DNA of 64,000 nt, taken from assembly GCA_964016885.1 (NCBI GenBank), contig OZ024741.1, positions 303,056,001-303,120,000 of the forward strand, read 5' to 3'. Below the pieces are notes generated by a model that did no database searches, had not been told where the DNA came from, and was given only the letters and a program-made list of their open reading frames with translations. The stretch comes from Eledone cirrhosa (lineage: Eukaryota). Each line of letters begins with the position of its first letter. Within the stretch, counting starts at the first letter, position 1. Shown piece by piece: positions 1 to 64,000 of the stretch. The translations under genes and the position numbers were made by a program.

Positions 1-167
1 ACATGTGTGTATGTATGTATGTATGTATGTATGTATGTATGTATGTATATATGTATGTATGTATGTATGTGTGTCTTTGTGTATGTATGTTTGTATGTAT
101 GTATATATGTATGTATGTATGTATGTATATATGTATGTGTCTTTGTGTATGTATGTTTGTATGTATG

Positions 168-201
<34 letters not shown>

Positions 202-293
202 TGTATGTATGTGTGTCTTTGTGTATGTATGTTTGTATGTATGTATGTATGTATATATATATATGTATGTGTGTCTTTGTGTATGTATGTATG

Positions 294-327
<34 letters not shown>

Positions 328-500
328 TGTATGTATGTATATATGTATGTATGTATGTCTTTGTGTATGTATGTATGTATGTATGTATGTATGTATGTAT
401 ATATGTATGTATGTATGTCTTTGTGTATGTATGTATGTATGTATGTATGTATGTATGTATGTATGTATGTGTGTCTTTGTGTATGTATGTTTGTATGTAT
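1..500. repeat. (TATG)n microsatellite with recurring TGTGTCTTTG interruptions
   Basis: Direct reading. It explains the MYVC-type ORFs. Confidence 0.95.
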
Positions 501-612
501 GGATCGGTAACTCATAATAGATCTAATTCCTCTCGGTGTCGGAATACAACCGATATCTGCCAGAGAAGGAGAGTGAGAGAGAGGGAAGGGTATATATATA
601 TATATATATGTA

Positions 613-654
<42 letters not shown>

Positions 655-1114
655 GGAGAGACACACACAATGTTCTAATGACTTACTGCACGGTGGGAAT
701 GATTTGAGCAGTGAGTGAATATACGTATATATTCATTCACAGAAAATGATTTGTGCAACCCGAGGTCATTCCTCACCGAGCAGACCCACGATTAAAGACA
801 ATACTCCAACCATAAACATTCAATTGTTTGTTTATCCCAGACACAATGCATTTAAAACTGTATCTCCCAAAGTGATCCAACCTTTTTTAAGATGGTAGGT
901 TGTGAGATAAACTTGGTTGTTATTTCTACAAGATTAAGGAATCGTATAGTTGCACTTTCAATGAGGTGTCAAGTGAACGTTGTACCAGCCATTATCGGCT
1001 GATTGAGAATTGGTAGAGCTTTTGGACACGTGCCCCAGCATGGCCTCAAGAGGATGGTTGGAACAGGTAAAAAAAGTAAAAGAATAATTCCATTATAGAA
1101 TTTCTCCTGGTCCT

Positions 1115-1255
1115 TTACATTCTGAGTTCAAATTCTAACGAGGTTATCTTTGACTTTCATCCGTCTGGAGTCAATAAAATAAAGTACCAGTCAAATAATG
1201 AGGTTGATTTAATAAAATTTGTTCTCCCACCAAAAAAGAATTGGTGATCTTGTGA
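1115..1255 (+). mobile_element. tRNA-derived SINE, main family, partial copy
   Basis: TTCTGAGTTCAAAT B-box-like motif followed by CTTTCATCC..GTCAATAAAATAAAGTACCAGT, shared with many copies in the window. Confidence 0.75.
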
Positions 1256-1662
1256 GCATACTAGTTTTTCATGCATGCGCGGCTATATGTTATACATATC
1301 TCTTCTTCACAGAACCAAGTTTCAAATAATAGAGTACATATGACGAATAGTCGTTTGCCATTATAATGACAGATTTTATTTATTGCAACGGAATTTCTAG
1401 ATTTTAGTGGTTCTCTAGGGAAATAGGAACTTGCTTCCTTTCAAAAATATACTTCTGAATGATTAGAAATATAAATATGAAAATAATCACGTGAAACGAA
1501 CAAATTCTATGTTATTTAATTTAATTAAGATTGAATTAAAATATTTCTAATATAATTTTAACTATAAATATTTCATTAAGCTGAGAAAATGTTTTACTTA
1601 TGCCTCCCTCACTGCACATAGACGAGCATGAGTATGGATGCCTGAATTTAATTATGCATGTA

Positions 1663-1809
<147 letters not shown>

Positions 1810-2236
1810 ATATATACATACATTTATGTTCTGTTGTTTATATTATGTTGTTAATGTTATATTGTTTACCAATGAGTAGAATTGGTGAATCGGGTTAGTA
1901 AACGATGATGCAATAAATTAAAGTACCCGGCGTTATGCAAATCCTCCATTGCAGATGTGGTAACCCATGGCTGGTGCTGCAACGGGGTTAAATATTCATT
2001 AAAAACAACAAAAGGCTGGACTGGAAACTTTCTTTAAAATTTTCATTCCGCGAAAACACTATACACGTTTCAATGGCCTAGTTTCATCATCCGATCGGTA
2101 TACAAGATTTAGACGATTTTATCAGGTGTTGATTGCAGAATTAGTTATATAACACGGCGAACACAAATAGAGAATAGATAATAGAGGATAGATTTGATTC
2201 GAAGATGGCCTGCCAATTCGCCCAAAACACACGAAA

Positions 2237-2797
2237 TTGAACATTACATATAATCTAGCTAAAAGAATTTGCACAATAGTATCGGACGAATTAGAAAGGG
2301 CTAAAAATATAGATATCCAAGAGACAAGACCAATAAAAAACAAAACCAGGGAAATTGTTTACTATATATCAACTTTCAACTCCAAAAATATCGAAATGTT
2401 TGACCACCTTCGCAAAAATCTTTCTATTTTACATGAAGATGAAAAAATCAAAAAGGAAAAAAAAAAATCAAGAAACACACCAAGTCATCAAGAATAAAAG
2501 ACAGCCCCAAACTCTAAAACATATGCTTACTGAGGCATAAACCCATAAACATCTTTAACCCCAAAAAGCGGTACCTGCTTATACCTAATTGAAGAACCGG
2601 GATTCAAATTTAAGGCTTCACAAACCTTCCCAATAAATGAAAATTTCATCTGCAACTCAGAAAACCTAATATATATGGTTACATGCAATGGATATCTGCA
2701 AAATTATATAGGACATACAGGAATTTCATTTCGCAAAAGAATGACCATACACCGCCAGCAGATCCGTCATGAAAACACGAGATAAATCCCCTTAAGC
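2237..2797 (+). pseudogene. Penelope-like element ORF fragment (RT thumb/linker to GIY-YIG endonuclease), degraded
   Basis: Translates NITYNLAKRICTIVSD...YISTFN...KRQPQTLKHMLT, then NLIYMVTCNGYLQNYIGHTGISFRKRMTIHRQQI (GIY-YIG motif at about 2663-2722). Stops and frameshifts are present. Confidence 0.8.
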
Positions 2798-2946
2798 ATA
2801 TAATATACTGTATGTTTATTTAAAACATTTTGAAGACCATTCGCTATGAGGCTGGACCGGCAACTGCTCTGCTTAATCAGCTCTTAAACATCGCCTGAAT
2901 TCTATAAGAGTTCAACTTCGATAAGTCTCGGCAGAAGCGAGGGGAT

Positions 2947-2995
2947 AAGCAACCTTGATAACCGTTAACAAACGAGAAACAGCTGTCGGTTGCTT
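2947..2995 (+). ncRNA. Type I hammerhead ribozyme, degenerate core
   Basis: Helix I AAGCAACC/GGTTGCTT. Core reads TTGATAA instead of CTGATGA. Helix II CGTT/AACG, then GAAAC-AGCT-GTC. Same family as the 22166 copy (shared GCTGGACCGGCAAC and GAATTCTATAAGA). Confidence 0.6.
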
Positions 2996-3130
2996 CCCTT
3001 TACTTTTGCCGACAACTTTTAAATAAACATACAGTATATTATCAAATATACTATACATACATTCATATATATATATGTATATGTATATATTTTATATGTA
3101 GAAGTAGTTCCACAAAAGTTAGTTCACCAT

Positions 3131-3173
3131 ACCGAGAACAAATGTTTCACCTGATGCGGATCTTCAGCTCGGT
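3131..3173 (-). ncRNA. Type I hammerhead ribozyme (minimal)
   Basis: Minus strand: ACCGAG-CTGAAGA-tccgcatcaggt-GAAAC-attt-GTT-CTCGGT. Helix I is 6 bp and helix II is weak. Confidence 0.7.
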
Positions 3174-3239
3174 CTGAGTGAAGTTGTACGGAAAAGGAAA
3201 AACAACCGTATGAATACGCATGCGTACAACTTCACTCAG

Positions 3240-3281
3240 ACCGAGCTGAAGATCCGCATAAGGTGAACATTTGTTCTCGGT
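3240..3281 (+). ncRNA. Type I hammerhead ribozyme, inverted partner of 3131-3173, one A lost from GAAA
   Basis: ACCGAG-CTGAAGA-tccgcataaggt-GAAC-attt-GTT-CTCGGT. Confidence 0.55.
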
Positions 3282-3371
3282 ATGGTGAACTAACTGTTGT
3301 GGAACTACTTCTACCAAACTCGTCCCATGGACTGAGTGCTCTACTACTACGGATATAACCCTCCAGTGTTC

Positions 3372-3445
<74 letters not shown>

Positions 3446-3854
3446 GCAACAGCATATGATACACTTTAAACGTGATGAAAACGCATCAAACGATCAATAG
3501 CTACAAAATATAAAATTTAATTGGGAAACCATTGATCAAAATATGAAGGGGCTAAATTTATTAACCACCTGGTTCGCTCATTTCATTATCGTTTTCTCTT
3601 TATAAGTGCTTATTTAATTATGAAAGTGCATTACCCCAACCTCACACACATAATTCGAACATACACACAGCTGCAAACACCAATATATATACATATTTAA
3701 GAATAAATGGATATATATAATTAAAGCATAATAATTGTTGAGTAAGTCCGCAACATGGAAAACGTATCATAAGTACGTACGATGTCTGAACATGCTTATA
3801 TATATATATATATGTGCATATGTATGTGTTTATCTCTATAAGAACACACACATG

Positions 3855-3993
<139 letters not shown>

Positions 3994-4284
3994 AGCCGTG
4001 GCTGAACGGTAAAGAAGCGTGCTTCACAACCATACATTCACGTTCAACCTCATCCCGTAGCTACATGTACGTACATGGACAAGATGATTTCACCATATAT
4101 ACTTGGTCTGACTAAATGTATATATTTATATATATATATATTTGTGATATTTTATTTTTTACGGTTTGAACTAAATATTTTCAGAGTTTCATCAGATGTT
4201 GTCAAAAAATGAATAATATAGACACAAGTAAAAATGGGGACAGTTTCTTTTGAGTCATCCTGTATATACATTCATACACACACA

Positions 4285-4374
<90 letters not shown>

Positions 4375-4378
<4 letters not shown>

Positions 4379-4596
4379 AACCAGTAAGACCCCGACAGCT
4401 GAGCTCAAGCCGTTTCGACGGCTAATTCAAGCCGTTTCGACGGCTAATTCGACGGCTAATTCTAAGAATTAGCCGTCGAAACGGCTTGAGCTCAGCTGTC
4501 GGGGTCTTACTGGTTCCTATTACCCACTCTACTACCTCAAGTATTGAGTACTTTGGTGCGTTATGGTCCACCTGGTTCCTTACCACATTTCCTTCG

Positions 4597-4598
<2 letters not shown>
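4375..4598 (+). mobile_element. Palindrome + tail insert (family A) carrying the 3' half of a hammerhead
   Basis: Palindrome about 4375-4520 centred on GACGGCTAATTC/GAATTAGCCGTC, followed by GAAACGGC-TTGAGCTCA-GCTGTC. Tail about 80 bp, (TA)n on both sides. Relatives at 27175, 45270, 45846 and 59740. Confidence 0.75.
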
Positions 4599-4640
<42 letters not shown>

Positions 4641-4745
4641 ATGTATGTATATATGTATAAATATATATATATATAGTGCAAATTTATATGGGAACAAAAC
4701 AGAAAGGTTTATTAGGTTCAAGCTTTTGAGAGTGGGGGGGGGGGG

Positions 4746-4808
<63 letters not shown>

Positions 4809-4813
<5 letters not shown>

Positions 4814-5054
4814 GGTGTCCCCAAAACATGCATACATTCTTCAACAGCATTCTAATAAATAATTGTTTCTACTTTTAGGCACAAGGCCACCAAATACCCA
4901 GTGCATTACTGGTACTTTATTTTATCGACCCCGTAAGGATGAAAGGCAAAGTCAACCTTGGCGGGATTTGAACTCAGATCGTTCAAATTCAGAGCATTCT
5001 AATAAATAATGCCTGTACAGTTAATCAAAGTGTGTATACATTTTTAGGACACCC

Positions 5055-5058
<4 letters not shown>
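4809..5058. mobile_element. Tc1/mariner-type MITE with a nested SINE
   Basis: TIRs TACAGGGTGTCCCCAAAA / TTTTTAGGACACCCTGAA in TA context. SINE at 4864-4992 (minus) is flanked by an 18-bp direct repeat AGCATTCTAATAAATAAT (4846-4863, 4993-5010). Confidence 0.7.
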
Positions 5059-5104
<46 letters not shown>

Positions 5105-5145
5105 CGAAACATAAGTCAATTGCATGAACTCATAATCCTTTATTT

Positions 5146-5201
5146 ACTGCTATATATATTTCGATGATAGCCATTGAATGGCTATGACCTCATCAGGCAG
5201 T
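5146..5201 (-). ncRNA. Type I hammerhead ribozyme
   Basis: Minus strand: ACTGC-CTGATGA-ggtcATAGCCATtcaATGGCTATcatc-GAAA-TATATA-TA-GCAGT, followed by AATAAA. Confidence 0.85.
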
Positions 5202-5368
5202 TAGTCAGTTCTTAGATATGCCAGCTCTGTGTTTATAGTGTTGATGGTATCAGAGCCTTGGGACACATATATATATATATATATATATAATATATATATG
5301 TTTGTGTGTATATGTATATACACGCATTACGCCCACCTATCTACACACACACACATACATACATCTTC

Positions 5369-5432
<64 letters not shown>

Positions 5433-5452
5433 GGAGATGTATATATATGTAT

Positions 5453-5520
<68 letters not shown>

Positions 5521-5769
5521 ACATACATATATACATAAACATATACATGGGAAACACGTTGGCCACTTTCATAGATGACTAAATCTTGTTACATGCAATA
5601 TTCGTGTTTAAGATAGAAAATTAAAATATTATTTCATTTGTCAATCTGAAGATATAGTTGCTTTAGTATTTGTTATGGAGTCGGTGGTAGGTCAGTAAGT
5701 ACTTATTGTACCATACACTAACACATTCATATGGTCTAGCAATATACGAGTAATTAACTAATCATAACA

Positions 5770-6270
<501 letters not shown>

Positions 6271-6961
6271 TAGTATGTATTTAGCAAAGTAATGATTTAT
6301 TACGTAGTTGTACAAGGCTAACATTTTGTAAGGGGAGTTCTGAAGTCAATTGTATCGACCCTTATTTTATAGAGGAAGGGTGAAAGAAAATCTGCCTCCT
6401 CCCCTCTCTCCAGCAACATTGAAACTCTGGTCGTAGAAAAATGAAAGTAAATACTTTAAAAGATTTATTACGATGCCCTGCAATTTCTGCTATATTCTGA
6501 TGCCTTTTGTAGGTGAAATATTGCTTACCAATTAGTGGAGTGTAGGCATGTTTCGTAAATGTGGCAATTATGAATTTTAAGATTATTTACTCATAATTCT
6601 TAATAAAGACTACTAATCAAAAACAAGTGTTCGTATAAAGTGTTGCAAAATAAATATATTATTAAAATAAAGTAATTTCAAAATTTAATTATTAAACACT
6701 TTCGTTAGGGCTCCCTTCCCACAAAACGGTCGAAGAAAACAGATTAATTAATAATAGAGACATATATGAAACTATATATGGTATGTTTATTCGTAATAAT
6801 TGTTTCCCCTATAGGCATAAGGCCAGCAATTTGAAGGGGAAGGGAAAGTCGATTAAATCAACACCAGTACATTACTGGTGCTTTATTTTGTCAACCACGT
6901 AAAGATGAAAAACAAAGCTAACTACAACAGGACTGTATATGGGACTGTTTGTGTATAACAA

Positions 6962-7155
6962 TTATTTCTACTTTGGGCACAAGGCCAACCTTTTGAAGGG
7001 GAAGGGAAAGTCGATTAAAGTCGATTTTATCGACCCCGTAAGGATGAACGGCAAAGCTAACCTCGGCGGGATTTGAACTCAGAACGTAAAGGGCCGTAAC
7101 CCTATGCGGGAAAGCATAGTGTCTCACGCTCTACCGATACTGACAATCCATCGCT
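6962..7155 (-). mobile_element. tRNA-derived SINE, main family, near full length
   Basis: Reverse complement reads ...GTATCGGTAGAGCG...TTCTGAGTTCAAATCCCGCCGAGGTTAGCTTTGCC.TTCATCCTTACGGGGTCGATAAAAT. From memory the core resembles the Meta-SINE domain. A partial copy lies at about 6800-6920. Confidence 0.85.
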
Positions 7156-7485
7156 CACTGTTTATGCATAACAACGAACATATATAGGTATCGCTAGGAA
7201 TGTTTTAAACTGTGATCATGTCACAGTAATCTCAGCCGTGTGAAAACGACAGACTCTATTGTTTCAGGATCGTTAATCTATCATCGGTGACGTTTGGTGA
7301 AATATTTTGTAAAGTCTTTCATTGAAATTTGGTGGAAGGTTTTCGTGAACATTTTTTGTAAAAAAATTTTATGAATTATAGAGGAATTATTTTTTGTATT
7401 TCACCAATGTATATTAGTGAAGGTTATAATCAGCAGTAAAACCTGTGCTATTTGAAATTTTTACAGACACTATATATATATATAC

Positions 7486-7566
<81 letters not shown>

Positions 7567-7568
7567 TT

Positions 7569-7610
<42 letters not shown>

Positions 7611-7929
7611 AATACATGGACAGGAGACAGAAAGATGCAGTTTGAGAAAGATATGATTGATACTTGTAGCATGTCAAGCGATCTATATGTTATACTAAAT
7701 TTGTGCAACAATCTATCTATATACTTCTAAAACTCTGTGATTGCATGCTTGCTTGCTTGTCTGTAATGTAATACAGCCAAAAGGGCGCATAATAGGAAAA
7801 TACTTTGAAAGGAAGTTGACTCTGAAATGCGAATACAAATGGAATAAAACAAGTTTCGCGTAAATCGGAGCACGGGTTCCCGAAATATGGGGTTTTTCCG
7901 GGTACCTTCATAAATCCAGAGGGAGAGAG

Positions 7930-8002
<73 letters not shown>

Positions 8003-8599
8003 TTGTGAGGGAGTAGATTGAAAGTGAGACATTGAGAGAGGGAGAGGAGACAGAGAAGGAGAATGGAAGAGAGAGAGAGAGCGCTGGTGGTGTTGTTGTG
8101 TATATATACATATGTGAGTGTGTGTGTGTATATATATATATGTGTGTATATATATGTGTGTGTGTGTGTCTATGACCAGTGTATATAGATCATAGACAAC
8201 CACACATATATATATATATACACACATATATATATACATGTATTCAAACACACACATTTATATATATACATACACACACATATATATATATGGGCCTTGC
8301 AGTTTCATTTCACATTATATACATGTCTTTGTATATTTTAATTATCTAAAAATTATTTTTTAGTGAACATGATTTTTAAATAATATTTTGAAGACAACGT
8401 GACCCAACGAGTCACGGGTGGTCTCGTATAAAATAAATCCCCTTATAGTTTAAAAAATACCGTAGTTCAAGAGGCACGGATAGAAGTAGAGCGAAAAAAA
8501 AGTATACGAGTAAACTCCTTGATAAGAATATACATTAAGCCCTAATGCCAAGAATATACATTAAGCCCAATCAACTCATTTGATTCCGTTCATGTTTAA

Positions 8600-8830
8600 G
8601 TTGATGAAATAACGAAGTATGCCGAATTATAGGCCTATCGCACGATTCGCAATTGCTTTGTCAGTCATCCTTGATTTTTCTTTTTTTAGACCTTGATACT
8701 CCTTATACAATTTCTGAATTGAAGAGCGGTTGTTTTTTTCCCGTTTTGGTAGAGATATTTGCTTTTCCCCACATTTCCTGGATCTTCTGGCTGATGTCTT
8801 TTGTCTGAAATTGTCCCCCCGAGTTCGACG
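8600..8830 (-). pseudogene. Possible DNA-transposase fragment
   Basis: Translation SIQKLYKEYQGLKKEKSRMTDKA resembles N-terminal segments of invertebrate transposases. This is recognition only, with no catalytic motif seen. Confidence 0.3.
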
Positions 8831-10447
8831 TGATGGTAGAGAAGACAACAACACTTGTGGTGATGGTGGTGGTTTTGCTGATGGTGGTGGTGGTGGTGCA
8901 GCAATAATGGTATTGTCAGAGGTTGTGTTATATAGCCTGGTTGCAATCAACAAGTGTTGAAGTAACTATTTTTCATTCTTTTAGCATAACATTAAAAAAG
9001 CACCAAACTGTGTAATCCCTAAATATATCTGTATCTTCGCATATTTTTGCATGTGTAGCTTTTATATAAAATTGATTCCGGGCACAATCGACATGAGGTG
9101 ATTCTAACAAAGCAATTTTCCTTATAAATATGAAACACCCTAATATTCACGCATTAGCTGGGAATCGCTATATTAAAATTCTCTTTAGCAAACATCGAAT
9201 ATAAAGTTAAGGCCCCCAAAAATATAAGAGTAAAATGAGACGTTGATAATTAATAGAATAATCGGAGCCGGTATACAAAGATATGTTATAAACAAATCCA
9301 TAGTAAACAGAAAGCATGTAAACACATATGGAAGTTAAAGTTTAATATATACAATATCAGCATTGCCAATCTGGTTGAGTCATGAATTTACCGGATTAAA
9401 TAATTGGCGTTTTAAACGGTACAGTATAACGAGTTTAATTACATGCTCGTGTGAAGAAGAAGAAAATCTATCGTTCGCTTTAGCCTTTTGCTACACGTGC
9501 ACTGATTGTAGGCAGTGCACTCATGTCCTTCCCCCACTGTTCTTTCTCTTCATATTTCTGCTACGCGTGCATTGCCCGTGGATAGTGCCCATTTGCCTCA
9601 GTGCCAAAACGTTCGTCTTTTTGCTACTCGTACACTGTCTGTAGGCATGCCCACTTGCCTCGGCGCCGAAGGTTCATTCACTTCGTTATTCTGCAATGCG
9701 TGCACTGTCTGTTGGTAGTGCCCGCTTTCATTGGCCTTGAGCGTCGATAGTGTTCACCTGCATATCAGCATCATTCATTCGCTCTCGGCTACCTCTCGCT
9801 AGATGCGCTCCAATTGTGCTCTCCCGCATCGGCTTCGAGCGTTCGCTTTCAGGTGCTTCCTACGGGACACGTACCTCTAGTGCTCGCCCTCATCAACTAC
9901 GTGCGTTCGGCTGACATCCGCTGGGCACACATCAGTGGTGCTCTCCCGCATCGAGTTTAAAATGTGAAATATGCAAGCAGAGGTGTGTGGTTAAGAAGGT
10001 CGCTTCATATGCGCGTATTCCTGGATTCAATTCCTTTGCCTGGTATCTAGAGCAAGTGCCTTCTACAGTGGCTTTATCAGTGACATTTTGTCAGAAGCTG
10101 TCAATTTACGTTTACCAGAGTTACCGTGATGCAACTGTAATACAGATCGATATCTATGAGTTAGGTGTCCTAGCACAGCCGTAGTCTAATGATAAAACAG
10201 AACAAATTTCAACATGCTATTAGATGCCTAAGTTCTTTCTTAGGAAAAGCCTCTTGTTCTTGTATGCAGAAATCAGATATGACGCTGGAGATCATGTGAC
10301 TGGTTAATAGTATCCGGTTCCGTTTAAAAGTGTTGGACTTTATACATTATTTCTTTCAATACACCGAGAATTACGGTCGACCAAATAAGAATGGGTGCTA
10401 GAAAGCTTTAATTATTGATTTGGTTATTCTGGTTATCACATTCTTAC

Positions 10448-10484
<37 letters not shown>

Positions 10485-10505
10485 AACACATATACATATA
10501 TATAT

Positions 10506-10610
<105 letters not shown>

Positions 10611-10647
10611 GTATATATATATATATATTATATATATATATATGCGC

Positions 10648-10683
<36 letters not shown>

Positions 10684-11072
10684 GTGTGTGTACATAGAAA
10701 CTCACACACACATACGAAAAACAACACAAGCACAGCACCACAACCACTATTAGCAAAACATGCAAGTGGGGGTCTGCTTTTGATGTTGTTTTCTGAAATA
10801 TTAATTTCCTAAAACTGATGACTCCACCAGGTGACGCTACGAGCAGCAGGTGTGGTCTGAGCAGTAGCAGTACTAGTGCCCAGCTAGATTTTTTCGTCTC
10901 ACCCTTACTACAAATATAAACTACTCATATCTATTTTTATTTTTTATTTTTATCCTTCCTCTTCTTGACTTTTGTTTTTGTTTTATTCTTCGGTAAGTTT
11001 CAGTAACACACCTATACATAACCATCGGAGAATACAGACCTACGTACACACACATACACACACATATACACA

Positions 11073-11125
<53 letters not shown>

Positions 11126-11179
11126 GCATATATATATCTATATACACAAACATACATATATGTATATGTAGATATACAT

Positions 11180-11212
<33 letters not shown>

Positions 11213-11247
11213 CAGTCACACACACACTTACACACACAAACAAACAA

Positions 11248-11298
<51 letters not shown>

Positions 11299-11350
11299 CA
11301 TATATATACGGTATATTAACAAATGGAAACTATATTTATAAAACCATATT

Positions 11351-11415
11351 TATTTTATTATACATATTTCAAGGACACCAAGTCAAATTATGGTGCGCTT
11401 TCATCAGATAAAATA
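11351..11415 (-). ncRNA. Type I hammerhead ribozyme (family B)
   Basis: Minus strand: TATTTTAT-CTGATGA-aagcGCACCA..TGGTGTcctt-GAAA-TATGTA-TA-ATAAAATA. Confidence 0.85.
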
Positions 11416-11589
11416 TAATATAGATCAGTTTTATAAATAAATATTGACATACCCTTAAAGAATGCGACTATTTCTGTTGGAAGTTCCCGGATAGTGGGGT
11501 TATTAAATTTATTTAGTTTATTATGCAAATTAGTGTCGGATATGTTTAAATCACAGTAGATTTAAAATAAGCCGTTGGGGTATGGAAAG

Positions 11590-11860
11590 GGGGAAAGAAA
11601 AGAAAAAGAAAAAGAGAAAAAAGAAAAAAGAAAAAAGAAAAAAGAAAAAAGAAAAAAGAAAAAAGAAAAAAGAAAAAAGAAAAAAGAAAAAAAGAAAAAA
11701 GAAAAAAGAAAAAAGAAAAAAGAAAAAAGAAAAAAGAAAAAAAGAAAAAAGAAAAAAGAAAAAGAAAAGAAAAAAGAAAAAAAAGCAAACTCAAAGAGGA
11801 AAATAAGAAAACAAGAGAAAGAGAAAGAGAAAGAGGAAGAGAAAGAGAATAAAAAAAAAA
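11590..11860. repeat. (GAAAAAA)n purine-rich repeat
   Basis: Direct reading. It is the source of the poly-K/E ORFs. Confidence 0.9.
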
Positions 11861-12114
11861 TATATATATATACACGAAAAGTAAACTAATAATCCACATT
11901 GAGAAACGATGCATTTTAATTAAGATATAAATTTGTTCAACGCTTGATATAGTAGGAAAATCTTCTAAACCTATCAGACGTTAGTCCCTCACCAGAAGAT
12001 AGAATGAGAGATAAAAGGAGACATAGAATGACAAATACGAGTAAGAAGATGAAACGGATTTCCTTCTCTTTTGGAGAGAAAGCACGTATGCATTTTGTCC
12101 GCCATTTGGGGAAG

Positions 12115-12174
<60 letters not shown>

Positions 12175-12224
12175 CCCGACATTCACAATCCCGGTTATTC
12201 TCCGAATTTTCCTTAGTACCTAAC

Positions 12225-12492
12225 TAATAATTATTCGTGGAAACCACCGCATATTCGCGAAATCGTAAATATCTTCCACGATTTTTTAATGGCTTTTTCC
12301 GTGGCAATATATATTTTTTCACGCCTTTTAACCCCGAATTATTAATAACAATATACCGTATTTGCCGGCCTATATTTAGCGTTATGTTTTGACGTTTATA
12401 GGCATTTTTATGGACCACGTCCAATATTCGCGGTTTTTCACTCTTCGCGAGTATTCTAGGAACGTATCCCCGCGAATGCAGGGGGACAACTG

Positions 12493-12493
<1 letters not shown>
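12225..12493 (-). mobile_element. Tigger/pogo-like DNA transposon end fragment
   Basis: Reverse complement starts TA-CAGTTGTCCCCCTGCATTCGCGGGGATACGTTCC, resembling Tigger/MER2-type termini. It sits between (TA)n tracts. Confidence 0.5.
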
Positions 12494-12553
<60 letters not shown>

Positions 12554-12595
12554 CTTCCCCAAATGGCGGACAAAATGCATACGTGCTTTCTCTCC

Positions 12596-13346
12596 AAAGG
12601 CAGACTGTATGATGCGTGTATCCGAACAGCGATGTTGCATGGTAGTGAGACCTGGGCGCTGAAGGTGGAAGACTTACGTAGATTAGAGAGAAACGAAGCC
12701 TGCATGCTCCGATGGATGTGTAACAGTAATATACGTGAACGACAAAGCATAAATGAATTGAGAGAGAGACTGAGCATAAGAGGAATCAAATGCTGCGTGC
12801 AGGAGAGGCGGTTACGCTGGTATGGACATGTGATGCGTATGAAGGATGACAGCTGCATAAAAAGGTGCAGAGCACTAGAAGTTGATGGAAACCGCGGAGT
12901 GGGGAGACCCAAGATGACTTGGGATGAGGTGATAAAAGCCGACCTTACCCAACTACACCTCTCAAAGTCAATGACACACGACCGTGACTTCTGGCGTCAC
13001 GCAGTAATACAGGGTACCCGACCTCCCATGGGTACATGCTGAAGCATATAAACAATATGCCCCCCCCCCCCCACCGCAAGGTGGTCGTGGAGGTGCCACG
13101 GCAAAAAAGCACCCAGCCCACACTGTAAAGTGGACGTGTAGGCGCCACGAAAAAGCACCCAGCACTCACTGTAAATGAGGTTGGTGTTAGGAAGGGCATC
13201 CAGCTGTAGAAATCAAGCCAGATCAGTTCCTGTATGAGCAAAGCATGGTCAGCCGACCAGACACTGCCCACAACAGGACAACCCGTCTAACCCATGCTAG
13301 CGTGGAAGAACGGACGTAAAACGGTGATGATGATGATGATGATGAT
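12596..13346 (+). mobile_element. RTE-clade LINE 3' fragment
   Basis: KGRLYDACIRTAMLHGSETW...ERRLRWYGHVMRM...GRPKMTWDEVIKADL*, then a 3' UTR and a (GAT)n tail. Confidence 0.9.
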
Positions 13347-13552
13347 ATATATATATATACATACATGACAAGTAAGTTTGTTTTGAAACAGCGAGCGAGT
13401 TTGAAAATAGAAATAGAAGCTTTCACCGTAATTTTGACTAAAGAAATTTTAGCCTGATAGTGTGGTTTAGAACCCTCTAAGAAATGGATTAGCAAAAAAT
13501 ACGACTTCTATTTCTATTATATATAATATAAAAATTCAGTTTCTATTTCTAT

Positions 13553-13630
<78 letters not shown>

Positions 13631-14322
13631 AGTGGAAGTTAGTAAAATCGTAGTTGCGGCGGTCGGCCAGCATCCACGAAAAAAACAATCTGGAGCTTGC
13701 ACGAAGCGCTCGATAAGAAGGTATCGATAAATCGATAGGTTATATCTTAGAGTAATATACATACGTTAAATAGCGTGACAAATTGAAAACTGTGAAGCCA
13801 CCACAACAACGAATATATATATACATATATAGACAGAAATTCCCTTACACAATATTAGACTACACACAATAATTATTTTACTAAACTCATACTTCTGAAG
13901 TAGTGGTAGTAACTGTTTATATTTCTATTTTAGTTTCTTTTCGTCGTGTATTTGTAGTTGCCATAGTGTTAAAGAAGCAGTTAAGGCAGTGCGCAGACAC
14001 GCCGATCTACTCCTATCTGCACACTCTATATTGTTAAAAAATTTCGATTAACTCATCTTATTGGAATTCTCTCCCTCTCTCTCGTTTGTTGTTTGTAGAT
14101 TTTGAACACCCCTAAAGGGAGTTTTTATTTACTAATTGCCTGAATAATATCAGTTGAGCGGTTTTTTCAGCTCATAATTACATATTTGAGCGCCTACCGT
14201 ATTTTTGTGATGAAGAACTATGAAGACTAGAAACTAATTAGATCCCTTCTATTTATTTGTTGATTGGGAGATAAAGACTTTTGATGTAATCACTTTTTTT
14301 AACTTTTAATTACAATGCTAAA

Positions 14323-14790
14323 TCTTCTTCTTCTTCTTCTTCTTCTTCTTCTTCTTCTTCTTCTTCTTCTTCTTCTTCTTCTTCTTCTTCTTCTTCTTCT
14401 TCTTCTTCTTCTTCTTCTTCTTCTTCTTCTTCTTCCGAGGTTAGCTTTGCCTTTCATCCTTACTGGGTCGATAAAATAAAGTACCAGTCATGCGCTGGGG
14501 TCGATTTAATCGACTTTACCCGCCACCAAAATTTCTGGCCTTGTGCCTATATCAGAAATCATTATTATTATTATTGTGAGGGTCGTGGGGACAGAGTCCT
14601 CAAACACTCAAGCAACCGTTTCCAACTGATCCGGTTGGATCCCCAAGCGAGGCCAGCTAAACTCATGGATGTTATCCAACCATCTTGCTCGGGGTCTACT
14701 CCTGGGTTTCCTGCCAGGTTGGTTTTTGCCTTTAAAATCCGTCCAGCTATTCTTTCCTGAGATATTCTAACCACAAGCCCGTAATATCGG
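14323..14790 (-). mobile_element. RTE-like LINE 3' fragment with (GAA)n tail, interrupted by a SINE (14435-14573, plus)
   Basis: 14575-14790 translates YYGLVVRISQERIAGRILKAK...PRGRPRARWLDNI and is homologous to 63310-63560. (TTC)n at 14323-14435 is the matching tail. Confidence 0.7.
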
Positions 14791-14934
14791 GTCTCGATGC
14801 TAAAATATGTTTATCAAATATAAATATATAACTTAAAAGTATACGTGACATTACATTTCAAATTATGTAAATAAAACAACACAAAAAGCAAGTAAAAATA
14901 CTGTTTATTGCATCTTAAATCTCTCTCGCTTCAC

Positions 14935-14980
<46 letters not shown>

Positions 14981-17139
14981 AAGAGAGAGAGAGAGAGGGA
15001 GAGAGAGAAGGTGAGGGAGAAAACGAGAGAAAGAGAGAGAGCAAGAGAGAGAGAGAGGTGGGGATACGCGCGTGAAGTTATAGGATGTGGGTGACTGATC
15101 TAATTTTCCCTTAAATCTAATTTCTTTTTAAGATATTATTTGTTCTTCCCTCACCGCAACTTTCTGCCAATTTCATTCTCCCTTTCGTTCACAACTTCCG
15201 CTTCAGCTCATCACTTCCGCTTGTTGAATGAAAAAAAACAACTATGCCTCGCTTTTAATTAGTCGTTTTTGGCGTCTAAAAATTCTTCATTTGGAATTCT
15301 TCAACTATACATTAAGCTATTAAGTTATTAGCGTCTGCAACAAGGAGCTGTTATATGCAATACTGGGTCATCGTTTAGGCAGAATTGGGTAACCGTGGGG
15401 AAACCGGAACTCGTTTTATTACTGAGGAATCACCGCAGTGTTACTTTAACGCTCAGTGGGAACTATTTTAATGAGAAAATTTCTGTACATTATGCTATTA
15501 GTGTTTTGTTTCAAGATGTCATCTAATAGATAATGATTTGTAAGACACCGAGAGAACCTCTACTCGCTCGCCCCACCTGCTAGTATTGTATGTATGGTAT
15601 GGATCTGTAACTCCTGAGGGGGTCGTAGGGGCGCCATATTGACATACGGCGTCTCTAGGGCATTTTTTTAAAACCTGGCGGAGCCTATCTCCTCTCCAGG
15701 CCTGAATACAGTAGATTTCTTCCAGAGAAGGATAGAGAGTGAAAGAAAGGAAGTGAGAAAGAGATATAGAGGAAGAATCGACCCCAGTACTTGACAGGTA
15801 CTTTTTTATCGACCATTAATGGATGAAAGACAAAATAGTACTAAATTAGTAAATCTGTGATCAAATGCGTTCCAGCCGTAGTAATTTCGTCCTGCATAAG
15901 ATTACATTATCCAATGTAATTTTCCCTTTTCAAGACGGTATATAATAATTTGAGAGAGACTTTGCTGCTCTATCTACAGATCGAGTAGTACTATAAGCCA
16001 ACAAAAGACTATACAGCACTACTTAAAGTAGAAAGCTGTATCTCTTTCTTTAAACTGAAAGGAATTGTTGATGTTAAAAGTTTGGTCAACCTCATGTCAT
16101 TTCTAGTAACATTGGATATTACAGGAAGGCAGGACAATTTAATGGACTGTTGCTTTCAGCCGTTGTTGTTCTTATTTATCAGTTTAACTATGCGGTTAAA
16201 TGAAGATGTCTCAGCGGATTCAATAGGCTGCAACAATCAATTAATGCACGTATCGTACTGAATGACATCCAAATTACACTTTTTGAAGCTTAGATCTGCC
16301 TACCTCTATTTTTCTTAAAATACCTCTTTTGTTTTTGGATAAGTTATCTTTCCTGGAACTATGCATCTCAATGCTGTACCTCAGCGATACATCCTGAAAA
16401 TTTACAATATATTTGCTATTCCAGCAATGAACTGTATTTCTCTCAGAGACATACGAATGAAATGTTGATCATACAGCAAAAGATTTCATCTTCTTTTTAA
16501 ATTTTCTGAAAAAGTCTGACACTATGAGAACGTAGAATGTAAAGCCAGGCGATAGTATTAAACTGGGCAACTACCAGATAGATAGTTCTGGATTTTTATC
16601 CGTCATCATTGACATTTACTCACTTGATTCTGAAACAAAATAGCCTAAAACCTATATGGGGTTTGCGTATGAAACTTCGGCTGGAAATGGTTTTACCCTA
16701 TTTTGTCTTTGTAGTGAGGAGTAAAAGTAATTGAGATAGTTATGACATGATCAAAGCTCGTAAAAATATTCATAGCGAGATTACACAAACATCGAATATG
16801 TTTCAATAGATCTCTTTATTTGTCAGTAAATACAATTTATATGGACTTAATTGTCGTAGCTTTATTTTAATAATTAAATAACGACTGCAATATTTTCAGA
16901 TCACATTATATTTGAAGGAATATATTTGGATTGCTTTGATAATTGATAATAACTGTAACCAAATCATATGAAATTTGAAAATGCGAGAGTCCCAAACGCA
17001 GAAAATAACTGTAATAACAGCCGATCACTATAAATAATTTAACCAATTAAATCTATTATTCTTGGAGCGAAGGAAATCCGATAAATTAATTAATATAATA
17101 TTGGCGTGAAGAAATTGTCAAAAGCAGAAACGTCAGCGG

Positions 17140-17548
17140 CCCCCTGAGTAAGGAAACCCGCGAGGTGGAGTAGATGTTGCAGCAGTTGTCGCTGGCTATT
17201 GTCCATGGTAATGTCTTTGCATTTTTGTCCATGGGGCGCAGCCGAAACACCGCCCTGACCAAGGTGTAGAGTCTGGCGCCCTCACCCCTTCCCCTTCTAT
17301 TTCTTCCTTGCCTAATAATCCTTGCCCTTTCTTTATAGTATTTGCTTTTTCACTCCTTTTCTTCTTATTTATGGAATTTATAGTCCTTTCCTTTACTTTC
17401 CTATACAGCCAGATCTGCCCTTCTTTGCCCCTTCCCCATTTTTCCTTATTTAATTTTGTTCTTATCCTTTCTTAATAATTTCATCATTGTATAACATTTG
17501 GTGTTTCGAACCTAAAAATCTCCACCCAACAAATAAAAAATAAAAAAG
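17140..17548 (+). mobile_element. CRE-like (restriction-like endonuclease) non-LTR 3' fragment
   Basis: ETREVE*MLQQLSLAIVHGNVFAFLS matches the C-terminal LSLAI.RGN motif, followed by a pyrimidine-rich UTR and an A-rich end. Confidence 0.5.
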
Positions 17549-17792
17549 AAACAATAAGAGTCCCTATGTCAACATACAGAAAAGTATGGTTCATATATTT
17601 AATTTTGAATTCGTTTATTTATTTTTATTGGTGAAATGATAATCCTATGCTTGCACACGCGTGCATACAACACTTATACAGTTGCAGTGAGGTTATAACG
17701 CATGTATTATACAGTTAATGAGATAGCATCTCAAACACACACACACACACACAGACCAGCACACACACACACACATAAAAGCACAAAATATC

Positions 17793-17843
<51 letters not shown>

Positions 17844-17865
17844 GCTTATATACAGAAACACATTT

Positions 17866-17947
<82 letters not shown>

Positions 17948-18448
17948 TGTGGTGGGGGCGTGTGTGTGTGTTTATGTTTATGTATACATAAATACATAGA
18001 TATGTACGTAAATATGTATGAATATATGCATACACATACACACACACACATATATATACACAGTGTATATATATATGTATATATATATAAATATATATAT
18101 ATATGTGTGTGTGTGTATGAATGTATTCATATTCATAAATAAATAAAAGGACAATTGGACTGGTGGTGTGGTGGTGGTGGTGGTGGTGTGTGTGTGGTGG
18201 TGGTGGTGGTGGTAGTGGTGTGTGTGGTGGTGGTGGTGGTGTGTGTGTGGTGGTGGTGGTGGTGGTGTGTGTGGTGGTGGTGGTGGTGGAGAGTTGGAAT
18301 GATTTCTTCATACACTGTCGTTGAAACATTCACACAGAAACCGATGTGGAATACATTCTCACTGCGAATAAATACGAAACACGTGTATGCCTACATATGT
18401 GCACAGTGACACATACTCGCATATATATACATATGCATGCTTATATAC

Positions 18449-18479
<31 letters not shown>

Positions 18480-18889
18480 TGTATGTATGTATGTATGTAT
18501 GTATGTATGTATGTATGCATGTATGTATGTTTATATGCATGCATATAAACATACATACACACAGATACACATACATACATATACATATGTACATATATAT
18601 GGAGAGAAAGAGGGAAGGAGAGAGAGAGCTGTTACATAACTATAGCATTCACCCCTCATACAACGCCCCGCACACTCGCACATACACATACACACACCAT
18701 TGTGTGTGTTTGTGAGTGAGTTCACACGTGGCCATGTGTTTGTGTGTGTTCTTGTGTGAGCGTGCGCGTGTGTGTGTGTGCGTGCTTGTGTATAACAAAA
18801 TAATAAAAGGATTATAAAAAAAAAACAGACAACAAAAGAAGAAAACATTAAAAGATTTACATTTAAAGCTGTGACACCTTCTCTAATGG

Positions 18890-19225
18890 CAACCTGGTGC
18901 ATTCGGTTGCCAGCCCAGATTCTGATGCCCGCCAGGCCAAGTATTGGCCACCCACTGATAGGTTTGTGTAAGCGCCTGTAGCAGTGGAGACTTCCAGCGC
19001 TCTTGGCCCCCAGACCACATCCCTACTCACTGCTATCGGAGCAGAACTGGCTGCCCGCAGGTGCGAGCCCTGCGTGGTGGAGTGGTGTCTCCCTCGCCGT
19101 CCTCAAGGTCAATGTATTCTTCATCCTGTCGACGGTGACCAAGAGGTGGAGGGTAAGTTATTTGGAGTTGGAGGATACTCATTTTCTCTTCTCATCCACC
19201 TTCACTCACTCGATCTCACTCACTC
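18890..19225 (+). mobile_element. CRE-like non-LTR 3' fragment
   Basis: VAVETSSALGPQTTSLLTAIGAELAARRCEP...LAVLKVNVFFIL. Nucleotide similarity to 50670-50895 (minus). Confidence 0.55.
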
Positions 19226-19854
19226 TTTTTAATATAGAATTATGTATGTTTAAGAAATTGGGACTTTGGGATTAAGCTGGAATCTGATTTTAGATCAGCA
19301 AATAAAGTATTCTAGCTTTTCATATGCCAATTTCGTAATAAGAAGTACTGTTCTACACCTGCAATCAGGTACTCGTTAGGAATTTGTCTCTTCCAAGAGA
19401 CGTGCATCAACGCGATTTGAAGATAATATTTTGCTGATCACTCGGACCCAGTCTAAATAACAAACTGATGTACGTGAGGTGCATCTGCAGTCGAAGACTA
19501 ACCCCTCTGAAGCTGAAGTCACCAGATGACTCTATCAGGATTTGAGGACACTTTACTTTATTCTGTTGTAAGCATTTTGACAAAGTCTCTTGATGAAGAT
19601 AACTCGATATCTTGCTCTGCTGCTTCCTACTGCAGCAAACAATGACGTAGTTGTTCCTCCTCTATTAGCCCCATCAGTCTCAGACACGTTGCATAAGGTT
19701 ATGGACACTGTCCTTTCTGCTCTGTCTAAGCCTTGTATGAATGGACTCGAAACTTCTAGTGGAATCGTGGGAGCACTGTTGTGACATACGACGTGTCTTG
19801 GGCACTTTAAACCTGACGGGGCCCCTCTAACTTACATGTCTGAACAGCAAAGAC

Positions 19855-20000
19855 GTTAGAACGTTGCATACAATACTTTATCCTATTCGTTTCGACTCTC
19901 TGCGAGCTCCGAGTTCAAATCCCGCTGAGGGGTCAACTTTGCCTTTCATCATTTCGAGGCCGATAAAAATAATAAAAAAAACAAGTCTGGTACTGAGGTG
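19855..20000 (+). mobile_element. tRNA-derived SINE, main family, diverged
   Basis: CCGAGTTCAAATCCCGCTGAGG...CTTTGCCTTTCATCATTTCGAGGCCGATAAAA. Confidence 0.7.
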
Positions 20001-20562
20001 GATTCTTCTTCTATATCTCTTTCGTAATTCCTCTCTCTCACACTCTTTCTTCTCTGTAAGAAAGTGACTGCGTTTCGCCAGATTAAAATGCCCAAGACAT
20101 CTGTATGTGAACATGGCGACTCTATGACTCCATCAGGGGTTAAGTGCCATTGATGTTGAAGATGATGACATAACCCATTGTTTTACGGACGGAATAAGTA
20201 ATATTCTGTTTCTCCATTAAACCTTCATAAAGCCATGTTTGTGGATTATATGTTATTTTGTTCTATAGAGAAGTTTATCAACGTGTAACACATGAAAACA
20301 CGAAAGTTGGGGCAAACAGATTATTATTATAAATCGCTCGTAGTCACAACTACAACAATTCTAATGAAGCAAAGAACTACATAGAGAAACGTCCACTCTC
20401 TGTATCAGAAAGATACATAGAGCTAAAAATAAAAGGCAAATGTGACTAACTTCCAGCACTGTATCCAGCTGTAACTCGGAATATATGGAAACTGTAAAAT
20501 GTTTTACAGCTTCAATATATGCATTATATATATATGTATATATATGTGTGTGAGGGTGTGTT

Positions 20563-20705
<143 letters not shown>

Positions 20706-20884
20706 TATTATTATTATTATTGATATATATATATGTATATCTGATATATGTGTGAGTAGCTGCGTATGTTTATAATAGAATTTACTTAGAATTTCATGTG
20801 TGTGATTGTGTATAACCAGATGGATTTTTAATCTGCTGACATATTTAGAAAACGAAGAATGTTTTCTTTCGGCCATCTGTGTGT

Positions 20885-20954
<70 letters not shown>

Positions 20955-21256
20955 TTGTTGATGATGATGATGATGATGATTTCTTTATTAACCACGAAGG
21001 GTTTACATCAAGAAAAACATTATGACGGCACAGGACGATAACATAGAGTGTGTGTATGTGCTGGTGTGTGGGTTTTGTGTGTAAACAAATTTTAACAATG
21101 TTAAAAAAAAGGAAAATAATAATAAAATTAAAACAAAGGAGGTTCCTCAATAGGAAGGAGACGTTCGAGGGTCACTTTTGGAAAAAACCCATAAAACCAC
21201 GGGTGCCCTGATTTCTAGGGTAAATGCCCTTTCCGAGTTGTACTCCTCCAATCTAT

Positions 21257-21420
21257 GGCGTATTGGTGTAAATGGTAGCACAGTGGTGATGATAGCCAAA
21301 GATGTGTGTTCGTGTCCCATGTACATAAATACTCATCCCTTTTTTCATTCTGTGGGTTTTTTAACGCCAACTAATTTATTTAGTCAAAATACGGCGTAAG
21401 CACTATTTTACTAGCTATTT
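21257..21420 (+). mobile_element. Second tRNA-derived SINE-like family
   Basis: A-box-like TGGTGTAAATGGTAGCAC and B-box-like GTTCGTGTCCC. Second copy at 24293-24465. Confidence 0.6.
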
Positions 21421-21936
21421 TTCAAAATCTTCGCTGTTAGTAAACAAAGCCAAGCTTTGTATCTTATATGTATGTATATACTAGCAGTGGTACCCCGCGT
21501 TGCAGGGGATAAGGTATTGTGAAATAAATAACCGCCTTAGCTAAGCTTAGTATTGCCACAACCACGGCTGGCAAAGAAGTAAGGGTCTGGTGGTACGTAA
21601 GTAAGCAACACTGTAGCTTAAAACGTGAGGAAGAAGTTGTTTGGGGAATGAGTGTGAGATTTATCTTGAGCAAGGGTGGCGAAATAACCGGAGGCAGCAG
21701 ACAGCCAGACATACAGACAGATATTATAAGGGCGCGACCATATATGTATGTATCTATCTAAAAAGAGAAAGACTAAGAATTATAGAGAGAGATCGCTAAA
21801 TCGCCTAATGCGGTCCCTAGGGCATTGAAAATTTGAAATTGTTTTTGCTCAGAACACTCTCTGAAACATTATTATTATATGTGTAAAGTTTGAAAACAGT
21901 CGGTTGGGTGGTTCTCTAGTTTTAGGGATTGTATAT

Positions 21937-22395
21937 ACAATGTATATACAGTGTATTTTGCAATACACTGTATGCTTAATTAAAAGCATTTTGAAGACCT
22001 TACGCTATTGTTTTAAAGTAGTGACTATGTCACTACATTCATATATATATCGGTATTTCAGAGCACCAATTCTAATTTTCAATTTTTGCTGGACCGGCAA
22101 CCGCTCTGTATAATCAGTTCCTGATTATTACTGGAATTCTATAAGAATCCAACATTCATAATTTTCAGCAAACAAAGGGAGTGGTAAGCTCTGAAGAGTA
22201 CCAACAGTACGAAACAGAGATCTGTCAGCTTATCTCCCTTTGTTTGCTGGAAAAAAGAAGTAAGTGACATTGTCACTACTTTAATACAATAGCGTAAGGT
22301 CTTCAAAATGCTTTTAATTAAGCATACAGTGTATTGCAAAATACACTGTATATACATTCATATATATATCGCTATTTCAGAGCACCAATTCTAAT
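21937..22395 (+). mobile_element. Retrozyme-like element (family C): 319-bp terminally redundant unit plus inverted 5' copy
   Basis: TACATTCATATATATATCG.TATTTCAGAGCACCAATTCTAA occurs at 22034 and 22353. About 21937-22034 is the reverse complement of about 22263-22358. It contains an intact HHR and ends in (TA)n. Confidence 0.8.
22166..22249 (+). ncRNA. Type I hammerhead ribozyme, canonical core with extended helix I
   Basis: TAAGCT-CTGAAGA-GTAC caaca GTAC-GAAA-CAG agat CTG-TC-AGCTTA. Distal helix CAGCAAACAAAGGGAG/CTCCCTTTGTTTGCTG (16 bp). Predicted cleavage after C22226. Confidence 0.92.
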
Positions 22396-22790
22396 ATATA
22401 TATATATTTCTCCACACACAGACTATATCAATCATATAAAGATTTTGCCACCAGATCTACCAACCTAACACTCTTATTTACCTACCTAAGTGCCTCTACC
22501 ACACATATCTCTCTGCCACACTATATAAACAAGACGCACATGCGTGCCACACATATAACATTTGCACTATATAACCACTTATCTTCATGTTGTATTTTAA
22601 CCTATATCTTTGATTTTTGATTGTACCTATTAATATTAATATAAATGTAATCTCGAAGTGTGTACTGCCACTCTAAATTCTGTAATGAATGTTGACCCAC
22701 AATGTTTGAATGTGTATCAATGTTTGAATATGTATTGGTATGTCTCTCGGCTGAAAAGGAGGTCATATAACTGTCCATGCATTAATAAAT

Positions 22791-22837
22791 TGCTCCGAAG
22801 AATCCAAACCTCGGTTTGGAGGAAACAGCTGTAAGCA
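22791..22837 (+). ncRNA. Type I hammerhead ribozyme, CCGANGA core variant
   Basis: TGCT-CCGAAGA-aTCCAAACCtcGGTTTGGAg-GAAAC-AGCT-GTA-AGCA, about 40 nt before a long (TA)n. Confidence 0.75.
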
Positions 22838-22868
22838 CAATAATGTTTTGAACAGTTCTTTGATTCTT

Positions 22869-22950
<82 letters not shown>

Positions 22951-23001
22951 CATATATATATACATATATATATATATATACATATATATATACATATATA
23001 C

Positions 23002-23038
<37 letters not shown>

Positions 23039-23153
23039 CATATATATACATATATATACATATATATATATACATATATACATATATATATATATACATA
23101 TATATACATATATATACATATATATATATACATATATACATATATATATATAT

Positions 23154-23184
<31 letters not shown>

Positions 23185-23291
23185 TACATATATTTATACA
23201 TATATACATATATATATATATATACATATATATACATATATATATACATATATACATATATATATATATATACATATATATGTATATATAT

Positions 23292-23383
<92 letters not shown>

Positions 23384-23973
23384 GTATATATATAGATGTA
23401 TATATATATGTATATATATATCTGTGATAATTATTGCTATTTTGCTGAACTCCTTTGTAGAGTTTTTTTCAGAATGTATTTGACTGCTATTTCTTGTAAA
23501 TAAACATTCACTTCCATCCTGACGTCACTAGCCCCGTTTTTTCCTCATGTGCTTTTTCATAAATACACATGAAGGCGAACTAACCAGTTTTAGAACTCCC
23601 TTTTTCGGATTATATTACTGTGAGAGCCCTGGTTTCTGTTGAGCTCTGCTGATGAATGAAATCCAACCGTGACCATCTCCACTGAAAGTTTTCATGAAAT
23701 AGTCTTTTAAGACTATACAGAGCATTTGATGTTATTCCAAATTGAAGGATAAGTGTTTCAAACTTTATTTTATCATGAGTTAAAGGTCTATAGATTTTTC
23801 CCTGGATTTTACTAAATTCTGTGGATGAATTTATATCCTGATTCTCTTTTGAGATGAGTTTGAGTTATTTTTCCTAAATCTTTCGTTAACTACTTTTCCC
23901 ATCTTGACGTTATAGTCGCATATATATTATAGAATGCCGTTAGCTTCTTGCTAAAACAATCTCTATACCTCTC

Positions 23974-24063
<90 letters not shown>

Positions 24064-24076
24064 GTATATATATATG

Positions 24077-24200
<124 letters not shown>

Positions 24201-24213
24201 TATATATATATAT

Positions 24214-24256
<43 letters not shown>

Positions 24257-24292
24257 TACATAGCTTCAATTGAATGGAACGAAGGTGTTGGT

Positions 24293-24465
24293 AGCGTATT
24301 GGTGTAAATGGTAACACAGTGATTATGCTAACCAAAGTAGTGGGTTCGTGTCCCATGTATATCAATGCTCACCCCCCCCCCCCCCCGATTCTGTGGGGTT
24401 TAAACCCCAACTAATAGACTAATTTATTTAGTCAAAATATGGCGTAAGCACCATTTTACTAGTAT
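24293..24465 (+). mobile_element. Second tRNA-derived SINE-like family, copy 2
   Basis: Colinear with 21257-21420. Confidence 0.6.
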
Positions 24466-25732
24466 ATTTGTATTTTGGGGTGTGCTTTCACATCGCTTCG
24501 AGATGGATTATCACGAAGTTTTAACGGATGTGGTTTCTTTATTATTTATTTATTTATTGGTATGTTACAAATAGGGCACTTTGAAACGTTAGGCCATCTA
24601 TTTTAATACCTGGGGAAAACAAAAAACAAAACAAAGCATTCTGTCTTTTAGACATTATAGTTTTCATTTCGTGTTTACATTTATCTCAATAAGACTTCAG
24701 GTTCTAGCGGTGTGAAGTTTTCATAATAAAGTAACAATGAACGAAACAAACAAGTAAGCAGGCATACATATACTTTTTCGAATGAAATATTTAAGAACAA
24801 AATTTTAACAAATGAAAGCATTAGTTTACACAAACATAAACAAAGACATTGACAATAACAAGTCTTTAGCTAGCATTGTTGTACAAAGAGAAGTCCTAAC
24901 CATTACAATGCCGCAGGCGAAAAAAAAAAATCAGCGTGGAAGTGTAAACATAAAAAGGCTGTAAACTAACATAGCGTTTCGAAGTCAAGGGGGAAGGGCG
25001 TTATCCCAGATAGGGGTCCATTTCAGGTACTATCAACAGACTTAACAACTTCTAAAAAACCCAAACGGAGAGTACCATGAAAAAAACTACCCCAAAAGGG
25101 GGAGAAATGAGGTTAAATGAGGAGAATTATTACATAATGAAAGCTATACCCATTTTCACAAGAGAAGAGATCTCTGACCCACCACAAAATGGAGGTGTGA
25201 GTTGATAAGTCTGTATATCACAAAAGAAAATGCCTCCAGGAAAGGGGTAAGCTAACTTACCCCTGCTTTGTAAAGGGAGGAATTATTTTAAATTGCTTAA
25301 AAAAAGGACAGTTGAAAGTGGCCTTTACTGATGTTTAGAACAGTTTAAGAAATTCGCTTTGCTCCCATTAGATCCCGCTGCATGGCATCATGAGCAAGTA
25401 TCATTTACTATCATAGCCTCGAGTCGATCTATGCCTTGCGAGTGAAACTGGGTAGACAGAAACTGCTTGGAAGTCCGTCGGATAGATTGTACCTGTAATT
25501 CAAAGTATCAGCCTAATCACACTGCATCTCCTCGAGAATTACGTTAAGACAGACATATCTGTTGCATGTTCAGTCACTTACAAGTTAATTTCATAAGAAG
25601 AATGTTCCGTTGGTCGAACAACTGGGACACTCATCATTGAAACCGATGGAGGTCCATTTCATTCAGTCCTGTAGTCTTCGGGTTGTGATTAGAACCTGAA
25701 AGTGTCAGACAACATGCATTGGGGCATATAGT

Positions 25733-26650
25733 TACGTTCTGAGTTTAAATCCCGCCAACGTTAGCTTTGTTTTTCATCCTTACGGGGTCGATAAAATAAA
25801 GTACCAGTAACACACCGGGGTCGGTTTAATCGACTTTCCTATTCCCTTTAAATTGCTGGTCTTGTGTCAAAACTAGAAACAATTACTTGAATGTTAGGAG
25901 TAAAGGATCCATTCCATTTCGAAAGTACATTACAACAGAATGATCGAGTTAATAATCCATACTTATGTTCACTACCATTTCATTATGGATAGAGGACATT
26001 ATGGAGGTTACGCTACCACAATTGCATCTATTAATAGTATTTAGCATATGCACAATGCCACAAATTTAATGGGAAGAGAGAGGGCTAGTCGATTAAATTG
26101 ATCCTAGTATTTGACTAGTGCTTTATTTTATTAATCCAGGAAGGACGCGAAAAGCAAACTGACAAAACATAAATGGCATTTTGTCCAAGACTATAACGAT
26201 TCTGCCACATCACAACACATTGTTCTATATCATTCGAATTTACCTCTGTAACACCACACACACATACCACTTAAAATTTATCACCATTGAGGGGTGTGCC
26301 TTCGCAGAATTGGTAGAGCGTCGGAAAAAATGCAACGTGGTATTTATTCCGGTTCTTTTATTTCTGAGTAAAACCCCCCGAGGTTGATAAAACAAAGTAT
26401 CAGTCAAGTACTGAGGTCGGTATAATCAATTTACCCCTCCCACAAAAATTGCTGGCCTTGTGCCTAAATTAGAAGTCATTATTAGGGGTAATTGATTGCC
26501 AGAATCGGTAGAGCATCGGATAAAATGCCATTGTGGAATTTTTTTTAGCGCTTTACATTCTCGTTGAACTTTCGAGGTCAGATATTGAACTTTAATCAAC
26601 ATGCCCTTCTCCAAATTTAGAGGCCCTGTGTCTTAATTAGAAATGAATAT
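25733..26650. mobile_element. Cluster of main-family SINE copies (about 25733-25885 +, 26040-26170 -, 26300-26482 +, 26490-26650 +)
   Basis: Repeated GTCGATAAAATAAAGTACCAGT and AAATTGCTGGCCTTGTGCC motifs. Confidence 0.7.
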
Positions 26651-27073
26651 TTATCACTATTTCAATCAATTTTCCCGGACCAGCAAGGGAGTCTCTACGT
26701 GGTTGTTTCACCTGCTAAAAATAGCAGTCACATATCCTTTTAATCACACCGTACTATTTCAACAAGAAGGACATATTATGTAGTGTACATATAGGTATAT
26801 ATAAAAAAATCTGCTGGTTGGTTACGCGTGTAAAGCCTTTGATCATGTGTTCTGCTCTATCAGGACTGACCTAAGTGGTTTAGAGAGCAGCAACAACATC
26901 AATAACTCCCGTTCGTTATTCTTTGTAATCCGATCTCCCTTAAATTGTATGGATACGACACGGCGAACTTCGTGACGCCACGTCTTAGATTAATGTTAAT
27001 TAAATTTTTTTCTAATACATACTCAGACACACACAGCGCAAACACGCACACATACACACACGCATGTGTGTGA

Positions 27074-27372
<299 letters not shown>

Positions 27373-27500
27373 GTAGGAGGTGAGTTTTATTGTAGTACAA
27401 TAAAGCAATGCAGATATCGGATAAGAAGCACTCTACAGTTTGTAGGACTGGAGTATACATAATATATAAGAACAGAAGATGGTTAAAGGAGTTCCATGTA

Positions 27501-27567
27501 TTTTATTATGCGCATTTCAAAAACAAACATCATCATGCAATAATATTTGTGTTTTCATCAGATAAAA
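27501..27567 (-). ncRNA. Type I hammerhead ribozyme (family D)
   Basis: TTTTAT-CTGATGA-aaacacaaatattattgcatgatgatgtttgttttt-GAAA-TGCGCA-TA-ATAAAA on the minus strand. Confidence 0.8.
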
Positions 27568-28009
27568 CAGGAGGACATGATATGAAGGCTAAAAAACACT
27601 TGTGGATAGTGCAATTTTTTTTAGCGCTTTACATTCTCGTTGAACTTTCGAGGTCAGATATTGAACTTTAATCAACATGCTCTTCTCCAAATTTGGAGGC
27701 CCTGTGTCTTAATTAGAAATGAATATTTATCACTATTTCAATCAATTTTCCCGGACCAGCAAGGGAGTCTCTACGTGGTTGTTTCACCTGCTAAAAATAG
27801 CAGTCACATATCCTTTTAATCACACCGTACTATTTCAACATGAAGGACATATTATGTAGTGTACATATAGGTATATATAAAAAAATCTGCTGGTTGGTTA
27901 CGCGTGTAAAGCCTTTGATCATGTGTTCTGCTCTATCAGGACTGACCTAAGTTGATTTAAAACTGCACTATCCACAAGTGTTTTTTAGCCTTCATATCAT
28001 GTCCTCTTG

Positions 28010-28076
28010 TTTTATCTGATGAAAACACAAATATTATTGCATGATGATGTTTGTTTTTGAAATGCGCATAATAAAA
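28010..28076 (+). ncRNA. Type I hammerhead ribozyme (family D)
   Basis: Same motif on the plus strand: CTGATGA 28016-28022, GAAA 28059-28062, palindromic TGCGCA. Confidence 0.8.
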
Positions 28077-57945: not shown

Positions 57946-58518
57946 GTAGAACGATTATTGTCGCGGGTGGGACCAATTCGGTTGACCACCGAGTCCATTG
58001 TCATGATCAAACCGCCACCCTCCTTCAAAAACGAAGGAGATGCGGTTTTCCTTTGTGTGATAGCTATGGCGAAAGAGGTTGTATGGTGGACAAGGTTGAA
58101 AGGGCTGAGGTCAGACACCTTTCTCTCCGACCAACAACTGATTCTTTTTTTCAAATACCACTTTGGAAGAAGAATCAGGATGGAGAGAGGGGTGCTGTAC
58201 CCCAGCAAGTTTTATGAAAGGTGGGTGAAAGTGGCGAGAATGGCCCGAGTGAATGGGCCTTCTCTCTATATCAGCCTGTAGGTTGAGGAAAAAGAGGAGG
58301 AGAGGAAAGGGGTACAAACTCTTCGTACTCCTGGAGATGAGGGTTGCACATTTTTTTCGGGGGTATGTGTTACCCATATGTAATGTCTCCCCCTAATGGG
58401 GAAATCCACTAATTTTTAAATTGCATTTGTGATAATATTTTACACGTTTTTATTTTATGTAAACTTCCCTCTTTGTATTTGTTCCCTTCTTTTGTGCCCC
58501 TGTGGCTAATAAAGAAAC
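57946..58518 (+). mobile_element. Tx1-clade LINE 3' fragment, tandem with the previous one
   Basis: VERLLSRVGPIRLTTESIV...ARVNGPSLYISL*. TATC-like repeats on both sides. Confidence 0.92.
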
Positions 58519-58778
58519 ATATCTATAACTATCTATTTATAAATTTATCTATCTTATGAAAAGAAGAACAACAAAGTCACCTACCGACCGTCAACAATGC
58601 TGTTGCTATTGTTGTTATTACCTATGATAGTTGTTGTTCGTGTTTTTATTATACCCCCACAAGCACACACATATATTTAAACTAGAGGTTTGACCTAACT
58701 CTGGACTACCAGCTATTTCAAGACGAAAACTTGTATAAGTCAAAAACTCCATTTTACGAAAAGAATAGATAGATATAT

Positions 58779-59243
58779 TTCTTTATTTGCCACAAGGGCG
58801 CACAAGAAATGGGGACAATACAAAGACACATGCCGGGGATTTTATATACAGTCGTGTAAAAATATTATTAAAACAAATAAATTTAACAATCGAAATCCCC
58901 AATAAGGGGGAGGCGTTACAAATGGGTTGTTTTATACCCCGTCGATAGAACAACCCTCAACTCCAGGAGCGTGTTGTGCAAGGGCTCCTTTCTTCATTTT
59001 GCTCTCTCATTCAACCTACAGGTTTATATACAGAGAAGGCCCAATCACTCGAGCCATTTTTGCTACATTCACCCACTTTTCAGTAAATTTACTGGGGTGC
59101 AGTGCCTCTCTCTCCACCCTGATTCGCCTTCTAAAGTGGTACCTAAAGAAGGGAATGAGTTGTTGTCCAGAGAGAAAGGCATTTGTCCTCAGTCCTCTCA
59201 ATCTCGTCCATAATATAATCTCTTTTACCATAGCCACTATACA
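58779..59243 (-). mobile_element. Tx1-clade LINE 3' fragment, second subfamily
   Basis: AMVKEIILWTRLRGLRTNAFLSGQQL...GPSLYINL*. Ends AATAAAGAAATATATCTATCTA. Confidence 0.9.
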
Positions 59244-59329
59244 ATGGAGTTTGGGGCTGTTACAAAGGGACCTGCATTGGTCGGTTCAGGTCACGCGGTG
59301 ATGTTGATAAGTCATGTGTGTGTGTGTGT

Positions 59330-59362
<33 letters not shown>

Positions 59363-59669
59363 AGTGCGTGTGAGTGTGTGTATGTGTGCGTGCGTGCGTG
59401 TGTGTGTGTGTGTGTGTGTTCATGTATGTATATATGTACGTCTGTATGAATATATATGTTTGTATATTTGCATGTGTCTAATATTTGTGAATACATGATA
59501 GGAAAGCATCTTACCATAGAAAACTTGCCATAAAAAGGGCTAGACTTTTTAGTTGTGCCAGGGATACGACAACATCCCCAGTGCTGGGGCCACAATTAAA
59601 TGCACTCTGTTAAGTGCGAAGTCAATTTCTCCAATTTAGTACTTGCTAGCATAGAAAGTGGATGTTATA

Positions 59670-59737
<68 letters not shown>

Positions 59738-59739
59738 AT

Positions 59740-59889
59740 AAAGAGGGTGTGGTAAGATACTAGTTGGACCATAACGCACCTGAGTACTCAATACTTAGGG
59801 TAGTAGAGTGGGTAATAGAAGAGTCAGGACCCCGACGGCTGAGCTCCAACCGTTTCGACAGCTAAATCCGAACCAGTCCTGACTCTTTT

Positions 59890-59893
<4 letters not shown>
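59740..59893 (-). mobile_element. Family A insert with the 3' half of a hammerhead, in (TA)n
   Basis: Reverse complement contains GTCGAAACGGTTGGAGCTCAGCCGTCGGGGTCC followed by the family A tail. Confidence 0.75.
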
Positions 59894-59953
<60 letters not shown>

Positions 59954-60379
59954 TATTGAAGTTTCCGTTGAAAATTGAAAAAGTCATAGGAGTGAAGAGT
60001 GCTCTATGTTATTATACATTATATATATATATATATAAACGGAAAAAATGAAACGGAATTTCATTTCCCACTCATATTACGGCTGTTACTTAAATATAAG
60101 TATGTACACGTACATACATATATGTATACAGACGTACAGTAGTATGTATATATATATACATACATGCACACATATATATATGTACGTATGGATTCACCAA
60201 ACATTTATTATAATGCTCGGTGTGTTTGTAAACAAACATCCCGTATTAAGCCGTAGTGTCTAGCAACCATCGTTGCTCGTTTGTTCAACACTGACAAAGG
60301 AACGCTGTACTAGTTTCAAGCTTATACGTATATACGTATATTCAAGTATATACGTTCAACAATCTGGCAGGAAGGTATA

Positions 60380-60420
60380 CGTTGCTGACGATAGCTAATA
60401 AGCTTGAAACTAGTACAGCG
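60380..60420 (+). ncRNA. Type I hammerhead ribozyme (family F, copy 1)
   Basis: CGTTG-CTGACGA-tAGCT aata AGCTt-GAAAC-TA-GTA-CAGCG, with distal pairing CTGGCA..AAGG/CCTT-TGTCAG. Predicted cleavage after A60415. Confidence 0.85.
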
Positions 60421-60801
60421 TTCCTTTGTCAGTGTTGAACAAACGAGCAACGTTGGTTGTTAGACACTACGGCTTAATACGGGATGTTTGTTTACAAACT
60501 CACCGAGCATTATAATAAATGTTTGGTGAATCCATACGTACATATATATATGTGTGCATGTATGTATATATATATATACATACTACTGTACGTCTGTATG
60601 TATATGTGATTGTACGTGTACATACTTATATTTAAGTAACAGCCGTACTAAGAGTGGGAAATGAAATTTCGTTTAATTTTTTCCGTTTATCGTTTTCGGT
60701 GCACCCGGCTGATTAACCCACTCGATATGCAAATTGGGCTACTCAGCCGTTAATATGCATAAGGTAAGTATATACGTTCAACAATCTGGCAGGAAGGTAT
60801 A

Positions 60802-60842
60802 CGTTGCTGACGATAGCTAAAAAGCTTGAAACTAGTACAGCG
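60802..60842 (+). ncRNA. Type I hammerhead ribozyme (family F, copy 2)
   Basis: Identical to copy 1 except for the helix II loop (AAAA). Predicted cleavage after A60837. Confidence 0.85.
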
Positions 60843-61046
60843 TTCCTTTGTCAGTGTTGAACAAACGAGCAACGATGGTTGCTAGACACTACGGCTTAAT
60901 ACGGGATGTTTGTTTACAAACACACCGAGCATTATAATAAATGTTTGGTGAATCCATACGTACATATATATATGTGTGCATGTATGTATATATATATACA
61001 TACTACTGTACGTCTGTATGTATATGTGTATGTACGTGTACATACT

Positions 61047-61098
<52 letters not shown>

Positions 61099-61287
61099 AT
61101 TAGTATATTTACCAACATATGCGTACAGATGTACACTAATGCTAGCAAATACATAAGTTATGTCATAGTACCTAGGTGGTTCTATGCAGGGGGATGCAGA
61201 ACAATTATATGAAAGACGTAAAATAAGAAAATTAAAAAAATTAAAAATGAACTTACTTACTAAAATTATATATATATATATATATAA

Positions 61288-61468
61288 TTTTTTCTACTTT
61301 AGGCATAAGACCAGCAATTATCCCAGTGCATTACTGGTACTTTATTTTATCGACCCCGTAAGGATGAAAGGCAAAGTCAACCTCGGCGGGATTTGAACTC
61401 AGATCGTAAAGGGACGTAACTATGCTGGGAAGCATGGCGTCCGACCCTCTACCGATACTGCCAATCCA
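61288..61468 (-). mobile_element. tRNA-derived SINE, main family, near full length
   Basis: Reverse complement is nearly colinear with 36410-36576. Confidence 0.88.
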
Positions 61469-61597
61469 ATATAATACCCTGTGATAAACAGGCGAAATTC
61501 CAAAGTAACAAGACTCACTATTTAGCCTTAATAAAATGAATATTTAAACTCTACTACGGTATCGAGTACTCTTTTCTCTCAGCCGTCAACCGCATAC

Positions 61598-61636
<39 letters not shown>

Positions 61637-61737
61637 AATTTAAGGTATCAAAATATATCAATTATGTATGATATATGTGTTTCTCAATAGAAAAGCTCTG
61701 TGTTCTCATAAGATATATGGTCCTTTCTTTCTCTCTC

Positions 61738-61772
<35 letters not shown>

Positions 61773-61939
61773 ACTCACGCGTACACTCACATACGAACGC
61801 ATGGACTTTGACTAAACTAAACCTGTTTTCTTATTAACAACTTACACAGATCACATCATCATCACTGCTCTAACACATGCTATGTATTAAGCGTTATAGA
61901 GCCTTGTTTGACAGGTCTCTAAGTCAACGGTCTATATTC

Positions 61940-62530
61940 AACACCAGCCCTCCATCACCACCAGAACCACCACCGCCGCCATCACTGCCACCACACCACT
62001 GCCATCACCGACATACCACCACTACGACTACCACGATTACCACGACCACTATAACCACCAACACCACCACCACCATTACCACAAGTACTACTAATACCAC
62101 CATCACACCACCACCACCACCATTACCACAAGCACTACTAACACCACCATCACACCACCACCACCACCACCACCACCAATACTATCACATCTACTAGACC
62201 CACCACTACTACCACCGGCACTACGATCATCACGATCACTATAACCACCACCATCACCATTAACACTACCATCACCCCACCACCACAACCACTACTATCA
62301 CCACTACCACCGCCACCGCCACGACCACCGCCAGCACCACTACCACCACGACCACTATAATCAGCACCATCACCATTACCACTACCACCACCACCAATAC
62401 CACCACTACAACCACTATTATCACCACTACTACCGCCACCACAACCACCACTACCTCTACTATCACTATTGCCACTACCACCACCAATACCACTACCACT
62501 ACCACTACCAATACCACCACCACCACCATC
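61940..62530. repeat. Degenerate (CAC/CCA)n trinucleotide repeat
   Basis: Direct reading. Confidence 0.9.
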
Positions 62531-62552
62531 TATAAACTATAATTTCCACCGC

Positions 62553-62643
<91 letters not shown>

Positions 62644-62766
62644 TTTCAACTGTTGCTGATCCATGCTTAACCCATTACATCAGCAGTTGGTCGCTTTACA
62701 ATCATTTTGTTAATGATAATACCACGTGCTTACGATTCAAATTTAATATTTCTCCTTATGTGACGG

Positions 62767-62980
62767 TGGTGGATTGGTACAATTGGTAGAGCATCGGATA
62801 ATATTCTAGTGCGCTATTTCTTCTGGCTCTTTATATTCTGAGTTCAAATCCGATCGAGGTCAACTTTGCTTTTCATCCTCCCGGGGTCGATAAAATACAG
62901 TACCAGTGACGTACTGGGGTTGAGTTAATCAACTTTACTCTTCTCCTAAATCTGCTGGCCTCGTGCCTAAATTAGAAATA
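62767..62980 (+). mobile_element. tRNA-derived SINE, main family
   Basis: TTGGTAGAGCATCGG...TTCTGAGTTCAAATCCG..GAGGTCAACTTTGCTTTTCATCCTCCCGGGGTCGATAAAATACAGTACCAGT. Confidence 0.85.
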
Positions 62981-63289
62981 TATATTTGTCATTGTTTCCT
63001 TTCTTCCTCCCTCACTTTCATTCCTTTTGACTTTCTTCTTTCCTTTCTTTTTTATTCCTTTCTCCATTTCTTCTTTCATTCATTCTTTCTCTATGAGTCA
63101 ATTAAAACTGGATCATTGGTCCACGACATGGCGACCCTTTCCTTCGTTAATGTAGCTTCTTCTTCGGTTCCCAATGCTGGACGGAGAGTATTCTGTGACG
63201 AGAGACCTCAATTCTGCATAGTTGCAAAACTTGTCACGGGTTTTCTCCGAAGCAAGGTATCTGCTTGTCGTTTTGTGTAGCAAATTTGA

Positions 63290-63670
63290 TTGATGGAGGA
63301 ATGGAGGGATCACAACTCCGATATTATGGGCATGTGGTTACAATGTTTCAGGAAAGAATCGCTGGGCAGATTTGACAGGCAAAACCAACGAGCAGGAGAC
63401 CCAGGGATAGATCCCGAGCAAGATGGTTGGATGACTACCATGAGCTTGGCTGGTCACGCTTGGGGACCCAACCGGATCCGTTGGAGACGGTTGCTTCTGA
63501 CAGGACCCGTTGGAAGGAGTTTTAGAGGGCCCTTTCCCCATGACTCTCTCAGGAACAAGTGGGAGAAGAAGAAGAAGAAGAAGAAGAAGAAGAAGAAGAA
63601 GAAGAAGAAGAAGAAGAAGAAGAAGAAGAAGAAGAAGAAGAAGAAGAAGAAGAAGAAGAAGAAGAAGAAG
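63290..63670 (+). mobile_element. RTE-like LINE 3' fragment with (GAA)n tail
   Basis: SQLRYYGHVVTMFQERIAGQI*QAKPTSRRPRDRSRARWLDDY, then (GAA)n. Homologous to 14575-14790. Confidence 0.75.
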
Positions 63671-64000
63671 CTACAATTTTACTTTCAAGTTGAAAATCAG
63701 CAATATCAGAACTGTAAGATGACAGCCTACATGTCGAAAAGATAGATTGACCGAATTGACTTTTACATCGCTTTAACGAAAGGACAAGAACTGGTGTACT
63801 CTGTATACTGGTATATACTGGTCTGGACACGATATACAACCCAACGAGAGAGCCTCTGTGGTTGCTGAATATGTTATAAATAGCTGGCACATCTTCAAAA
63901 TCTGCGTTTAAAAATGAATATATAAAGGATATATTGGATCCAGTTGTCTTACTTATTGAGGCTGTCTTACTTATTGGGGGCTTATCTGGGACACAACGAC

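Follow-up and report, generated by a model that had tools for sequence, protein, structure and literature searches.

The closest described systems are the non-LTR retrozymes of metazoans, known from mussel (350-390 bp), coral and axolotl and including a mollusc example with circles (Cervera and de la Pena 2020, PMC7229834), and the Penelope-like elements (PLEs), whose insertions favour (TA)n, carry a tail at one end and include inverted arms truncated on the 5' side (PMC8557442, PMC3846280). In the work of PMC11167929, the Poseidon protein of anole, a predicted dimer, cuts and extends both strands without requiring ribozyme cleavage, and reverse transcription starts at two internal RNA sites, the interval between them being the genomic tail. 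Animal retrozymes have been argued to be non-autonomous PLE sequences (Li, Clavereau, Pollet 2026, bioRxiv 10.64898/2026.07.22.740005). We describe an element in a 64,000-nt stretch of Eledone cirrhosa DNA, the whole of which is called the window below. It is very probably a dispersed copy of a non-LTR retrozyme, likely copied in trans by a PLE, probably of the Neptune clade.

Layout of the copy in the window

The element is a block (60035-61054) composed of an inverted arm, an 18-nt junction, a full unit and a partial unit, with (TA)n tracts outside. Unit positions u1-422 correspond to window 60344-60765.

60019..60034, no strand: left (TA)n target remnant, from sequence
60035..60325, minus strand: inverted arm, u55-347, 5'-truncated within stem II and ending 3' (60035) at the outer start site u347
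60035..60090, minus strand: 56-nt "tail", u292-347, on the inverted arm only; same pattern family-wide
60326..60343, no strand: 18-nt arm-arm junction with a 12-nt palindrome resembling u3-12, from sequence
60344..60765, plus strand: complete 422-bp unit, u1-422, with a TA/TG simple-repeat stretch inside
60379..60421, plus strand: type I hammerhead 1, predicted cut after 60415
60416..60837, plus strand: predicted cut-to-cut 422-nt monomer RNA
60766..61054, plus strand: terminal partial unit, u1-291, ending 3' at the inner start site u291
60801..60843, plus strand: type I hammerhead 2, predicted cut after 60837
61047..61072, no strand: right (TA)n target remnant, with a microhomology overlap with the unit end

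An earlier, sequence-only reading of this DNA had proposed a 422-bp unit repeated in tandem from 60344 and 60766. The spacing of these starts is 422 and the copies are 97% identical over 291 nt, but the second direct unit is only 289 bp long (u1-291, ending at ~61054), so the direct arm amounts to 1.7 units (422 + 289 bp) rather than two full ones; it holds exactly one cut-to-cut monomer. The rest of the proposed layout was borne out: an inverted partial copy (60325->60035, u55-347) precedes the array, and (TA)n remnants flank the whole at 60019..60034 and 61047..61072. The inverted arm, which begins within stem II, contains no complete ribozyme. The 18-nt junction is likely a product of templated end-joining. 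Among the two-armed insertions of the family this copy is a typical case.

The absence of a credible ORF, also claimed at the outset, was upheld: 15 ATG ORFs of 30-90 aa overlap 59900-61200, and those inside the element are mostly simple-repeat translations. The element is low in GC and shows no LTR/PBS/PPT organisation (PBS and PPT judged by eye), and the ORF with RT and GIY-YIG between pseudo-LTRs (pLTRs) that defines an autonomous EN+ PLE is absent from it. Rfam matches to miRNAs were rejected as inverted-repeat or simple-repeat artefacts. A ribozyme-enclosing intron with a perfect splice donor at 60764 was dropped because the GT is absent in older subfamilies; no splice joint from this donor was seen in four contig sets of unrecorded kind, perhaps the assembly's own sample, in two of which loose ends at 60690 run into (AT)n. 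Just upstream of the ribozyme, at 60700-60745, a short inverted repeat surrounds an octamer-like motif and is kept in three age classes; it is a possible promoter element. Two other short repeats lie beside the element (59736-59891 and 61310-61470), one of them (TA)n-flanked with a hairpin and found also in loci L070 and L071, the other SINE-like with an inverted copy at 62829-62918.

The hammerhead and its family in the genome

Both direct copies carry an intact type I hammerhead motif (cores at 60385 and 60807), each with a 6-bp proximal stem I, an intact core, a stem II of U.U plus 4 bp, and a self-complementary 6-nt stem III/loop. The GUA cut triplets end at 60415 and 60837, which places the predicted cuts 422 nt, or one unit, apart; in both respects the initial reading was accurate. 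Rfam gave no hammerhead match, neither at the gathering score nor at E<=10, so identification relies on motif, pairing and covariation. For the last we compared 20 natural copies, drawn from the young family and from its relatives at 80% and at 70%: 96.7% of 240 cells are paired, as against 21-40% in slid controls; the core is invariant in all three age classes except at the variable N position; and 5 of the 12 hammerhead pairs have changed on both sides, with compensatory changes in stems I and II, though the changes separate essentially two lineages and so represent few independent events. The stem III loop switches from one palindrome to another. Judged by these alignments, the hammerhead is a real conserved structure under selection.

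This hammerhead is predicted to cut its own RNA. In the lone motif the active fold has a predicted energy of -1.3 kcal/mol, 6.8 above the minimum of -8.1 kcal/mol, and being thus disfavoured would fit dimer-dependent cleavage, as described for motifs with a palindromic stem III (PMC4209133). Only one of nine Xenopus dimers was cleaved (bioRxiv 10.64898/2026.07.22.740005). Six further hammerhead-like motifs, belonging to other families, are found at 3167(-), 5196(-), 22191(+), 33514(+), 48172(-) and 48277(+), several with a palindromic stem III.

A 32-nt core pattern, which covers both the young subfamilies of 422-430 bp and the older ones of ~480-510 bp, recurs without mismatch 24,214 times in the genome (3.0 Gb), on both strands and across contigs, against 0 for the reversed control; abundance of the motif is therefore not due to chance. 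We read 170 loci (30 best matches, 50 from a positional list and 90 from three haplotype searches), most spanning only 1.5 kb per side. They represent 153 distinct insertions, of which 5 touching the locus edge were left out of end counts (148 scored). Sampled insertions contain arrays of 2 to >20 units head to tail; at least two ribozymes lie within one arm in 46/153 and at most one per arm in 103/153, and the closed unit is the same in three age classes. An older relative, ~70% identical and with 2,622 first-look candidates genome-wide, shares with the family its closed unit and both of its 3' ends; a single copy of it, with its own intact hammerhead, is present in the window (49874-50160, minus strand). 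The family is a dispersed, multicopy, mobile non-coding repeat, and its tandem hammerhead units, non-coding nature and 24,214 core matches agree with the original assignment to the non-LTR retrozymes. Elements of this kind are already known; the addition is a very large invertebrate family, of >24,000 ribozyme cores.

At C5 ~84.373-84.434 Mb (L282, L289, L290) and C4 ~351.91-351.94 Mb (L283) the unit forms satellite-like arrays with higher-order repeats; the one on C5 has kept an inverted arm at its left and a u291 end at its right. Such arrays, of ~60 kb and with higher-order repeats, retain two-armed ends: DNA-level array growth after insertion occurs in this family. Two apparent features were discarded, the position specificity of variants 332A/367T (~1% by depth) because it arose from ranking the copies by query identity, and the difference between core and flank conservation in the young family because the loci had been chosen by their core.

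Insertion ends and Penelope-like ORFs

The 3' ends of insertions lie exactly at u291 or u347 in 135 of 220 cases, most of the others being nearby or at simple-repeat breaks, and none of the 220 lies within u65-80, at the cut site. The 5' ends of the 148 scored insertions are ragged, scattered over the whole unit. A TA run adjoins 156 of 178 canonical 3' ends, compared with 11% of random window positions. The interval u291-u347 forms a tail of 56 nt, which exceeds the reported PLE range of 30-40 nt. The signature of PLE insertion consists of fixed internal 3' ends with a tail, ragged 5' ends, an inverted arm and (TA)n. The sequence-only reading had set retrozyme against Penelope remnant as alternatives; this opposition does not survive, the ends carrying the full PLE signature, and both descriptions apply. 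By sequence criteria the element is a non-LTR retrozyme and a non-autonomous PLE alike.

Two divergent arms are present in 75 of the 148 scored insertions. Both ends are canonical in 47 of these (one pair being a segmental duplicate counted twice; the 28 others have at least one unclassified end), and in 45 of the 47 one end is u291 and the other u347 (p = 8e-12). With strict bins, one end of each type is found in 39/40, and the bias is present in all four sampling sets. Either arm may be the longer, so neither appears to be a fold-back copy of the other. The 45/47 pairing points to coupled priming from both ends of a single break. The ends of the family match PLE biology, and a PLE protein would act in trans, with one start site per break end.

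PLE ORFs with RT and C-terminal GIY-YIG are numerous in this genome (10,595 GIY-YIG candidates). A CX4CxxC (Neptune-type) linker is present in 6 of 8 C-terminal fragments examined, and those PLE copies also end in (TA)n; one autonomous PLE family has a hammerhead of the same build as that of the 422-bp unit. In a tblastn search with 12 PLE ORF fragments from ~8 families, matches at E<=1e-5 occurred in 3 of the 170 loci, none of them, like a fourth weak match, continuous with the unit in the same sense, and joining to a PLE ORF was found in 0 of the 153 distinct insertions and 0 of the 170 loci. Copies always attached to a Penelope ORF, which on the earlier view would have marked the unit as a mere remnant, are thus not the pattern observed, and a self-propagating non-coding family, not a one-off remnant, is indicated. 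Going upstream from any ribozyme one meets the preceding unit in head-to-tail order instead of an ORF or its 3' UTR.

The search for an autonomous partner covered 50 of the 10,595 GIY-YIG candidates and 30 related loci. When the unit was aligned with 3' regions taken from 8 autonomous families, none of the 16 alignments did better than shuffles, and no matching pLTR emerged among these families. An ORF-adjacent relative of the unit was rejected as a partner link, being a separate insertion (the relative and 30 of its own relatives were read), and the 30 copies of the ~70% older relative that were read included no autonomous partner. The window contains a decayed Neptune-like PLE ORF remnant (2222-2848, plus strand; 46% to the closest family). 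Downstream (3') of the ORFs of several autonomous Neptune-like families, in L061, L070, L073, L077, L079 and L080, a hammerhead-like motif with a palindromic stem III was recognised by eye; its first core box is degenerate and a splice-donor-like site precedes it, whereas the non-coding family keeps the canonical core.

Template of the insertions and comparison with known systems

We envisage that a tandem locus would be transcribed into a multi-unit RNA and that a PLE protein, probably a dimer, would bind the u250-347 region of this RNA and cut both strands of a (TA)n tract. Reverse transcription would be primed from both DNA ends, at u347 from one and at u291 from the other; each cDNA would extend over as many units as possible, then truncate, and the two cDNA 5' ends would be joined, the 18-nt junction being the window's example. 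By way of the palindromic stem III, two neighbouring ribozymes may co-fold and release 422-nt monomers, which may circularise; a multi-unit RNA, either uncleaved or assembled through template jumps, nevertheless seems the more likely insertion template than one monomeric circle. We put forward tentatively, as a possibility, the fuller version of this scheme: coupled asymmetric priming of both (TA)n break ends at sites 56 nt apart, by a PLE dimer acting in trans on the 422-nt ribozyme RNA, with some arrays stitched from ribozyme-cut monomers of different source loci.

Because cDNAs begun at u291 or u347 run through intact ribozymes, their template is a circle, an uncleaved multimer or jump-bridged monomers; a single linear monomer could not serve. 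If the released 422-nt monomer circularised, a PLE RT passing repeatedly round the same circle would generate tandem arms. The cut-to-cut distance equals unit length, the monomer is predicted to have 68% of its bases paired, and retrozymes of similar size in mussel, coral and axolotl are abundant circles (PMC7229834). Rare variants, moreover, are shared by segments of one insertion at 1.06-1.83 per 1000 sites (a range covering terminal-terminal comparisons across arms and adjacent units) and between insertions at 0.09, a 12-20x excess that indicates one source lineage per insertion. One circle should, however, yield identical units, and of 36 rare non-CpG variants found in at least two of at least three overlapping segments, 2 are in all segments and 34 in some; several arrays alternate ABAB and some mix sub-lineages; and the predicted folding z is near 0 in the 3' half of the monomer. 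As these variants come from 12 insertions only and later unequal crossing-over may have blurred them, they weigh moderately against a circle. Units two apart are more alike (7.05) than adjacent units, a difference driven by four arrays, and the long ~60 kb arrays can both supply long linear templates and blur the unit-variant signal. With anole Poseidon in vitro, uncleaved RNA was used and greater-than-unit inserts arose also from uncleaved tandem transcripts (PMC11167929). One monomeric circle is not the best reading of the template, and we think it rather unlikely. Of the earlier proposal, the integrated greater-than-unit cDNA stands; its production by reverse transcription round a circular RNA is only one possibility, as the units of one insertion are usually not uniform (2/36 variants in all units) and uncleaved multimers also give such inserts. 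Haplotype counts across the cut site were 62, 139 and 1887, for three of four classes only; neighbours in the cut-site crossover test belong to many sub-lineages, and the only clean case is the array that prompted the test. In L121 (2351-4124) three sub-lineage markers form a block between two successive cut-site intervals, resembling a stitched-in foreign monomer.

Two further readings were weighed. The unit could be pseudo-LTR debris of an autonomous PLE, 5'-truncated before the ORF and without a life of its own, every end feature being of PLE insertion type and 103/153 insertions having at most one ribozyme per arm; yet the upstream sequence is a previous unit and not an ORF or 3' UTR, arrays reach from 2 to >20 units, the closed unit is kept in three age classes and 0/153 insertions are joined to an ORF, so that this reading is already largely refuted and very unlikely. 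Alternatively a single monomer could have been inserted and then become tandem at the DNA level, through unequal crossing-over or duplication of the satellite kind, and ~60 kb higher-order-repeat arrays with two-armed ends do exist in the family. A solo insert cannot, however, yield u348-422 together with another ribozyme in front of a final unit that stops at u291, and dispersed copies as a rule show the permuted form of 1.7 units, their 3' ends fixed and their 5' ends ragged; we consider an origin of this kind extremely improbable.

A retrozyme copied in trans by a PLE remains our preferred reading, and on it the insertion scars connect the mobility of retrozymes with PLE enzymes, for which the case has until now been made from co-occurrence and pLTR homology. 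The near-perfect u291/u347 pairing across inverted arms constrains how PLE proteins prime both break ends, and with thousands of young copies, genome-wide unit-variant counts could test circles as reverse-transcription templates. If coupled priming is true, the family preserves traces of a stage in Penelope transposition that has so far escaped resolution, and it provides a minimal substrate on which the role of circles as template could be examined. In the literature covered (subscription journals thinly, Repbase and Dfam being outside its scope) we found no cephalopod retrozyme and no counted start-site pairing; given that coverage, the family may already be catalogued.

Like the retrozymes of PMC7229834, the family has thousands of copies and is built of GC-poor, non-coding units that stand in tandem, measure a few hundred bp and hold one type I hammerhead each; a U.U at the base of stem II, with a 2-bp stem III, is described likewise for axolotl HHR_Amex2 (PMC7229834). 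In theirs circular RNA and cleavage were demonstrated, in ours cleavage is predicted and a circle may form; conversely, the inverted arms, two fixed internal 3' ends and (TA)n targeting present here are not reported in the passages of PMC7229834 consulted. The window copy, with two consecutive complete hammerheads, fits the definition of an active retrozyme given by Li, Clavereau and Pollet (2026), and we arrive at the same conclusion of PLE dependence; their argument is from co-occurrence and pLTR homology in vertebrates, ours from insertion scars, with no homologous pLTR among 8 families. Non-autonomous Chlamys elements such as MRC1 are likewise non-coding PLE passengers, with pLTRs and multicopy head-to-tail insertions, but are described as without canonical hammerheads and with a 3' end resembling that of the autonomous partner (PMC8557442). 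With the EN+ PLEs of the Neptune and Poseidon clades the family has in common partial tandems, an inverted 5'-truncated arm and a tail on one arm (PMC11167929, PMC8557442, PMC3846280), as well as two internal RT start sites, AT-rich or (TA)n targets and a hammerhead with palindromic stem III; it differs from them in having no ORF and a tail of 56 nt as against 30-40. The pairing of start sites, one to each end, is stricter here than in the anole in vitro data, in which no strand difference is described (PMC11167929).
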